NCBI GenBank assembly: GCA_944390195.1
Contig: CALXOZ010000001.1
Span: 154,663-218,662, forward strand
Reading direction: 5' to 3'
Source of the DNA: an uncultured Alphaproteobacteria bacterium
GTDB lineage: Bacteria > Pseudomonadota > Alphaproteobacteria > CAAGCB01 > CAG-977
DNA length: 64,000 bases
Below, one piece after another: positions 1-64,000 of the stretch. A model generated the notes under the pieces. That model had not been told where the DNA came from. It worked only from the letters and a program-made list of their open reading frames with translations, and searched no databases. The translations under genes and the position numbers were made by a program. Numbering within the stretch: the first letter of the stretch is position 1; every line of letters begins with the position of its first letter.

Positions 1-1
1 T

Positions 2-223
2 CCTTTTAGAAACGCTCATCATATTACGGGGCAAATTGTCAAGTTTGCCGAAAAAAACGGTTTATGTTTAAAAGATGTCCCCTTGCCGGAAATGCAGAAA
101 ATTTGCCCGCAGATTACGGCTGAGGTATACAATGTTTTAGATGTTGTACATTCTTTGAACGACCGGAAAAGTTATGGTGGGACGGCACCGCAACAATTGC
201 GTGAAAGATTGCAGGAAATATGA
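2..223 (+). CDS. argH: argininosuccinate lyase, C-terminal fragment (gene starts upstream of the window)
   Basis: Frame 2 translates to ...VKFAEKNGLCLKDVPLPEMQKICPQITAEVYNVLDVVHSLNDRKSYGGTAPQQLRERLQEI with stop at 221-223. The SYGGTAPQQ tail is typical of ArgH C-termini. Confidence 0.55.
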   Translation, partial: PFRNAHHITGQIVKFAEKNGLCLKDVPLPEMQKICPQITAEVYNVLDVVHSLNDRKSYGGTAPQQLRERLQEI

Positions 224-403
224 TTTTTTTTGAAAAATTTTTTATCAATCCGTGTCCGTTAACGGTTTGGATTTTAAAAATTTTTCATAGACGGAAAAGT
301 TGTTTATCGAAAAAAAATATTTTTTTCGAAAATACTTTTATTTTTTTGCGATTTTTTGTACAATTGCTTTTTTAATCAATTCTTTTTCTCTGTAGAGGAA
401 AAT

Positions 404-1141
404 ATGGAAAATATTTTTTCTGATGAAACTGAAACGACATTGCTTGCGCAAAGATCAATGATTTTATCCGCCCCTTCTATTGATGCAAAACAATTGGCAT
501 TACTGGAAGGTGAAGTAAAACATAGATTGGAGTTGTTTTTAAAAGGGGATTTGGAAGTCGATCCTCAAGAATCCCCCTTGTTTTACAGCTTTATAAAAGT
601 TTTCAGTGAAACGGATGATCCGGATTTGAAAATGTGCGCGAAAAAAGCCGAAGCAAAAATAATTCCGTTACTGAAACAATTTGATCAATCCGCCGGATAT
701 GAACAGTTGATGAAAGTTTCTCCCGAAGAAATGGAACGTAATCTTTCTGATCTGGACGGTTTTGAAAAAATAAATCCTTTTGAATGTGATGATCAAGGGC
801 GCTTGATTTTCACTCAGTTCCGTCTTGTAAAAAAAGTGTTGGACAATGTGGAAATCACAGATGATGAAAACACTTCGACACTTGATGCCGGTGAAGCGAA
901 TGAAACGTTTCAGGAAACGATTCTGGAAACGGCAAGGTTGAAAACATATATGCGTTTATGCGTGTCGTGCAGTGAAATAACACAGGCGGATTATTTGGAT
1001 ACTCTACAGATGGAAATGGAAAAGGCTTTGGTGATTTTGTTTGTTATGGATAAGACCTCTGAAGTCAAATATCCTTTGGACGGTTTTCAAGCGGAAAAAA
1101 TCCATAATGAGTTTAAAAAATTAATAGATACCCTTGAATAG
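404..1141 (+). CDS. hypothetical acidic cytoplasmic protein, first gene of a two-gene operon
   Basis: Long ORF with likely true start MENIFSDE at 404 preceded by a GAGGAA RBS. Acidic, with no transmembrane segment or signal peptide. Stop lies 9 nt before the next ORF. No family recognised. Confidence 0.5.
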   Translation: MENIFSDETETTLLAQRSMILSAPSIDAKQLALLEGEVKHRLELFLKGDLEVDPQESPLFYSFIKVFSETDDPDLKMCAKKAEAKIIPLLKQFDQSAGYEQLMKVSPEEMERNLSDLDGFEKINPFECDDQGRLIFTQFRLVKKVLDNVEITDDENTSTLDAGEANETFQETILETARLKTYMRLCVSCSEITQADYLDTLQMEMEKALVILFVMDKTSEVKYPLDGFQAEKIHNEFKKLIDTLE

Positions 1142-1150
1142 GTAACGATT

Positions 1151-2080
1151 ATGACTCAATGTGTTGAAAAAAATACTCCCAAAAAATTAAGTCTGCGTAA
1201 AAATACGCTTGAATTGTTTGTTTCGGCGACAGCTCAAGGTGTTATAAATGCAAAAGAACGTATCAAACAAAAAAAAGAAACGATTTTGCATAAATTACCT
1301 TTATTGGAAAAAATAGACCGTAAAATCAAGGCGTTTGATAAATTGATGGAAAGAAAACACGGACAGGTCTATTTAAAGTTGCGCGATAGTGCTAAAAACA
1401 TTACCAGAACTGTTGTGGCGGCGCATTTGTTCGGTATCCCCGGTGTTATCGGTATGTGTGCTTATAAAACATGTGAAAAGACGATTTCTTTGTTGGAACC
1501 GGCTCAAAAGGCAAAACAAAAAGGGGAAACGCGAGGCGTTTTGGATTATTTAGCTAAAAATAAAAATGAAGCGAATTTCACTTTAACCTCAGGTGCTTTA
1601 AGTATTGCGTCCGCAACATGTGATGTTATCGGGGCTTATGCCGCCAAAGGCGTTATTCGTGTCGGTAAAGCTTCTTTATTAATTACTCCGGAAGTGAAAA
1701 AATTTGTGCAGACAACCGGAAAATGGTTCCAAGGTCGGGAATCTTTTGTTGAAGTTAAACGTGATGCGGCTGTAATGGGGATTACGTTCGGGACATATTT
1801 CATTTCCGAAGTGCCCATGACACGCGGATCAAAAAAACAAGAGGATATTAATCATCCAAGCAACTTGATGAATGATACTTTGCCTCAGAAATCTCCTCAG
1901 AAAAAAGTACAAGATTGTATCCATAACCTTCAAAAGGTTTTTGAAACAGGACTGCACTTTAACAAAAACAAAGAAAACACCGATCGGAATAAGAAAGAAA
2001 CAATTTTAAAAAGTAACGATAAAGAAACTTGTACTCAAATAAATATATCAGACATTAAAAATAGAAAAGGCGGACGGTAA
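1151..2080 (+). CDS. hypothetical basic protein with two Gly/Ala-rich hydrophobic segments and a Lys-rich C-terminal tail
   Basis: ORF is tightly coupled to the upstream gene. Contains AAHLFGIPGVIGMCAY and SGALSIASATCDVIGAYAAKGVI, which are Gly-zipper-like putative membrane-interacting helices. No family recognised. Confidence 0.5.
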   Translation: MTQCVEKNTPKKLSLRKNTLELFVSATAQGVINAKERIKQKKETILHKLPLLEKIDRKIKAFDKLMERKHGQVYLKLRDSAKNITRTVVAAHLFGIPGVIGMCAYKTCEKTISLLEPAQKAKQKGETRGVLDYLAKNKNEANFTLTSGALSIASATCDVIGAYAAKGVIRVGKASLLITPEVKKFVQTTGKWFQGRESFVEVKRDAAVMGITFGTYFISEVPMTRGSKKQEDINHPSNLMNDTLPQKSPQKKVQDCIHNLQKVFETGLHFNKNKENTDRNKKETILKSNDKETCTQINISDIKNRKGGR

Positions 2081-2156
2081 AAGATCTGTTTTGTATGATA
2101 AAATAAAAGCTTTTTAACGGTATTGTTAAAAAGCTTTTAATTTTTAATGGTCGGAA

Positions 2157-3263
2157 TTATCTTCCCCGATTTTTGTTTTTCATTTTTAAATTATTGATTT
2201 GTGTTTCTTTTTCTTGTCTTGAACGGGAATGACCGGCTACCATTTTCATGACCTGCCCCAATTCATCAGGATCTTTTATGGAAATGGTTGGATAACAAGT
2301 ATCATTTCTATCTGTAATTCTGTTTTGTTCTCCGTTCATTACATGAATGACGAAAACACGATCCAAAGCCCCTTTCTTTTGGAAATAGTCTCTGACAGCT
2401 TCGACCATATCGCGATCAGTTCCGTTTTTTGCCAAACTGTCTCCCATAACAATAACAGGACCGCCCGCTTTATAGGCTTCTTCCAAGAACCCTGATTTTT
2501 CAACACCGTTACGTTTGCTTTGGTTTTTTGATCTGATTTCCATAGACCCTGTCGGTTCAACCGTGTAAAACAAGGCGTTATTCGGATTTTCGGGAGCGTT
2601 AATGTCTTTTGTGCCGTCCGGATTTTGTCCATTCATAATCTGTTTCATTCCGGTATCGACATATTCAAAAACCTCTTTACCGACTAAAGGGGATTCTTTT
2701 ATAAAATCGCTGAGATTGATATAACTGAGATGTTTCTTGTATTCTGCAAGAATTTTTCCTCGTGTTTCGGGCCAACGTTTAAAAATATCCGTTTTCAACT
2801 TTAAAACACGTTCTCCGACATATCTTTCAAATTTTTGTTCTTTAAAAGAATCTTGTGGAGACGCAGAACGCCGTAAGACGGTCGTTTCGCCATTATTGAT
2901 TAATAAACGACCGTGTCCGGCAACACCGGAAGCTTTTTCAAAATCTTTTACTCCCCCCAATAAATCATAGAAAGCCCCGTCCGGAATTTTTTGTGATGTT
3001 ACATCATTAATGCGTACGTCCGCCCAATGACGTCCTGTAACAATGTAATAAGAACTGCCCGTTTGAGGCAATGAGGTTAAGGCGCGCCTTATATCCGGTT
3101 GCATATAACAACCCGATTTTCCCGTTTCCGCTTTGTTTTCGGCGGCATAATCCGCATTGAATTCCAAACAAGATGTTTTATCCAGATCAGTAAAAACACA
3201 AACAGGTTTTTGATCGGCTTGGGACAACAAGCGTGTTAAATTTTTGCGTGAAATTGCGTCCAT
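2157..3263 (-). CDS. HAD-superfamily (type IIB-like, trehalose-phosphatase-like) hydrolase
   Basis: N-terminal DxDxT motif (FTDLDKT). Motif II IVTGR. C-terminal VIVMGDSLAKNGTDRD (GD...D motif IV). RBS AAGGATAA sits before the ATG at 3263. Confidence 0.55.
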   Translation of the reverse strand: MDAISRKNLTRLLSQADQKPVCVFTDLDKTSCLEFNADYAAENKAETGKSGCYMQPDIRRALTSLPQTGSSYYIVTGRHWADVRINDVTSQKIPDGAFYDLLGGVKDFEKASGVAGHGRLLINNGETTVLRRSASPQDSFKEQKFERYVGERVLKLKTDIFKRWPETRGKILAEYKKHLSYINLSDFIKESPLVGKEVFEYVDTGMKQIMNGQNPDGTKDINAPENPNNALFYTVEPTGSMEIRSKNQSKRNGVEKSGFLEEAYKAGGPVIVMGDSLAKNGTDRDMVEAVRDYFQKKGALDRVFVIHVMNGEQNRITDRNDTCYPTISIKDPDELGQVMKMVAGHSRSRQEKETQINNLKMKNKNRGR

Positions 3264-3714
3264 GACATTATCCTTTTTTATTTTCAGTGTAGATAAATAC
3301 AGATGTTTTTCAATATTAAATTTTTTTTAAATATGTTTATGGCTTTTTTAACGAAAGAAAAAAATAATGGCATTTTTAAAAGCTGTAAAAAATAACTATT
3401 GTTTCATAATATGATAAAAAAAGTACGTTTTGTATTTATTTTCTCATACGGTTGTTTTTCTGAAAAATATAGATTTGGTTTTTGTTTGTGGGATCAAAGT
3501 CAGACAGAATGCTGATTTGGCTGAAAATTTAACTCTTGTTGATTGAAATAGTGATTTTCTTGTGCTCTTTTTCGCCTTTGTTGGAAAAATTCTTTTATAG
3601 TATGAATTAAAAAATTATTTTGATGTCGAAACTGTCTAAAAGTGACTTTTGATTTCAAAACTGCGATAATTGAAAAAAACATTAATTCGTTTTACCGTTT
3701 TATTTTGATGTATT

Positions 3715-4059
3715 TTGACGTCTTGGGAGATCGAAAAGAACAGCATGCAACACGAACCTTCTTTCTTATCCGCTTTTTTAGGGTTGATTTTCGTCCTAGG
3801 GATTATTTTTCTGATTTCGTTTCTTTTTAAAAAATTCGGTTCTTCTTTTATACCGGGAACGGTTAAAAATAAAAAAAATTCAGAACTAATTTTAATGGAT
3901 TGTAAAACGGTTGATTTGAAAAATCGCTTAATTCTCGTTCGCTGTAAAAATAAAGAATATTTGTTAATCATCGGAGAAAATAATACTTTAATAGATTCTT
4001 TTGACGTAAAGAATGAAAGTTGCTGTGAAAATCAAGAGGTCGTTCATGACAATACTTAA
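3715..4059 (+). CDS. fliO: flagellar biosynthesis protein FliO-like (start may be the internal Met at 3745)
   Basis: Small protein with a single transmembrane segment (FLSAFLGLIFVLGIIFLISFLF), immediately upstream of and overlapping fliP. The LILVRCKNKEYLLIIGENNTLI segment is typical of FliO. Confidence 0.5.
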   Translation: MTSWEIEKNSMQHEPSFLSAFLGLIFVLGIIFLISFLFKKFGSSFIPGTVKNKKNSELILMDCKTVDLKNRLILVRCKNKEYLLIIGENNTLIDSFDVKNESCCENQEVVHDNT

Positions 4060-4783
4060 AAAATCCCTGATACCAGCCTTTTTTTGTTTAATGGCTGAGG
4101 TCGCTCGGGCGCAAAGCATTAATATAGATTTAGCAGATGGCGGAGGATCTTCAACAGCAAGAATCGTCCAACTGGTTTTATTGTTGACGGTTTTATCCAT
4201 TGCGCCAAGCATATTGATCATGGTGACTTCGTTTACCAGAATCGTTGTTGTTTTTTCCATCACACGACAAGCTCTTGGGACATCACAGACACCTTCCAAT
4301 ATGATTTTAATTTCTCTTGCTTTGTTTATGACGGGCTTTATCATGACTCCGACTTTTGAAAAGGCGTGGCAAGACGGTCTTTATCCGTTGATTGAAGAAA
4401 AAATAGAAACAAAAACAGCTGTTCAACGCACAATACAACCTTTTAAAACTTTTATGCTGCAAAATGTAAGAGAAAAAGATTTGCAGTTATTCATCGATTT
4501 TTCAAAAACTTCTAAATTCGAAAAAAAAGAGGATATCTCTTTATCGACACTCATTCCCGCTTTTATGATCAGTGAATTGAGGCGTGCTTTTGAAATCGGT
4601 TTTTTGATTTTCATTCCTTTCCTGATTATCGACATGGTTATCGCTTCCATACTGATGAGCATGGGAATGATGATGCTTCCGCCTTCCATGCTTTCCCTTC
4701 CGTTCAAACTGATTTTCTTTGTTATCGTGGACGGGTGGTACATGTTAGTCGGAAGCCTTGTCAGAAGCTTTTCCGGTTCCTAG
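4046..4783 (+). CDS. fliP: flagellar type III export apparatus protein FliP
   Basis: Signal-like N-terminus MTILKKSLIPAFFCLMAEVARAQ. Conserved FliP blocks present (SSTARIVQLVLLLTVLSIAPSILIMVTSFTRIVVVFSI, ALGTSQTPSN, FLIFIPFLIIDMVIASILMSMGMMMLPP). Confidence 0.85.
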   Translation: MTILKKSLIPAFFCLMAEVARAQSINIDLADGGGSSTARIVQLVLLLTVLSIAPSILIMVTSFTRIVVVFSITRQALGTSQTPSNMILISLALFMTGFIMTPTFEKAWQDGLYPLIEEKIETKTAVQRTIQPFKTFMLQNVREKDLQLFIDFSKTSKFEKKEDISLSTLIPAFMISELRRAFEIGFLIFIPFLIIDMVIASILMSMGMMMLPPSMLSLPFKLIFFVIVDGWYMLVGSLVRSFSGS

Positions 4784-4791
4784 TTGAACTG

Positions 4792-7700
4792 CTAAAACGA
4801 ATAAATCACGGTTGCAGAAATGTTTTGCATGGATGATTTTGATCCGCTTGTATTGCTGAATAACAGGTTCAACTTGATATTTTCGGATATTTGACCGTTT
4901 ATTCCGAAACCGATTGTAAACAAAGAAGTTTCTTCGCTGTCTAAAGAATTGAACATTGTTTGCAATGAATCCGAACTGAAATAGGCTTGGGTCGAAGACG
5001 AACCTCCGGATAAATAGTGATCGTAACGCAAATCCAAGAAGATGTATTCAGGCTTGAACATAAACATTTGGAACGGTGCTGAAACAAAACCGGATATCAA
5101 TCCTGCGGACATCATTATGCCCGTATCGGACGCTTTTTTAACGGAAAGGTTAAGATCTGAATTTCCAGTTTCCTGATAAGCGTCTTGATTGATTTGTGTA
5201 AAGGTCAATCCAGCATAGGGTCTGAACGACCAATCACCGGCGTTCATGGGGATTTGTTGAAAATCGTATCCGACATTGACTGTTGCTTCCAAGCTTGTTC
5301 CATCAAAGGAAGCTTGACTTTCAAAAGTTTTTATGGGCAGTTCAGTTACCCTTTTTTTATCATAGCTTTGGAAGCCGAGCATTAATGCTCCGTTAACAGA
5401 CCAGAAATCTTTTTGACGACTGAAATAGGCCCCCAGACGAAGATCCGTTATGTCCATTGAATCGGAATCCTGTTCTACCGAAGTGGTTGCATAACCTGCC
5501 GTCAACCCCCATAAGAAATCTTTTGAATGAACGAAATCCCATCCGAACATCAATCCGCTTCCAGAGCTTTCAGCATCGCCTCTTTGAGCTTCTTCACCGG
5601 CCTCAAAAGTTCCTTTGCCGTATAAGATTTGTCCCCACACTTCGTTTTGAGCGGCAAATTTATTTCCGCCGGAACGCCCTTGCGGACGATAGCGTTTATA
5701 AACATCCGGCCGCGAAGGGACATAGTAGTGATAATCGTCCTGAGGCGTGTTACCAGGCCGGTAGTTGCGATAAACGTCGGGACGCGAAGGGACGGAATAA
5801 TTGTAATCGTCTTGAGGTGTGTTTCCCGGTCGATAATTACGATAGACATCAACGCCGCCCGCACCGGATTCAGCGCCTGATCCAGATGCGACGGAAGGTT
5901 CTGTCCGAGGAGTGTAATATTCTTTTGTATTTTGATATTGTTGAGGTGTTTTGCCGATCTGGCGTTCAAACAAATGAGTCCGTATCCCCGCGGACAGCTT
6001 GTTTGACAAAGGCAATGAAGCGAAATGTATCGGTTTTACCTGATCATTCATTTTATTAATTTGTTTTTTCAGATCGGCTTCGCTGAAAAAGTAGTATCCT
6101 GAAAAATCGTTATAGTGTTCGTTTTTAAACAAATTATCAATAGTAGCGGCTGTCTGACGTTCACTGTCCGTTAAAGATGGAGAGTTGCCTTTATAGGATA
6201 ATGAAAGGTAATCCAATGAAACGGAAACGGTTTTTGCCGTATCGTCTATGGTTGTGTTTGCCGTAACGAATGGACTAAGATTACTGCTACTTTCAAAATT
6301 TTCCGAGATTGTTATAGAATTTGTCGCTGTTAGAATTGTGTAAGATTGGTCTTGACCGAATTCCGGCAAGTTCGCAACATCTATGGACAGTTTTCCACTG
6401 GCAAGATTCAAATCCGTTACAGTCATTTGCTGCAGTTGGGTCGGGTCGTTGATATCTGGAGATAAAACGATAATACCGTAATTGATTAAGGTGTCCGGTT
6501 GTGATGTCAGGTATAAGTTACCGCCCGGTTGGTTGACCAAGGTACCCCCTTTAACGGTGTTTTGCTGTAATGTTGCACCATTGTAAACCGTTCCGGTGTT
6601 TTCAATGACAGCATTTACGGTACCGGTGTTGATATAAAAATTTGCAGTGTTGATGATTTTATTTGTAATGTTTCCGCCATCGAAATAAAAATCTTGCGCG
6701 TTTGTCAAATCAGAAATCGTCCCTGTTCCGGATAAGTAAAAAATGGAAGAGTTTTCTACCGATCCGACAGAACCGCCGGATAAATTCGTTGTTCCTGCAT
6801 TGATTAAACTTTGGATTGTTCCGGAATCGATTTGAATTGTGCCGTTCGCTTGTGACGATACGGTATTATTAACGGTTCCTCCATTGACATAAAATGTTCC
6901 GGCGGAAACATTGACGGCTCCGGCCAAGGAACCTGTCAATTTCAAAGTACCCTCTTCAACAAGAGTGGTTCCTAAATAAGTGTTCTGTCCGGCAAGAGTT
7001 AAAGTCCCCTTGCCTAATTTTTTTAAACCGACATTAGCTTCCGGATGTGTTGTTGCTGTTGTTGTTGGCGTTGCTTTGCGTTGTGAGATATTATTGCTCC
7101 ATGTGCTGTCATAGTTTTGAACGTCTATTGTGTAAACATATTCGTTGTTAACATAATCGGTCTGTTCCGAAAGCCGGTTAGCATCAAGATATCCGGGACC
7201 TTTGATTGCACTGGCTAAGTCGATAATGCCCTGTCCGAACACATCACTATAGGAAACATCAACGCAATAAACACCGCCTGATGAACAAGAATAGGCACCC
7301 CCCAATTCCGCTTGAACGATAGTGTTTTTTTGTGCATCAGTCCATTCTCTGCCATAGCCATCACTTGTGCCGAAAAATAAAAATTGTGATTTTCCATTAT
7401 CTTTTTGGATCATATAGTCGCTGAAGGCAGCATAATTTTTATTCGCTGTGGAAAAAAGAACATCGGCAAGTTGTTTTCCCCCCATGTACGGAAATGCGCT
7501 GGATACAACGGCGGCGGCGCCTGAAATCATGGGAGCTGCTGCGGAAGTTCCTGAAAAAGAACCATAAGAGGTCGCACTATCGGATGAGGCTGCTGTCAAA
7601 GATCCGACGGGAGCGGTTAATGACCATTCTTGCGCCCCTTGTGCCAAGTTCGTATAACTGGCTAGAAAATACGGGCTGGAAACAGAATAAAAAGGATCAT

Positions 7701-8367
7701 AAGCTATAGCGCTGATGATGTTGTTTTTAAGTGTCGGATCCTGTACCGGCAAGGAGGCGGGAAAAGCGTTGGGAGATAATGATGTTTCGTTACCTGCCGA
7801 AGCAACGATCAATTTGTCTTTGGCAACCAGATATTTTGCCGCGTTGACATAATCTGATATATCCGACGGTACGTTTACTGATCCGAAACTGTTATTGATG
7901 ATTTTTACTGAATCATACATATCGCCGCTTAATGTCTGCCATGCGCGTAAAACAGTATAACATGTCGGACAATCGACTTCATCATCCAAATCTATGGCAA
8001 AGGCTAAAATTTTCGCGTTATAAGCGACACCGTGCATACCCAAACCGTCTTTTTGTCCGGCAATGATGCTTGATACGGGGGTTCCGTGGTCTGCTATGTC
8101 TTGAACATTGAAATCGGTTTGTTGCAAATCACTGAATTGTTCGGAGAACTCTTGATGATCCACCAATGTGGCATTGTCGACAACGGCAACTGTTACTCCT
8201 GATCCGGTGAAACCTGCGGCGTAAGCGGCTGCGGCTCCCAAGGCATCATAAGCCAATCTATTAGCATTATATTCGTCTTCCGATGTTACAGGGGTTTCTG
8301 TCTCTTGTGCCAAAGCGTTTTGAGATAACAGCATTGAAATTAAAAAAAGCAGAGTTCTTTTATTCAT
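4792..8367 (-). CDS. autotransporter with subtilisin-like (S8) serine protease passenger domain
   Basis: Signal peptide MNKRTLLFLISMLLSQNALAQ. S8 motifs present (DHGTPVSSIIAG, GTSAAAPMISGAAAVV). C-terminal beta-barrel translocator ends ...ATVIYSF. Internal 24-aa tandem repeats. Confidence 0.85.
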   Translation of the reverse strand: MNKRTLLFLISMLLSQNALAQETETPVTSEDEYNANRLAYDALGAAAAYAAGFTGSGVTVAVVDNATLVDHQEFSEQFSDLQQTDFNVQDIADHGTPVSSIIAGQKDGLGMHGVAYNAKILAFAIDLDDEVDCPTCYTVLRAWQTLSGDMYDSVKIINNSFGSVNVPSDISDYVNAAKYLVAKDKLIVASAGNETSLSPNAFPASLPVQDPTLKNNIISAIAYDPFYSVSSPYFLASYTNLAQGAQEWSLTAPVGSLTAASSDSATSYGSFSGTSAAAPMISGAAAVVSSAFPYMGGKQLADVLFSTANKNYAAFSDYMIQKDNGKSQFLFFGTSDGYGREWTDAQKNTIVQAELGGAYSCSSGGVYCVDVSYSDVFGQGIIDLASAIKGPGYLDANRLSEQTDYVNNEYVYTIDVQNYDSTWSNNISQRKATPTTTATTHPEANVGLKKLGKGTLTLAGQNTYLGTTLVEEGTLKLTGSLAGAVNVSAGTFYVNGGTVNNTVSSQANGTIQIDSGTIQSLINAGTTNLSGGSVGSVENSSIFYLSGTGTISDLTNAQDFYFDGGNITNKIINTANFYINTGTVNAVIENTGTVYNGATLQQNTVKGGTLVNQPGGNLYLTSQPDTLINYGIIVLSPDINDPTQLQQMTVTDLNLASGKLSIDVANLPEFGQDQSYTILTATNSITISENFESSSNLSPFVTANTTIDDTAKTVSVSLDYLSLSYKGNSPSLTDSERQTAATIDNLFKNEHYNDFSGYYFFSEADLKKQINKMNDQVKPIHFASLPLSNKLSAGIRTHLFERQIGKTPQQYQNTKEYYTPRTEPSVASGSGAESGAGGVDVYRNYRPGNTPQDDYNYSVPSRPDVYRNYRPGNTPQDDYHYYVPSRPDVYKRYRPQGRSGGNKFAAQNEVWGQILYGKGTFEAGEEAQRGDAESSGSGLMFGWDFVHSKDFLWGLTAGYATTSVEQDSDSMDITDLRLGAYFSRQKDFWSVNGALMLGFQSYDKKRVTELPIKTFESQASFDGTSLEATVNVGYDFQQIPMNAGDWSFRPYAGLTFTQINQDAYQETGNSDLNLSVKKASDTGIMMSAGLISGFVSAPFQMFMFKPEYIFLDLRYDHYLSGGSSSTQAYFSSDSLQTMFNSLDSEETSLFTIGFGINGQISENIKLNLLFSNTSGSKSSMQNISATVIYSF
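5685..5860 (-). repeat. about 2.3 copies of a 72-bp in-frame tandem repeat inside the autotransporter gene (encodes PDVYRNYRPGNTPQDDY[N/H]Y[S/Y]VPSR)
   Basis: Near-identical 72-nt units are visible directly in the DNA. The protein shows PDVYRNYRPGNTPQDDYNYSVPSR / PDVYRNYRPGNTPQDDYHYYVPSR / PDVYKRYRP. Confidence 0.8.
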
Positions 8368-8378
8368 ATTTCTTGCCC

Positions 8379-8678
8379 TTATGAAAGGTTAAAAGGGATG
8401 GAACTGGAATATTTGGAAAATATGGATTCCATTTTCGTTGCGAAACCATATTTCATTTCAATATTTGAGATTTTTTGCTTTAAATGTTCGTCTTGATTTT
8501 CAAGGCGGATTTCTTTAATCTTTTCTTTATATACTTTCTTGAACTTCAGTATATTAAGAATGATCATGTCTTTCAACGGATATTTTTTGTCATTTCCGTT
8601 TTTATCGTCTGACCTTTTTACAGAAACATCTGTAAAAACAAAAGACATGGAATATGGTATAAAAAGATGTTTTTCCAT
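8379..8678 (-). CDS. hypothetical small protein
   Basis: 99-aa ORF between the autotransporter and rubrerythrin. Weak RBS. No recognisable motif. Confidence 0.3.
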   Translation of the reverse strand: MEKHLFIPYSMSFVFTDVSVKRSDDKNGNDKKYPLKDMIILNILKFKKVYKEKIKEIRLENQDEHLKQKISNIEMKYGFATKMESIFSKYSSSIPFNLS

Positions 8679-8786
8679 ATATTATCTCAAAGGTTAAAAT
8701 TTTTTTATAGCATAACCTTAAAGAATATATGAATCATTAAAAAAAAGCGGGTATTTTATCCCCGCTTTTAAAATTAACATTTTATT

Positions 8787-9281
8787 TTAATCGATTTTAA
8801 TGAACATTTTTCCGCTTGCCTTGCAAATAGGGCATTGTTCGGGAATGTTTCCGACAATTGTTTCACCGCAAACAGGGCAGACATAAATGTCGGCAGCGAT
8901 ATTGTTACCCAAGTTTTCCAAAGCGTCTTTATAAAGACGGGCATGCGTTTTTTCTACCGTGTTCGCCATGGAAAACGAACGTTCGGCCGTTTTGTTGCCT
9001 GATTTTTGAGCTTCTTCAATCATTGGAGGGTACATACTTTCAAATTCATAAGTTTCCCCGTTAATAGCCTCTTGCAGATTTTCTTTTGTTGTTAGTATCT
9101 TATTAGCAGCGCGTAAATGATTTCCGGCATGGATTTTTTCTGCGCTTGCAGCTGCGCGGAATAATTTTGCAACTTGAGTGTAACCTTCTTTATCGGCTTG
9201 AACAGCAAAAGCGCTGTATTTTTGATAAGCTTGTGATTCTCCTGCAAAAGCAGCCATTAAATTATCCAAAGTATTTGACAT
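8787..9281 (-). CDS. rbr: rubrerythrin
   Basis: True start is MSNTLDNLMAAFAGESQAYQKY (ATG at 9281 with an AGGAAAC RBS). The track ORF is a spurious extension across the tRNA. Ferritin-like di-iron region plus C-terminal rubredoxin-like CPVCG...CPIC. Confidence 0.85.
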   Translation of the reverse strand: MSNTLDNLMAAFAGESQAYQKYSAFAVQADKEGYTQVAKLFRAAASAEKIHAGNHLRAANKILTTKENLQEAINGETYEFESMYPPMIEEAQKSGNKTAERSFSMANTVEKTHARLYKDALENLGNNIAADIYVCPVCGETIVGNIPEQCPICKASGKMFIKID

Positions 9282-9382
9282 GAATAAGTTTCCTTGTTGT
9301 TTAGAATTATTATAAAAAACATTATATGTCTTTTTTTTATTAAAGCAACTAAAAAAACAAAGTAAAAGATCATATAAAAAAC

Positions 9383-9411
9383 TTGATATAATCAAGCAAA
9401 CAGAGTAAATA
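9383..9411 (+). promoter_or_regulatory. sigma70-like promoter for tRNA-Arg (TTGATA-N17-TAAATA)
   Basis: TTGATA at 9383-9388 and TAAATA at 9406-9411, 11 nt before the mature tRNA 5' end. The -35 region also forms an imperfect TTGAT-N3-ATCAA dyad. Confidence 0.35.
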
Positions 9412-9422
9412 CTCTTATAAGT

Positions 9423-9499
9423 GGTCTCGTAGCTCAGCTGGATAGAGCAACAGCCTTCTAAGCTGTGGGTCGAGCGTTCGAATCGCTCCGAGATCACCA
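9423..9499 (+). tRNA. tRNA-Arg (anticodon TCT)
   Basis: Manual cloverleaf fold: acceptor GGTCTCG/CGAGATC, D-stem GCTC/GAGC, anticodon stem ACAGC/GCTGT with loop CTTCTAA, T-stem GAGCG/CGCTC with loop TTCGAAT, discriminator A, encoded CCA. Confidence 0.9.
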
Positions 9500-9505
9500 A
9501 TATCA

Positions 9506-9534
9506 CCCCCTTGGTCTTCAAGGGGGTTTTTTTT
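9506..9534 (+). terminator. rho-independent terminator after tRNA-Arg
   Basis: Hairpin CCCCCttggtcttcaaGGGGG followed by a T8 tract. Confidence 0.7.
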
Positions 9535-10603
9535 AGATCTGTTCTTAAAATCGGTAAAAAAATTTTCTATCACATTTTTGTTCTTTTTAAGAATGGGAAA
9601 ATTTGGGGATAAAGCACCTCTTTTCTCCGGTAAACCGGAATTTTGGAATCAAAAGTGGGCGAATCGTTGAAAATTATCAATTTATCTTGTTTTTTTTATC
9701 TGAAGATTTAAAGGAAAACTTGGAAATCTCATTTGTTCCACACGATAGAATATTATTCTGAAATGAAGAACAAGCTCGCTTTTTTTTGTGAAACAAAAAT
9801 AACTGGATACTTTTTAGGATACAATTATCAGGTAAAGAATAAAAAAATACCAACTGTTTATTTTCCTGAACGGAATCATGTTGTTTAAACTTGGAATGTT
9901 TTTTGCTTTCATATCTTTTTCGTGAAAGGGGTTATAAATCTTCTCTCGCTGTTACACCGAAAATACTGATAGAGAAGATAAAATTTTTGATATTGATGAA
10001 GGTCTTACTGCGGATGATGGAATTTATATCTATAAAAAGTTCATTAATAATAACAGGATTTATTTCCTACCCTCTTTTCAAACATAAAAAAAAGTGCATT
10101 TTTTGTCGGGACGCGTTGTTATCTGTTTTTAAACTGGCTTATTTATATTTTTTACGCTTTATCAGACTTGAATTTTTGTTTTTTAGAAACCGGAATTTTG
10201 ATTTTTGCGTTTGTACATGGGGTTTGACCGGTTTTCACTTTGCTTTTCTTTATGCTGATCGTCACAAAACAAACTCAGAAAACTCTGTTGGATTTTTTCA
10301 AGATTGTGGCGGCATCCGTTCGGAATCAACTTTTATCAAGCCTATATTTTGCGCTATTTTTGTAAATAATTTTATTATTTTTCATTATTCAATTTAAAAA
10401 TACAATGTAAACTGAAGATTAGTTATCTTGTTTCAAGATTTAATCAAAATTTTTTATTGATTGTTAATTCTTTCCGTCAGACAAAAGAAAAGTGGTTTTC
10501 TTTTTTTATGGCTTCCAAAAGATCTTTATGAGGTTTTCTGATATTTTTACATATTTGTAAATTATACATTTAAATGATTATAACAATATTTTTGTTTTTA
10601 ATT

Positions 10604-11596
10604 TCAATTACTTAATACCGCTTTGATTCCTAACGCTATTTCGTAAGCTAAATTTATTGGAACAGCATTGCCAATCATTTTATAAGCATTATCAGTTGCA
10701 TTATAAATAAATTTAAACGTATCTGGAAATCCTTGAATTCGAGCTATTTCTCGTATCGTCATTCTGCGATATAAATGTTCTTTTTCTTTAACAAAACAAT
10801 ATTTGTTTTCCTTAATTTTTATCATTTTCGGTGCTTGAGGGTGTAACTGGCATTGACGTCCAGAAGCCTGGACGGTGTAGGCTTGTTCATCCCATGATTT
10901 TACACGGTTTCTACTCATAAAAATGGGAGAGTATGCACCAGTAAAATATTCATTATTGTTTATAGCTTCAGGATTGTGATGATTGTTTTTTCCCGCCGGG
11001 ACAGCAGTAAACTGTAAATCCCAAATAACATCTCGTAGGGTTTTTTTCTTATAATCGTTTACAGTTGAACCACATGGAAATCTAAAATGGATATTTAAAT
11101 CGTTTCTAAAACCAATATAAAATACTCTTTTCCTTTCTTCTGCAACTCCATAATCTTTTGCATTTACCATTGTTAGCGATACATCATAACCAGCTTCTTT
11201 AAACAGATTTAAAATACTTTGAACGGCTTCTGAATTTCTGTTTGCAAGCATTCCACTGACATTCTCAGCGAGAAAAAAGCGAGGCTGTTTTTCCTTTAAA
11301 ATTCTTATATAATCATAAAAGAGTCGTCCTCTTTCATCATTTATACCGCGTAAAGCTCCTGCTTCTGACCATGATTGGCATGGAGGACCTCCGATAATTC
11401 CATCAATTCCACATGGAAAATCAGAAGCGCCTATCTTTCGAATATCACCCTCAATCAAATGTGTATGTGGATGATTTATTTTGAATGTTTCCCAAATGGT
11501 TTTATCAAACTCATTAGCAACAGGAATTTCAAATCCCGCTTGTTCAAATCCCAAATCTAAACCACCGCAACCACTAAAAAGACTGATAATCTTCAT
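10604..11596 (-). CDS. DNA (cytosine-5)-methyltransferase, M.NgoPII/M.HaeIII-like (GGCC)
   Basis: Near-collinear similarity to M.HaeIII/M.NgoPII as I remember them: [11 protein letters not shown] (motif I), GGPPCQSWS (motif IV PC), [41 protein letters not shown] present. Confidence 0.9.
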
Positions 11597-11615
11597 AAAG
11601 ATCTCCCTATATATA

Positions 11616-12452
11616 TTACTTACTAAATGAAATTAACTTCGCTTCGTTTAGTTGAGCGGGATTGTCAGGGTTTTTAATTCTAATATCTTCAATTTTTAAG
11701 TTTGGTGTTTTTTGCTCTAATTCTAAAAGATCTTGGGTATTATCAAACTGTCTCCATTTGTTATTGTTAATTATGCTCATAAAGTTAAAAGATTTGGATG
11801 TTGTTTTGTAAACATAATCAAAAACTCGCCAAGGATTTTCAATACCCCACATACCTCTAACTCTTAAATAAGTAATCCCTAACGGATCAATGCGATTAAT
11901 ATGTCCAAGCTCTCTTGTCTGAGCAAATTCTATTTCTGGAATCGTTTCAACACCGTTTTTAATGGTTTCTTTTATTTTTTGATAACACTCCTCGGAAGCA
12001 CAATAGTCCATTCCATAAACCATACAGAGCTGCTTTAGTTTATTGTTTTTTACAACACCTACCACATAAATTATATCTTTTTCTGACCAATTTTCAGCTT
12101 CTCGACAAGCTTTTGAAATCATAGGACTTGATGATTTAATTTTACGTTTTGGGTAGCTACTATTTAGAGCAAGAGCTGAACTCTCTTGCTCTATTTTTTT
12201 TACCTCAATCGCATCTCCATTTTTTAGCATCGCATCTGGTGGATTCGCATTATTTCCCAAATAAGAAAAAACATTTGAGATCATTTCAATTCTTTTGTTT
12301 CCCGATTGATCTAAGGTGTTGGCAAAGATATCTTTTACATATTCTTCCAGTGCGTCTCCAGTATTATTAGCACGGTTGTTTCCTAGATTATCATTAAGAA
12401 TTTGTGTTCTTGGATTTTCAATTAAATTTACAATAGCATTTATGATGTTCAT
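11616..12452 (-). CDS. type II restriction endonuclease, probable R.NgoPII-like (GGCC) partner of the methyltransferase
   Basis: 278-aa ORF 19 bp upstream of the methyltransferase on the same strand, in R-then-M order as in NgoPII. The length matches R.NgoPII. RBS AAGGAAA. Identity is by context; the endonuclease sequence itself was not independently recognised. Confidence 0.6.
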
Positions 12453-12951
12453 ATAATATTTCCTTTTTGCACAAGTATAATTAAAAATTTTTTATATTAA
12501 AATAAAAATTTTTTAATTATAATTTGTAGGTATATACTTACCATTTCAAGTGAACTAACGAAAGATGGTATTAAAAAATTAAGTTGTATAAAATTAAAAT
12601 TCTTATAATGTCTTTGTATATCCTTATGTTATGTGAAAATATTTTGAACACATGTTTTTTATATTTATTGAAAAAATACAATTAAAATAAAAAAAATATA
12701 TTTTTATTTATAAATCGGTTTCCGTTTATTGTTTTTCTTTTATTTTCTTTATGATAATGGGGCGTTGGAGCTAACAGGTAAAAGCAATCTATAAGTTCTC
12801 TTACTTAATTGTAAAGGAATTAAAAGGAAGTGCTTTTAATATTCCAAGAGGGTCATTTTTAATGTTTTTTATAAAGATAGTCTGTTTTTTTACTCTTGTG
12901 TTATGAATCATACTTTATTTTAAAATTTTTGAGAATTGGCAGGAAAGTGAT

Positions 12952-13548
12952 ATGTCGGAAAACGATTTTTTAGAAATGGCTCGAAATAATCAAAAAAAAG
13001 CTTTTGATATTATCCGGAAGTTGAAAATTTATGAAAACTGGGAAGTGATCGGGGCAAAAGTGAATCTGATTGGGTCTTTAAAGACAGGGGTGTTGATGAA
13101 GCATTTAGACATTGATTTTCATGTTTATACAACGGATTTAAAAATCGAAGATAGTTTTAAAGCTATAGGCGGTATTGCCTGTAACAAAGGGGTTATGAAA
13201 GTAATTTATATGAATTTGTTGGATCATAAGGATGCTTGTTTGGAATGGCATATGTTTTATCAAGACGACGACGGGCGAGAGTGGCAAATTGATATGATTC
13301 ATATTGTCAAAGGGTCGTATTATGACGGATACTTTGAAAAAGTTGCCGACCGGATAAATCAATGTGCAACAGACGGGCAAAAAGAAAGAATTTTACGATT
13401 AAAATATGAAACACCGGAAACGTTTCAGATCCCCGGTATAGAGTATTGCCAAGCCGTTTTGCAAGAAGATGTAAAATCTTTCAACGAATTGTTGGAGTGG
13501 AGGAAAAACAAACCGATGAAAGATATTATCGAATGGTTGCCCGAATGA
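12952..13548 (+). CDS. Pol-beta-superfamily nucleotidyltransferase-fold protein (ANT/Lnu-like or stand-alone defense nucleotidyltransferase)
   Basis: Canonical nucleotidyltransferase motif hG[GS]-x10-DhD (LIGSLKTGVLMKHLDIDFHVY), as in AadA/ANT(2'')/Lnu enzymes. 198 aa. AGGAAAG RBS. Sits divergently from the R-M operon inside the islet. Confidence 0.6.
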   Translation: MSENDFLEMARNNQKKAFDIIRKLKIYENWEVIGAKVNLIGSLKTGVLMKHLDIDFHVYTTDLKIEDSFKAIGGIACNKGVMKVIYMNLLDHKDACLEWHMFYQDDDGREWQIDMIHIVKGSYYDGYFEKVADRINQCATDGQKERILRLKYETPETFQIPGIEYCQAVLQEDVKSFNELLEWRKNKPMKDIIEWLPE

Positions 13549-14266
13549 TATTTTTTTAACTATTCTTTATTTATAAAGATAATCTATTATATAATTGTTT
13601 ATTGTTTTATTTGTTTTTTTTATTTTATTGTTTTTTTGATAAAAATTTAATATTATTTTATTTTGTTGAAATAATTTTATTTTTTAAAAAAGTTTAAGAT
13701 TTTATATGCTCTTTTTAAGAGATTTATTAAAGTTGTTCTGTTTTTTTATTTCAAATATACATTTAAACGAATTATATTTTTATAAATTTACATTCATTTA
13801 TGTTTAAATTAGATGCATAAAAATGTAAAAATAACCTTCCTCTTTTTTTATATAGCTGAAATTATCTTTCGCGGGTTGAGAGCCGTTTCAAATTTTGAAT
13901 ATGTATGACAAGCTAATCCATTAGTTAATTCTCCTTTTCCTTTCCGAATAATTCTTACGAGTTATTTATTTTCTCGATAAAGATATTTTTTTCTTTTTTA
14001 AACAATTTTTGAAACAGATCCGTTGTGAATTTTTATTCGTGAGTATAAATTACATTCAGATAAAAATAAAAAAATCCCTTTCCATTTTGATTTAGTTAAA
14101 ACAATATTTAAAACAATATTTACTTCTTCGTTTGTTTCAGGATTGGTTTACTCAAGTAATCCCTTCTTTTTCTACTTTCATTTGTTCCTTGAGAGGATCT
14201 CTATTATAGCATAAATACTGCTGTTTCTAAAAAAATGTATTAACAGTCAAAACACGCCATAAATAT

Positions 14267-14296
14267 TAAAAAGCCCTCGTTTGAGGGCTTTTTTCT
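14267..14296 (-). terminator. rho-independent (bidirectional) terminator downstream of htpG
   Basis: AAAAAGCCCTCgtttGAGGGCTTTTTT hairpin flanked by A- and T-tracts. Confidence 0.6.
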
Positions 14297-14310
14297 GGTT
14301 TTCGAGCTTT

Positions 14311-16170
14311 TTATTCGACGGCCGACATCATGAAATCCGTTACACGTTGAGAAAAAGCGGCAGGATCTTTAATCGGTTCGCCTTCAATGATTTTTGCTTG
14401 ATCGAATAAAACCTGTACCAAAGCTTTGTTTGTATCGCTTGTATCTCCGGCGGCGACCTTTGCAGCCAGTTTTTTGATCAATGGATGACGCGGATTGATA
14501 TCAAAGTAACGGTTGCTTACATACAAAGACGGTTGATTGTGTTGACGCATCAAGCGTTCAAGGTGGATCGAAGCTTCTCCATCTCCTGTTGACAGAGCAA
14601 CCGGGCTTTTAGTTAAACGCTCTGTCGTTCTGACTTCTTTGACTTCATCGCCGACGATTTCCTTGATGAATTTTTTCAAAGCATCCAAATCCGCTTGAGG
14701 CGCTTTTTCTATTTTATCTGATTGATCCGTAATTAATAGAGTTTCCAATTCTTGAGCTCCGGCATTAACGGATTTAATCGGTTTTTCCTTATATTGCGTC
14801 AATCCTTGAGGCCAAAATTCATCAATCGGGTCTGTTAACAACAGGACTTCAATCCCACGGGAGGCAAAGCCTTCCAGTTGAGGATTGTTGCGTAATACGG
14901 CCAAGTCGTCCCCTGTAATATAGTAAATGCTTTTTTGTCCGTCTTTCATACGGGAAATATAATCGGCCAAAGTTGTCAACTCTTCTGAATTTGTAGAATA
15001 AAAACGGCAAAGTTCGGCGATTTCCTCCCGATTGTAAGAGTCTTCAAAGATCCCTTCTTTTAAAACGGCACCAAAAGCGTCCCAAAATACCGAATATTCT
15101 TTTTCATTCTCACTTCTTTTTTTCAATTCGCCCAGAATACGGCGGACGACACCCGTTTTAATCTTTGATAAGACAGGAGTTTTTTGTAACATTTCACGTG
15201 AAACGTTCAAGGGGAGTTCTTTTGTATCGATGACCCCTTGAATGAAACGAAGGTAATTCGGCAACATATCCGGTACTTGATCCGTAATGAAAACTCTGTT
15301 GATGTATAATTTGATTTGTGCATTACGGTTGGGCTGGAAAATGTCATAGGGGGTCTTTGTCGGAATGAACATCAATGCCGTATATTCTATCGTCCCTTCC
15401 GCCTTGTAGTGTAAAATATCCCACGGATCGTCAAAAGCATGAGAGATGTGACGGTAAAAATCTTTATATTGCGCTTCAGTGATCTCGGCTTTGTTCCTTG
15501 TCCATAAAGCGCTGGCCAAGTTGATCGTTTCCGTTTCCCCCATGTAATGCATGATGACCGGGAAGGAAATATGATCTGAAAATTGGCGTACGATCCGCCG
15601 GACTTCAGCCGCTTCGGCATAATGATAGGCGTCCGGTTTCAAGTAAAGGGTTATTTTTGTTCCGCGGGTAACATCTTGTTCTTCGGTGATCGTAAAAGAT
15701 CCTTTTCCAGTCGATGTCCATAACCAGCCTTCTTCTTCTCCGGCCTTGCGGGAACGGACTTCAACCTTTTCCGCAACCATGAAAGCGGAATAAAAACCGA
15801 CGCCGAATTGACCGATTATCGTTGCGTCCTTTTGTTTGTCACCGGTCAGGTTGTTTAAAAACTCAGCCGACCCCGAACGCCCGATTGATCCCAAGTCTTT
15901 TATCAGGTCTTGTTTGTTCATGCCGATGCCGTTGTCGTCTATCGTCAAAGTGTGGGCATCTTTGTCCGGATAAATGTTTATTTTAAATTCTCCGTCCCCT
16001 TTTGCAATATCCGGTTTCATAATTGCTGCGTAACGTAACTTGTCACAAGCGTCCGAAGCGTTTGAAATCAATTCTCTTAAAAAGATGTCCGTATCCGAAT
16101 AAAGAGCGTTGACAACTATATCTAAAATTTTGCCGACTTCAGCTTGAAATTGCATTTTTTCTTCCGACAT
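14311..16170 (-). CDS. htpG: molecular chaperone HtpG (Hsp90)
   Basis: MSEEKMQFQAEVGKILDIVVNALYSDTDIFLRELISNASDACDKLRY is the classic Hsp90 N-terminal ATPase signature. Full-length, 619 aa. Confidence 0.95.
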   Translation of the reverse strand: MSEEKMQFQAEVGKILDIVVNALYSDTDIFLRELISNASDACDKLRYAAIMKPDIAKGDGEFKINIYPDKDAHTLTIDDNGIGMNKQDLIKDLGSIGRSGSAEFLNNLTGDKQKDATIIGQFGVGFYSAFMVAEKVEVRSRKAGEEEGWLWTSTGKGSFTITEEQDVTRGTKITLYLKPDAYHYAEAAEVRRIVRQFSDHISFPVIMHYMGETETINLASALWTRNKAEITEAQYKDFYRHISHAFDDPWDILHYKAEGTIEYTALMFIPTKTPYDIFQPNRNAQIKLYINRVFITDQVPDMLPNYLRFIQGVIDTKELPLNVSREMLQKTPVLSKIKTGVVRRILGELKKRSENEKEYSVFWDAFGAVLKEGIFEDSYNREEIAELCRFYSTNSEELTTLADYISRMKDGQKSIYYITGDDLAVLRNNPQLEGFASRGIEVLLLTDPIDEFWPQGLTQYKEKPIKSVNAGAQELETLLITDQSDKIEKAPQADLDALKKFIKEIVGDEVKEVRTTERLTKSPVALSTGDGEASIHLERLMRQHNQPSLYVSNRYFDINPRHPLIKKLAAKVAAGDTSDTNKALVQVLFDQAKIIEGEPIKDPAAFSQRVTDFMMSAVE

Positions 16171-16250
16171 TATAACCTCCCAATAATAATTGTTTTTTTA
16201 ATTAGGTGTTTGTTTTTTAAATTTCAACCCTGTCATGAAAGTTTTCTGTT

Positions 16251-18776
16251 ATGGAATGCAACCTGAGCGCTTTACTTGGACCGACAAATACAGGAAAGAC
16301 ATATCTTGCCGTTGAAAAGATGCTGACATGCAAATCGGGCATGATCGGTTTTCCTTTGCGATTGTTGGCTCGTGAAAATTACGACCGGATTGTGCGTCAA
16401 AAAGGTTTTGATGCTGTCGCTTTGATTACGGGTGAAGAAAAAATCATGCCTGAAAACCCGTCTTATTTCGTTTGTACTGTCGAGGCTATGCCACTTGAAA
16501 GACCTGTCGATTTTTTAGCCGTTGATGAAATTCAAATGGCTGCGGACGTTGAACGGGGGCATATTTTTACAGATCGTTTGCTTTCTGCGCGAGGGGTTCG
16601 CGAAACAATGTTTTTAGGAGCGGAAACAATCAAACCGTTGTTAAAAAAATTGATCCCTCAGATACAAATTGAAACAAGACCGCGTTTTTCAAAATTGACA
16701 TACACGGGAATAAAAAAAATAACGCGTTTGCCGCCGCGTTGTGCGATTATCGGTTTTTCCATTCAAGACGTTTATGCTTTGGCGGAATTGATCAGACGTC
16801 AAAAAGGCGGGGCGGCTGTTGTCATGGGAGCCTTAAGCCCTCGTACACGCAACGCTCAAGTCGATATGTTTCAATCCGGTGAGGTCGATTATTTGATCGC
16901 AACCGATGCTATCGGCATGGGGTTGAATATGGATGTCGATCATGTTTGTTTTACGGCGTTACGAAAGTTCGACGGTCAAAAAATGCGTTTTTTGTCGGCG
17001 GCGGAGTTGGCTCAAATTGCGGGACGGGCTGGACGGTATATGAAAAACGGCACGTTCGGGTCTGCCGCAGAGGCTTCCGCCTTGCCTCAGGATGTGATCG
17101 ACCGAATCGAAGAACACCGCTTTGAATCGCTTTCGCATTTGTTTTGGCGTAATTCCGACTTGAAAATGACTTCGTTGGAAGCCTTGATTTACAGCTTGAA
17201 TGTCAAGCCTTCAATGCCGGGGTTGGTTTCCGCCAGAAAAGCGGAAGATCATCAAGTCTTGGAAGTTTTAATGAAAAATGAATCGATCCTGCGTTCGGCA
17301 ACTCACCCTTCCCGCATAAAATTGTTGTGGGATGTTTGTCAGATACCCGATTTCGGAAAAGTAAGCCCTCAAGCTCATGCCCGATTGCTGGCTCAAGTAT
17401 ACAATCATATCCTGAACAAAGGGAAATTGCCTCAAGATTGGTTTGAAAAGCAAATAAAAATAATAGACAATGTCAACGGTGATATTGATGTTATTACAGG
17501 ACGTATTGCAGGAATTAGAATTTGGACGTATATTGCTCAAAGAAAAGAATGGATCGACCGGTCGGCATACTGGCGAGACATGACAAGGGCTGTTGAAGAC
17601 AGGTTGTCTGATGCTTTGCATCAAAAACTGATTCGGCGGTTTGTGGATAAGAGAACATCTGTTTTGGTTAAGGGTATGAAAACACAAGTGGAATTATTTA
17701 CAAAAATAGAAGAGGACGGTTCTGTGGAAGTCGAAGGACAATCTGTCGGAAAAATTCAGGGATTGCGTTTTATTCCGATTACGGGAGCCGGAAAGTTTGC
17801 TGATCACGTTTTGATTTCTGCGGCTGAAAAAGCATTGCAAACAGAATTCCAAAACAGAATTTCTGCAATTCTTGATGCTCCTGATACAGATTTCGCATTG
17901 GAAAACGATGCGCAAATCACTTGGAAAGGACAAGGAATCGCCAAGATTCTCAAAGGTCGCGATATCCTGCATCCCGTTGTCAGCCTTAATGTCCATGAAA
18001 CAATAGAACAAACATCCATCGATCAAATGAAAACCAAATTGAACGGATGGTTGGAAGTCTGTCTGGCAAATAAAATCACGCCTTTGTTTACAGCATTGCG
18101 GATGTTGAGTGAAGAAAATTCTTCCGGATCCGCTCGCGGCATCCTTTGGCAGGTCGTTGAATGTTTGGGGACTATGCCCCGCGAAAAAGTCGCCGATTTG
18201 ATCAAAGGATTGAATGAAGCCGATAAAAAAGTTTTGGCTAAAGCGGGAATGCGTCTGGGACACGATTATTTGTTCTTTCCGATGCTGTTGAAGCCTGCTG
18301 CTCAAAGAATATGCGCCATTTTGTGGAAAGTCTGGTTCGAAAAAACCAAGTATGCAAACGGTTTCGCCATTGATGGAAAAATGTCGTTTGTTGCTGAACG
18401 AGGAGTTCCGCGTGCTTTATATCTTGTTCAAGGATATGCTTTGGCTGGGACGTGTGCGATCAGAGTTGATGTCATGGAACGCTTTACAGCAAGGTTGCGT
18501 GAAATTACAAGACAAGATAAAGGAAAACCCCAACTCTTTCCTTTGGAGTTGCTTTCCATTGCCGGTCTGAAAAGGGACGAAGCGGAAGACGTCTTCGGTT
18601 TTCTGGGGTTTAAGGTTATTAAAGAAAAACAAACCGTAACCGTCGGTGAAGAAACAAAAGAAACTGAAGTTTTAATGATTCAGCCTAAATTTAAAAAGCG
18701 TAAAACAGAGACGAAAACGGAAACCGTCGATATGGATTCTCCTTTTGCGGCTTTGGCTTCTTTGAAAAAGAAATGA
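16251..18776 (+). CDS. Suv3-like ATP-dependent (RNA) helicase
   Basis: Walker A GPTNTGKTY, DEIQ box and SAT-like motifs present. 841 aa. The same helicase/Hsp15 pairing is seen in many alphaproteobacteria. Confidence 0.75.
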   Translation: MECNLSALLGPTNTGKTYLAVEKMLTCKSGMIGFPLRLLARENYDRIVRQKGFDAVALITGEEKIMPENPSYFVCTVEAMPLERPVDFLAVDEIQMAADVERGHIFTDRLLSARGVRETMFLGAETIKPLLKKLIPQIQIETRPRFSKLTYTGIKKITRLPPRCAIIGFSIQDVYALAELIRRQKGGAAVVMGALSPRTRNAQVDMFQSGEVDYLIATDAIGMGLNMDVDHVCFTALRKFDGQKMRFLSAAELAQIAGRAGRYMKNGTFGSAAEASALPQDVIDRIEEHRFESLSHLFWRNSDLKMTSLEALIYSLNVKPSMPGLVSARKAEDHQVLEVLMKNESILRSATHPSRIKLLWDVCQIPDFGKVSPQAHARLLAQVYNHILNKGKLPQDWFEKQIKIIDNVNGDIDVITGRIAGIRIWTYIAQRKEWIDRSAYWRDMTRAVEDRLSDALHQKLIRRFVDKRTSVLVKGMKTQVELFTKIEEDGSVEVEGQSVGKIQGLRFIPITGAGKFADHVLISAAEKALQTEFQNRISAILDAPDTDFALENDAQITWKGQGIAKILKGRDILHPVVSLNVHETIEQTSIDQMKTKLNGWLEVCLANKITPLFTALRMLSEENSSGSARGILWQVVECLGTMPREKVADLIKGLNEADKKVLAKAGMRLGHDYLFFPMLLKPAAQRICAILWKVWFEKTKYANGFAIDGKMSFVAERGVPRALYLVQGYALAGTCAIRVDVMERFTARLREITRQDKGKPQLFPLELLSIAGLKRDEAEDVFGFLGFKVIKEKQTVTVGEETKETEVLMIQPKFKKRKTETKTETVDMDSPFAALASLKKK

Positions 18777-19147
18777 GTGATTCTCAAAGAATCGATAAGT
18801 GGCTTTATTTTACGCGATTTGCCAAAACGCGTTCGGTTGCGCAACAAATGATCGAAGGCGGGCATGTCGCTGTTAACGATGAAAAGGTTTTAAAGTCGAG
18901 TCGCGAAGTTAAAAACGGAGATCGTTTAACGATTTTACGCGGCTCGGTTCGTTTTTTTGTTCAAGTTTCAGGCTTTTGTGAAAAAAGAGTTGGGGCTGCC
19001 ATTGCAAAGACCTTATATGAACAAATCAAAGAACCTGAAAATTTGATGCCGCCTGTTAAAAGGGTTTTTGAATTTCGTGAGGCGGGAACGGGGCGTCCGA
19101 CAAAGCGTGACCGACGCGCAATCAATCGTTTAAAGGGAAGGTTTTAA
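18773..19147 (+). CDS. hslR: S4-domain RNA-binding heat-shock protein Hsp15-like
   Basis: RIDKWLYFTRFAKTRSVAQQMIEGGHVAVNDEKV matches the S4 fold. 4-nt overlap with the helicase gene. Confidence 0.75.
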   Translation: MSDSQRIDKWLYFTRFAKTRSVAQQMIEGGHVAVNDEKVLKSSREVKNGDRLTILRGSVRFFVQVSGFCEKRVGAAIAKTLYEQIKEPENLMPPVKRVFEFREAGTGRPTKRDRRAINRLKGRF

Positions 19148-19223
19148 TTCGCTTTTTTCTTATCAAAGATGATATCTCTTTTAGAAAATTTGAAAAAAGG
19201 GAGCCTCCCCTTCCCTTTCACGG

Positions 19224-22200
19224 TTAAAAAGACAATGTTAAATCCGCACTCAATTGAGAATATTTTTCCTGTTCGATAAAATGTGAAAATTCAATTGAAA
19301 ATTTTGTTTTATCCGTTTTGTACGCAAGACTGAAATTAATCTCTGAACGGTACTTTTGCTTTTCATCATATAAATCGAAAGTTCCGTTCATGCCGTTCAT
19401 ACCGACTTTTAAAGAATACGGAGATGCAAATTCCCGATAGATCATGCTGGAAAAGTTCAAGTACAACATGTCATTGTCTTCCGTCTTTTTTTGGTAGCCG
19501 ATATTCAAACCCAAACCGCTTTCAACGGACAGAAAGCTGTTACGAGGAATTGTCAAGCTGTAGGCTTTTTCGTCTTCTTTTCCGGATTGATCATACAAAA
19601 TGGCATTTGCTTGGACGCTCGGTTCTATATTTATCCCTTTAAAGTCAAAAGAATATCTGACTTCGTTCTGAAAAGAATAAGAATTTCTTTCAATAAAACC
19701 GTAATAAGAACCGAATTGCCCACTTTGGCGTTTGTAATATTCTTTGGCATAACCGTATTGAATTGAAGAAACGGTTTTTAAACGGTTTTTTTGAAAACTG
19801 ACGGGAAACATAAAACTGACGGATGTGTGTTGTTTTGAACTTTCTTTGTTTGTCGTTTCATAATTGTCGGCAGCCATACCGTAACCGATGTTGATCGACG
19901 GGGAAACATTGATTCCTATCAGTGAAAAGGCTTTTTCGTTTGAAATTTTAGAATTTGCAGCCTCCGATACGTTTGAAAAGCTCCAAACAGGATCCTCTTT
20001 TGTGGCAAAATGAGCGGACATCTGCTGATTAAGCGCAAAATTCAATTTACGCATGGCGGACATATCATGTCGGGTGAAATCTTTAAAAACACTTGTTCCG
20101 GTCAAGCCGTCAAGCGAATCGGAAAAAGCGCTGACAGAATCAATTGACTTTAATATGCTGAAAAAAGATTCATTGTTTTGCAAGGTATAATTCCGTGTCA
20201 GAAAATCTGCAAGAGATCGGCTTGAAACCAAACTGTCGAAAGGTCTCATTGTTAATACGACATCTTTATTATTTTCCGATAAACCGGCATTGAACAAAAC
20301 CGATTTTGATGAAAGTTTTAATTTTGACACATCAGGTGAATCTATTGCGTCTTGGACGGTATAAGATGTTTGAAAACCGTTTTGAACGAAATTTTCAGAA
20401 ATGTTTAAATTTCCGGAAATGTTGTTTGTCGCTTGAAAAACACCGCCTTGTTCTAACGTAACGTTACCGCCGTAAGAATCCAGATTAATACTGTCTGCGC
20501 TGAAAATTCCACTGTTGAGCAAAGTGGCACCATTAAGTTTTATTTCTTCTCCGTTTTCGTTTCCGGATAAGGTTATTACTCCTGTATTATGAACCGTTGC
20601 TCCGACTTCCGCGTAAATGCCGTAAGCTGTTCCGCCAGTTTCCGAATCCGGTGTTATGATATTTCCGTTATTATTGACAGCGGTACGAATGATTTTTATC
20701 GTTCCTTCATTGAAAACCGTTGTTCCTACTGGGGCATACATACCGATAGCTGTTCCCGAAGATAAATTATTAATGATAATTTCTCCGCTATTGATGGCAT
20801 AGTTTCCGGTCGCGTACATACCGACGGATGTTCCAGTTCCCAAGTTTTCCAAAAGGATTGTTGAATTTTCAGGGTTTTGATTGTTTTTTCCATACATACC
20901 GATAGCTGTTCCTGAAACGTTGTCCAAAACAACCCGTCCATGGTTGAAAAGATTTTCTCCGATCAATCCGATGACGGTTCCGGAAGAAAGGTTGTACATG
21001 GCAAGAGAACCTGAAAAATTGGAAACATTTGTCTCGTTTAGTTTTATGCCAACAGCTGTTCCATTTCCTTCATTGGTAATCGTAATCTTGTCTTGAGCTT
21101 CATAAATCATGTCTTTCGCATAGATTCCGTACGCCGTTCCCGTTCCTTGGTTCTTTATGAGGATATCACTTGTTCCGCTCGGGCTTCCGACAGAAGAGTT
21201 TAATGCGTATATCCCATAAACCGTTCCTTCGCTTTCATTATCAATCTCAATGATTCCCGAAGCGTTTGTTCCACTGGAGTTATAAACTGAACCGTTATCT
21301 GTACGCATACCGTAAGCGTTTCCAGAGGAAACATTCCTTATGTAAATTTTCCCTAAAGCCGTTCCATAGCTGCCGGCTGATATTGCATTGTACAGACTTG
21401 CGTATTCGGAATAGATGCCAAAAGCATTGCCGGTACCATTATTTACAATGGAAATGAATCCCTGACTGCTTTTTTCTTTATCATCTGAAAAATATGAACC
21501 TCCGGAAGCGTTGTGTACAGATGAAGATGTTCCGGAATGACTGGAATATAATCCATACGCATCTCCGGAACGGTTATTTTCTATATGGATTGTTCCTTTT
21601 CCGTTATAATAGTTATTGGTTGTGTATTCTATTTCCGAATAAATGCCGAAAACGGAGGACGAAGAGTTTTGTGTCAGTGTAATGTTTCCTATGCCGTCGT
21701 AAGAATTCCCTCCTATATTGAAAGGACTTCCGGAATCAAGATAAATTCCGTAAAAAAAAGAATACGCGTCGTTTGTTTTAACGATGTTTTCGTTATAATA
21801 TCCTGATGGAACCGAAGAATCTTGATTGCTACCGCTTTCGCTATTGCTGCCAATGGCGATTCCCGCAGCAATGATCAATCCGCCAGTAACCAGTTCTGTT
21901 TTTGTCAATCCGAAAAATGTACTTTCTGATGCGGATGTTCTCATAGACCAAGTTGCCACGTCCGATTTATTTAAAACGGCATTCTGGTTAGCTTTCGGTA
22001 TTTGCTTAAAACAAGCGGCGGATTCATTTGCTCCCGCTTTTCTTAAAGTCTGATAGGCTTCTGCGTTGTTTTCCATTGTGGCGCGACATAACGCGGTTAT
22101 TCCGTTCTTATCGGTAACATCAATATTTGAAACATAAAACAAACGATCTTGATTTCCTGTTTTTGCCAAATCGTAAATTTCTTGTTGTGACATGGCAAGA

Positions 22201-22295
22201 CTTGGATTCCCACGTAATATTGTTGCGTTTGCTTGTATTGTCTTTATGGAAAGGAATGAGGATAAAAAAGTGGTATATAAAATAATTCTTTTCAT
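19224..22295 (-). CDS. autotransporter (beta-helix passenger with degenerate G-[TN]-A-[YFV]-G-[IM]-Y repeats; N-terminal ankyrin-like repeat)
   Basis: Signal peptide MKRIILYTTFLSSFLSIKTIQA. Many GTAYGIYA / GNAYGMRT / GTVYGIYAL repeats. C-terminal beta-barrel ends ...LTLSF. DKNGITALCRATMENNAEAYQTLRKAGAN resembles an ANK repeat. Confidence 0.8.
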   Translation of the reverse strand: MKRIILYTTFLSSFLSIKTIQANATILRGNPSLAMSQQEIYDLAKTGNQDRLFYVSNIDVTDKNGITALCRATMENNAEAYQTLRKAGANESAACFKQIPKANQNAVLNKSDVATWSMRTSASESTFFGLTKTELVTGGLIIAAGIAIGSNSESGSNQDSSVPSGYYNENIVKTNDAYSFFYGIYLDSGSPFNIGGNSYDGIGNITLTQNSSSSVFGIYSEIEYTTNNYYNGKGTIHIENNRSGDAYGLYSSHSGTSSSVHNASGGSYFSDDKEKSSQGFISIVNNGTGNAFGIYSEYASLYNAISAGSYGTALGKIYIRNVSSGNAYGMRTDNGSVYNSSGTNASGIIEIDNESEGTVYGIYALNSSVGSPSGTSDILIKNQGTGTAYGIYAKDMIYEAQDKITITNEGNGTAVGIKLNETNVSNFSGSLAMYNLSSGTVIGLIGENLFNHGRVVLDNVSGTAIGMYGKNNQNPENSTILLENLGTGTSVGMYATGNYAINSGEIIINNLSSGTAIGMYAPVGTTVFNEGTIKIIRTAVNNNGNIITPDSETGGTAYGIYAEVGATVHNTGVITLSGNENGEEIKLNGATLLNSGIFSADSINLDSYGGNVTLEQGGVFQATNNISGNLNISENFVQNGFQTSYTVQDAIDSPDVSKLKLSSKSVLFNAGLSENNKDVVLTMRPFDSLVSSRSLADFLTRNYTLQNNESFFSILKSIDSVSAFSDSLDGLTGTSVFKDFTRHDMSAMRKLNFALNQQMSAHFATKEDPVWSFSNVSEAANSKISNEKAFSLIGINVSPSINIGYGMAADNYETTNKESSKQHTSVSFMFPVSFQKNRLKTVSSIQYGYAKEYYKRQSGQFGSYYGFIERNSYSFQNEVRYSFDFKGINIEPSVQANAILYDQSGKEDEKAYSLTIPRNSFLSVESGLGLNIGYQKKTEDNDMLYLNFSSMIYREFASPYSLKVGMNGMNGTFDLYDEKQKYRSEINFSLAYKTDKTKFSIEFSHFIEQEKYSQLSADLTLSF

Positions 22296-22829
22296 GTTCG
22301 GTATTCCTTTTTATTCCTGTTCGATTTTAAAATATCAATTTCTTTTTTCAATTCATAAAAAAGTGTTTTCAACTAACTTTCTTATGTTTCACATCCGATC
22401 TGAAAGGATTTTGTTGTCTTTTAAAATCGAGTTTAATGTTACCCGTTTTTTTTATTCCATTATTGAAAATCAAATAATTTTACTGATTTTTTCCACTTCA
22501 TCAATTATATAGACCATAGGTTTATGATGGCAAAGGAAAGCATCAGAACTTTGATGATTTTAGAACAGAAAAAGTCTTAAAATGAAAACGTCATAAGATA
22601 AAGTGGGAGAGAACAGTCGTTTTAAAAATTTTTACAAGTTTTGTATCCGGATGCAGAAAACTTGACTTTATATATGCCGTTTGACTGCCGGACAAGGCAA
22701 TAAGCTTTGTTAATTTATTTGTTTGTAATACAGACGAAAAATAAGCCGTTTTTATATTCAGACTTGAAAAAAGCTCAGAATTGTCTATATTGCTTACGTC
22801 ATACAAAACTAGTTTTGAGGAGATTTAAT

Positions 22830-23054
22830 ATGGCTTCTGTTGTTAATGATTCCTGCGTGAAATGTTTGACTTGCGTTGATGTTTGTCCGGTCGGCGCATT
22901 CGTTGAACTTGATACACAGGTCGTTGTCAATCCCGATACCTGCATTGATTGCGGCGTCTGCATCTCCGAATGTCCTCAAGGGGCTATCACGACTGAAGAC
23001 GAAGCTGATGAAAAATGGGTTAAGTTTAATGCGGAAGAAGCGGCTAAAGCTTAA
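22830..23054 (+). CDS. fdx: 2x[4Fe-4S] clostridial-type ferredoxin
   Basis: True start MASVVNDS (ATG at 22830, GAGGAG RBS). Two CxxCxxCxxxCP motifs (CVKCLTCVDVCP, CIDCGVCISECP). Confidence 0.85.
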   Translation: MASVVNDSCVKCLTCVDVCPVGAFVELDTQVVVNPDTCIDCGVCISECPQGAITTEDEADEKWVKFNAEEAAKA

Positions 23055-23070
23055 TTAAAGTTGAAAGAAA

Positions 23071-23095
23071 CCCTCCTGAAACGGAGGGTTTTTTG
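23071..23095 (+). terminator. rho-independent terminator after the ferredoxin gene
   Basis: CCCTCCtgaaacGGAGGG followed by TTTTTT. Confidence 0.7.
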
Positions 23096-23390
23096 TTGGG
23101 GTTGAAAAATGGATGATAATGAAGACTTATAACTGATGATCGTTTTTATCGTTTGCATGGAAAAATAAAAGCGTGGTCACGAATAATAAAAAAAACGTTT
23201 TTTCAAAAATAAGTTTGTTTCGTTTAAAATGACATTTGTCTGTTTTACAGGAAAAACGATCTTTTTCTGAAAAAAAGTGAATGCTTTCTCTCATTGAAAA
23301 AGGTGGCAGGCGAGATTAAAAATCAAAAAATTAAAAAACGTTTTCTTTGAAAAAATAGTCCCGATCGAGGATATTTTTTTCCGGCTTTTT

Positions 23391-24242
23391 TCAAATGTTA
23401 TAATCCACAATCGTTTCAGGTTGATTTTTGTATCCGGATGAGATTTTTTTCGCCGCTTCATAAGCGTCTAATTGGCGGGTCATCGCTTCTGGAAACCAAG
23501 AAGCGGCTGGAGATGTTTTTTCCGGTGATATTGCCGGTATTTTAGCGCGTTTATAACCGAAACCATTTGTTTTGACTTCGGAACGAATGTTTTCTGTATT
23601 AATGAAGGATTTCTTTGTTGTTTGATTTAAAGAGGCAGAAGCTTCATTTTCATTATGAGTTTTTATTTTTTCTTTTCGCGTCGGTTTTTCCATAAGTAAA
23701 GATCGGGTTTGATTAATGCCGCGTGTATCTGGCAAAGTAACAGAATTAAATTTTGTTTGATTATTGCGATAGCGAACGACAGAATCCATAGAAAAGATTT
23801 TTTCGTTTTCAGGAGCTTTGGATTTTTCAGATTTTTGAGCTGTTTTTCTGGCAATTGCTTTTTCTTCGGTCATATTGTAAGGAGATCTTGAATCGATTAA
23901 TTTTTTTGAAAAGACGGTTTTTCGGATTTCTTCATTCAACCGGCTTCCGGGTTTGTTATCAGGACTGACAAGAGGGATGACAGTATCTTTTTTAAAAGAA
24001 TGAGGAAGAGTATATTTTTTTTCATTATCGAATAACAGGACAGGGGGTGTTTTCGGGTGATTTGTTTGTATTTCATTTGATGAAAGAGATTTGTCATTTT
24101 CTTGAACGGATTTTTCCGAGTTTTTTTCTTGTGGTTCCTCTGTTAAAAAAACGGGTTTGTCTGCTGTTTTAGAAAAACCGGAAGATTGAAAAACCGCACA
24201 GTCTTTTAAAACAGCCATATCAACTTTAAATGACATATTCAT
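23391..24242 (-). CDS. hypothetical protein (Lys/Ser/Glu-rich, low complexity)
   Basis: 283-aa ORF. No signal peptide and no recognisable domain. Confidence 0.4.
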   Translation of the reverse strand: MNMSFKVDMAVLKDCAVFQSSGFSKTADKPVFLTEEPQEKNSEKSVQENDKSLSSNEIQTNHPKTPPVLLFDNEKKYTLPHSFKKDTVIPLVSPDNKPGSRLNEEIRKTVFSKKLIDSRSPYNMTEEKAIARKTAQKSEKSKAPENEKIFSMDSVVRYRNNQTKFNSVTLPDTRGINQTRSLLMEKPTRKEKIKTHNENEASASLNQTTKKSFINTENIRSEVKTNGFGYKRAKIPAISPEKTSPAASWFPEAMTRQLDAYEAAKKISSGYKNQPETIVDYNI

Positions 24243-24354
24243 AATCTTTCTCCCTCATTTTTATTCAAGGTAATGCAAATTCCATGCCATTTATTTTTAT
24301 TTGAAAAGTGAAGAAGCTATTTTATGATGGAAACAGAAAAACAAGGAGTAAAAT

Positions 24355-24984
24355 ATGCGTCAAATTCTTATTTGTTCCTCTTTGGAAAAACCTCGCCATC
24401 TTCTGGCTTCTGAAATTCAGGATCTGCAGATTGCTTCAGAAGTCTTTGAAACAGATAATTTCCAAGAAACTTTTGAAGCAGCTGAATGTAAAAGGTTTTC
24501 TGCTTTGATCTTTGATGATCCGGATGAGGCTTTTGTTAATACACTGAACCATTGGGAAACAAAAGTTCCGATTTTTTGTTTGCTCGGACAAAACGGCATG
24601 ATTGGAAAAGCGCATATTTTTTTGAAACCTTTTCGTCTGTCTGTTTTTTTGACCTCTTTAATTGCGGCTTTGGCTCAATTTGAACAAAGTGAGGAAGCTT
24701 CTGTTTTGTTGGGACAATGGAAGTTTAATTTCGCAGGTAAGATACTCTCTTTTCAAGACAAGGAAATCCGTCTGACTGAAAAGGAGGCCGCTATTTTGAA
24801 CTTTTTATTTCATCAAAAAGCCTCTGTCGATAAGGAAACACTTCTACGCGAAATATGGGGATATGGGGAAGGTATTTCAACGCATACTTTGGAAACGCAC
24901 ATTTACCGTTTAAGACAAAAATTGGAACAAACAGGAATAACATTTTCAACCGTGAATACGGAAGGATATAAGTTGATTTTTTAA
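24355..24984 (+). CDS. OmpR/PhoB-type winged-helix transcriptional regulator with atypical (degenerate) receiver domain
   Basis: C-terminal LTEKEAAILNFLFHQKASVDKETLLREIWGYGEGISTHTLETHIYRLRQKL is a clear trans_reg_C wHTH. The N-terminal approximately 110 aa is receiver-like but lacks the canonical acidic pocket. Confidence 0.6.
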   Translation: MRQILICSSLEKPRHLLASEIQDLQIASEVFETDNFQETFEAAECKRFSALIFDDPDEAFVNTLNHWETKVPIFCLLGQNGMIGKAHIFLKPFRLSVFLTSLIAALAQFEQSEEASVLLGQWKFNFAGKILSFQDKEIRLTEKEAAILNFLFHQKASVDKETLLREIWGYGEGISTHTLETHIYRLRQKLEQTGITFSTVNTEGYKLIF

Positions 24985-25999
24985 ATGCCGTGTCATTTCT
25001 GTAATAGTTTGTAGCGACTTTGATCGGAAAGAGAAAAACTTTATTGAAAACAAAAGATTTTATTTTTTGATAAACTTTAAACAGTCAGACAATGAACGGT
25101 GATTTAATTAAGCTGAAGGGTGGCGAAAAACATAAAGCTTGTTGTTTTTATAAGTTTTAAAAACAGGGCTTTTCAGGTTTAATGCGCTAAACAAGGTATG
25201 ATGCTTGTCTTTTGTTATATTCATTGAAAATGATTTTGATAAGTTAAGCAAATAAAAATTCCTTGTAATTGCTTATAGCCTTGTACGGATTTTTATTTAT
25301 TATGATTGACCTCTTAGCGGCCTAAAAATATAAAAAAAGATGAATTTTAAAGCATACATCTTGTACGCAAATAGCAGAAACTGTCTTGTGTTATTGCAAA
25401 AAGATGTTTGTTTTGTCGTTTTTGAACCGGAATAAATATTTATGGACTAAAAATATCAAAGTGATGTCTGGAAAAACAGATAAAAAATGTATCATTCGAT
25501 GCGGATCCAGCATATCCCGACAGAAACCGGATCTTATATGTTTTTTTTGAATGAAAAAGCGTTGTAAACAGGAAAGATATTGCGTCATATTAAAACTTAA
25601 AGCGGTAAAACGTTTTTTTATGAATATGAGTGTTTATTGAAACAAAAGAAGATAATGTTTCATGTCGCAGAAGATTAAAGCTTATAAAATCCGTCTATTG
25701 TTGACGTTTGTATAAAATAAACAAAGTTAAGAAAATAGTATGTTTTTGTTTTAAAAAGCGTTTGTCTTCTTTTCTATATTTTTTTAGAAGAAAGGAAAAT
25801 AGCGGGAAATCTGTTGAACTTTTAGGAATTAAGACAAGATATTTTGGTGTTGTCGTAACATAAAGATCAAACTTGTTCCGACAACTTTTATATATTTTTC
25901 GGTTTAACGGATAACAACTGATTTGTTGATTAATCTCATTTTTTCAGATAGCTCTTCATTTTGAAGTTATCAATATTGACAAACTGTCTTTTTTACAAA

Positions 26000-26022
26000 A
26001 CCCCCGCTTTTTGAGCGGGGGT
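26000..26022 (-). terminator. rho-independent terminator downstream of the 26036..27895 gene
   Basis: CCCCCGCtttttgaGCGGGGG hairpin with flanking T/A tracts. Confidence 0.5.
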
Positions 26023-26035
26023 TTGTCAAAGTTTT

Positions 26036-27895
26036 TTATTTAATATAATTGTCTTCACTTTGCATTTGACGTAGGCGTTTCGCTTTTTGTGTTGGCGTTT
26101 CATCCATCTCTCGATCGCGAATTCTGATCTTTAAAGCATCAAACGCGTCTCCGATAGGAATGAATCCATCGCGTGTTTCAAGCAGACTTTTTCCAGCATG
26201 AGCCAACCCGATGGCATTGCCGTTTTCATCAACCAGAATACCTCCCAATGTAACGCTTTGCACGTTTGTGTTTGTCAATATTTCAGCGCCTGCATCACTG
26301 AAGCGATATCCAGCAACTTTTCCTTTTTCCAGAGCTCCTTCAAACCCTCCTTTCATCGGTGTTCCGATTGCGTAGAAAGGTTCTGAAATTTCCGGTAAAT
26401 CCAAACGTAGCGGAATGGGCCAGTTGTATTTGTCGAATTCTGTCGGCGGCATATATAATAAAGCGACATCTTTATCTTTGTTAACACGCAGAACCATTGC
26501 GGTTACGATACGACCGTCCAAAAATTCGACTTTGACGAAAGTCGTTTTTTTAGCAATTTCATAATTCGTCAAAACCAATGAAGGCGCTATCACCAATCCC
26601 GATCCGACTTCCTCTTCGTTTGTAACGGCAACGACGCTTGAACGGATCCGGTATAAACGGATGGGCGAAAGATAACGGAACGGTTTTTGATTGTTGATTG
26701 TAATCCAATCGTCTTCCTTGGAAACCGTAAAACCGGATTCCGGAGAAGGAGCTGAATCTGTTGAATCTGTTGAATCCGTTGAATCTGTGACAGATAAAAT
26801 ATCCGTTTGTGAATAGCGCAAGATTGGAATCATTGGTAACAAGCGCCCTAATATTCCTCTTTCCATTGGCGGATCATAGATCAGGCGGGCATAAAACCTG
26901 TTAACCGTTTCGCCTGATTTTCCTAAACTGTCCTTTGTTTCTTTTGCCGTATCATCACTGTCAATTTTTTCTAAATCGCGATCGCCCCCCGTTACTTTTT
27001 CCAATTCGTCCAAGGTCTTGTCTCGTCCGCGTTCGCTGTAGAAGTGTGTCCGTTTTCTGCGATAAAACGAATTCAGTTTTTTATATTTTTTATGTTCGTA
27101 AGCCAAAGCGTCAAATTCTGCTTTAGCTTTTTCCAAGTCGTATAAATTGGGAACATTGCGCATGGTTTGCATGAAACCGGGCATGCCGATCAAACGTGTT
27201 AAGGCATCTGCAAACGCTTTTTCTATCAAGCGTATTTCTCCGTCCCGAATAGGAGTGGGAACTTCGGCATAACCGTATGTAACGTCCTGCCAATAAAGTT
27301 TTTTATTGAACGGTGTCATAACGCGCCACAACACTTTTATTTCCGCCGATCCGCTACGCAAATGAGAATAGGTTCTGGTGCGCCAGTCATACTGATCACA
27401 AACATTGATAAACAAATCTTTTATTTCCGCCGTGATGACATACCCTGGCAACAAATCGGGAAGCTGAGCACTGATCGAATACGGATAATAAGGGTTATCT
27501 TTGCGTACGATGACCGGGAACAGTTCGTTCATTTCTTCAAAAAAGACATTGTCAAACTTCATATCCCGGCGCATAGCCCGCCCTTCGTTTAAAACAATGT
27601 TTTTTTCTCCCCTTTTACAACCGAAAAGCTTGAAGTTGTATTGTCCGATATTTTTTCCCCATTCTTCCGGCGTTCGATTGCGATTGATCTTAAAATCAAC
27701 ATATTCCAGCTTGATGGGTGCCAAACGGTCATCATATGTGAATAATTGTTCAGCCAGTTCGCCTGTTGCCGAATTGTAAACCGAAGCAGCAATGGATTCG
27801 TTGATAATCATCCGCTTTGTTTCTTTAAAAACAGCAGCCGGCATCTGAATTAAGCACAAAATCAGAAAAATGAATAAAAAATATTTTAATTTCAT
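26036..27895 (-). CDS. secreted protein with C-terminal HtrA/trypsin-fold domain lacking catalytic His and Ser (pseudo-protease), plus an (SDST)n linker
   Basis: Signal peptide MKLKYFLFIFLILCLIQMPAAV. C-terminal GSGLVIAPSLVLTNYEI (His replaced by Glu), DVALL (Asp kept), VTLGGILV in place of GNSGG (Ser replaced by Leu). DSTDSTDSTDS repeat encoded at 26748-26800. Confidence 0.6.
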   Translation of the reverse strand: MKLKYFLFIFLILCLIQMPAAVFKETKRMIINESIAASVYNSATGELAEQLFTYDDRLAPIKLEYVDFKINRNRTPEEWGKNIGQYNFKLFGCKRGEKNIVLNEGRAMRRDMKFDNVFFEEMNELFPVIVRKDNPYYPYSISAQLPDLLPGYVITAEIKDLFINVCDQYDWRTRTYSHLRSGSAEIKVLWRVMTPFNKKLYWQDVTYGYAEVPTPIRDGEIRLIEKAFADALTRLIGMPGFMQTMRNVPNLYDLEKAKAEFDALAYEHKKYKKLNSFYRRKRTHFYSERGRDKTLDELEKVTGGDRDLEKIDSDDTAKETKDSLGKSGETVNRFYARLIYDPPMERGILGRLLPMIPILRYSQTDILSVTDSTDSTDSTDSAPSPESGFTVSKEDDWITINNQKPFRYLSPIRLYRIRSSVVAVTNEEEVGSGLVIAPSLVLTNYEIAKKTTFVKVEFLDGRIVTAMVLRVNKDKDVALLYMPPTEFDKYNWPIPLRLDLPEISEPFYAIGTPMKGGFEGALEKGKVAGYRFSDAGAEILTNTNVQSVTLGGILVDENGNAIGLAHAGKSLLETRDGFIPIGDAFDALKIRIRDREMDETPTQKAKRLRQMQSEDNYIK

Positions 27896-27980
27896 CAGAT
27901 ACCTTATATATAGTGATTCAGTCTATTTTACATAATCAGAAAAACATTAAAAAATGTTTTAGTTTTTATAGGATATCACT

Positions 27981-28709
27981 ATGTATCTGTTACCTGCAAT
28001 TGATTTAAAACAAGGAAAATGCGTCCGTTTGAAACAAGGCATGATGGATCGGGTAACGGTGTTTAACGAAAATCCTGTAAATCAGGCGGAATTTTTCGTT
28101 GAACAAGGGGCAGAATGGATCCATATTGTTGATTTAGACGCCGCTTTTGTCGGGCATCCCGTTAATGAGGACGTCATAAAGAAAATACTTCAAAACGTCA
28201 GTGTCAATATTGAAGTGGGTGGCGGAATCCGGTCGATTGAAACAATTAAAATGTGGCTGGATACGGGAGTTGCCCGCGTCATTTTAGGAACATCCGCCTT
28301 GCGTGATCCCGATCTTGTTAAAAAAGCCTGTCGGGAATTTCCAAACAGGATTGCTCTTGGAATTGATGCTAAAGACGGTTTCGTCGCCGTTCAAGGCTGG
28401 ACGGAGGATTCGCAAGTAACTGCCATCGAACTGGCTCGCCGGTTTGAAAAAGACGGTGTCTGTTGTATTATTTATACGGATATATCTCGGGACGGTGTTT
28501 TAAGTGGACCTAATTTGCAAGCGACATTGAATTTGTCAAAATCGATTTCAATACCGGTCATCGTTTCAGGGGGTGTTTCTTCGTTGGAAGATATTCTCGC
28601 CTGTAAAAAGCATAAAGAGGATAATATTGCTGGCATCATAGCCGGACGAGCTCTTTATGATAATCGTTTTAGCGTTCAACAAGCCGTTCAGTTGTTAAAG
28701 GAAGAATGA
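27981..28709 (+). CDS. hisA: 1-(5-phosphoribosyl)-5-[(5-phosphoribosylamino)methylideneamino]imidazole-4-carboxamide isomerase
   Basis: MYLLPAIDLKQGKCVRLKQG...IHIVDLDAAF...VGGGIRS matches HisA across its full length. Confidence 0.9.
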   Translation: MYLLPAIDLKQGKCVRLKQGMMDRVTVFNENPVNQAEFFVEQGAEWIHIVDLDAAFVGHPVNEDVIKKILQNVSVNIEVGGGIRSIETIKMWLDTGVARVILGTSALRDPDLVKKACREFPNRIALGIDAKDGFVAVQGWTEDSQVTAIELARRFEKDGVCCIIYTDISRDGVLSGPNLQATLNLSKSISIPVIVSGGVSSLEDILACKKHKEDNIAGIIAGRALYDNRFSVQQAVQLLKEE

Positions 28710-29032
28710 TGCCGACATCTGTTTTATTACGTCTGTTTGAAACTGTTGAAAGCCGTAAGGCAGCTGATCCCGCTGTTTCCTATACGGCAAAATTGTTTTC
28801 AAAAGGAACGAAAAGAATTGCTCAAAAAGTCGGTGAGGAAGCCGTTGAAACGGTTATTGCCGCAGTAACGGAAGATCCTGAACACATTATTTCTGAAAGC
28901 GCTGATTTATTATATCATTTATGCGTGTTATGGGCGAATGCGGGGGTTCATCCCGATCAGGTCTTTCGGACATTGGAACAAAGAGAGGGTATTTCAGGCA
29001 TAACTGAAAAAAATTCACGTCCAAAGGAGTAA
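28706..29032 (+). CDS. hisE: phosphoribosyl-ATP pyrophosphatase
   Basis: YTAKLFSKGTKRIAQKVGEEAVETVIAAVTEDPEHIISESADLLYHLCVL is the HisE (PRA-PH) signature. ATGA overlap with hisA. Confidence 0.8.
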   Translation: MMPTSVLLRLFETVESRKAADPAVSYTAKLFSKGTKRIAQKVGEEAVETVIAAVTEDPEHIISESADLLYHLCVLWANAGVHPDQVFRTLEQREGISGITEKNSRPKE

Positions 29033-29036
29033 AACA

Positions 29037-29387
29037 ATGAAAATTTATGATGAAAATAACGTTTTTGCGAAAATGTTAAAAGGGGACATTCCTGTCAATA
29101 AAATTTTTGAAGATGAATATGCGATAGCTTTTGCCGATATTCACCCCAAGGCACCGGTTCATTTATTGGTCATTCCGAAAGGGGCTTATACGGATTTTTC
29201 CGATTTTACGTCAAAGGCTTCCGATAAGGAAATTACGGGCTTTTTCAAGGCTGTCGGGACAGTGGCGTCTTTGCAAGGATTGGTTGAAGGCGGTTATCGT
29301 TTGGTTATGAATACAGGACGCGACGGCGGACAGGAAGTCCCGCATCTGCATGTTCATATTTTAGCCGGAAAAAAATTGGCTTTTTAA
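29037..29387 (+). CDS. HIT-family (histidine triad) nucleotide hydrolase
   Basis: C-terminal GQEVPHLHVHILAG histidine triad. 116 aa. Confidence 0.85.
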   Translation: MKIYDENNVFAKMLKGDIPVNKIFEDEYAIAFADIHPKAPVHLLVIPKGAYTDFSDFTSKASDKEITGFFKAVGTVASLQGLVEGGYRLVMNTGRDGGQEVPHLHVHILAGKKLAF

Positions 29388-29639
29388 TGTTTTGATAACA
29401 AATCCTTCCTGATTTTGGAAGAACAGGCAAGTTGTCTTGACGAATTGACTGCAAAAAGTAAGAAGCTGTTTTTTTATAATAGACGGCTTTTTTCTGAGGC
29501 TTTTATTCAGAGAACTTTTTTGTTTCTTTTAATCAAAAAAACTGCAAGTATTTTTAAATACATACACTGTTTTCACGGTTTTTGTTTTTATAAAATGCTT
29601 GCAGTTTGATTTTTGCGGATTGAAACTATTTCTTAGTCG

Positions 29640-30434
29640 CTACTCTTGGACAAAAACGCTTTTCGGTTGTTGGCAGACGGGGCAAACGTAATCGTCCGGT
29701 AAATCTTTGAACGGTGTTTCTCCATCATAAACATAACCGCATACGGAACAAACCCATTTTTCAGCTTTTGCGGGTGCTTCTTCAGCTTGTGTTTTTTCTT
29801 CCACCTTTTCAAATTCGTCAGCACCTACGCCGCAAACAGGGCAGACATAATCCTCTGGCAGTTCATCGCCTTCGTATTCATAACCGCATACTTTACATAC
29901 CCATTTTGTCATTTTCTTTTCTCCTTTTATTTCTTGGGAACATTTCCCGGTTTTGAAAGCCTCCATGACACGAGGCTTCCATGATTCTTGATACGTCGTG
30001 TAACTTAAAGCCTTTCCTTGACCGTCCAAAGCCTCTACGACTTCACAAAAAAACAAAGTATGAGTTGATAATTGTTTCGATTCCGTTACTTTACAATGCA
30101 AATAAGCGCAAGCATCATCCAAAACAGGAAGCCCCCCCATGAAATGATGAGGAACTTTTTGCCATTTGTCAGCGCAACGGCATGATTGAAAACCGAAATT
30201 TGCAATGATGAAGGGATCTGTCGTTTCAGACAGAACGGACAAAGTAAATTCTTTTGTTTCCTGTATGCATTCCCGCGTCCTCGTCCCCTGATTACAACAA
30301 ATGACAAGGGTTTGAGGTTGAATTGTTGTTTGCATGACGGCATCAACAATACATCCGCCGAACTTTTCATTACATTTAACGCCGATAACGTATAAACCGT
30401 AAGTTAATTTAAAAAAGGCTTTGGTATCAATCAT
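29640..30434 (-). CDS. flavin reductase domain fused to two rubredoxin domains (high-molecular-weight rubredoxin, Hrb-like)
   Basis: N-terminal flavin-reductase-like domain. Two rubredoxin units [13 protein letters not shown]...YVCPVCG and [13 protein letters not shown]...YVCPVCQ. Confidence 0.8.
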
Positions 30435-30486
30435 GTCTCCTCCATTAAAGAAGTAAAATCATTTTAAATGCAATATAACTTCATAT

Positions 30487-31506
30487 CTAAAAAATATTTA
30501 AACGGATAAGCACGTCCGCTCCGACTCCCATGGCTGCGTCCGAAGCCAAATCATCGGGAGTGTAGGTCGTGGTATTGAATAAGTCTACTTCATCTGAAAC
30601 CTGAATACAATCGGCAACGCGACTGACATCTACAGGCAAATAATTTGTGCTTGGTGATGCCAAAACAGGCAGATGTATTCCTTTATAATCCACATAACAA
30701 CCTTGTTTGTGAACAATACCGTCTCCGCTACCCGTCAGTAAAGACGCAACGAGAGTTCGTTTTTTTAACACGCAAGTATGATTGTATCCCAAACTGTCTC
30801 CGGCGTCGAACCAACGAATCCAACCGACTTTCGTTGTCAATCCGGCGACATATTGACTTTGTGGAAAAGCTTTTGATCCGTAAAGAAAAGCTCCGGCGCG
30901 AATGATGTCAAACCAGTATTCCTTACCCAGCAAAAGACCAAATGAAGCGGATAAACTTTTTCGTGCATCGGGAAATAAAGCGGCATATCGGGAAAACAAA
31001 CGAAGCTCTTTTTGATTGTAAGGGCTGTCCGGACATTCTGCGCAAGATAAATGTGCCATTAATAAAGTGACTTTTCGCCCTTTAACGGCTTGTTTTAAAG
31101 AGGCTTCATTAAAAGCGTTTATTCCGGCTAAATTGAAACCGATATCCAATCGGACGGCAATATTTTCTTCGTCAGGGTAACGGTTTAATGATTCAATTGT
31201 GGAAAAAACCGGTGTTAAACGATTGTTTTTATATTCGTATATGTCTTCGGCGTCAATCAAGGCGTCCAATATGAAAATTTCGGATTCGGGAGCCATACGC
31301 CTTACGATTTTGCCTTCTTCCAAACGATTGACAAAAAACGTTCTGCATCCGCAACGGTAAAGAACGGGAACCACTGTTGAAAAACCCAAGCCGTAAGCAT
31401 TAGCTTTGACAACGCCAGCTATTGTTGTTCCAAGACATCTTTGTTGTAATAATGAAAAATTATGACTTAAAGATGCCGGATTGATACTTAAAGACAAAAC
31501 GGACAT
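30487..31506 (-). CDS. alr: alanine racemase
   Basis: PLP-lysine motif GVVKANAYGLG near the N-terminus. 339 aa. Confidence 0.7.
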   Translation of the reverse strand: MSVLSLSINPASLSHNFSLLQQRCLGTTIAGVVKANAYGLGFSTVVPVLYRCGCRTFFVNRLEEGKIVRRMAPESEIFILDALIDAEDIYEYKNNRLTPVFSTIESLNRYPDEENIAVRLDIGFNLAGINAFNEASLKQAVKGRKVTLLMAHLSCAECPDSPYNQKELRLFSRYAALFPDARKSLSASFGLLLGKEYWFDIIRAGAFLYGSKAFPQSQYVAGLTTKVGWIRWFDAGDSLGYNHTCVLKKRTLVASLLTGSGDGIVHKQGCYVDYKGIHLPVLASPSTNYLPVDVSRVADCIQVSDEVDLFNTTTYTPDDLASDAAMGVGADVLIRLNIF

Positions 31507-31512
31507 ATTTTA

Positions 31513-32034
31513 TTAAAATTCAAAACGCGCTTTCAACATGACAACATCTGTTTTGAATCGGGATTTTTCATTGAAGTTATCAATATCTTGACTTGATTGC
31601 AAATGACGATATTCAATGCCAAGATTAAGCCCGAACAACCCGTATTCCACTCCAATCATTCCCTGATAAACGGGTGTATTCTTACTTTTTACCGAAGCGT
31701 ATCCTGCGCCTGCGCCTGCATATAAACCGATAACAGGGATACGACCGTAAACGTTTACAAGTGCGCCGTAGCTTGTCATATGACCGCCCGTGGCATCTTC
31801 TTCCATTTTGCTTTTATTGTAGAACCCTTCGATTTCAGCTCGAACCGGTAGAACGGGCAAAGCATAACCGACAGCCCCTGTGTAAAAGGCGGAGTTGTCA
31901 TAATCACTTTTTATGCCATTTTCGATTGTTTGGCTGTCATTGATATTAAGTCCCAAGCCGGCGGAAACATACATACCCGCTTGTGCTGCTGATGAAAAAG
32001 TTAATAATATGACAGCTGAAATAACTTTTTTCAT
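31513..32034 (-). CDS. small outer-membrane beta-barrel protein (OmpA-like/OmpW-like, 8-strand)
   Basis: Signal peptide MKKVISAVILLTFSSAAQA. Alternating hydrophobic beta-strands. C-terminal ...KARFEF. Confidence 0.6.
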   Translation of the reverse strand: MKKVISAVILLTFSSAAQAGMYVSAGLGLNINDSQTIENGIKSDYDNSAFYTGAVGYALPVLPVRAEIEGFYNKSKMEEDATGGHMTSYGALVNVYGRIPVIGLYAGAGAGYASVKSKNTPVYQGMIGVEYGLFGLNLGIEYRHLQSSQDIDNFNEKSRFKTDVVMLKARFEF

Positions 32035-32060
32035 AATACAGGATCCTTTCTAAAAAAAGG

Positions 32061-32861
32061 CTATTTTAATCCCAAAACATCTTGCATGGAATATAGACCT
32101 GTTGGTTTGTTTTTTGCCCATAAAGCCGCTTTTATCGCGCCGTCTGCAAAAATTTCGCGGGAAGAGGCTTTGTGAGTCAATTCCAGACGTTCTCCGGATC
32201 CGGCGAAAATGACGCTGTGATCACCGATAACGTCGCCTCCGCGTAAAGCGGCAAATCCTATTTCGCCGACAGGTCGTACACCTGTGTTTCCGTGACGTTC
32301 GTAACAAGCTGTATCCTTTAAGGAAGTTTCTCGACCTTGTGCGGCGGCATTCCCGAGACCCAGAGCTGTTCCGGAAGGTGCGTCGGCTTTGTTTCTGTGA
32401 TGCATTTCTAAAATTTCAATGTCGTAGGACGGATCCAAGATGCTGGCAGCTTGCCGGACTAAAGAAAACAAAAGATTGATGCCGATGCTCATATTGGGGG
32501 CGGCGACAATGACTGTCTTTTGGGCGCATTTTTTTAACAATTCTTTTTGTTCCGTACTTAAACCGGTCGTTCCGACAATTAAAATCTTTCCGGTTTCCGC
32601 TGCGATCTTTGCATGTTCAATTGTTGCTTGAGGCGCTGTAAAATCCAAAACGGCGTCACTGGCTTCAAACAATTCAAAAGGATATGATGTTACGGAAATT
32701 CCCAACGGGCGTATCCCGATGACTTCGCCGATATCCCGACCGATGAAACCGCTTTCTCGACGTTCCGATCCGCCGGATAATTCACATTCTTTATTTGTTA
32801 AAACGCGGTGTAAGAGCATCTTGCCCATTCTGCCCGCACATCCTGTTATTCCTATTTTCAT
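32061..32861 (-). CDS. dapB: 4-hydroxy-tetrahydrodipicolinate reductase
   Basis: MKIGITGCAGRMGK NAD-binding N-terminus and DapB-like body (FTAPQATIEH, EILEMHHRNKADAPSGTA). Confidence 0.85.
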   Translation of the reverse strand: MKIGITGCAGRMGKMLLHRVLTNKECELSGGSERRESGFIGRDIGEVIGIRPLGISVTSYPFELFEASDAVLDFTAPQATIEHAKIAAETGKILIVGTTGLSTEQKELLKKCAQKTVIVAAPNMSIGINLLFSLVRQAASILDPSYDIEILEMHHRNKADAPSGTALGLGNAAAQGRETSLKDTACYERHGNTGVRPVGEIGFAALRGGDVIGDHSVIFAGSGERLELTHKASSREIFADGAIKAALWAKNKPTGLYSMQDVLGLK

Positions 32862-33283
32862 CTAAATATCCTTAAAAATTTAGAACTTTCTTTATTTTAA
32901 AATAAAAATAAACATATTCCAATCGTTAAAAATTAGAAAAACCTTTTTATTACGATATTGAATTTTTTCATTGTTCTGATTGAAACAATATCTTGTGTAT
33001 TATAAAAAAAACACACCCTTATTTTTTTATAATAACAAAAACGATTTTGACGTTTTTTACGGATTTCTGAACGCTTTTTTCGGGGGATAAGTAAAGGAAA
33101 AACGGGGTGAAAGCTTTTTGTATTCAAGTGTGTATTGTTATTGTTCCGGATATTTTTTATTGTTGAAGGTCATTTTGTTCTTGTTTGTTCTTGCTGTTTT
33201 TTATCAGAAGAATTTATCATCTTTGTCGATTACTGTTTTTCAGGAAAGAAAGATAATCGGTAAGAGTATGTTTTTTATATAAA

Positions 33284-33330
33284 ATAAAAAAATTTCTGCG
33301 CTCCGGACGAGTCTTTACAGCCGGAGCGTC
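33284..33330 (-). terminator. putative rho-independent terminator downstream of dnaJ
   Basis: On the minus strand, CGCTCCGG...CCGGAGCG stem followed by a T-tract. The loop is long (about 14 nt). Confidence 0.45.
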
Positions 33331-33357
33331 ATTTGAATGTATTTTAAGACAGAGCCG

Positions 33358-34509
33358 TCATTTTTTTATAAAATCTTTCAGTTTTTCAAAAAAACCTGTT
33401 GATTCAGGACTGTTTTCTTTACCTTCTGCTTCAAATTGTTTGAGCAGTTCCTTTTGTCGGGCTGTTAATTTTGTCGGTGTTTCCACTTTAAAACGGACGA
33501 ATAAATCACCGACACTCTTGTTTTGTAAAACCGACATACCTTTTTTACGCAAACGGACTTCCTCGCCCGATTGCGTCCCCGCACTGATCGTTACTTTTTC
33601 CGTTGAACCGTCTATACAGGGGATTTCAATATTTCCGCCCAAAGCGGCAGTCGGCATACTCAAAGGAATTTCGCAATATAAATTGGATCCATCGCGTTTA
33701 AACAAAGGATGCGGTTTGACATGCACGAAAATATACAGATCTCCGTTCGGACCTCCGTTTGTTCCCGCTTCGCCTTGTCCGGACAGACGCATTCTGTTTT
33801 CCGTATCTATTCCAGCGGGAATGTTGACTTCCAGAACTTTTTTCTGTGAAATTTTTCCACTTCCTTTGCATTTTTTGCAAGGATTTTTTATGACTTGTCC
33901 CGTTCCCTGACAAGTCGGACACATTCTTTCTTCAATAAAAAAGCCTGATTGACGACGGATCCGTCCCGTACCATGACATGTGTCACATGTTTCCGCTTTC
34001 GATCCAGCAGCGGCTCCGGAACCATCGCATTCATCGCAACGCACGGCTGTTTGAATTTCTATTTCTTTCTTTAATCCGCGATAGGCTTCTTCTAAAGATA
34101 TTTCCAAATCATAACGGACATCCGCACCGCGTCTGCCCGCAGACTGAGATGTTCGCGATCTGGATGCGCCCCCCATAAATTCGCTGAAGATATCTTCAAA
34201 GATGCTTCCGAATCCAGCACCGCTGAAATCAAAATTAAATCCGCCAAATCCTGCACCGAAACCGGATCCAGCCCCTGCTCCTTGAGCAAAGGCGGCATGA
34301 CCGTAACGATCGTAAGCGGCGCGTTTTTGACCGTCTTTTAAAATCTCGTAAGCTTCGGTTACTTCTTTGAACTTTATTTCCGCTTCCTTGTTTCCGGGGT
34401 TGCGGTCGGGATGGTATTTCATCGCCATAGACCGGTATGCTTTTTTGATCTCGATATCGGAAGCGTCTTTGTTTATCCCTAAAAGTTCATAATAATCTTG
34501 TTTAGCCAT
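33358..34509 (-). CDS. dnaJ: molecular chaperone DnaJ
   Basis: J-domain with HPD (KYHPDRNPG). G/F-rich region. Four CxxCxGxG zinc-finger repeats. Confidence 0.95.
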
Positions 34510-34590
34510 ATCTTTATCAGCCTTGTATCAGGTGCGGAAAACCGTCCGGAGTCCCTATTTGTACTCCGAACGGTTAGGATTGGCAAGTGT

Positions 34591-36504
34591 TTAGTCTTTT
34601 TTGACTTCTTCAAAATCGGCGTCAACGACACCTTCTTCAGGTTTTGATTCCTGAGAGGATTTGGTTTCGTTTTGAGTGTTGCCCGCCGCAGCTTTTTCTT
34701 GCTGAGCCTTATATAAAGCTTCGCCGATCTTCATGGAAGATTGCATCAAGGCTTCCGATTTTTCGTTGATTTTGGCAACATCGGAAGAATCCAACACATC
34801 TTTTAAAGCCTTTATGTCAGCTTGGACTTTTTCCTTATCTGCAGAAGAAACCTTATCCCCCAATTCTTTGAGGTTCTTTTCTGTCGCATGAATCAAGCTT
34901 TCGGCTTTATTGCGCGCTTCGACGGCTTCTTTTTTCTTCTTGTCTTCGGAAGCATGCGCTTCGGCGTCTTTGACCATTTTTTCAATATCGGCTTCACTCA
35001 ATCCGCCTGAAGATTGTATGCGGATCGTTTGTTCTTTTCCTGTCGCCTTATCTTTTGCAGAAACATTAACAATGCCGTTTGCGTCGATATCGAATGTTAC
35101 TTCGATTTGAGGCATACCTCGCGGAGCCGCCGGAATGCCGACCAAGTCGAATTGACCGAGCAATTTGTTATCCGCCGTCATTTCCCGTTCGCCTTGGAAT
35201 ACACGAATGGTTACTGCGGTTTGTCCGTCTTCTGCCGTTGAAAAGACTTGGGACTTGCGTGTCGGAATTGTGGTGTTGCGATCGATCAGGCGAGTGAAAA
35301 CGCCTCCCAGCGTTTCAATGCCTAGTGACAACGGGGTAACATCAAGCAACAATACATCTTTTACTTCCCCTTTTAACACGCCACCTTGAATCGCGGCTCC
35401 TAAAGCAACGACTTCATCCGGATTTACGCCTTTATGCGGGTCGCGGCCGAAAAATTCTTTGACGATTTCCTGAACTTTCGGCATACGGGTCATACCGCCG
35501 ACCAAAATGACTTCGTTAATATCGGAAGCTTTCAAACCGGCATCTTTTAAAGCTTTTTCGCAAGGGATTTTCGTGCGTTCAAGCAAGTCTTCAACCAAAG
35601 ATTCCATCTTTGCCCGCGTCAACTTGATGTTCAAGTGTTTCGGACCGGTGGCATCGGCGGTGATAAAAGGCAGATTTATTTCTGTTTGTTGGGCAGAAGA
35701 CAATTCGATTTTTGCTTTTTCCGCCCCTTCTTTCAAACGCTGCAGTGCTAATTTGTCCTGACGCAGATCAATGCCTTGTTCCTTTTGAAATTCATCGGCT
35801 AAATAGTTGATAATCCGAGCGTCAAAGTCTTCTCCGCCCAAGAAGGTATCCCCGTTTGTCGCCTTGACTTCAAAAACGCCGTCACCGATTTCCAAAATGG
35901 ATACGTCAAACGTACCGCCGCCCAAGTCGTAAACAACAATCGTTCCGCTGGCTTTTTTATCCAAACCGTAAGCCAAAGCGGCGGCTGTCGGTTCGTTTAT
36001 GATACGAAGGACTTCCAATCCGGCAATCTTTCCGGCATCTTTTGTCGCCTGACGTTGTGAATCGTCAAAGTAAGCCGGTACTGTGATGACGGCTTGCGTT
36101 ACGGGTTCTCCCAAAAAAGCTTCGGCATCTTCTTTTAATTTTTGTAAAATGAAAGCGGACACCTGACTGGGGGCATATTTTTTATCATAAGCTTCAACCC
36201 AAGCATCTCCGTTTTCTCCGGAAATGATGTGGTATGGAACAAGTGTTTTCGCTTTTTCAACTTGTTTGTCCGTAAAGCGGCGTCCAATCAAACGCTTGAT
36301 CGCGAAAAAAGTTCCTTCAGGGTTTGTAACCGCCTGACGTTTCGCCGCTTGACCGACCAAACGTTCTCCGCCTTGTGTGAAAGCGACCATTGACGGTGTC
36401 GTTCTTGCGCCTTCGGCATTTTCAATTACACGGGCATCTTTCCCGTCCATAATGGCAAAACAGGAATTTGTCGTCCCTAAATCTATACCTATTACTTTTC
36501 CCAT
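34591..36504 (-). CDS. dnaK: molecular chaperone DnaK (Hsp70)
   Basis: True start [15 protein letters not shown] (ATG at 36504, AGAGG RBS). Near-identical blocks to Rhizobiales DnaK throughout, including the [20 protein letters not shown] segment. Confidence 0.95.
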
Positions 36505-36557
36505 AAAAAAAACCTCTTTTTTTGTAAATTCAACCAATTTCGGTAACTGTCGTTGCC

Positions 36558-36590
36558 TTATATAAGAAAGGTCTTTGTTTTTCGCAAGCG
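36558..36590 (-). promoter_or_regulatory. candidate sigma32 (RpoH)-type heat-shock promoter for dnaK-dnaJ
   Basis: The minus strand reads CTTG-N18-CTTATATA about 50 nt upstream of the dnaK start. This resembles the alphaproteobacterial RpoH consensus CTTG-N17-CYTATNT. Confidence 0.4.
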
Positions 36591-36719
36591 CTTATCCGTT
36601 TTTTTTTATAAAATTTTCTTTGCACCATTTAAACGCTTGATGGTTTTTGGTATTTAAAAGCTTTTTGATACTTATACCATATGTTATTATATTCATTCGT
36701 TTCCGCGTAGGGTGTTCAT

Positions 36720-37781
36720 ATGAAAGAAAAGTTCCTTGTCTTGAAAAATTTTTTTCAAAAAATACATCGAGTGTGTTTGGGGAAGATTATCGGGATTTTT
36801 GCCATATTATGGGAAAAAACGAAAATTTTTTTGAAATCGGGAGTCGATTTTACGCCTCCGAGTAAACAAAAAATCGTTTCTTTCGTGATCGGATGGTGGC
36901 ATTGGTTGTTGGGAATTGTTTTTGCCTTCCTTGTCCTGTATTACCCCGCCGGCGCCTTGTTGTACCACAGAATTGATCTTAATCCGGCGTTCGGCATTGA
37001 AAAACAAAGCGATAAGGCTGAAAATCAAGATGTGCAAATGCTTAAAACCTTGTCCGCTTTAATTCAAAGAGAAGTTGATCAAAATGCTTTCACACCGGCG
37101 CTACCGTTCTTTTTCCCCAGTGTCCTTTTGGATAATACGCCTGCTTTTCAAACGGGGATCGTCTTTGGCATTCAAAAAGTAACAAACGCTTTAAGTGAGG
37201 CCAATCCTGAAATCGAATCGTTAAAACAAGCCGCGGATTTGTTGACATATCCCGTTTCCGTCTGGCATGTCCACAATTGGAAACCGGCTGTTTCTTCGGT
37301 GAAAAAATATCGTACGGCGGCTCAGTTGATCCAAGAATACCAAGAAAACATCATTTCAAAAAAGATGACCTTCAATCATTCAAAAACCGCTGTCGAATTA
37401 ATAGTTTCCCGTCTGGCGGAAGAGATTGAACTTTGTGTCGAAATCTTGGATCGTCAAATTCAATCCGGAGAAAGGAAAATCCTTGATATAAAAGCGGATG
37501 ACATATTTTATGAAATAAAAGGGCGGGTTTATGTTTATTATTTGATGTTACGCGATTTAAAAAAGGATTTTGAAACCGCCTTTGACAACGACCGGTCGGT
37601 GCAAAAGCTTCAAACCGGCATGATTGTTTTGAAAAAAGCTTTGTATTTGCAGCCGTTGGTTGTTGTTAATGCTTCTGCGGAAACTCAGTTCGCTCCGAAC
37701 CATTTGTTGGGAATGGGATTCTATTTGTCTCAGACTGCTCTTGATTTGGTACAATTAACAAAGGTGTTAAAAAGTGAGTAA
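36720..37781 (+). CDS. hypothetical membrane protein (true start uncertain)
   Basis: Long ORF with a transmembrane segment IVSFVIGWWHWLLGIVFAFLVLYY. 8-nt overlap with the downstream gene suggests an operon. Confidence 0.45.
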   Translation: MKEKFLVLKNFFQKIHRVCLGKIIGIFAILWEKTKIFLKSGVDFTPPSKQKIVSFVIGWWHWLLGIVFAFLVLYYPAGALLYHRIDLNPAFGIEKQSDKAENQDVQMLKTLSALIQREVDQNAFTPALPFFFPSVLLDNTPAFQTGIVFGIQKVTNALSEANPEIESLKQAADLLTYPVSVWHVHNWKPAVSSVKKYRTAAQLIQEYQENIISKKMTFNHSKTAVELIVSRLAEEIELCVEILDRQIQSGERKILDIKADDIFYEIKGRVYVYYLMLRDLKKDFETAFDNDRSVQKLQTGMIVLKKALYLQPLVVVNASAETQFAPNHLLGMGFYLSQTALDLVQLTKVLKSE

Positions 37782-38742
37782 AAAACGTCTTTCCATAATT
37801 ATTGTTTGTCTTTGTCTTGTTATTGCAATCCCGTTATGTTTCTTTTTGACACAGACTCAAATGCCTGTCTTGAAAAAAAACGAAGAAGGGGTCTTTATCC
37901 CGAAAGTTTCAACAGATCAGTTGCAACGCATTTTCAAAGAATATAATTACAATATGTTGCATCATTTAAAGGATAAACAGCCTGTTCCGCGATTGTTCGT
38001 TCAATCCGTCCCAGAAGATTTCAATCGTGAAAAATATGACGAGGTTCGTCCGGCGTTGTTTTTTGAAATGATGTTGCCTGTCATTTTGAAAGCCAATGAA
38101 GCGTTGTTAGCGGAACGCGAAAAAGTTTTGCGTTTGAAAGAAGAGTTTGATCAAACGGGAACGTTAACACAAGAATCTGAAAAAGAACTGGATGAATGGG
38201 TTAAACGTTATGATGTAAAGCCTTCCGACGATTTGGCAACGGTTTTTAGTGCGTTGATCCCCCGTGTCGATGCTGTAACGCCGACTCTTTTATTGACCAT
38301 GGCGGCACAGGATTCCGGGTTTGCAACCAGTATCTATGCCAGAAAATATAACGCTATTTTTAATCAAAGGGATTGGAACGGACAAGGGGTCATTCCGGAA
38401 GAAAAACAAAAAGAAGGTCCTCAGTACAGAATTAAAACGTTTAATTCTTTGTATGATGCGATTATCAGTCAAATTCATTATCTGAATACAAACGGGTATT
38501 TTGAAAATTACAGAATAGCCAGAGCAAAATACCGTCGCACAAATAATCCGATGAGAGGGTATTCCATAGCCCATTTATTGATTAATTTCCCCTATAAACC
38601 TTTTAAATATCCTGATATCATAAAGCATTTGATCTTACAGTATGAAATAACGCCTTTGGATTTTCAGGTGTTGGATAAAACGATGCCTTCGGATTCTCAG
38701 ATGCCGGATGAAACAACGCAACCGGATCGGGCAAGTGATTAA
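37774..38742 (+). CDS. Bax-like / glucosaminidase-domain (COG2992-like) protein
   Basis: N-terminal transmembrane anchor. LLLTMAAQDSGFATSIYARKYNAIFNQRDW resembles the FlgJ/Bax glucosaminidase core (AQAALESGWG). Confidence 0.45.
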   Translation: MSKKRLSIIIVCLCLVIAIPLCFFLTQTQMPVLKKNEEGVFIPKVSTDQLQRIFKEYNYNMLHHLKDKQPVPRLFVQSVPEDFNREKYDEVRPALFFEMMLPVILKANEALLAEREKVLRLKEEFDQTGTLTQESEKELDEWVKRYDVKPSDDLATVFSALIPRVDAVTPTLLLTMAAQDSGFATSIYARKYNAIFNQRDWNGQGVIPEEKQKEGPQYRIKTFNSLYDAIISQIHYLNTNGYFENYRIARAKYRRTNNPMRGYSIAHLLINFPYKPFKYPDIIKHLILQYEITPLDFQVLDKTMPSDSQMPDETTQPDRASD

Positions 38743-38758
38743 AGGACTTTAAAAGTTT

Positions 38759-39889
38759 ATGTCTGCTCGGGCTGAATTGGTGAAAAATGAAAAAAATGCT
38801 TCCGTCGAATTGATTTTATCGGAAGACTGGCTGTTGGAAAACGGTGCTTCCGATAATGATCAAAATATCTTTGATCTATTTGAAAAAAACGATTTTAAAC
38901 AAATAAAATTGGACGGGAAACAAATAGGACGATGGGATAGCCGGTTGGTTGCGTTTTTAGTCCATGTGATTTCTTTGTGCAAAAAAAATAATATTGAATA
39001 CCGCTTGATAGATTTTCCAAAAGGAATCGATCCTTTGTTGGATCTGGCTTTCAGCGTTCCGGAACACGTCAGTCCTCCGAAAGGGGATACGACTCAATCC
39101 TTTCTGTCGTATCTAGGGAATGTTGCTTTGTATTCATGGGCTGCGACACAAAGGGTCGCGCTGTTTTGCGTTAAAATATATGAAGCGTTGATTCGTCTGA
39201 TAACAAAAAAAGCCGTCGTGCGAAAAGTCGATATCTGGTTTGAAATTCAAGATGCCGGTGTCAACGCTTTTTTGATTGTTTCTTTGATTTGTTTTTTAGT
39301 CGGGTTGATTTTAGCTTTTGTCGGTTCGATCCAATTGAAAATGTTCGGAGCGCAGATCTATGTTTCCAGTTTGGTCGCCATTGCCGTAACGCGTGTCATG
39401 GGGGCAATTATGGGTGGAGTCATCATGGCGGGCAGAACAGGGGCGTCTTATGCAGCGACATTGGGATCTATGCAGGTTAACGAAGAAATAGACGCTTTGA
39501 AAACAATGGGAGTCTCTCCGTTTGATTTTCTTGTCCTGCCGCGTGTTCTGGCATTGTCTTTGATGATGCCCTTATTAACTGTTTATGCCGATTTCATGGG
39601 AATTATGGGAGGTGCTTTCGTCGGTATATTCATGTTGGGGTTATCGCCGGAAGACTATTTCAGAATGACTTTAAAGGCTTTATTTATGAAAAACATTCTG
39701 ATCGGTATCGTTCATGGAACGGCATACGGTATAATCATTGCCGTGTGCGGATGCTATCAAGGCATTAATTGCGGCAGAAATGCTTCCGCTGTTGGGAAAG
39801 CGACGACAGCGGCTGTTGTTTATTCCATTGTATGGATGACTGTAGCCACGGCGATTTTAACATTCATTTTCAGTGTGATCGGAGTTTAA
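38759..39889 (+). CDS. mlaE: MlaE-family ABC transporter permease with N-terminal STAS (MlaB-like) domain
   Basis: C-terminal half carries MlaE transmembrane blocks (GAQIYVSSLVAIAVTRVMGAIMGGVIMAGRTGASYAA...EEIDALKTMG). The N-terminal approximately 120 aa is STAS-like. Confidence 0.8.
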   Translation: MSARAELVKNEKNASVELILSEDWLLENGASDNDQNIFDLFEKNDFKQIKLDGKQIGRWDSRLVAFLVHVISLCKKNNIEYRLIDFPKGIDPLLDLAFSVPEHVSPPKGDTTQSFLSYLGNVALYSWAATQRVALFCVKIYEALIRLITKKAVVRKVDIWFEIQDAGVNAFLIVSLICFLVGLILAFVGSIQLKMFGAQIYVSSLVAIAVTRVMGAIMGGVIMAGRTGASYAATLGSMQVNEEIDALKTMGVSPFDFLVLPRVLALSLMMPLLTVYADFMGIMGGAFVGIFMLGLSPEDYFRMTLKALFMKNILIGIVHGTAYGIIIAVCGCYQGINCGRNASAVGKATTAAVVYSIVWMTVATAILTFIFSVIGV

Positions 39890-39891
39890 CG

Positions 39892-40647
39892 ATGCCTGAA
39901 GCCTTTCTGGAAATAAAGGAAATGACCGTTGCCTATGGCGATAATGTCATCATGAAAGACGTTAGTTTTACGGTAAATAAAGAAGACGTCTTTATTATCA
40001 TGGGGGGGAGCGGATGCGGAAAAAGCACTTTGTTGAGTGTGCTGACAGGGTTGAAGCAACCTGCAAAAGGAACGGAAATATTTGACGGGAAAGTATTTTG
40101 GGGAAACGGAGCGACAAAGGATGATCGTGATGCTTTGATGCGAAAAGCGGGAATCCTTTATCAAAGCGGGGCTTTGTGGTCGTCGATGACGTTGGCTGAA
40201 AATATAGCTTTACCTTTGGAACAATACACAAAATTATCTAAACCGGAAATAAGGGATCTGGTGGCTTTAAAATTGGATTTGGTCGGATTGGGCGGTTTTC
40301 AGGATTATTATCCCGCCGAAATCAGTGGCGGTATGAAAAAAAGAGCCGGTTTGGCAAGAGCGTTGGCTTTGGATCCTAAAATCGTTTTTTTCGACGAACC
40401 TTCCGCCGGATTGGATCCGATCAGTTCAAAAAATCTGGATGACTTGATCTTACAAATTAAAGATAACTTACATACAACCATTGTGATGGTTACTCATGAA
40501 TTGGCTTCGATCTTTGCAATCGGGACAAATTCAATCTTTCTTGACGCTCAAACAAAAACGGTCATTGCCAAAGGAAATCCGACAGATCTTTTGAAAAATC
40601 CACCGAATAAAACATTAGAACACTTCTTAACCCGTGGAGAAAAATAG
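39892..40647 (+). CDS. mlaF: MlaF-family ABC transporter ATP-binding protein
   Basis: True start MPEAFLEIKE (ATG at 39892, GGAG RBS, directly after the mlaE stop). Walker A GGSGCGKST, signature ISGGMKKRAGLARAL, Walker B IVFFDEPSAGLD. Confidence 0.9.
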   Translation: MPEAFLEIKEMTVAYGDNVIMKDVSFTVNKEDVFIIMGGSGCGKSTLLSVLTGLKQPAKGTEIFDGKVFWGNGATKDDRDALMRKAGILYQSGALWSSMTLAENIALPLEQYTKLSKPEIRDLVALKLDLVGLGGFQDYYPAEISGGMKKRAGLARALALDPKIVFFDEPSAGLDPISSKNLDDLILQIKDNLHTTIVMVTHELASIFAIGTNSIFLDAQTKTVIAKGNPTDLLKNPPNKTLEHFLTRGEK

Positions 40648-40656
40648 GAATTTATC

Positions 40657-41565
40657 ATGCAAAAAGCCAATCCAAAATTGATCGGAGTCTTTATTCTTGC
40701 GGCATTTTTCATCTTTATTGCCACTTTTTTATTGATTAATAGAGACCGTTTTTTCTCAAGATCGATAAAATATGTCCTTTATTTCCAAGGATCGATCAAG
40801 GGATTGAATGTCGGTTCTCCTGTCGTTTTCAATGGGGTTCCGATCGGACGGGTCATTCGGATTTCTTTGGTAACCGATGTTCAGACTTTGCAAATCCGCA
40901 TACCGGTCTATATCGAAACAAATAAAAACAGCTTTATCGTGTTGAATGCGGGAAGCAGATCCAGTGAGAAAGATATCCGAATCTTTACTGAAAAAATGAT
41001 CGCAAAAGGTTTGAGGGCAAAATTGGAAAATCAAAGCTTGTTGACAGGACAAATGATGATAGGATTAAGTTATTATCCTGACACTCCTGTGATCTTGCAA
41101 GGAAACAACCCTAAAATAATAGAAATACCGACTTTGCCTTCCACAAGTGAAGAACTGTTGCAGACTTTACAAAAGTTGCCTTTGCAAAAAACGTTGATAA
41201 ATCTTAATGTTTTATTAAGTGAAGCAGACCGGTTGTTGAAGATGATTAATAGTGATTCTCCCGATGTGATCAAAGATGTTTCTTTAATGATGGACGCTTT
41301 GAGGGATGTTGCGCAGAAAACCCGTAAAGCTTTGGGCTCGTTTGACAATGTCGCACATGAGGTTGAAAATACGTTGGAAGTATTTAATAACTCTATGAAA
41401 TCATTCGATAATTCTGTAAAATCATTTCATGAGGATTCTCCGACTATGTTGGATCTTAATAAAATGTTGCGCGATTTCAGTACCGCAGCCCGGTCTTTAC
41501 AAAATTTAGCGGATTATTTGGAACGTCATCCCGAATCGTTGTTAAGAGGAAAAGGAGAAAATTGA
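40657..41565 (+). CDS. mlaD: MlaD / MCE-family substrate-binding protein
   Basis: N-terminal transmembrane anchor then MCE domain (LNVGSPVVFNGVPIGRVIRISL). Confidence 0.8.
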   Translation: MQKANPKLIGVFILAAFFIFIATFLLINRDRFFSRSIKYVLYFQGSIKGLNVGSPVVFNGVPIGRVIRISLVTDVQTLQIRIPVYIETNKNSFIVLNAGSRSSEKDIRIFTEKMIAKGLRAKLENQSLLTGQMMIGLSYYPDTPVILQGNNPKIIEIPTLPSTSEELLQTLQKLPLQKTLINLNVLLSEADRLLKMINSDSPDVIKDVSLMMDALRDVAQKTRKALGSFDNVAHEVENTLEVFNNSMKSFDNSVKSFHEDSPTMLDLNKMLRDFSTAARSLQNLADYLERHPESLLRGKGEN

Positions 41566-42164
41566 TGAAAAAAAATCTTTTTATGCTTCTTACCGGTTTT
41601 ATCTTTCTTGGGGCATGCGGATTTTCCAAACCGGCGACGTTTTATGTTCTGGACAGTAATGATCTGCCTCAAATCAGTACGACACTTTCCAATGCCGATC
41701 ATGTGTTAATCGGAATCGAACCGGTCTTTATGCCGGATTATCTGCAAAAACCTCAGATCGTTATCCGTCAGGCGGATTCCGTTACTTTGACGGCTTCGGA
41801 ATTCAATCGGTGGGCAGAGCAGTTGTCTGATGCTTTTCCTCGCGTATTGGCGCATGCAATCTCTGAAAAAATGGGCTATCCTGCGGCAAAGCAAATTAAT
41901 TTGAATAGAAATTTGTTCCCTTATCGCCTGTTTGTCGAAGTTTTAAGGTTTGATGCCGTGTTCGGTAAAGAAGCCGTTCTGGATACATGGTGGACAATTC
42001 TGTCAAATTCTGGCAAACTGATTTACCGCACGCGTTCGACTTTGGTTGTTCCGGCTGGTGATGATTATTCGAGCGTTGTGGCGGCTGAACAAAAATTAAT
42101 AAAAGAACTGGGAAATGTTATAGCGTACTATGCTGAAGGTTTTCTGGTGAAGGATAAAAAATAA
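41562..42164 (+). CDS. ABC-type transport auxiliary lipoprotein (Mla-associated)
   Basis: Lipoprotein signal MMKKNLFMLLTGFIFLGACG. Follows mlaD with a 4-nt overlap. Confidence 0.6.
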   Translation: MMKKNLFMLLTGFIFLGACGFSKPATFYVLDSNDLPQISTTLSNADHVLIGIEPVFMPDYLQKPQIVIRQADSVTLTASEFNRWAEQLSDAFPRVLAHAISEKMGYPAAKQINLNRNLFPYRLFVEVLRFDAVFGKEAVLDTWWTILSNSGKLIYRTRSTLVVPAGDDYSSVVAAEQKLIKELGNVIAYYAEGFLVKDKK

Positions 42165-43135
42165 TGTCTGTTTTACAACAAAAGTTCAATTCTTTTATTC
42201 CCGAACAGGAATATGGCGATTTAAAACAAAATTTAAATCCTCCCTTTGAAATCGTCGGAGATGAAAAAACGAAAAAGCGTATCACCCGTATGATCAATCA
42301 GATTGTCGTATCGGAAACCGGACGGAAAACATTGGAAATTGCATCCAAAGCGGGATACCAGTTGGGAATGGAGTTCGCTTTCGGCTGTAACGGGGGATGC
42401 AATAAGGAAAATAAAAATATTGTGTTAAATCCTGTTAGTGAAGACGATGTTTTGGTTGGTGTATTAATTCATGAATGTCGTCATGCGGGACAGTTTGAAC
42501 GCGGCGAATATGATGCAAGCGATGATAAACGTCCGAGAAACGAAACGATTAAAACAAATATCATGCGTACCAGAGCTGTTGAAGCCGATGCTCAAGCTAC
42601 TGCCGCTCAGGTTTTAGGTGAAATTATGGAAGCCGGAAACGATGAGCCGTTATTTGCTTTTTGCCGGCAAATCGATAATTACCCGATCGCAAAAGCTTTT
42701 CAAAACGCTTTACGCAATGAAAGCGCTTTAAAAGACGGAACTGCAAGAACTGCGGCTTTTTTAGCGTGGTATGAAAACGAACCCATTAAAAAAGCTTATG
42801 ATGAAGCTTATCAGGTCGAAATGATGACAAGACGGGAAAAAAATAATACCAACCGATCAGATACTTATTCCGTTTCACAACCTGCTTCACGGATCGTTAA
42901 GGAACTGTGCTTGAATAATGACGGCAGTTGTTATTTTTCCGATAATCCAAAAATTTTGGAAACGGGGCACTATGTCGAAGTCAACCGTCAAACGGCGGCA
43001 AAAATAAAAGATCTGATTGATCGAGCCCCAAGTGCCAAAAAATCAATTGAAAACAACCCTGTTGAAGACGATTTTAAAAAATCCTCTTTCAAAACGGCGG
43101 CTCTTACAGCAGTTCTGGCAAGAAAAACACGTTAA
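42164..43135 (+). CDS. hypothetical protein with HExxH zinc-metallopeptidase-like motif, translationally coupled (TAATG) to the Mla operon
   Basis: VLIHECRHAGQFERGE contains HExxH. No signal peptide. Stop/start overlap with the upstream lipoprotein gene. Confidence 0.5.
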   Translation: MSVLQQKFNSFIPEQEYGDLKQNLNPPFEIVGDEKTKKRITRMINQIVVSETGRKTLEIASKAGYQLGMEFAFGCNGGCNKENKNIVLNPVSEDDVLVGVLIHECRHAGQFERGEYDASDDKRPRNETIKTNIMRTRAVEADAQATAAQVLGEIMEAGNDEPLFAFCRQIDNYPIAKAFQNALRNESALKDGTARTAAFLAWYENEPIKKAYDEAYQVEMMTRREKNNTNRSDTYSVSQPASRIVKELCLNNDGSCYFSDNPKILETGHYVEVNRQTAAKIKDLIDRAPSAKKSIENNPVEDDFKKSSFKTAALTAVLARKTR

Positions 43136-43314
43136 CTGCAAGGATCTTCCTTTTAAAGCAGGCAAAAATTATTTTGTCTGCTTTTCTTGTTTTTAAAATT
43201 GAAAGAACAGATTGCCTCTTTTTCAAAATTTCTTAACAGTTAACCCGACTTTAAATCCTTCAGAGGTAATGTTTCGTTATTCTTCTTCATATAAAAAAAC
43301 AACTTTATAAAAAG

Positions 43315-45177
43315 ATGGCGAAAAAAATAAAAAATCAAACAAAAAAGAATAAAAACACGGATGATTCTGTAAAAAAAGAAAAAAAAAGAGTCTTTTTTCA
43401 AAAAGGGTGGAAAAGAAAAATATTCTTGCGCTTTCTTCTTTGTTTGATCGGTGCGATTTTCATATATGTATTGTATTGTATTGCAACTTTGCCGGATATT
43501 GAAAAAGCAATTAAAAATACGCGTGCGCCAAAAATGTATATATTAGCCGCGGACGGTTCGGAAATTGCTTTTTACGGATCAAAATACGGACGTCCTGTCA
43601 GCTTGAAAAATTTGCCGTCTCATGTAACTCAAGCGATCATTGCAACAGAAGATAAACGCTTTTATTCTCATTTCGGTATTGATCTGCGTTCCGTCTTACG
43701 GGCTTTAAGCGTTAATTTGATTAAAGGAAGCAAAGCCCAAGGGGCAAGTACTTTAACCCAACAAGTTGCTAAAAATCTGTTTTTATCTTCTGAAAAAACA
43801 TTTAAACGGAAAGTTCAGGAATTATTATTGGCTTTGTGGCTGGAATATAATTTGACGAAAGATCAAATATTGACGATTTATCTTAATCGTGTTTATTTCG
43901 GATCCGGAACTTACGGTATTGAAGCTGCCGCCCAAAAATATTACGGTGTCAAAGCAAAAGATTTAAGTATGTATCAAGCAGCCGTTTTAGCCGGAGTCTT
44001 GAAAGCTCCCAGTCGTTATAATCCGTTAACGCATCCTGAACGGGCGAATGAACGAGCAAGACTTGTTTTGGCTAATATGGTCAAAGCGGGGTTTGTTTCT
44101 GCTTTAAAAGCTTTGGATATCGCGGAAACAGGAGTGAAAACTCAGCAGGCGAAGAATAAATCCGTTTTTTATTTTACGGATTGGATTGCTGATGAAACCG
44201 AAGCTTATTTGGGCAGTGTCGGGCAAGATATTATTGTTAAAACAACCTTGATCCCGAGTATGCAAGAAACGTTAAATCAAAAAATTGTTCATGCTCTTGA
44301 TTCCGATAAAGCCAAAAATAAAAAAGTCGGACAGGCGGCCGGAATTGTTATGGATGAAAACGGAGCCGTCTTGGCAATGGTTGGTGGAAAGGATTATCGT
44401 TCAAGCCAGTTTAACCGTGCTGTTGATGCCAGACGTCAAATCGGGTCGGCAATAAAACCGTTTGTTTATTTGACCGCTTTTGAAAAAGGGGCGAAGGCAA
44501 ATGATATTGTCCAAGACAAACCGTTATATTTGAATGGATGGAGTCCTAAAAACAATAACGGAAAATATTATGGAGAGATATCTTTGCATGATGCCTTGGT
44601 TTATTCGGTCAATACGGTTGCTGTTGCTACAGCAATTAAAACGGGGGTGCGTTCCGTGTTAAAAAAAGCAAGGAAATTCGGAATAGTTAAATCCGATTGT
44701 CAGGCGAACGGAGCGTTGGCATTAGGAGTATGTCAATCAAGATTGATTGATGCCGTTGCCGCCTATGCTTCTTTGCTTAATGGCGGATTTGCGGTAACAC
44801 CTTACGGTATATCGGAAATTATCGGGCAAAACGGGGAGATATTGTATAAAAGATCCGACGGGGGAAGGGCGCGTCTGGTTGATCCTGTTTATATCGAAGA
44901 AATTGATGCCGCTTTAGCCGATGTTATTAATAAGGGAACGGGAAAAAGAGCAAACCCGACTGTTGAAGCCAGAGGAAAAACAGGAACGACCCAAAATTAT
45001 CGCGATGCTTGGTTTATCGGATATACGGACAATATAGCGGCGGGAATTTGGGTCGGGAATGATGATGAAACGCCAATGGTTAAAGTCGGCGGAGGGGGCT
45101 TGCCCGCTGAAATCTGGAGCGGTGTTGTTCATGACATTTCTTTACCGCCTTTGTACGAGGACATTGCCAACCCTTGA
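43315..45177 (+). CDS. class A penicillin-binding protein (GT51 transglycosylase + transpeptidase), PBP1A/PbpC-like
   Basis: GT51 motifs EDKRFYSHFGID and GASTLTQQ. Transpeptidase SxxK (GSAIKPF), SVN, KTGTT. N-terminal transmembrane anchor. Confidence 0.85.
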   Translation: MAKKIKNQTKKNKNTDDSVKKEKKRVFFQKGWKRKIFLRFLLCLIGAIFIYVLYCIATLPDIEKAIKNTRAPKMYILAADGSEIAFYGSKYGRPVSLKNLPSHVTQAIIATEDKRFYSHFGIDLRSVLRALSVNLIKGSKAQGASTLTQQVAKNLFLSSEKTFKRKVQELLLALWLEYNLTKDQILTIYLNRVYFGSGTYGIEAAAQKYYGVKAKDLSMYQAAVLAGVLKAPSRYNPLTHPERANERARLVLANMVKAGFVSALKALDIAETGVKTQQAKNKSVFYFTDWIADETEAYLGSVGQDIIVKTTLIPSMQETLNQKIVHALDSDKAKNKKVGQAAGIVMDENGAVLAMVGGKDYRSSQFNRAVDARRQIGSAIKPFVYLTAFEKGAKANDIVQDKPLYLNGWSPKNNNGKYYGEISLHDALVYSVNTVAVATAIKTGVRSVLKKARKFGIVKSDCQANGALALGVCQSRLIDAVAAYASLLNGGFAVTPYGISEIIGQNGEILYKRSDGGRARLVDPVYIEEIDAALADVINKGTGKRANPTVEARGKTGTTQNYRDAWFIGYTDNIAAGIWVGNDDETPMVKVGGGGLPAEIWSGVVHDISLPPLYEDIANP

Positions 45178-45586
45178 AATTTTTAAAGAATTTTCGTTTA
45201 ATAAAATTTCTATTTTGGGAAAAAACGGATTTGTTAAAAATGGAAACGGTATCTTAAAGCTTCTTTTTTAGTTTTTATTTTTAATCTCCGGTGTTTTTAT
45301 GGAAAAATTTGCGTCAGCTTGGGGCGGATAAACATTCCGGATGCGTTATTATATGCCTGAATTTGTAAAATGATAAAAAACATTAAAGAAAAAAATTTTA
45401 TTGGAGAGGCTTTTTGAAAACTCACGGTTGTCATTTTTATGACTAAGTATTTCTTTGTTAAAAAGTATTGCAGGTAAAAAATCTGGTTGAGCTCAGAGCG
45501 GGGGGCTTATAAAAAAAGCGTCCGGGAATAAAATTTCCGGACGCAAAACAAACAAAGGAAGATTGAAAAAAAACAATAAGGAGATA

Positions 45587-46294
45587 TTATTTTATAACGA
45601 TATAAGATTTACAATCCTGTCCTTGTGCAGATCCCATTTCACAAGAGATCACTTCGACTTTTGGTTTTTCTTTCGCCATAGCGGGGCATTTTTCAGAAAA
45701 CAGACCGCGTGTACTTACCAAAGAACCGTTAGGTTTGATATTATTTAAAATGACGGGAGATGTTTCCCCTAAAATTGTATATTCAAGTTTCATTTTTTTG
45801 ATGGGAGTGTCCGTACGGTTTTGAACGACAAGCTTCCATGTGCAATTCATTGTGTGACCAGTCAAATCCCGGTAATTGAAATCAGTGATATAAAACCAGA
45901 TTTCTCCTTTGGGCGGAGGCGGAGGAGGAGCCGGCTGTTGAACGGCTGCTTGTCCGGTTGCCGTTTTGTTTTCCAAAGCTTCAAAAGAAGGTAATTCATC
46001 TTCACTTTCGTTGTTTGAATTGACCGTTTGCGATGAAGTAGCCGTTTGTGTTTCATTTTCTTCTTGTATTTTGGGACGCGGCCTGAAAATCGGGCGCGTT
46101 TGTTGTATCGGTTGTTTATTTACACTGTTTTCTTGTTTCTCCGAACTTTGTTGCGGGGTCGTAACCTGTGTGTCTTTTGTGGTAAAACCGGAAGATGACG
46201 TTGATTTTGTTGTATATTGAGCTTGAACAGATGTTGCCAGTCCGCTCAAGATCAAAGAAAAAAGGAATAAACGATTAAAACGCATGCTAAACAC
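45587..46294 (-). CDS. secreted Pro/Thr/Gln-rich hypothetical protein
   Basis: Signal peptide MFSMRFNRLFLFSLILSGLATSVQA. PAPPPPPPKGE segment. C-terminal Cys-containing globular part. Confidence 0.5.
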   Translation of the reverse strand: MFSMRFNRLFLFSLILSGLATSVQAQYTTKSTSSSGFTTKDTQVTTPQQSSEKQENSVNKQPIQQTRPIFRPRPKIQEENETQTATSSQTVNSNNESEDELPSFEALENKTATGQAAVQQPAPPPPPPKGEIWFYITDFNYRDLTGHTMNCTWKLVVQNRTDTPIKKMKLEYTILGETSPVILNNIKPNGSLVSTRGLFSEKCPAMAKEKPKVEVISCEMGSAQGQDCKSYIVIK

Positions 46295-46394
46295 CTTTTG
46301 ACGTAAAAAGATTTAGATCTTAAACTTATCTTAGCTTAATTCGTTTTTTTTTTATATTAAAAAATATGTTTTATTGAAATTCTCGGAGTTTGTG

Positions 46395-47762
46395 ATGAAA
46401 AAATATTTTTTTTGCGGGATCGGCGGCAGCGGGATGAGTGCTTTGGCCTTAATTTTGAAAAGCAGAGGAAAAAGTGTTTGTGGATCGGATCGCTCATACG
46501 ATGCGGGGTTGTATGTGAAAAAGTTCGCGGCGTTGCGTAAACAGGGGATTGCTTTGTTTGCTCAAGACGCCAGCGGTATAGACAACTCGATAGATGCTGT
46601 TGTTGTTTCTTCGGCTGTAGAAGAAAATATAGCGGACATAGTCAAAGCAAGACAAATCGGATTGCCAATTCTTACGCGCGCAAAAGTTTTGGCTGATTTC
46701 TTGCATGAACATAACGGTATTGCTGTCGGAGGGACAAGCGGAAAAACAACGACAACCGGAATGATCGGACATATTTTGAAAGAAACGGGGCTTGATCCGT
46801 GCGTGATTAACGGTGGTGTCATGTTAAATTATGAAACGGATTCCGCATTGGGAAACGTTATCTTGGGAAAAGGGACTTTTTGTGTAATCGAAGCCGATGA
46901 AAGTGATGGATCCATTGAAATGTATAAACCAGCGGTATCCGTCGTAACTTCCATTTCCTTAGATCATAAGCCGATAGACGAATTGAAAGTGCTTTTTGGC
47001 AATTTCGTTCAAAGGGCTTCCGTCGGAGCCGTATTGAATGCGGATTGTCCTGATGTTATGGATTTGAAAGAACGTAATCCGAATGTTTTGACATTCTCCG
47101 TCCAAGGAAAAAAAGCGGATTTAAGCGCAGTGAATATCACCCCTGTCAAAAATGGTGTTCAATTTTCTTTGGACAACGAGCGCGTTTTCTTGCCCGTTAT
47201 CGGAAAACACAATGTTGCTAATGCGTTGGCAGCCTTGGCTTGCGCCGAAATTATCGGGATTCCCAGAAGTCAGGCTATTGTCGCTTTGAAATCCTTTAAG
47301 GGGATCCACCGCCGTATGGAATTGATCGGAGTAACAAAAAAAGGAATAGCCGTGATTGATGATTTTGCGCATAATCCTGAGAAAATTGCGGCAACTTTGT
47401 CGGCTTTAAAAGAATATGACGGCAGAATAATTGCTGTTTATCAACCGCACGGCTTCAAACCGACAAAAATCATGCGTCAAGGGATTGTCGAAGCTTTTAC
47501 TAACGGTTTGGATTCAGATGACATCTTGATTATGCAGGAAATTTATTACGCAGGTGGAACAACGCAAAAAGACATTTCGGCGAACGATCTGGTAAAGGAT
47601 CTTGAAAAATCCGGAAAACAGGCTTTCTTCATTGCGGACAGAGATCAAATTGAAAATTTTATAAAACAGCGAGCTTGTAAGGGAGACAGGATCGTTATCA
47701 TGGGGGCTCGCGATGAAACGTTAACGGATTTTGCTTGGCGCATTTATGAAGCTGTTGCATGA
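46395..47762 (+). CDS. mpl: Mur ligase family protein, probable UDP-N-acetylmuramate:tripeptide ligase Mpl (MurC paralogue)
   Basis: N-terminal FCGIGGSGMSALALILKSRGKSVCGSD and GGTSGKTTTT P-loop. Located next to ldcA (murein recycling), away from any dcw cluster genes. Confidence 0.6.
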   Translation: MKKYFFCGIGGSGMSALALILKSRGKSVCGSDRSYDAGLYVKKFAALRKQGIALFAQDASGIDNSIDAVVVSSAVEENIADIVKARQIGLPILTRAKVLADFLHEHNGIAVGGTSGKTTTTGMIGHILKETGLDPCVINGGVMLNYETDSALGNVILGKGTFCVIEADESDGSIEMYKPAVSVVTSISLDHKPIDELKVLFGNFVQRASVGAVLNADCPDVMDLKERNPNVLTFSVQGKKADLSAVNITPVKNGVQFSLDNERVFLPVIGKHNVANALAALACAEIIGIPRSQAIVALKSFKGIHRRMELIGVTKKGIAVIDDFAHNPEKIAATLSALKEYDGRIIAVYQPHGFKPTKIMRQGIVEAFTNGLDSDDILIMQEIYYAGGTTQKDISANDLVKDLEKSGKQAFFIADRDQIENFIKQRACKGDRIVIMGARDETLTDFAWRIYEAVA

Positions 47763-47810
47763 AAAAAAAGCTTGCCTTCATACCTGAACATCCGAAAAAA
47801 GAGATGAAAT

Positions 47811-48695
47811 ATGAAAAAAATCGGTTTGTTATCACCGGCTAGTTCCGTTTCTCAAAGTGATTTGGAAAACAGTGTTGTTTATTGGCAAAAGCAGGGGTAT
47901 GAAATTGTTTTTTCAGAAAACCTGTATGCGAAAAACCGTTTTCTGGCAGGAACGGATCAACAGCGTATCGATGATTTGACGGCTTTGTTTGCAGATGACA
48001 GCGTGGATTTTATTGTTGCCGCAGGCGGTGGATATGGGTCTGGTAGAATTTTGAAAAAAATAGATTATGATTTGATCGCCCGCCATAAAAAACCTTTTTT
48101 CGGGTTAAGTGATACAACCGCATTACAAATGGGATTGTTGGCGAAATCGGATCTGGTCAGTTTTTCGGGATATATGATGAAACAGCGTTACGGAAAACCT
48201 GTTTATCCATATACGGAACGCTCTTTATTTGATTGTTTGTCGGCACATTCTCAAATGTTTTACGGCTTGCATCCTTGTTTCAAAGGCGAAACGATTTCCG
48301 GAACTTTGATCGGAGGGTGTCTGTCTTTGGTGACAAGTTTGGTGGGAACACCGTTTTTTCCAATGGTTAAAGATCCGATTCTGATCTTGGAAGATTTGAA
48401 TGAAGAGCCGTATGTAATTGACCGGATGTTGACCCAGATGGATAATGCCGGTGTTTTTGAGGCGGTAAAGGCTGTCGTTTTCGGAACGTTTATTAATTGT
48501 AAAGCCAAAGAAAAAGAGGACGGTACGCTTGACGATGTCTTTGAAGAGTGGAAAAATAAAATGAAACCTCCTTGTTTTTTCGGTTTTCCTTACGGTCATC
48601 AGCCGGAATCCGCCGTCTGGCCCATCGGAGGACGGGCGGAAATCAATCCTGTTATCGGAAGTTTGTGTGTATTCGGAGTGAATTATTATGGTTGA
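47811..48695 (+). CDS. ldcA: LD-carboxypeptidase (peptidase S66)
   Basis: MKKIGLLSPASSV start, GYMMKQRY region, and the overall S66 layout. Confidence 0.75.
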   Translation: MKKIGLLSPASSVSQSDLENSVVYWQKQGYEIVFSENLYAKNRFLAGTDQQRIDDLTALFADDSVDFIVAAGGGYGSGRILKKIDYDLIARHKKPFFGLSDTTALQMGLLAKSDLVSFSGYMMKQRYGKPVYPYTERSLFDCLSAHSQMFYGLHPCFKGETISGTLIGGCLSLVTSLVGTPFFPMVKDPILILEDLNEEPYVIDRMLTQMDNAGVFEAVKAVVFGTFINCKAKEKEDGTLDDVFEEWKNKMKPPCFFGFPYGHQPESAVWPIGGRAEINPVIGSLCVFGVNYYG

Positions 48696-50982
48696 ATTGT
48701 TAGCTCCTGCCGGACAGCTTGATTCCGGTTATGCCGCTTTTAAGTATGGTGCTGATGCCGTATATTTGGGGTTGACTCGCTTTTCGGCAAGAGCTGAGGC
48801 GGAAAATTTTACACAAGACGACTTTGAGAAGTTCGTCCGTTTTGCCCATAGCATTTCAAAGAAAGTCCTTGTCGCTGTCAATACGGTTTTTTTTGAAGAG
48901 GAAATGCCAGAGTTAATTGACACCTTGCAAATAATCGATTCTGAAAAGGCGGACGGCATCATCGTCCAAGATATCGGAACCGCCCGACTGGTTAAAAAGT
49001 ATTTTCCGAACTTGAGGTTGCATGGCAGTACGCAAATGGCTGTCCATAACCGGCAGGGGGTGGAAACGTTGCGGGATTTGGGATTTAAAAGGGTCGTTCT
49101 GGCAAGGGAATTGACGTTGGAGGAAATAAAAGATATTTGCCGTGTTCCCGATATCGAAAAAGAGGTCTTTATTCATGGGGCTTTGTGTTACAGCTATAGC
49201 GGATTGTGTCTGTTTTCTTCGGTCTATGCTTCGCGAAGCGCCAATCGGGGAAAGTGTGTCTACCCGTGTCGAGAGGCTTTCCATATCAACGGGCAGACGA
49301 AACATATCTTTTCAATGAAAGATCTGGCGCAAAATGAAAATGTGCTGTCGCTTGAACAAGCGGGAGTTAGTGCTTTGAAAATAGAAGGACGGAAAAAAAG
49401 TCCTCTTTATGTCAGTGCGGTAACCGATTATTACAGATCGCTTCTTAACGGTGAAAAAAATCAAAAGGTGTTAAAACAAAAACAAAATGACATTTGCTGT
49501 ATCTTCAGTCGTCCGACAACGGATTTATATTTGACGAAAAAGAAAAATTTTGATGTCGTCGATCCGGATGTCGTGGGGCATCGCGGTTTGAAAATCGGTA
49601 AAGTGGAGCATTTTTCATCTTACGGCGGTAAGAGATACATTTGTTTTAAAACAACGGCGGATATTGAACGCCATGACGGCATTCAAATTGATTTACCGAA
49701 AATGTCCAAACCTTTCGGTTTTTCAGCGCAGGATATACGGATTGGCGGAAAACAAGTCTTTGAAGTCAAAGCAAAAAGTGCTGTGGAAATTGCTTTGCCC
49801 GAAAAATCTCCTTTTATTCCTGTTGGAGCTGTTGTGTATCTGGCTTCTTCAGGGGCTGTAAAAAGAACATATCCGCTGGAAAAACCGGAAAAAATCATAA
49901 CTGGAAACATAAAAGCATCCATTCTGGTTTCAATTCAACAGGATTGTGTTTCGGCTCAAGAGGGGAAAAGGCGGGTTTGCATAAGAGGTTCTTTTTCTTC
50001 AGCAAAGTCTTTGGATGCGATGCAAAAGGCGGTCTGTGAAGCTTTTTCCAAAACGGGGAATACACCGGTCATCCTTGAAAATTTGAAAGTTGAAAATCAA
50101 AACGGGCTTTTCGTTCCGCTGTCTGTTTTGAACGATCTTCGCCGCCAACTTTACCGGAAAATTTGCGACGAATATTATTCTGATCTGATTTCTTTGAAAA
50201 ACGTGAAAAAACAAGAGATCTTAAACAATGAAAAACCGGTTTTTCAAACGCTGCCCGAAAGGGGATGTTCATATCATATCAAAACAGACGATGCCGGTTT
50301 GGTGAAATTGTTTTTGCAAAAAAAAGAACCGGTGGACGAGTTTGTTTTTGAGTTGAATTGTCGGGAAAATATTGATCAATTCTTGGATATGCCAAAAACA
50401 AAAATTCGCTTTTCCTTGCCTGCTGTCGCCAGAAAAGATGAAGTCGGACAATTGATGCAAAAAGCAAAAATGCTGTATGATGCCGGTTTCAAAAAATTTG
50501 AAATCGCAAATGTGTGGGGATTGCAATTTTTAAAAGACAAAAAAGTGGATATGGGATTTGATTGGCCGATCTATGTTGCCAATTCTTCTGCCGCTCGTGC
50601 CGTTTTGGATACGGGGGCTTCTTATTTTGTCGTATCTCCCGAAACGCCAGATCCGACGGATCTGTTCGCGGCTTTTCCATTTCAGGCTCAGGCGTTGATT
50701 TACCGCGATCTGCCCCTGTTCGTATCGGAAACTTGTCCGTATGCCGCTTTGAACGCCCGATGTCTGCACTGTTCGGGTATGCGAGAGGAAGTGATAACAT
50801 CAAAATACGGGGAATTTCTTTCTGTCATGAAAAATTGCCGCCATTTCCTGTTGGCAAAAAATCCCGTCGATAAAAAACAAGAAATGTTAAAAAGAAAAGC
50901 CCGTCTGTTGCGCATCGAGTTCATTCATAGAAAAGAAAGCATCGCTAAACGTCTTGATATTTTTCACCGGTTGATATATTAA
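48688..50982 (+). CDS. peptidase U32 family protein (collagenase-like, long form)
   Basis: N-terminal MVELLAPAGQLDSGYAAFKYGADAVYLGL and EGRKKSPLYV are typical of U32/PrtC peptidases. Confidence 0.7.
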   Translation: MVELLAPAGQLDSGYAAFKYGADAVYLGLTRFSARAEAENFTQDDFEKFVRFAHSISKKVLVAVNTVFFEEEMPELIDTLQIIDSEKADGIIVQDIGTARLVKKYFPNLRLHGSTQMAVHNRQGVETLRDLGFKRVVLARELTLEEIKDICRVPDIEKEVFIHGALCYSYSGLCLFSSVYASRSANRGKCVYPCREAFHINGQTKHIFSMKDLAQNENVLSLEQAGVSALKIEGRKKSPLYVSAVTDYYRSLLNGEKNQKVLKQKQNDICCIFSRPTTDLYLTKKKNFDVVDPDVVGHRGLKIGKVEHFSSYGGKRYICFKTTADIERHDGIQIDLPKMSKPFGFSAQDIRIGGKQVFEVKAKSAVEIALPEKSPFIPVGAVVYLASSGAVKRTYPLEKPEKIITGNIKASILVSIQQDCVSAQEGKRRVCIRGSFSSAKSLDAMQKAVCEAFSKTGNTPVILENLKVENQNGLFVPLSVLNDLRRQLYRKICDEYYSDLISLKNVKKQEILNNEKPVFQTLPERGCSYHIKTDDAGLVKLFLQKKEPVDEFVFELNCRENIDQFLDMPKTKIRFSLPAVARKDEVGQLMQKAKMLYDAGFKKFEIANVWGLQFLKDKKVDMGFDWPIYVANSSAARAVLDTGASYFVVSPETPDPTDLFAAFPFQAQALIYRDLPLFVSETCPYAALNARCLHCSGMREEVITSKYGEFLSVMKNCRHFLLAKNPVDKKQEMLKRKARLLRIEFIHRKESIAKRLDIFHRLIY

Positions 50983-51075
50983 CCTTTATTTGACTTCTCT
51001 TTGTCTTGACTTAAGACAAGGTTTTCATTACGGTATTAAATCATAGGTTTTAATGGAGCGTAGAGCGAAAACGAG

Positions 51076-51333
51076 ATGCAAAAATTTCCTGTACAGCCAA
51101 ATGATGTCTTTCAAAAAGCAAGCGGTATAACTTCAAAATGGTTGGTCGAACGGATTATTGAATTCCCCGATCTGCCTTTGCATGTGCGTTTGCAAGAACA
51201 AGGCGGAAACGACAGGACAATCACGGTCGCTTTGTCCGCATTGCTGGATCCCCGTCAGTGGAAAGCCGTCAAACTTGCCTCTTCGTCCGAAGAAGCAAAT
51301 ATTTCGCAAGAAAAAGATATTAAAGAAAATTAA
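51076..51333 (+). CDS. hypothetical small protein
   Basis: 85-aa ORF in an otherwise empty intergenic region. No motif recognised. Confidence 0.3.
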   Translation: MQKFPVQPNDVFQKASGITSKWLVERIIEFPDLPLHVRLQEQGGNDRTITVALSALLDPRQWKAVKLASSSEEANISQEKDIKEN

Positions 51334-51709
51334 AAGTCTTTTTTTTTGAAAACGAGGAGATGAAAAAACGTTCTTGCGTTGTACTTTCTTCCCCTCTTCT
51401 CGTAAAGTGAACTTTTCATACTTTTTCTTTAAATCGAAAACAAAGGGGTCTATTTGTAAGAGAAGAATATTCCCTTCTTTATAAAACCGGATAAGTATTT
51501 TTTAATGTTGTCCGGATGGCTTTGTAAAAACGTAGAAGAAAAAACATACTTTCTTTTGCCGAAGTTGACAAAATAATTTGATTCATATTATCCTTGTCAT
51601 AATCTTTTGTTTTTTAAAAACTCTATATTTTATGTTGTTTGCAGGCGCGCTTCCATAAAACGGTTTTATTTTAAAAAAGATTTTTTTATTCCAGGAGTCC
51701 GGTTTCGTT

Positions 51710-52933
51710 ATGAGTGATGAAAAAAAAGATAAAAAATCAAAACTTTCCATTAGAAACTTGTCAACAAAAGATCTTGATCAATATAACGCCTTGCTTCGTT
51801 ATTCGTTTCAGGTAACCGAAGATGAATTAATGAGAACCGGATGGCGTGCCGATGAAATCAAACAATCAAAATTCCCCGTGTTGGAACGTGCTGATGTTTT
51901 GGGGTGTTTCGATCGAAAAAATCTGGTTTCCCAATTTGCGGTCTATCCCTTGAAAATGAATATTTATGATTCTTTCTTTTCAATCGGATTCATTACAAGT
52001 GTTTGTACTTATCCGGAATATTCGGGTAAGGGGATCATGTCCAAGCTGATGCATAAAAGTTTGACCAGAATGAGGGAAAAAGGACAGTTGCTGGCTTTGC
52101 TATATCCGTACTCCATACCTCTTTATCGCAAGTTTGGTTGGGAAATCGTTTCCAATAAAATCTCCTATTCTGTAAAAGATCGCCAAATTCCGACACAAAC
52201 AAAAGTTCCGGGCTTTGTTCGCCGTGTCAATTGGGATAATGAAGACTTTATGGAATTACATACCCGCTTTGCGCGTCAAACGCACGGATGCTTGTTTCGG
52301 GACAAGTTGGCGTGGGAGGAATATTGGCGCTGGGATGAAGACGATACGGCAGTCGCTGTTTATTATTCAGTCAAGGAAAAGCCTTTGGGATATATGATTT
52401 ATCTGATTAAAGATGATATCATGCATATTAAAGAAATGATTTATCTTAATCGTGAAGCCCAAAAAGGTTTGTGGGAATATATCAGGGCTCATGATTCCAT
52501 GATTGACGAAGTCAAAGGAAACACCTATTTTAACGAACCGATCGCTTTTTATATGAATGATGGCGATATCCGAGAAATGATACGTCCGTATATAATGGGA
52601 CGGATTGTTGATGTAAAAGCGTTTTTTAAAAAATATGCTTGCAACCCGAATGAAAAAGGTGTCCGTATCAGTTTTGAAATTACAGATCCCTTTCTTGATT
52701 GGAACAACCGGCGTTTGACGGTGTTGTTCAAAAAAGGGCGCTGTTCGATTACTGAAGATATTGCCCGTTATCATGTCCGTATGTCCGTTGCGACATTGAC
52801 GACTTTGCTGCTAGGGTATAAAACGGCGGTACAATTGTTTCGCACGGAACGCATACAAGGTGATTTCGATGACGTGCGTCGTTTGGACGATGTCATTTTG
52901 CATGAAAGTCCGTATATTTCCGATTACATTTGA
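51710..52933 (+). CDS. GNAT-family N-acetyltransferase with C-terminal SCP-like domain (Eis-like)
   Basis: About 400-aa architecture. N-terminal GNAT region (YSGKGIMSKLMHKSL). Overall size and layout match Eis (COG4552). Confidence 0.55.
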   Translation: MSDEKKDKKSKLSIRNLSTKDLDQYNALLRYSFQVTEDELMRTGWRADEIKQSKFPVLERADVLGCFDRKNLVSQFAVYPLKMNIYDSFFSIGFITSVCTYPEYSGKGIMSKLMHKSLTRMREKGQLLALLYPYSIPLYRKFGWEIVSNKISYSVKDRQIPTQTKVPGFVRRVNWDNEDFMELHTRFARQTHGCLFRDKLAWEEYWRWDEDDTAVAVYYSVKEKPLGYMIYLIKDDIMHIKEMIYLNREAQKGLWEYIRAHDSMIDEVKGNTYFNEPIAFYMNDGDIREMIRPYIMGRIVDVKAFFKKYACNPNEKGVRISFEITDPFLDWNNRRLTVLFKKGRCSITEDIARYHVRMSVATLTTLLLGYKTAVQLFRTERIQGDFDDVRRLDDVILHESPYISDYI

Positions 52934-52936
52934 TGC

Positions 52937-53491
52937 TTACGACCAGTACCCGAAAAGGGGGTATTGAGCTTCAACGCGGTAATACGACCCGTCTCCGTCC
53001 GTTCGGGGGTGGCTGGAAAACAAAGTAAAGTGATCTATGTGAAAATATTCGGAACGAAACAGGTTGTTGTATTCTAAGAATTTATGCACGTCTTCAACAC
53101 TTGTCCCGTACAATTTTGCCAGTGTGCAATGCGCATGAAACTTATGTTTGTTAGCAGGTAGCTTTTGGCGTGAAACAACGCTTTCAATCTTGTCGTATAA
53201 AAAATCCAAAGCTTGATAATTGTTGACGCCCGCCCACAAATGACGCATCTGCAGACCGTTGGCGAAAAAACCGACTTGAGCCATTTGCAAATCAAAAGCC
53301 GGTGCGTGAATTTGCGTAAAACCATCATGTAAATCGTTGGCAATGTTTTCATCTATGTTGCCTATGAAACGCAAAGTGATATGCATATGATCCTTTTCCG
53401 TCCATTTTGCGTTCGGAACACCGCCACGCAAAGAGTAGAGTTGCTCTTTGATGTTTTCGGGAAGTTCTATACCGGTGAAAAGACGTATCAT
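52937..53491 (-). CDS. thpR: RNA 2',3'-cyclic phosphodiesterase (2H phosphoesterase, LigT/ThpR)
   Basis: Two HxT/S-x motifs: HITLRF and HCTLA. 184 aa. Confidence 0.8.
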   Translation of the reverse strand: MIRLFTGIELPENIKEQLYSLRGGVPNAKWTEKDHMHITLRFIGNIDENIANDLHDGFTQIHAPAFDLQMAQVGFFANGLQMRHLWAGVNNYQALDFLYDKIESVVSRQKLPANKHKFHAHCTLAKLYGTSVEDVHKFLEYNNLFRSEYFHIDHFTLFSSHPRTDGDGSYYRVEAQYPLFGYWS

Positions 53492-53582
53492 GATGTTTTC
53501 TCCAAGTTGTTTTTTTTACTTTAAAATAAAAGATTTAAAGAATTCTTTCAGTAATGAACAATTGACTTTTCACCGGCTTTTG

Positions 53583-54455
53583 ATGAAAATGAAAAATAAA
53601 GATGAAGAGGATTTTATGCAAGACGGTGATTGCATCATATTTGAAAACGAAAAAAAAATAAAGGAAGCGCTGGATCAATGGCATATTTCGGCTTTGGTCG
53701 AAAATGTGAAAAATTTAAAAGATTGCCAGCTTTTACGCCATGCCGTAAAAGCGTTGGAAAAAACAAAGTCCGCCGAATTATTAAAAGATAAGGACAACCC
53801 TGAAAAGTGGTTGGAATTGTATCGCGCTCACCAAGTGCTGGATCAAAAAGCCTTGAATATGGGCGAAAAAGAACAGCCGTGGACAAAAGAACAGTTCCTG
53901 TTCGATACTTTATTGTCCGCCGTCGTCCGTTGTGTCATTCATGAACATTTGGATATCAATCCGGAAGAAGACGGGGTGGATCTTAATGTCATCTTATCCG
54001 AAATGGACGGTTGCGACGATTTGTTTGATCGGGAAGTCGAAAAAGACGAAGCTTTTCAAGAAGCGTTAAAAGAGGCAAGTGCTTCGGATGTTTTTAAAGT
54101 TCACGGTCGTTTGGCTCACATATTAACAAAATGTAACAATTCTTATACGTTAAAGCAGGTCAATTATACATTGGAAACTGTAAAAATGCCTGTCATGGGC
54201 TTTTTGGGGAAAAGCTTGTTCCCGACATTGGGGAATATGGTGAAAAAAATTCAATCGAAGACACCTTGCGCTACGGGACGAGGGGATTGGGTCTATGTGC
54301 CGACCAGCTTTGTTCTGGCAAGAACCAATGATTTGTTACAAGAAGCCAAAGGACGGCTGTCCATGTATGCCGAAGAAAAAGAAGAACAGGAAGCCGCTCG
54401 TATCAGAAGAAAAAAAGTCTGGCGTAAAATGAAAAGGCTTTTCCGTAAAAAGTGA
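53583..54455 (+). CDS. hypothetical protein (start uncertain: 53583, 53589 or 53616)
   Basis: The track ORF overlaps convergent thpR, so an internal Met start is more plausible. Acidic N-terminus, basic KR-rich C-terminus. Confidence 0.4.
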   Translation: MKMKNKDEEDFMQDGDCIIFENEKKIKEALDQWHISALVENVKNLKDCQLLRHAVKALEKTKSAELLKDKDNPEKWLELYRAHQVLDQKALNMGEKEQPWTKEQFLFDTLLSAVVRCVIHEHLDINPEEDGVDLNVILSEMDGCDDLFDREVEKDEAFQEALKEASASDVFKVHGRLAHILTKCNNSYTLKQVNYTLETVKMPVMGFLGKSLFPTLGNMVKKIQSKTPCATGRGDWVYVPTSFVLARTNDLLQEAKGRLSMYAEEKEEQEAARIRRKKVWRKMKRLFRKK

Positions 54456-54509
54456 GTTTGTCTTATTTTGACTTTATAGGTTTACAACCTTTTTCACAAG
54501 GGAAGAACA

Positions 54510-55397
54510 ATGAAAATCAGCATCGTCATTCCGGTTTACAATGCTGTTGAAGATGTAAAAAGATGCTTGGACAGTGTAAAGGAGAATTTTGATTTTTCCG
54601 TCGGTGAAGTTATTGTCGTCGATGATTGTTCCGATGAAGAAACGATGGATTATCTAAAACGGCTGGCGGAACTTAATCCGGATCTGTTCACATTGATCCG
54701 TAATCCGGAAAATAAAGGATTCCCGGGAACTTGCAATAACGGGATACGTCATGCGCAAGGGGAAATCATTGTTTTGCTGAACAGTGATACAATCATTCCA
54801 GACAATTTTTGTAAAAAAATTATTGATTGCTTTGATTCAGATCCGAAAATAGCAGTTGCTTCTCCGATTGCTTCTTACAGCGGAAACTATTTCATTCCTT
54901 TGCGAGATCATGAAACAGTCGCTTCTATGAATGAAAAAATTGAACGTTTGCATTCTCCTGTCTATCCGAGCGTTCCTACTGCGGAGGGATTCTGCTTTTG
55001 CTTGCGAAAAACCGCCCTTGACCAGTATGGACTCTTGGATGAAATCTATGGAAAAGGATTTAACGAAGAACGCGATTTGTGCTTCCGTATGAGCTCTAAC
55101 GGATTGCGATGCGTTTTGATCGACAACCTTTATGTCTATCATAAGCGTCACGCTTCATTCGGTAGCTCTGAAAGAAAAAAACAATTGGAAAAAAATGATA
55201 AGATTTTTAAAGAAAGATGGGGCGATCTCATAAAAAAAGAAAAAAATTTCAATAAAAAGCATAATCCGGTCAGCGATTTGCGGCTTCAAATCCAGCCTCA
55301 GTACTTTACAAAAAATTTATTTTATTCACGATCCGTCTTACCGGATAAAACGGTTTATCGTATCTTTGGCATTAAAATCACTCTCAAAAATAAGTGA
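54510..55397 (+). CDS. glycosyltransferase family 2
   Basis: ISIVIPVYNAVEDVKRCLDSV start. DxD-type motifs (VVDDCSDEET; LLNSDTI). Confidence 0.8.
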   Translation: MKISIVIPVYNAVEDVKRCLDSVKENFDFSVGEVIVVDDCSDEETMDYLKRLAELNPDLFTLIRNPENKGFPGTCNNGIRHAQGEIIVLLNSDTIIPDNFCKKIIDCFDSDPKIAVASPIASYSGNYFIPLRDHETVASMNEKIERLHSPVYPSVPTAEGFCFCLRKTALDQYGLLDEIYGKGFNEERDLCFRMSSNGLRCVLIDNLYVYHKRHASFGSSERKKQLEKNDKIFKERWGDLIKKEKNFNKKHNPVSDLRLQIQPQYFTKNLFYSRSVLPDKTVYRIFGIKITLKNK

Positions 55398-56147
55398 ATT
55401 GAAAAAAGTAATTTGTTTTACAGGCGTAACGTTTTTTACCGTTGATCCGGAAATATCGGGGGTATTTATAAGGGATCGGTTTTCATGGTACAGGTCTCTT
55501 TTTACGTTTTTCATTCCGGTTTTGTTTCCGAAAAAAGTTTAAGTGCTTAAAACAGTTACGATTTTGGGAAACGGAGTGTGTGTGCCGTAGGTGTCAAACG
55601 GCAAAAAGGGAAAAGACGAATGGGGCGGATATCATTTCCTTCCACCGGATTTAAAGAATGTAATGCTCTATTTCGTCAATCTTTTTGACGCAACAATGCC
55701 GTCTTTGAGTTTTTTACGTCTTCATGGATTTTCTTCATAGATTTTATGTACCTGAAAAATCTTAAAATCGTATCCGCTTTTAATTAAAGGTTTCATCCGC
55801 ACAGGAAGGAATTGTTTTTTTGTTAAACTGCCGATAACATTATGGACGGAAAGAAATTGAAAACGACTGTGTCAGGAAAATGATTTTTGTGTCCGCCGTT
55901 CGGTATTTCGTGCGTGTCAAAGCAGTGATGTCTTTCATGAAATAAACGATCAGGATATTGATGGAAATATGTTCGAGGATGTTTTTCAATGGACATTGAA
56001 GAGAATATTTTTTTTGTTATTATTTAATATCATAGAAATTTTATCAGGTTTATCTTTGCCGGAATTGAGGTTTTTTCTTGACCTGAGCCGGATTCAGAAG
56101 TATTTTTTTCAATATTTTAAAATGGTTAATTATTATTTGAGATCAAT

Positions 56148-57029
56148 ATGGTTAAGAAAACAGGAAGCGATTTCCAATCGTTAATTCTTAAGTTGCATAG
56201 TTATTGGGCGCAAAAGGGATGTGTCGTTTTGCAACCGTATGATATGGAAGTCGGAGCCGGTACGTTTCATCCGGCGACAATTTTACGAGCTTTGGGACCG
56301 GAAGCCTGGAAAGCCGCATATGTTCAACCTTCCCGTCGACCGGTCGACGGACGGTACGGGGATAACCCGAACCGGTTGCAACATTATTATCAATATCAGG
56401 TGATTTTAAAACCGTCTCCTGAAAATGTGCAGGATTTGTATCTGGACAGCTTGAATATGTTGGGGATAAATCCGGATTGTCATGATATCCGCTTTGTGGA
56501 GGACGACTGGGAAAGTCCGACATTGGGAGCATGGGGGCTTGGCTGGGAAGTCTGGTGTGATGGGATGGAAGTGTCCCAGTTCACTTATTTCCAACAAGTC
56601 GGAGGTTTTGAATGTTCTCCGGTTTGTGCGGAATTGACCTACGGTTTGGAACGATTGGCAATGTATATTCAAGGCGTTGAAAATGTCTATGATCTTGATT
56701 TCAACGCAGAAGGCGTTACATACGGGGACGTTTTCCATCAAAACGAAGTTGAATATTCAAAATATAATTTTGAATGCGCCGATACTCAGATGTTGTTGCA
56801 ACATTTTAAAGACGCCGAAAAAGAATGTCAGGCTTTGTTGAAAGAAAACATCCCCTTGCCTGCTTACGATCAATGTATAAAAGCGTCTCATTTGTTCAAT
56901 CTGTTGGATGCGCGCGGGGTTATCAGCGTAACGGAACGTGCCGCATATATCGGTCGTGTCCGCGCTTTGGCAAAAGGGTGCTGTGAAGGTTGGTTGAAAA
57001 GCCGTGGACATCTTAAGGCAGAGGGGTGA
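56148..57029 (+). CDS. glyQ: glycine--tRNA ligase alpha subunit
   Basis: [36 protein letters not shown] and following blocks are canonical GlyQ. Confidence 0.95.
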
Positions 57030-59186
57030 TTGATGAGCGAATTTTTCCTAGAACTGTTTTCAGAAGAAATCCCCGCCCGCATGCAATCGGATGCGGCAAA
57101 GCATATTCGGGATTTCATGACGGATGCTTTAATAAAAAATAAATTGGGGTTTGACGAAGTCTTTTCCTTTGTTGCAAGCCGGCGTTTGGGAATATGTATA
57201 AAAGGGTTGCCCGAAGCTCAAGCCGATCTGGTCGAAGAACGCAAAGGTCCTAGTGTTACAGCTGCACAACAGGCTTTGGACGGTTTTTTGCGTTCCGTGT
57301 CAATGACAAAAGACCAGTTGCAAATCCGAAAAACTCCAAAAGGTGATTTTTATTTCGCCTCGATTTCCCGAAAAGGACGTTCGACGGCGGATGTCTTGCA
57401 AGAAACGGTCGAAGCTTTGCTTCATTCCTTTCCATGGCCGAAATCAATGCGTTGGGCGGGGCATAAAGAGTATTGGGTTCGTCCTTTGCATGCCATCGTC
57501 TGTTTGTTTGACGGAAATGTCATTCCGGTTGAATTCGCCGGCGTGAAATCGGGAAAGACGACTTACGGACATCGTTTTCTGGCTGCGCAAGCTGTGGAAG
57601 TCGATTGCTTTGCCGACTATCAAGAAAAAATGAGGAAGGCTTTCGTCTTGATCGATCCGCAGGAACGTAAAAAAATTATCTGTGAACGGGCTCGTGAATT
57701 GGCGCAAGAAGCCGGTTACCGGTTGCTGGAAGATGAGGCTTTGCTTGAGGAAGTCGCCGGATTGGCTGAATACCCCGTTCCCTTGATCGGGAAAATTGAT
57801 GACGAATTTATGTCTGTTCCTCAAGAAGTCTTGATTACTTCTATGCGAACAAATCAAAAGTATTTCTGTATGACGGACGAAGACGGCAAAATGGCTCCGC
57901 GTTTTATTGTTGTCGCTAATATGAAAACAGCGGATAACGGTGCGCAAATCGTGGCGGGAAATGAACGCGTTCTTCGGGCACGGCTTTCAGATGCACGCTT
58001 TTTCTGGGATGAAGACAGAAAAACCTCGTTGTTGTCTAAAGCGGCTAAATTACATTCCCGTGTGTTCCATGCAAAATTAGGCTCTGTTGCCGATAAAATC
58101 GAACGTATCCGTAAGTTGCTACCGGAATTGTTGAAGTATATTCCGCAAGCGGACAGTGCCGACGCCGATCGTGCCGCTTTGTTGTGTAAAGCGGATTTGT
58201 CAACGGGAATGGTCGGAGAATTTCCCGAGTTGCAAGGGATCATGGGGCGTTATTACGCCCGTTTCGACGGCGAAAAGGATTCCGTTGCTCAAGCAATTGC
58301 CGAACATTATTCCCCTCTGGGACCTAAAGACGCCTGTCCTAGCGCTCCGGTAAGCGTTGCAGTCGCTCTGGCGGATAAAATAGATACTTTGGTCGGGTTC
58401 TGGCTGATAGATCAAAAACCGACAGGGTCAAAAGATCCTTTCGCTTTGCGTCGCGCCGCATTGGGAGTCGTCCGTTTGATTTTGGAAAACAAAATCAATA
58501 TGCCGATTTTTCAAATATTGAACGTTGCGCGTTCCGTCTATGGCGATACGACACAAGCCGCTATTGCTGAAGCAATGACGGAATCCGAAAGAAAATCCGA
58601 AAATGAAGAGCCGATCGTTTTGGTGAACTGGTCTGTACATCAAATGGTATCATTGCTGGCTTTTATCGCTGAACGGCTGAAAGTCGCAATGAAAGACAGA
58701 GGTGTGCGCCATGATTACATTACGGCTGTTTACGGTTTGGCTCAGGGAACGAATATTAATGCGGTGGATTTGTGCCGCGTCATCGCTCGTGTCAAGGCTT
58801 TAGTCCAATTCTTGTCGACAGAAGACGGAAAAGACTTGTTGACAGCCTATAGACGCGCCGCAAACATCGTCCGGATCGAAGAAAATAAAGATCATTGTTC
58901 CTATAATCAAACACCGGATAAAAATTTGTTCGATTCAGAACAAGAAGAAAGATTGTTTGATGCTTTGGATCATGTTATGCTAAACAGCTCAAAAAAGATT
59001 GCTTCGGACGATTTTCAGGGCGCAATGGAGTTTCTGGCTTCACTAAGAGAGCCGGTCGATGCGTTTTTTGAAAAAGTTCAGGTCAATTGCAATGATGCCT
59101 CTCGCCGCGTCAACCGTTTGTGCATACTTTCGATGATTGTGCGCACGATGGGCAGTGTTGCTGATTTTTCTGTAATTGAAGGGTAA
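57030..59186 (+). CDS. glyS: glycine--tRNA ligase beta subunit
   Basis: Immediately follows glyQ (TGATGA overlap). About 718 aa with GlyS-like N-terminus ([14 protein letters not shown]). Confidence 0.9.
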
Positions 59187-59203
59187 GGAGATATTTGAAA
59201 ACC

Positions 59204-61870
59204 ATGACAAAATGGGTTTATAAATTCGGTAACGGAAAAGCCGAAGGTCATGCCGCCGATAAAAATTTGCTGGGTGGTAAAGGGGCTAATCTGGCAGAAA
59301 TGAGCTCAATCGGAATCCCTGTTCCTCCGGGCTTTACTGTCACAACGGAAGTTTGCACCTATTTCTATGAAAACGGAAAAACTTTTCCCGCCGATTTAAA
59401 AGAACAAGTTCAAGAAGGGGTTGCTCATTGTGAAGCAATCTTGGGGCGCAAGTTCGCCGATCCGGAAAATCCTTTGTTGTTCTCCGTACGTTCCGGGGCT
59501 CGTGTTTCCATGCCCGGTATGATGGACACGGTCTTGAACTTGGGATTGAATGATGAAACCGTTAAAGGGTTGGCTAAAGCTTCCGGTAATGAACGCTTTG
59601 CTTATGACAGCTATCGTCGGTTCATTCAAATGTATTCCAACGTCGTGTTGGGTATGGATCATCATGATTTTGAACATGTCCTGGAAGGCTTGAAAAATGC
59701 TAAAGGATATAAATCCGATGTCGAAATGACCGTAGACGATCTGAAATATTTGATCGAAGAATACAAAAAAATCGGAGCCGCTGCAGGAAAACCTGTTCCT
59801 CAAGACCCGCAAGAACAGTTGTGGGGCGGAATCGGCGCCGTTTTCAATTCTTGGATGGTTGACCGCGCCATTTATTACCGTAAATTGAACAATATTCCCG
59901 AATCCTGGGGAACCGCTGTTAATGTCCAAACGATGGTGTTCGGTAACTCGGGTGATAACTCCGCTACAGGTGTTTGCTTCTCTCGTGATCCGTCCACGGG
60001 ACGTAATGTCTTCTATGGCGAATATTTGAAAAATGCTCAAGGGGAAGACGTCGTCGCCGGTATCCGTACGCCACAGCAAATGTCTAAAGAAGGGAAAAAG
60101 GAACGCGGTTCCGATTTGCCTTGTTTGGAAGAAGAAATGCCGGAATTGTACAAGCAATTGTGCGATATCCGTGAAACGTTGGAAAAGCATTACCGCGATA
60201 TGCAGGATATGGAATTCACCATCCAAGACGGTAAGTTATATATGTTGCAGACCCGTAACGGAAAAAGAACAGGGGCTGCCGCTTTGAAAATCGCCGTCGA
60301 TATGGTGAATGAAGGCTTGATTGACAAAAAAACGGCTTTGACGCGTGTCGAACCTCAACAATTGGACGCTTTGTTGCATCCGACTTTGGATCCTAAGGCT
60401 AAAAAAGCCGCTAAAGTTATCGCTACAGGTTTGCCGGCTTCTCCGGGGGCTGCCGTCGGTCAAGTCGTCTTTTCCGCTGATGATGCCGAAAAATGGGCTG
60501 AAGAAGGGAAAAAAGTCGTTCTCGTCCGTGTCGAAACGTCTCCTGAAGATATTCACGGAATGCATGTCTCTCAAGGGATCTTGACCGCTCGCGGAGGCAT
60601 GACCTCTCACGCCGCTGTTGTGGCGCGCGGTATGGGAACACCCGCCGTCTGCGGTGTCGGTGAAGTGAAAATCGATTATGCCGCTAAAACGATGACCGTT
60701 GGCGATATCGTTGTTAAAGAAGGCGATATGATCACTTTGGACGGTTCCACCGGTGAAGTCATCTTGGGCGCTGTTGCTACAAAAGAACCTGAATTGGTCG
60801 GTGACTTCGGGCTGTTGATGGGATGGGCTGATGAAGTCCGTAAGTTGAAAGTCCGTACTAATGCCGATACGCCTCATGATGCTCAGGTCGCTCGTAAATT
60901 CGGAGCTGAAGGTATCGGTTTGTGCCGTACGGAACACATGTTCTTTGATCCTCAACGTATTTCCCATATGCGTCAGATGATTCTGGCAACAACCGAAGAT
61001 GAACGTCGTAAGGCTCTGGCAAAATTGTTGCCTTATCAGCGCGACGACTTTAAGGGCTTGTTCCTTGCTCTGGAAGGCTTGCCTGTTACAATCCGTCTGC
61101 TTGATCCGCCTCTGCATGAGTTCTTGCCTCAAAAGGAAAACGAACAACGCGAAATCGCTAAAGAGTTGGGTGTAACTTTGGAAGCTGTTAAAGCGCGTGT
61201 TGAACAGTTGCATGAAGCCAATCCGATGTTGGGACATCGTGGCTGCCGTCTGGGGATTACTTATCCGGAAATCTATGAAATGCAGGCTCAGGCAATCTTT
61301 GAAGCCGCTGTCGAAGCTTCTAAGGAATTGGGTAAACAGGTCGAACCTGAAGTCATGATTCCTTTGGTCGGTACGAAAAAAGAATTGGATATGATGAAGG
61401 CGGCCGTCGTTAAAATGGCTGAACAAGTCATGGAAAAAGCCGGTACGAAATTCAATTATATGATCGGTACGATGATTGAATTGCCGCGTGCTGCTTTGAC
61501 TGCTGATAAAATCGCTGAAACAGCTGAATTCTTCAGCTTCGGAACGAACGATTTGACCCAGACGACTTTGGGAATGAGCCGTGACGATGCCGGGGCTTTC
61601 CTGCCCGAGTATGTGGCTAAAGGCATTTTCGCCCGTGATCCGTTCGCTACGATCGACGAAGAAGGAGTCGGCGAAATGGTTCGTATCGCAGTTGAAAAAG
61701 GATCGAAAACACGTCCTAATATTAAATTGGGAATTTGCGGTGAACATGGTGGTGACCCGACGACAATTGATTTCTGTCATCGTGTCGGTTTGACTTATGT
61801 CTCTTGCTCGCCGTACCGTGTGCCTATCGCTCGTTTGGCTGCGGCTCAGGCTGCCGTGCGCAACGGGTAG
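59204..61870 (+). CDS. ppdK: pyruvate, phosphate dikinase
   Basis: [34 protein letters not shown]-terminus. Central His domain [18 protein letters not shown]-utilising TIM barrel. Alternative TTG start at 59195. Confidence 0.95.
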
Positions 61871-61890
61871 TCCGGTCTATTGAACTCAAG

Positions 61891-61923
61891 GTACTCTGCC
61901 GTTTTTCGGCAGAGTACTTTTTT
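61891..61923 (+). terminator. rho-independent terminator after ppdK
   Basis: GTACTCTGCCGtttttCGGCAGAGTAC followed by TTTTTT. Confidence 0.75.
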
Positions 61924-62025
61924 AGTTATAAAAAAATGGCTTTGATATTCGTGTGTCTGGAATAAATGTATAAAAAATTCATTTTAGAAAATTCTTTTTT
62001 TTGCGATTACCGGAAAATAAAAAAA

Positions 62026-62373
62026 ATGAAAACAGCCATTTTTTGGAAAACACCAACACGATTGATTGTTTTCAGCGAAAAAAGTACTGTTAAAACATCT
62101 TTAAATATTGCGGATTATTCGGGGGCTCATATCGAAATGTGGGAAAAAGTAAGAAAAAAATATCCCGCCTTGGCTTTCTATGAATATGATGATTTCCCTC
62201 GCGGTCGATTGGTCTGGAACGCAAATGAAAATAAATATTATTTTTATGCTGATAAAAATATATTGAACGATCTTGATGCTGTTAATGCCATTCTAGAACA
62301 AATTGGAATTAATAAAAAAGAATATCCAATTCTCTTTTCTAAAGACAGTCATTATAAAACTTCTTTTTCTTGA
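62026..62373 (+). CDS. hypothetical small protein (islet cargo)
   Basis: Likely start MKTAIFWKTP. 115 aa. No recognisable motif. Lies between intact ppdK and its degenerate 3' copy. Confidence 0.4.
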   Translation: MKTAIFWKTPTRLIVFSEKSTVKTSLNIADYSGAHIEMWEKVRKKYPALAFYEYDDFPRGRLVWNANENKYYFYADKNILNDLDAVNAILEQIGINKKEYPILFSKDSHYKTSFS

Positions 62374-62649
62374 TATGTTTTGTATGAAAGTGAATCCGGA
62401 AAAGGAATAGTCAAATTAATTAAATTCCCCTTGTTTATTAGTAAACAATTCCGATGGTTTTATTTGTGTCTGAAATTTTTATGCTAAAATCATTTATTTT
62501 TTAACCGGATTTTGGAAACGGAGGCTTTGTTTTGAAGATGGCTTATTCCTGTACAAAAAGCATTAATGGATTGACTTGCAAAGTGTAAAAAAACACTGAT
62601 AGAAAAGTTTACTGTGTGTTATCTTTCTTTAAGAAAAGGAGTAAAATCT

Positions 62650-62856
62650 ATGAAATTAAATAAAAAAAGAAATCCGATAGCTTATGAATTGCGATGTTCG
62701 CGAAAATATGCGATGAGAATTGTTAAAAATAAAAAAATTTATTCTCGTAAAACAAAACATAAAAAAAGCTCCATTAAAAAATATATGGAGCTTTCTTTTA
62801 TGCCGGTGTTTTTTTCAGCGTCTTTAAAAAGCTGTGCCGTTAGAGAAGATATCTGA
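62650..62856 (+). CDS. hypothetical small very basic protein (islet cargo)
   Basis: Strong AAGGAG RBS before the ATG at 62650. 68 aa with about 30% Lys/Arg. Confidence 0.35.
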   Translation: MKLNKKRNPIAYELRCSRKYAMRIVKNKKIYSRKTKHKKSSIKKYMELSFMPVFFSASLKSCAVREDI

Positions 62857-63023
62857 TTTTTTCCGGATTTAAGTTTGAAATACAGCTGTTTTTGATTTAG
62901 TACATGGGCAAAACCGTATGAAAGGCGATTATAAGAATTCTGTTATGATTGAATTGCCTCATGCCACTTTGAAAACTGATAACATTGATTAAACAGCTGA
63001 ATTATTCAATTTCAAAATAAATA

Positions 63024-63300
63024 TTTTGATTCAGACGACTTTGATCCTGAGCTGTAACAACGCAGAAGCTTTCCTGCTCGAAACTTTGGCTGAAAGCATT
63101 TTCTTCGTGATCCTTTGCTATGATTGATGAAAATGGTGTCGGCAAAACGGTTCACATTGTGTCCGATAATTCGCTCTGATATCTGATCGGGAATTTGTGG
63201 TGAACATGACTGCAACTCGACGACAACTGTTTCTGTCATCAACGCGTTTTGACTTTTATCGTAAGTCTGTTGGCATCAACCATAAACGGATCGGGGGCTA
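63024..63300 (+). pseudogene. degenerate duplicate of the ppdK 3' end (about 280 bp, frameshifted with stops)
   Basis: By-eye DNA alignment to ppdK 61552-61870: cagacgactttg..gctttcctgc.cgA...ggc.aaaggcattttc..cgtgatcc.t..cta.gat.ga.gaa...gtcggc.aaa.ggtt.....gggaatttg.ggtgaacatg.....c.cgacgacaa.tg.tttctgtcatc. Translates as QTTLILSCNNAEAFLLETLAESIFF.. versus intact [25 protein letters not shown].. Confidence 0.75.
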
Positions 63301-63413
63301 CTGTGATTTAACACTTGAAAATACAGTGGAGAGTTTTCTCTTAAGTGAGAGGATTTTGTCAGTAAAAGATATATATTGGAAAAGGCAGAGCGTTTCCTTG
63401 TCAGCTTTTTTAT

Positions 63414-63650
63414 TCAGTCACTTTTTAATTTTTTAATAAAATCAGAAGCATCTATACCGATATAGTCTGCGATGTTTAAAAATTCGATTACGTCTAAACG
63501 CCGTTCGCCATTTTCATATTTTGAAACGTATGACTGCGGCTTTTTCAACATCTGAGCCAATTGAACTTGCGTAATGTTTTTGTTGCGGCGTTCTTGAATT
63601 AACAGGTGCAGAAATAAACGGTAACGATCGGTAAAAACAGATTTTGTCAT
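63414..63650 (-). CDS. XRE-family helix-turn-helix transcriptional regulator
   Basis: ITQVQLAQMLKKPQSYVSKYENGERRLDVIEFLNIADYIGI is the Cro/C1-type HTH. True start MTKSVF (ATG at 63650, AAGGA RBS). Confidence 0.7.
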   Translation of the reverse strand: MTKSVFTDRYRLFLHLLIQERRNKNITQVQLAQMLKKPQSYVSKYENGERRLDVIEFLNIADYIGIDASDFIKKLKSD

Positions 63651-63732
63651 TGATTCTATCCTTTCTGCTTGATAAGGATAAAATCCTGTTTCAGGATATC
63701 CCAAAATAGGATATTTCGGAGTGTCTGTTTTT

Positions 63733-63993
63733 ATGAAATCAGTGTTTTTTATTGCCTTATTTTTCCTTTGTGCATGTTCTGATAATAAATTTTCGGGTTA
63801 TTACGAACCTTTGAAAATAGATCAAAATGATGAAATTTTTACAGAGAAAAAAACTGTACACAAAAAAGACGTTATTATTATCGAAACGACAAATTATGCT
63901 CAAAGAATAAAGACATATACGGATCAAGGATATGTTGTTATCGGTCAGTCTGTTTTTATGGGTAAATGGGAACCGAGATATCTGGCTGTGTAA
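63733..63993 (+). CDS. small lipoprotein (hypothetical)
   Basis: Signal plus lipobox MKSVFFIALFFLCAC followed by SD. Divergent from the XRE gene. Confidence 0.45.
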   Translation: MKSVFFIALFFLCACSDNKFSGYYEPLKIDQNDEIFTEKKTVHKKDVIIIETTNYAQRIKTYTDQGYVVIGQSVFMGKWEPRYLAV

Positions 63994-64000
63994 ACGGCTC

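Follow-up and report, generated by a model that had tools for sequence, protein, structure and literature searches.

Downstream of the pyruvate, phosphate dikinase gene ppdK, the window (the whole analysed stretch of 64,000 nucleotides) contains a decayed direct copy of the 3′ part of this gene. Sequence comparison with related species indicates that this copy lies in the ancestral position of the native ppdK 3′ end. We interpret the locus as the fossil of one old homology-anchored insertion for which no integrase is needed, and we give this reading a probability of about 0.5. A unit of 1473 bp would have entered ppdK at around codon 745, bringing a ppdK 3′ end of the same lineage, its own terminator, ORF115 and an ArfA-like gene. 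As the joint between the unit and the chromosomal 5′ part is in frame, ppdK would have stayed whole. The native 3′ end would have been shifted 1.47 kb downstream, still beside its old neighbour, an XRE-family regulator gene (XRE), and would have decayed neutrally toward AT. The features of the region are the following.

59195-61870, plus strand: ppdK, intact, coding for pyruvate, phosphate dikinase; full-length match to the TIGR01828 equivalog (profile positions 2-865 of 865) with 1410 bits
61426-61801, plus strand: ppdK codons 745-869, the duplicated segment in its working copy, from local alignment; repeat families D1, D2, D7
61871-62898, plus strand: AT-rich cargo of the insertion, 27-32% GC; absent from the related species L107, L108, L110 and L010
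61888-61926, plus strand: intrinsic terminator now serving ppdK; 14-pair stem (61888-61920), then a T-run
62026-62373, plus strand: ORF115, small conserved protein with ten homologues, function not assigned
62650-62856, plus strand: ORF68, small basic DUF7230, ArfA-like protein, with an AAGGAG ribosome-binding site
62760-62803, plus strand: terminator-like hairpin and U-run inside ORF68; predicted -22 kcal/mol, z -5, 53 nt before the stop codon
62899-63260, plus strand: decayed ppdK fragment, displaced copy of codons 745-869; 74.7% identity to 61426-61801
63261-63377, plus strand: stretch of 117 bp aligning to nothing, at the expected place of the old ppdK tail and the start of the spacer
63378-63413, plus strand: remnant of the ancestral ppdK terminator (loop, 3′ arm, T-run), abutting the XRE stop codon
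63414-63650, minus strand: XRE-family regulator, ancestral neighbour of ppdK; HTH_3, E 1.7e-12

The duplicated ppdK segment

Local alignment identifies 61426-61801 and 62899-63260 as the two copies, with 74.7% identity over about 360 aligned bases and several indels. The decayed copy carries indels and a stop codon, and its similarity to ppdK is spread over three reading frames. All three frames are found by tblastn with ppdK (E 8e-14). A profile built from 12 ppdK 3′ ends recognizes the decayed copy by nhmmer with E 4.6e-35, and a control block of 100 bp reaches z = 20.6 against shuffles. The degenerate 3′ duplicate of ppdK claimed in the original prediction is thus real, and the peptide pair cited for the two copies is correct. 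An alignment failing to support homology had been named as grounds for rejection; the similarity obtained is far above chance. Furthermore, several independent metagenome projects have yielded the same structure, in over 20 contigs and at 99.3-99.7% identity. A chance similarity or an assembly artefact, which we hold to be practically impossible, is already refuted by these scores and by the independent contigs.

The extent of the duplication has to be revised. It was given as 61552-61870 against 63024-63300, and the aligned segments start about 125 bp further upstream. It was also said to run to the end of ppdK at 61870, and homology for the last 69 bp cannot be shown. Comparison of 61326-61425 with 62799-62898 on the left side gave no signal, and neither did the final 69 bp of ppdK and the terminator (z -1.1 to 0.2); the match of the 12-sequence profile ends at 63254-63268. 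The search for a third ppdK fragment, or for a second direct repeat further to the right as had been suggested, gave none. Likewise, no second ppdK fragment is found in 80 other ppdK loci.

Empty site in related species

In four related species (L107, L108, L110 and L010), the order is glyQ, glyS and ppdK, then about 100 bp, then XRE, and the insert is absent. The window has 1512 bp (61866-63377) at the place of 69 bp in L107. Orthologues of XRE (71-90% identity) directly adjoin ppdK in all four species, and the XRE-family regulator reported after the degenerate copy is confirmed by its HTH_3 match. The version of XRE on record is the 78 aa one starting with ATG; a look-up of the 96 aa version with a TTG start gave no match. 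A blastn comparison of the window with L107 gives a match of 85.8% identity starting at 63378. The 36 bp beside XRE (63378-63413) score z 7.7 against the ancestral ppdK terminator of L107, a score reached by 0 of 1000 shuffles. Given the empty site and the terminator remnant beside XRE, the decayed copy therefore occupies, as far as the sequences tell, the position of the old 3′ end.

The DNA behind the working gene is different. The spacer 61871-62025 has no similarity to the ppdK-XRE spacers of L107, L110 and L010 (z 0.0-1.3), in a test whose power is limited because the spacers of the relatives are themselves poorly conserved (z 2.9 for L107 against L010). The ppdK terminator, correctly placed by the original prediction in the intervening DNA, is judged from its sequence to be part of the inserted DNA and not of the ancestral spacer. 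The proposal that a substitute ppdK 3′ end was inserted and that the native end was displaced and is decaying is therefore upheld by the empty sites, the terminator remnant and the unrelated spacer. The comparison of the region downstream of ppdK in related genomes, which had been recommended, reveals the empty site.

The 117 bp at 63261-63377, between the decayed copy and the terminator remnant, were compared on both strands with the tail and terminator of ppdK from the window and from L110, without a significant match. A single score is raised (z 3.6, plus strand, against the L107 tail), and it comes from the terminator remnant with which the tested segment ends. An inversion of 63255-63385 was tested against the ppdK tail and terminator and rejected. 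The expectation based on L107 for the last 69 bp of the gene plus the spacer part is 133 bp. Since the old tail and about 60 bp of the old spacer are unalignable here, the homology-anchored insertion has to be supplemented by an extra event, which could be small deletions or a local replacement.

The same region bears on an alternative in which ppdK was never interrupted. Patchwork DNA would instead have entered the spacer between ppdK and XRE, at the stop codon or immediately behind it, bringing together a new terminator, ORF115, the ArfA-like gene and an internal ppdK fragment captured as filler. Template switching could have produced it, or else a small tandem duplication with a later insertion. 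This agrees with the decayed copy aligning only to the internal segment 61426-61801, and with the last 23 codons, the most conserved part of ppdK, being undetectable in it even with the 12-sequence profile. However, the terminator remnant is found beside XRE and what follows the working gene bears no relation to the ancestral spacer, the fragment is directly oriented, and the 117 unalignable base pairs are close in length to the old tail and spacer (133 bp in L107). In addition, the version with a tandem duplication needs two events with a coincident junction. We regard this alternative as possible but rather unlikely.

Common origin and decay of the two copies

The working ppdK has its likely start at the ATG at 59204, which gives an 888 aa product as called in other assemblies. 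Three Pfam domains are matched, and the GC content is about 47%. Its nucleotide identity to relatives is about 79-81% along the full length, without a drop at the 3′ end. The differences between the two copies amount to 26%, 24% and 26% at codon positions 1, 2 and 3, with no excess at the third position. A foreign origin of the present ppdK 3′ end was rejected based on this codon-position analysis and on the uniform identity to relatives. The decayed copy shares 16 of the 22 derived bases that are specific to the lineage of the window, and at third positions it is 74% identical to the ppdK of the window versus 46-52% to five relatives. These base comparisons show both 3′ copies as members of the same lineage, with donor and recipient segments that would have been nearly identical at the time of the event.

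Most of the differences (68 of 91) are derived in the decayed copy, where 43 changes are GC-to-AT versus 12 AT-to-GC. Within the species, the decayed copy has 22 variable columns per kb versus 1.3 in the 5′ part of ppdK. The substitution pattern and the within-species diversity show neutral decay toward AT. Any microhomology at the junction is unreadable after 25% decay.

Genes of the inserted unit

The inserted unit consists of the ppdK 3′ end 61426-61870 and the cargo 61871-62898; its 1473 bp equal the repeat spacing. Only two small genes are present, ORF115 and ORF68. They had been described as tiny orphan ORFs: the reading frames are real, and both have homologues. The ten homologues of ORF115 have 53-60% identity and 41 invariant columns, and they are surrounded by ordinary genes of the chromosome rather than by those of mobile elements. 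Only 1 column of ORF115 is variable within the species. No relatives of it are found in viral contigs, and its AlphaFold model is poor (pLDDT 56). The homologues of ORF115 and those of DUF7230 occur in other, mutually unrelated contexts. A possible donor arrangement, in which ORF115 and the ArfA-like gene come after ppdK, is found neither in these contexts nor in 80 genome loci, a limited sampling.

An exhaustive phmmer search with ORF68 gives 15 short proteins of 39-76 aa, with 48-64% identity over the first ~45 residues only. Within the family, 14 of 16 members match DUF7230 and 2 of 16 match Pfam ArfA (E 0.003). Searched against the PDB, the family profile finds only ArfA chains, with E 4e-4 to 9e-4 compared with E 1.4 for the match ranking next, and its match to ArfA covers the [18 protein letters not shown] region. 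ORF68 alone matches neither the ArfA model nor any PDB chain. An A-tract, a hairpin and a U-tract are found at the same codon position in all five homologous loci, after the RK.KHKK motif, with differing stem sequences and with the stop codon about 10-75 nt beyond the U-tract. Compensatory changes are seen in 5 of the 13 aligned pairs of the hairpin. The length of the poly-T after the ORF68 hairpin varies within the species, and this frame-shifting variation is tolerated. With the predicted terminator lying inside the reading frame, the mRNA would lack a stop codon. ORF68 is thus, on in silico evidence, a candidate alternative ribosome-rescue factor that would be read from a non-stop mRNA.

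DUF7230 genes occur in chromosomes and in phages. The phage copies inspected have ordinary stop codons or lie inside larger ORFs, and none contains a terminator within the ORF. A role of ORF68 as an excisionase was considered and dropped: its HTH_17 score (E 0.05-0.1) is too weak and is overtaken by the DUF7230 and ArfA evidence.

Flanks, fixation and route of insertion

No recombinase, integrase, excisionase or phage gene was found between the two copies with Pfam, NCBIfam, PHROGs and PADLOC, and no recombinase within ~8 kb on either side, where the flanks are conserved and syntenic. No known RNA family is detected in 61700-64000 at E up to 1. On its right, the decayed copy is followed by XRE, LysR, S15 peptidase, deacetylase and LexA, in synteny with the sister species. 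This right flank is ancestral chromosome and not part of an element, which speaks against the suggestion that an element may extend past the end of the window. Integrase, excisionase or phage genes, for which a search further right had been recommended, were not found in this conserved flank. In L098, an unrelated ankyrin-repeat gene stands to the left of window position 61982, which may reflect variation between strains or a chimera made in assembly.

All contigs of the same species carry the insert and no further cargo, and they show that it is fixed in the species. The same duplication in relatives without cargo had been named as the outcome that would favour a simple duplication. What we see comes near to it in that all contigs of the species share the structure and none has additional cargo.

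The original prediction had explained the locus by site-specific integration. The insert would then be the remnant of an element with a tyrosine or serine recombinase that used an attB site inside ppdK and provided a replacement 3′ end, and whose integrase and most cargo were later deleted. The direct repeats 61426-61801 and 62899-63260 together with the empty site in the sister species are what attL and attR would look like, and the topology is identical to that of icd-e14-icdC (PMC13626634). The cargo is AT-rich, DUF7230 is found on 39 IMG/VR viral contigs and matches small PHROG families (E 4e-4), and ORF68 has the very weak score for the excisionase-type HTH_17. However, repeats and an empty site do not discriminate because routes free of integrase share this feature. 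There is no recombinase in the insert or its flanks, the element would measure only 1473 bp, the insert is fixed and not polymorphic, and the substitute end is of the same lineage without initial divergence. The cargo is also not typical of mobile elements, the ORF115 family being chromosomal and absent from viral contigs and DUF7230 being shared by chromosomes and phages. None of the viral DUF7230 loci holds a ppdK fragment, and the count of second fragments is 0 of 80 other ppdK loci. Site-specific integration is thus not borne out, and we consider it decidedly unlikely.

Less probable still is that the unit is a miniature module lacking an integrase, which would use a conserved internal site of ppdK with a recombinase acting in trans, repair the gene with its own 3′ end and so spread the ArfA-like gene. 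If true, it would represent a new kind of satellite integrative cassette with a gene of central metabolism as attachment site.

We return to the homology-anchored insertion, with which the arrangement of one complete and one 5′-truncated ppdK copy, flanking the insert in direct orientation, is in agreement. Two routes could lead to it. In the first, Campbell-type integration, a small circular DNA would have entered by one homologous crossover. Such integration leaves one complete and one 5′-truncated copy in direct orientation, with a repeat spacing equal to the length of the circle. Most known cases with 5′-truncated fragments are laboratory plasmids. The ppdK locus shows neither a circular donor nor a plasmid backbone. 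The second route, homology-facilitated illegitimate recombination, would combine a homologous exchange within ppdK on one side with illegitimate joining on the other. We infer the route and the nature of the donor molecule from a structure that both routes would give alike.

Comparison with known systems

The prophage e14 of Escherichia coli K-12 is inserted in the 3′ part of icd, supplies a substitute 3′ end and leaves the pseudogene icdC at its far side (PMC13626634). It is about 15 kb long and is excised by site-specific recombination on SOS induction (PMC13626634). As in e14/icd, a housekeeping metabolic gene is kept functional at the ppdK locus, with the displaced native C-terminal fragment present as a direct-repeat pseudogene. 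In contrast to e14, the ppdK insert is only 1.47 kb long, has no recombinase and is fixed in the species, its copies are 25% diverged by decay, and the duplicated stretch (at least 376 bp) is much longer than that of e14.

A resemblance in gene order is seen in the displaced orphan 3′ fragments of Rhs, CDI and T6SS effector loci (C-terminal displacement), for which an integrase-free homology-facilitated illegitimate recombination was proposed (PMC5361080). There, as at ppdK, small genes stand behind a full-length gene, and an older, 5′-truncated 3′ end comes after them. These loci swap variable toxin domains and immunity genes under diversifying selection, whereas the two ppdK copies encode the same conserved domain; unlike those swaps, the insertion brought no new function to ppdK.

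For ORF68, the relevant systems are ArfA of E. coli and BrfA of Bacillus subtilis. A terminator within the reading frame that yields an mRNA without stop codon was shown for brfA and is described for arfA (PMC6881298). ORF68 resembles both in being a small basic protein with a terminator, here a predicted one, within its frame. Unlike ArfA, its sequence similarity is remote, its Pfam family is DUF7230 and ORF68 itself lies below the ArfA model; its host, a gut alphaproteobacterium, also differs from E. coli and B. subtilis. DUF7230 proteins, which combine an ArfA-like motif with a conserved predicted in-frame terminator, are thus testable ribosome-rescue candidates in gut Alphaproteobacteria and other lineages.

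Among these systems, ppdK provides a clean natural case; sister species still have the empty site, and neutral decay makes it possible to date the displaced end. The gene would have remained functional despite an insertion in its coding region, thanks to a matching 3′ end on the incoming DNA. Topology alone is a poor ground for inferring an element with an integrase, because homology-anchored recombination, as considered here for ppdK, leaves the same footprint as e14.

Decayed copy of the ppdK 3' region

An intact, full-length ppdK is followed downstream by a decayed direct copy of its own 3' region. The features of the interval are as follows.

59195..61870, + strand: ppdK, full length and intact (TIGR01828 equivalog, 1410 bits over the whole profile; 3/3 Pfam domains)
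61888-61920: strong intrinsic terminator, between the ppdK copies
62026..62373: ORF115, plausible start
62650..62856: ORF68, plausible start, AAGGAG ribosome-binding site
62899-63260, + strand: decayed direct ppdK copy, aligning to ppdK 61426-61801
63414..63650, - strand: XRE-type regulator, 3' of the decayed copy

The two aligned segments are 74.7% identical over ~360 aligned bases with several indels and one in-frame stop, and the decayed copy is translatable only in pieces, across three frames. Its similarity to ppdK far exceeds chance (E 8e-14 by tblastn and 4.6e-35 by nhmmer with a 12-sequence ppdK profile; a 100 bp control block reaches z 20.6). The duplicate described in the original prediction is confirmed, but its limits have to be moved, the copy beginning ~125 bp upstream of where it had been placed. 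No homology of the copy to the final 69 bp of ppdK or to the ppdK terminator is demonstrable. The GC content across the ~1 kb separating the copies is 27-32%.

Fixation within the species

Within the genome collection, the ppdK loci closest to that of the window belong to metagenome-assembled genomes that bear the label Alphaproteobacteria, with L001 first at 93% protein identity. Exact-protein look-ups identified >20 contigs, drawn from several independent metagenome projects, with 99.3-99.7% identity to window 61000-64000. All of them have the same ppdK-insert-copy structure, which is thus real and fixed in the species.

Some differences between same-species contigs are observed in the vicinity. 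In L098 (1-2125), an ankyrin-repeat gene and an unrelated minus-strand ORF stand in place of everything left of 61982; the junction is at window 61981/61982, so that ppdK and its terminator are replaced. The difference reflects a rearrangement or insertion in that strain immediately 5' of ORF115, or else a chimeric assembly. In L081 and L091, both from one sample, glyQ is called as 200 aa after two extra small gene calls (107 and 71 aa), while in the window and other contigs it is a 293 aa gene; the short call is probably a frameshift or assembly error.

Empty site in relatives

In the relative L010 (PpdK 86% identical), 89 bp separate the ppdK stop from the XRE orthologue, and this spacer contains a bidirectional terminator. 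A search for XRE homologues found the closer relatives L107 and L108 (XRE 90% identical) and L110 (87%). Their gene order is glyQ, glyS, ppdK, ~100 bp, XRE, LysR, S15 peptidase, orf131, deacetylase, LexA, and ORF115, ORF68 and the ppdK fragment are all absent from their ppdK-XRE region. By blastn, window 56040-61865 matches L107 1055-6895 and window 63378-63716 matches L107 6965-7303, leaving 1512 bp between the matches in the window and 69 bp in L107.

The 36 bp at 63378-63413, which abut the XRE stop codon, are the counterpart of part of the L107 ppdK terminator, namely its loop, 3' arm and T-run (z 7.7, equalled by 0/1000 shuffles). The spacer after the working ppdK (61871-62025) shows no resemblance to the relatives' spacers (z 0 to 1.3). 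Together these two comparisons argue that the decayed copy holds the ancestral position, and that the added DNA would be the working 3' end, its terminator and two small genes. The topology first proposed, an insertion into ppdK that brought a replacement end and displaced the native one, was right, as the empty site also shows.

We also considered that ppdK was never cut and that the fragment is captured filler in a patchwork insertion into the spacer. The 117 bp at 63261-63377, between the last alignable base of the fragment and the terminator remnant, lend this some support, matching none of the sequences tested on either strand. However, their length is near the 133 bp expected for the old gene tail plus spacer. 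Also against filler are the new spacer that follows ppdK and the remnant of the ancestral terminator next to XRE, and this reading is unlikely.

Origin of the substitute 3' end

Differences between the ppdK copies are equally frequent at the three codon positions (26%, 24% and 26%), so the copies carried no prior synonymous divergence. Counting third positions alone, the decayed copy matches the window's ppdK at 74% and five relatives at only 46-52%. Furthermore, it shares 16 of 22 states of the window's ppdK that are missing from all five relatives, and no fall in identity of the window's ppdK to relatives is seen at its 3' end. By these observations, both copies arose from the ppdK of the window's own lineage. 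The insertion occurred late on the branch leading to the window's species.

Of 91 differences, 68 are derived in the decayed copy, where GC-to-AT changes number 43 and AT-to-GC changes 12. Within the species, variable columns per kb amount to 22 in the decayed copy and 1.3 in the 5' part of ppdK. Since the insertion, the downstream copy has thus undergone decay free of constraint.

Genes between the copies

The two ORFs had been taken as orphans, which no longer holds, as homologues were found for both. ORF115 has ten (53-60% identity, 41 invariant columns), forming a family of conserved 113-116 aa proteins found only in related gut-metagenome contigs, for example L101 8001-8342, L102 8001-8351 and L103 938-1279. 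They are flanked by ordinary chromosomal genes in mutually unrelated neighbourhoods, one with an RNase T-like gene and an AAA ATPase on its two sides, another downstream of an ATP synthase operon and a MatE gene. For ORF115, no confident family or fold was obtained, its AlphaFold model being too poor for use.

An exhaustive phmmer search with ORF68 found 15 proteins of 39-76 aa, 48-64% identical over about the first 45 residues only. In Pfam, 14/16 family members match DUF7230 and 2/16 match ArfA. Against all PDB sequences the family profile hits only ArfA chains, over a 27-residue stretch (E 4e-4 to 9e-4; next match E 1.4). The loci with a hairpin inside the ORF are listed below.

Window 62650-62856 (hairpin 62760-62803)
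L105 25-255
L106 1093-1302
L111 3001-3174
L113 3001-3165

In all five readable loci, the conserved RK.KHKK motif is followed immediately, within the reading frame, by an A-tract, a GC-rich hairpin and a U-tract, and the stop codon, as read from the sequences, lies about 10 to 75 nt beyond the U-tract. Stem sequence changes from locus to locus. Among same-species contigs, ORF68 is invariant in its N-terminal part, but the poly-T downstream of the hairpin is of variable length, shifting the frame of the tail and giving gene calls of 59, 64 and 68 aa.

Where transcription ends at a terminator within the ORF, the mRNA is non-stop and the factor accumulates only when trans-translation fails; this has been demonstrated by experiment for brfA and is also described for arfA (PMC6881298). 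From our sequence reading, the five ORF68-family loci listed above likewise have an intrinsic-terminator-like hairpin and U-tract before the stop codon. Based on this design and the ArfA profile matches, ORF68 is a candidate ArfA-like alternative ribosome-rescue factor with a remote sequence link to ArfA. Viral contigs carry DUF7230-like genes as well, 39 of them in IMG/VR. The copies inspected among the viral loci L114-L151 have ordinary stop codons or are embedded in larger ORFs; no in-ORF terminator was seen in them, and none adjoins a ppdK fragment. On the IMG/VR contig L139 the motif ...RNVIAEDLRTPKYRKRVVRSRKGYTRKDKHK... lies within a giant phage ORF. The ArfA-like DUF7230 gene ORF68 is the part of the locus most deserving further study, the ppdK footprint itself being modest in interest.

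Mechanism and comparison with known systems

The integrative element originally proposed is not supported. The 1473 bp unit (ppdK 3' end 61426-61870 and cargo 61871-62898) and its conserved flanks contain no recombinase, excisionase or phage gene, the insert is fixed, the replacement end is of the same lineage, and 0/80 other ppdK loci carry a second fragment. That the unit is the stump of a formerly larger element is improbable. Nor does an element extend past the window, since the right flank is ancestral chromosome; gene order past position 64000 in the window's species is that of L107, L108 and L110. Beyond lexA, ~5-10 kb past the window end, strains differ (L084 1-4414 versus L081 1-4191), one with large serine recombinase, Fic and ankyrin genes and another with ParE/HTH and HTH_17 genes. 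The region has the look of an independent insertion hotspot with no connection to ppdK.

Read most simply, the insertion was a homology-anchored event requiring no integrase. A small circular DNA carrying the ppdK 3' end and the cargo could have entered by a single crossover, or homologous exchange within ppdK could have been combined with an illegitimate joint at the opposite end. The latter route has been put forward for 3' "orphans" displaced in Rhs and T6SS effector loci (PMC5361080). The e14-icd-icdC arrangement of E. coli has the same topology as found at ppdK but differs in that e14 uses an integrase (PMC13626634). The ppdK feature is a fresh instance of an already known type of footprint.
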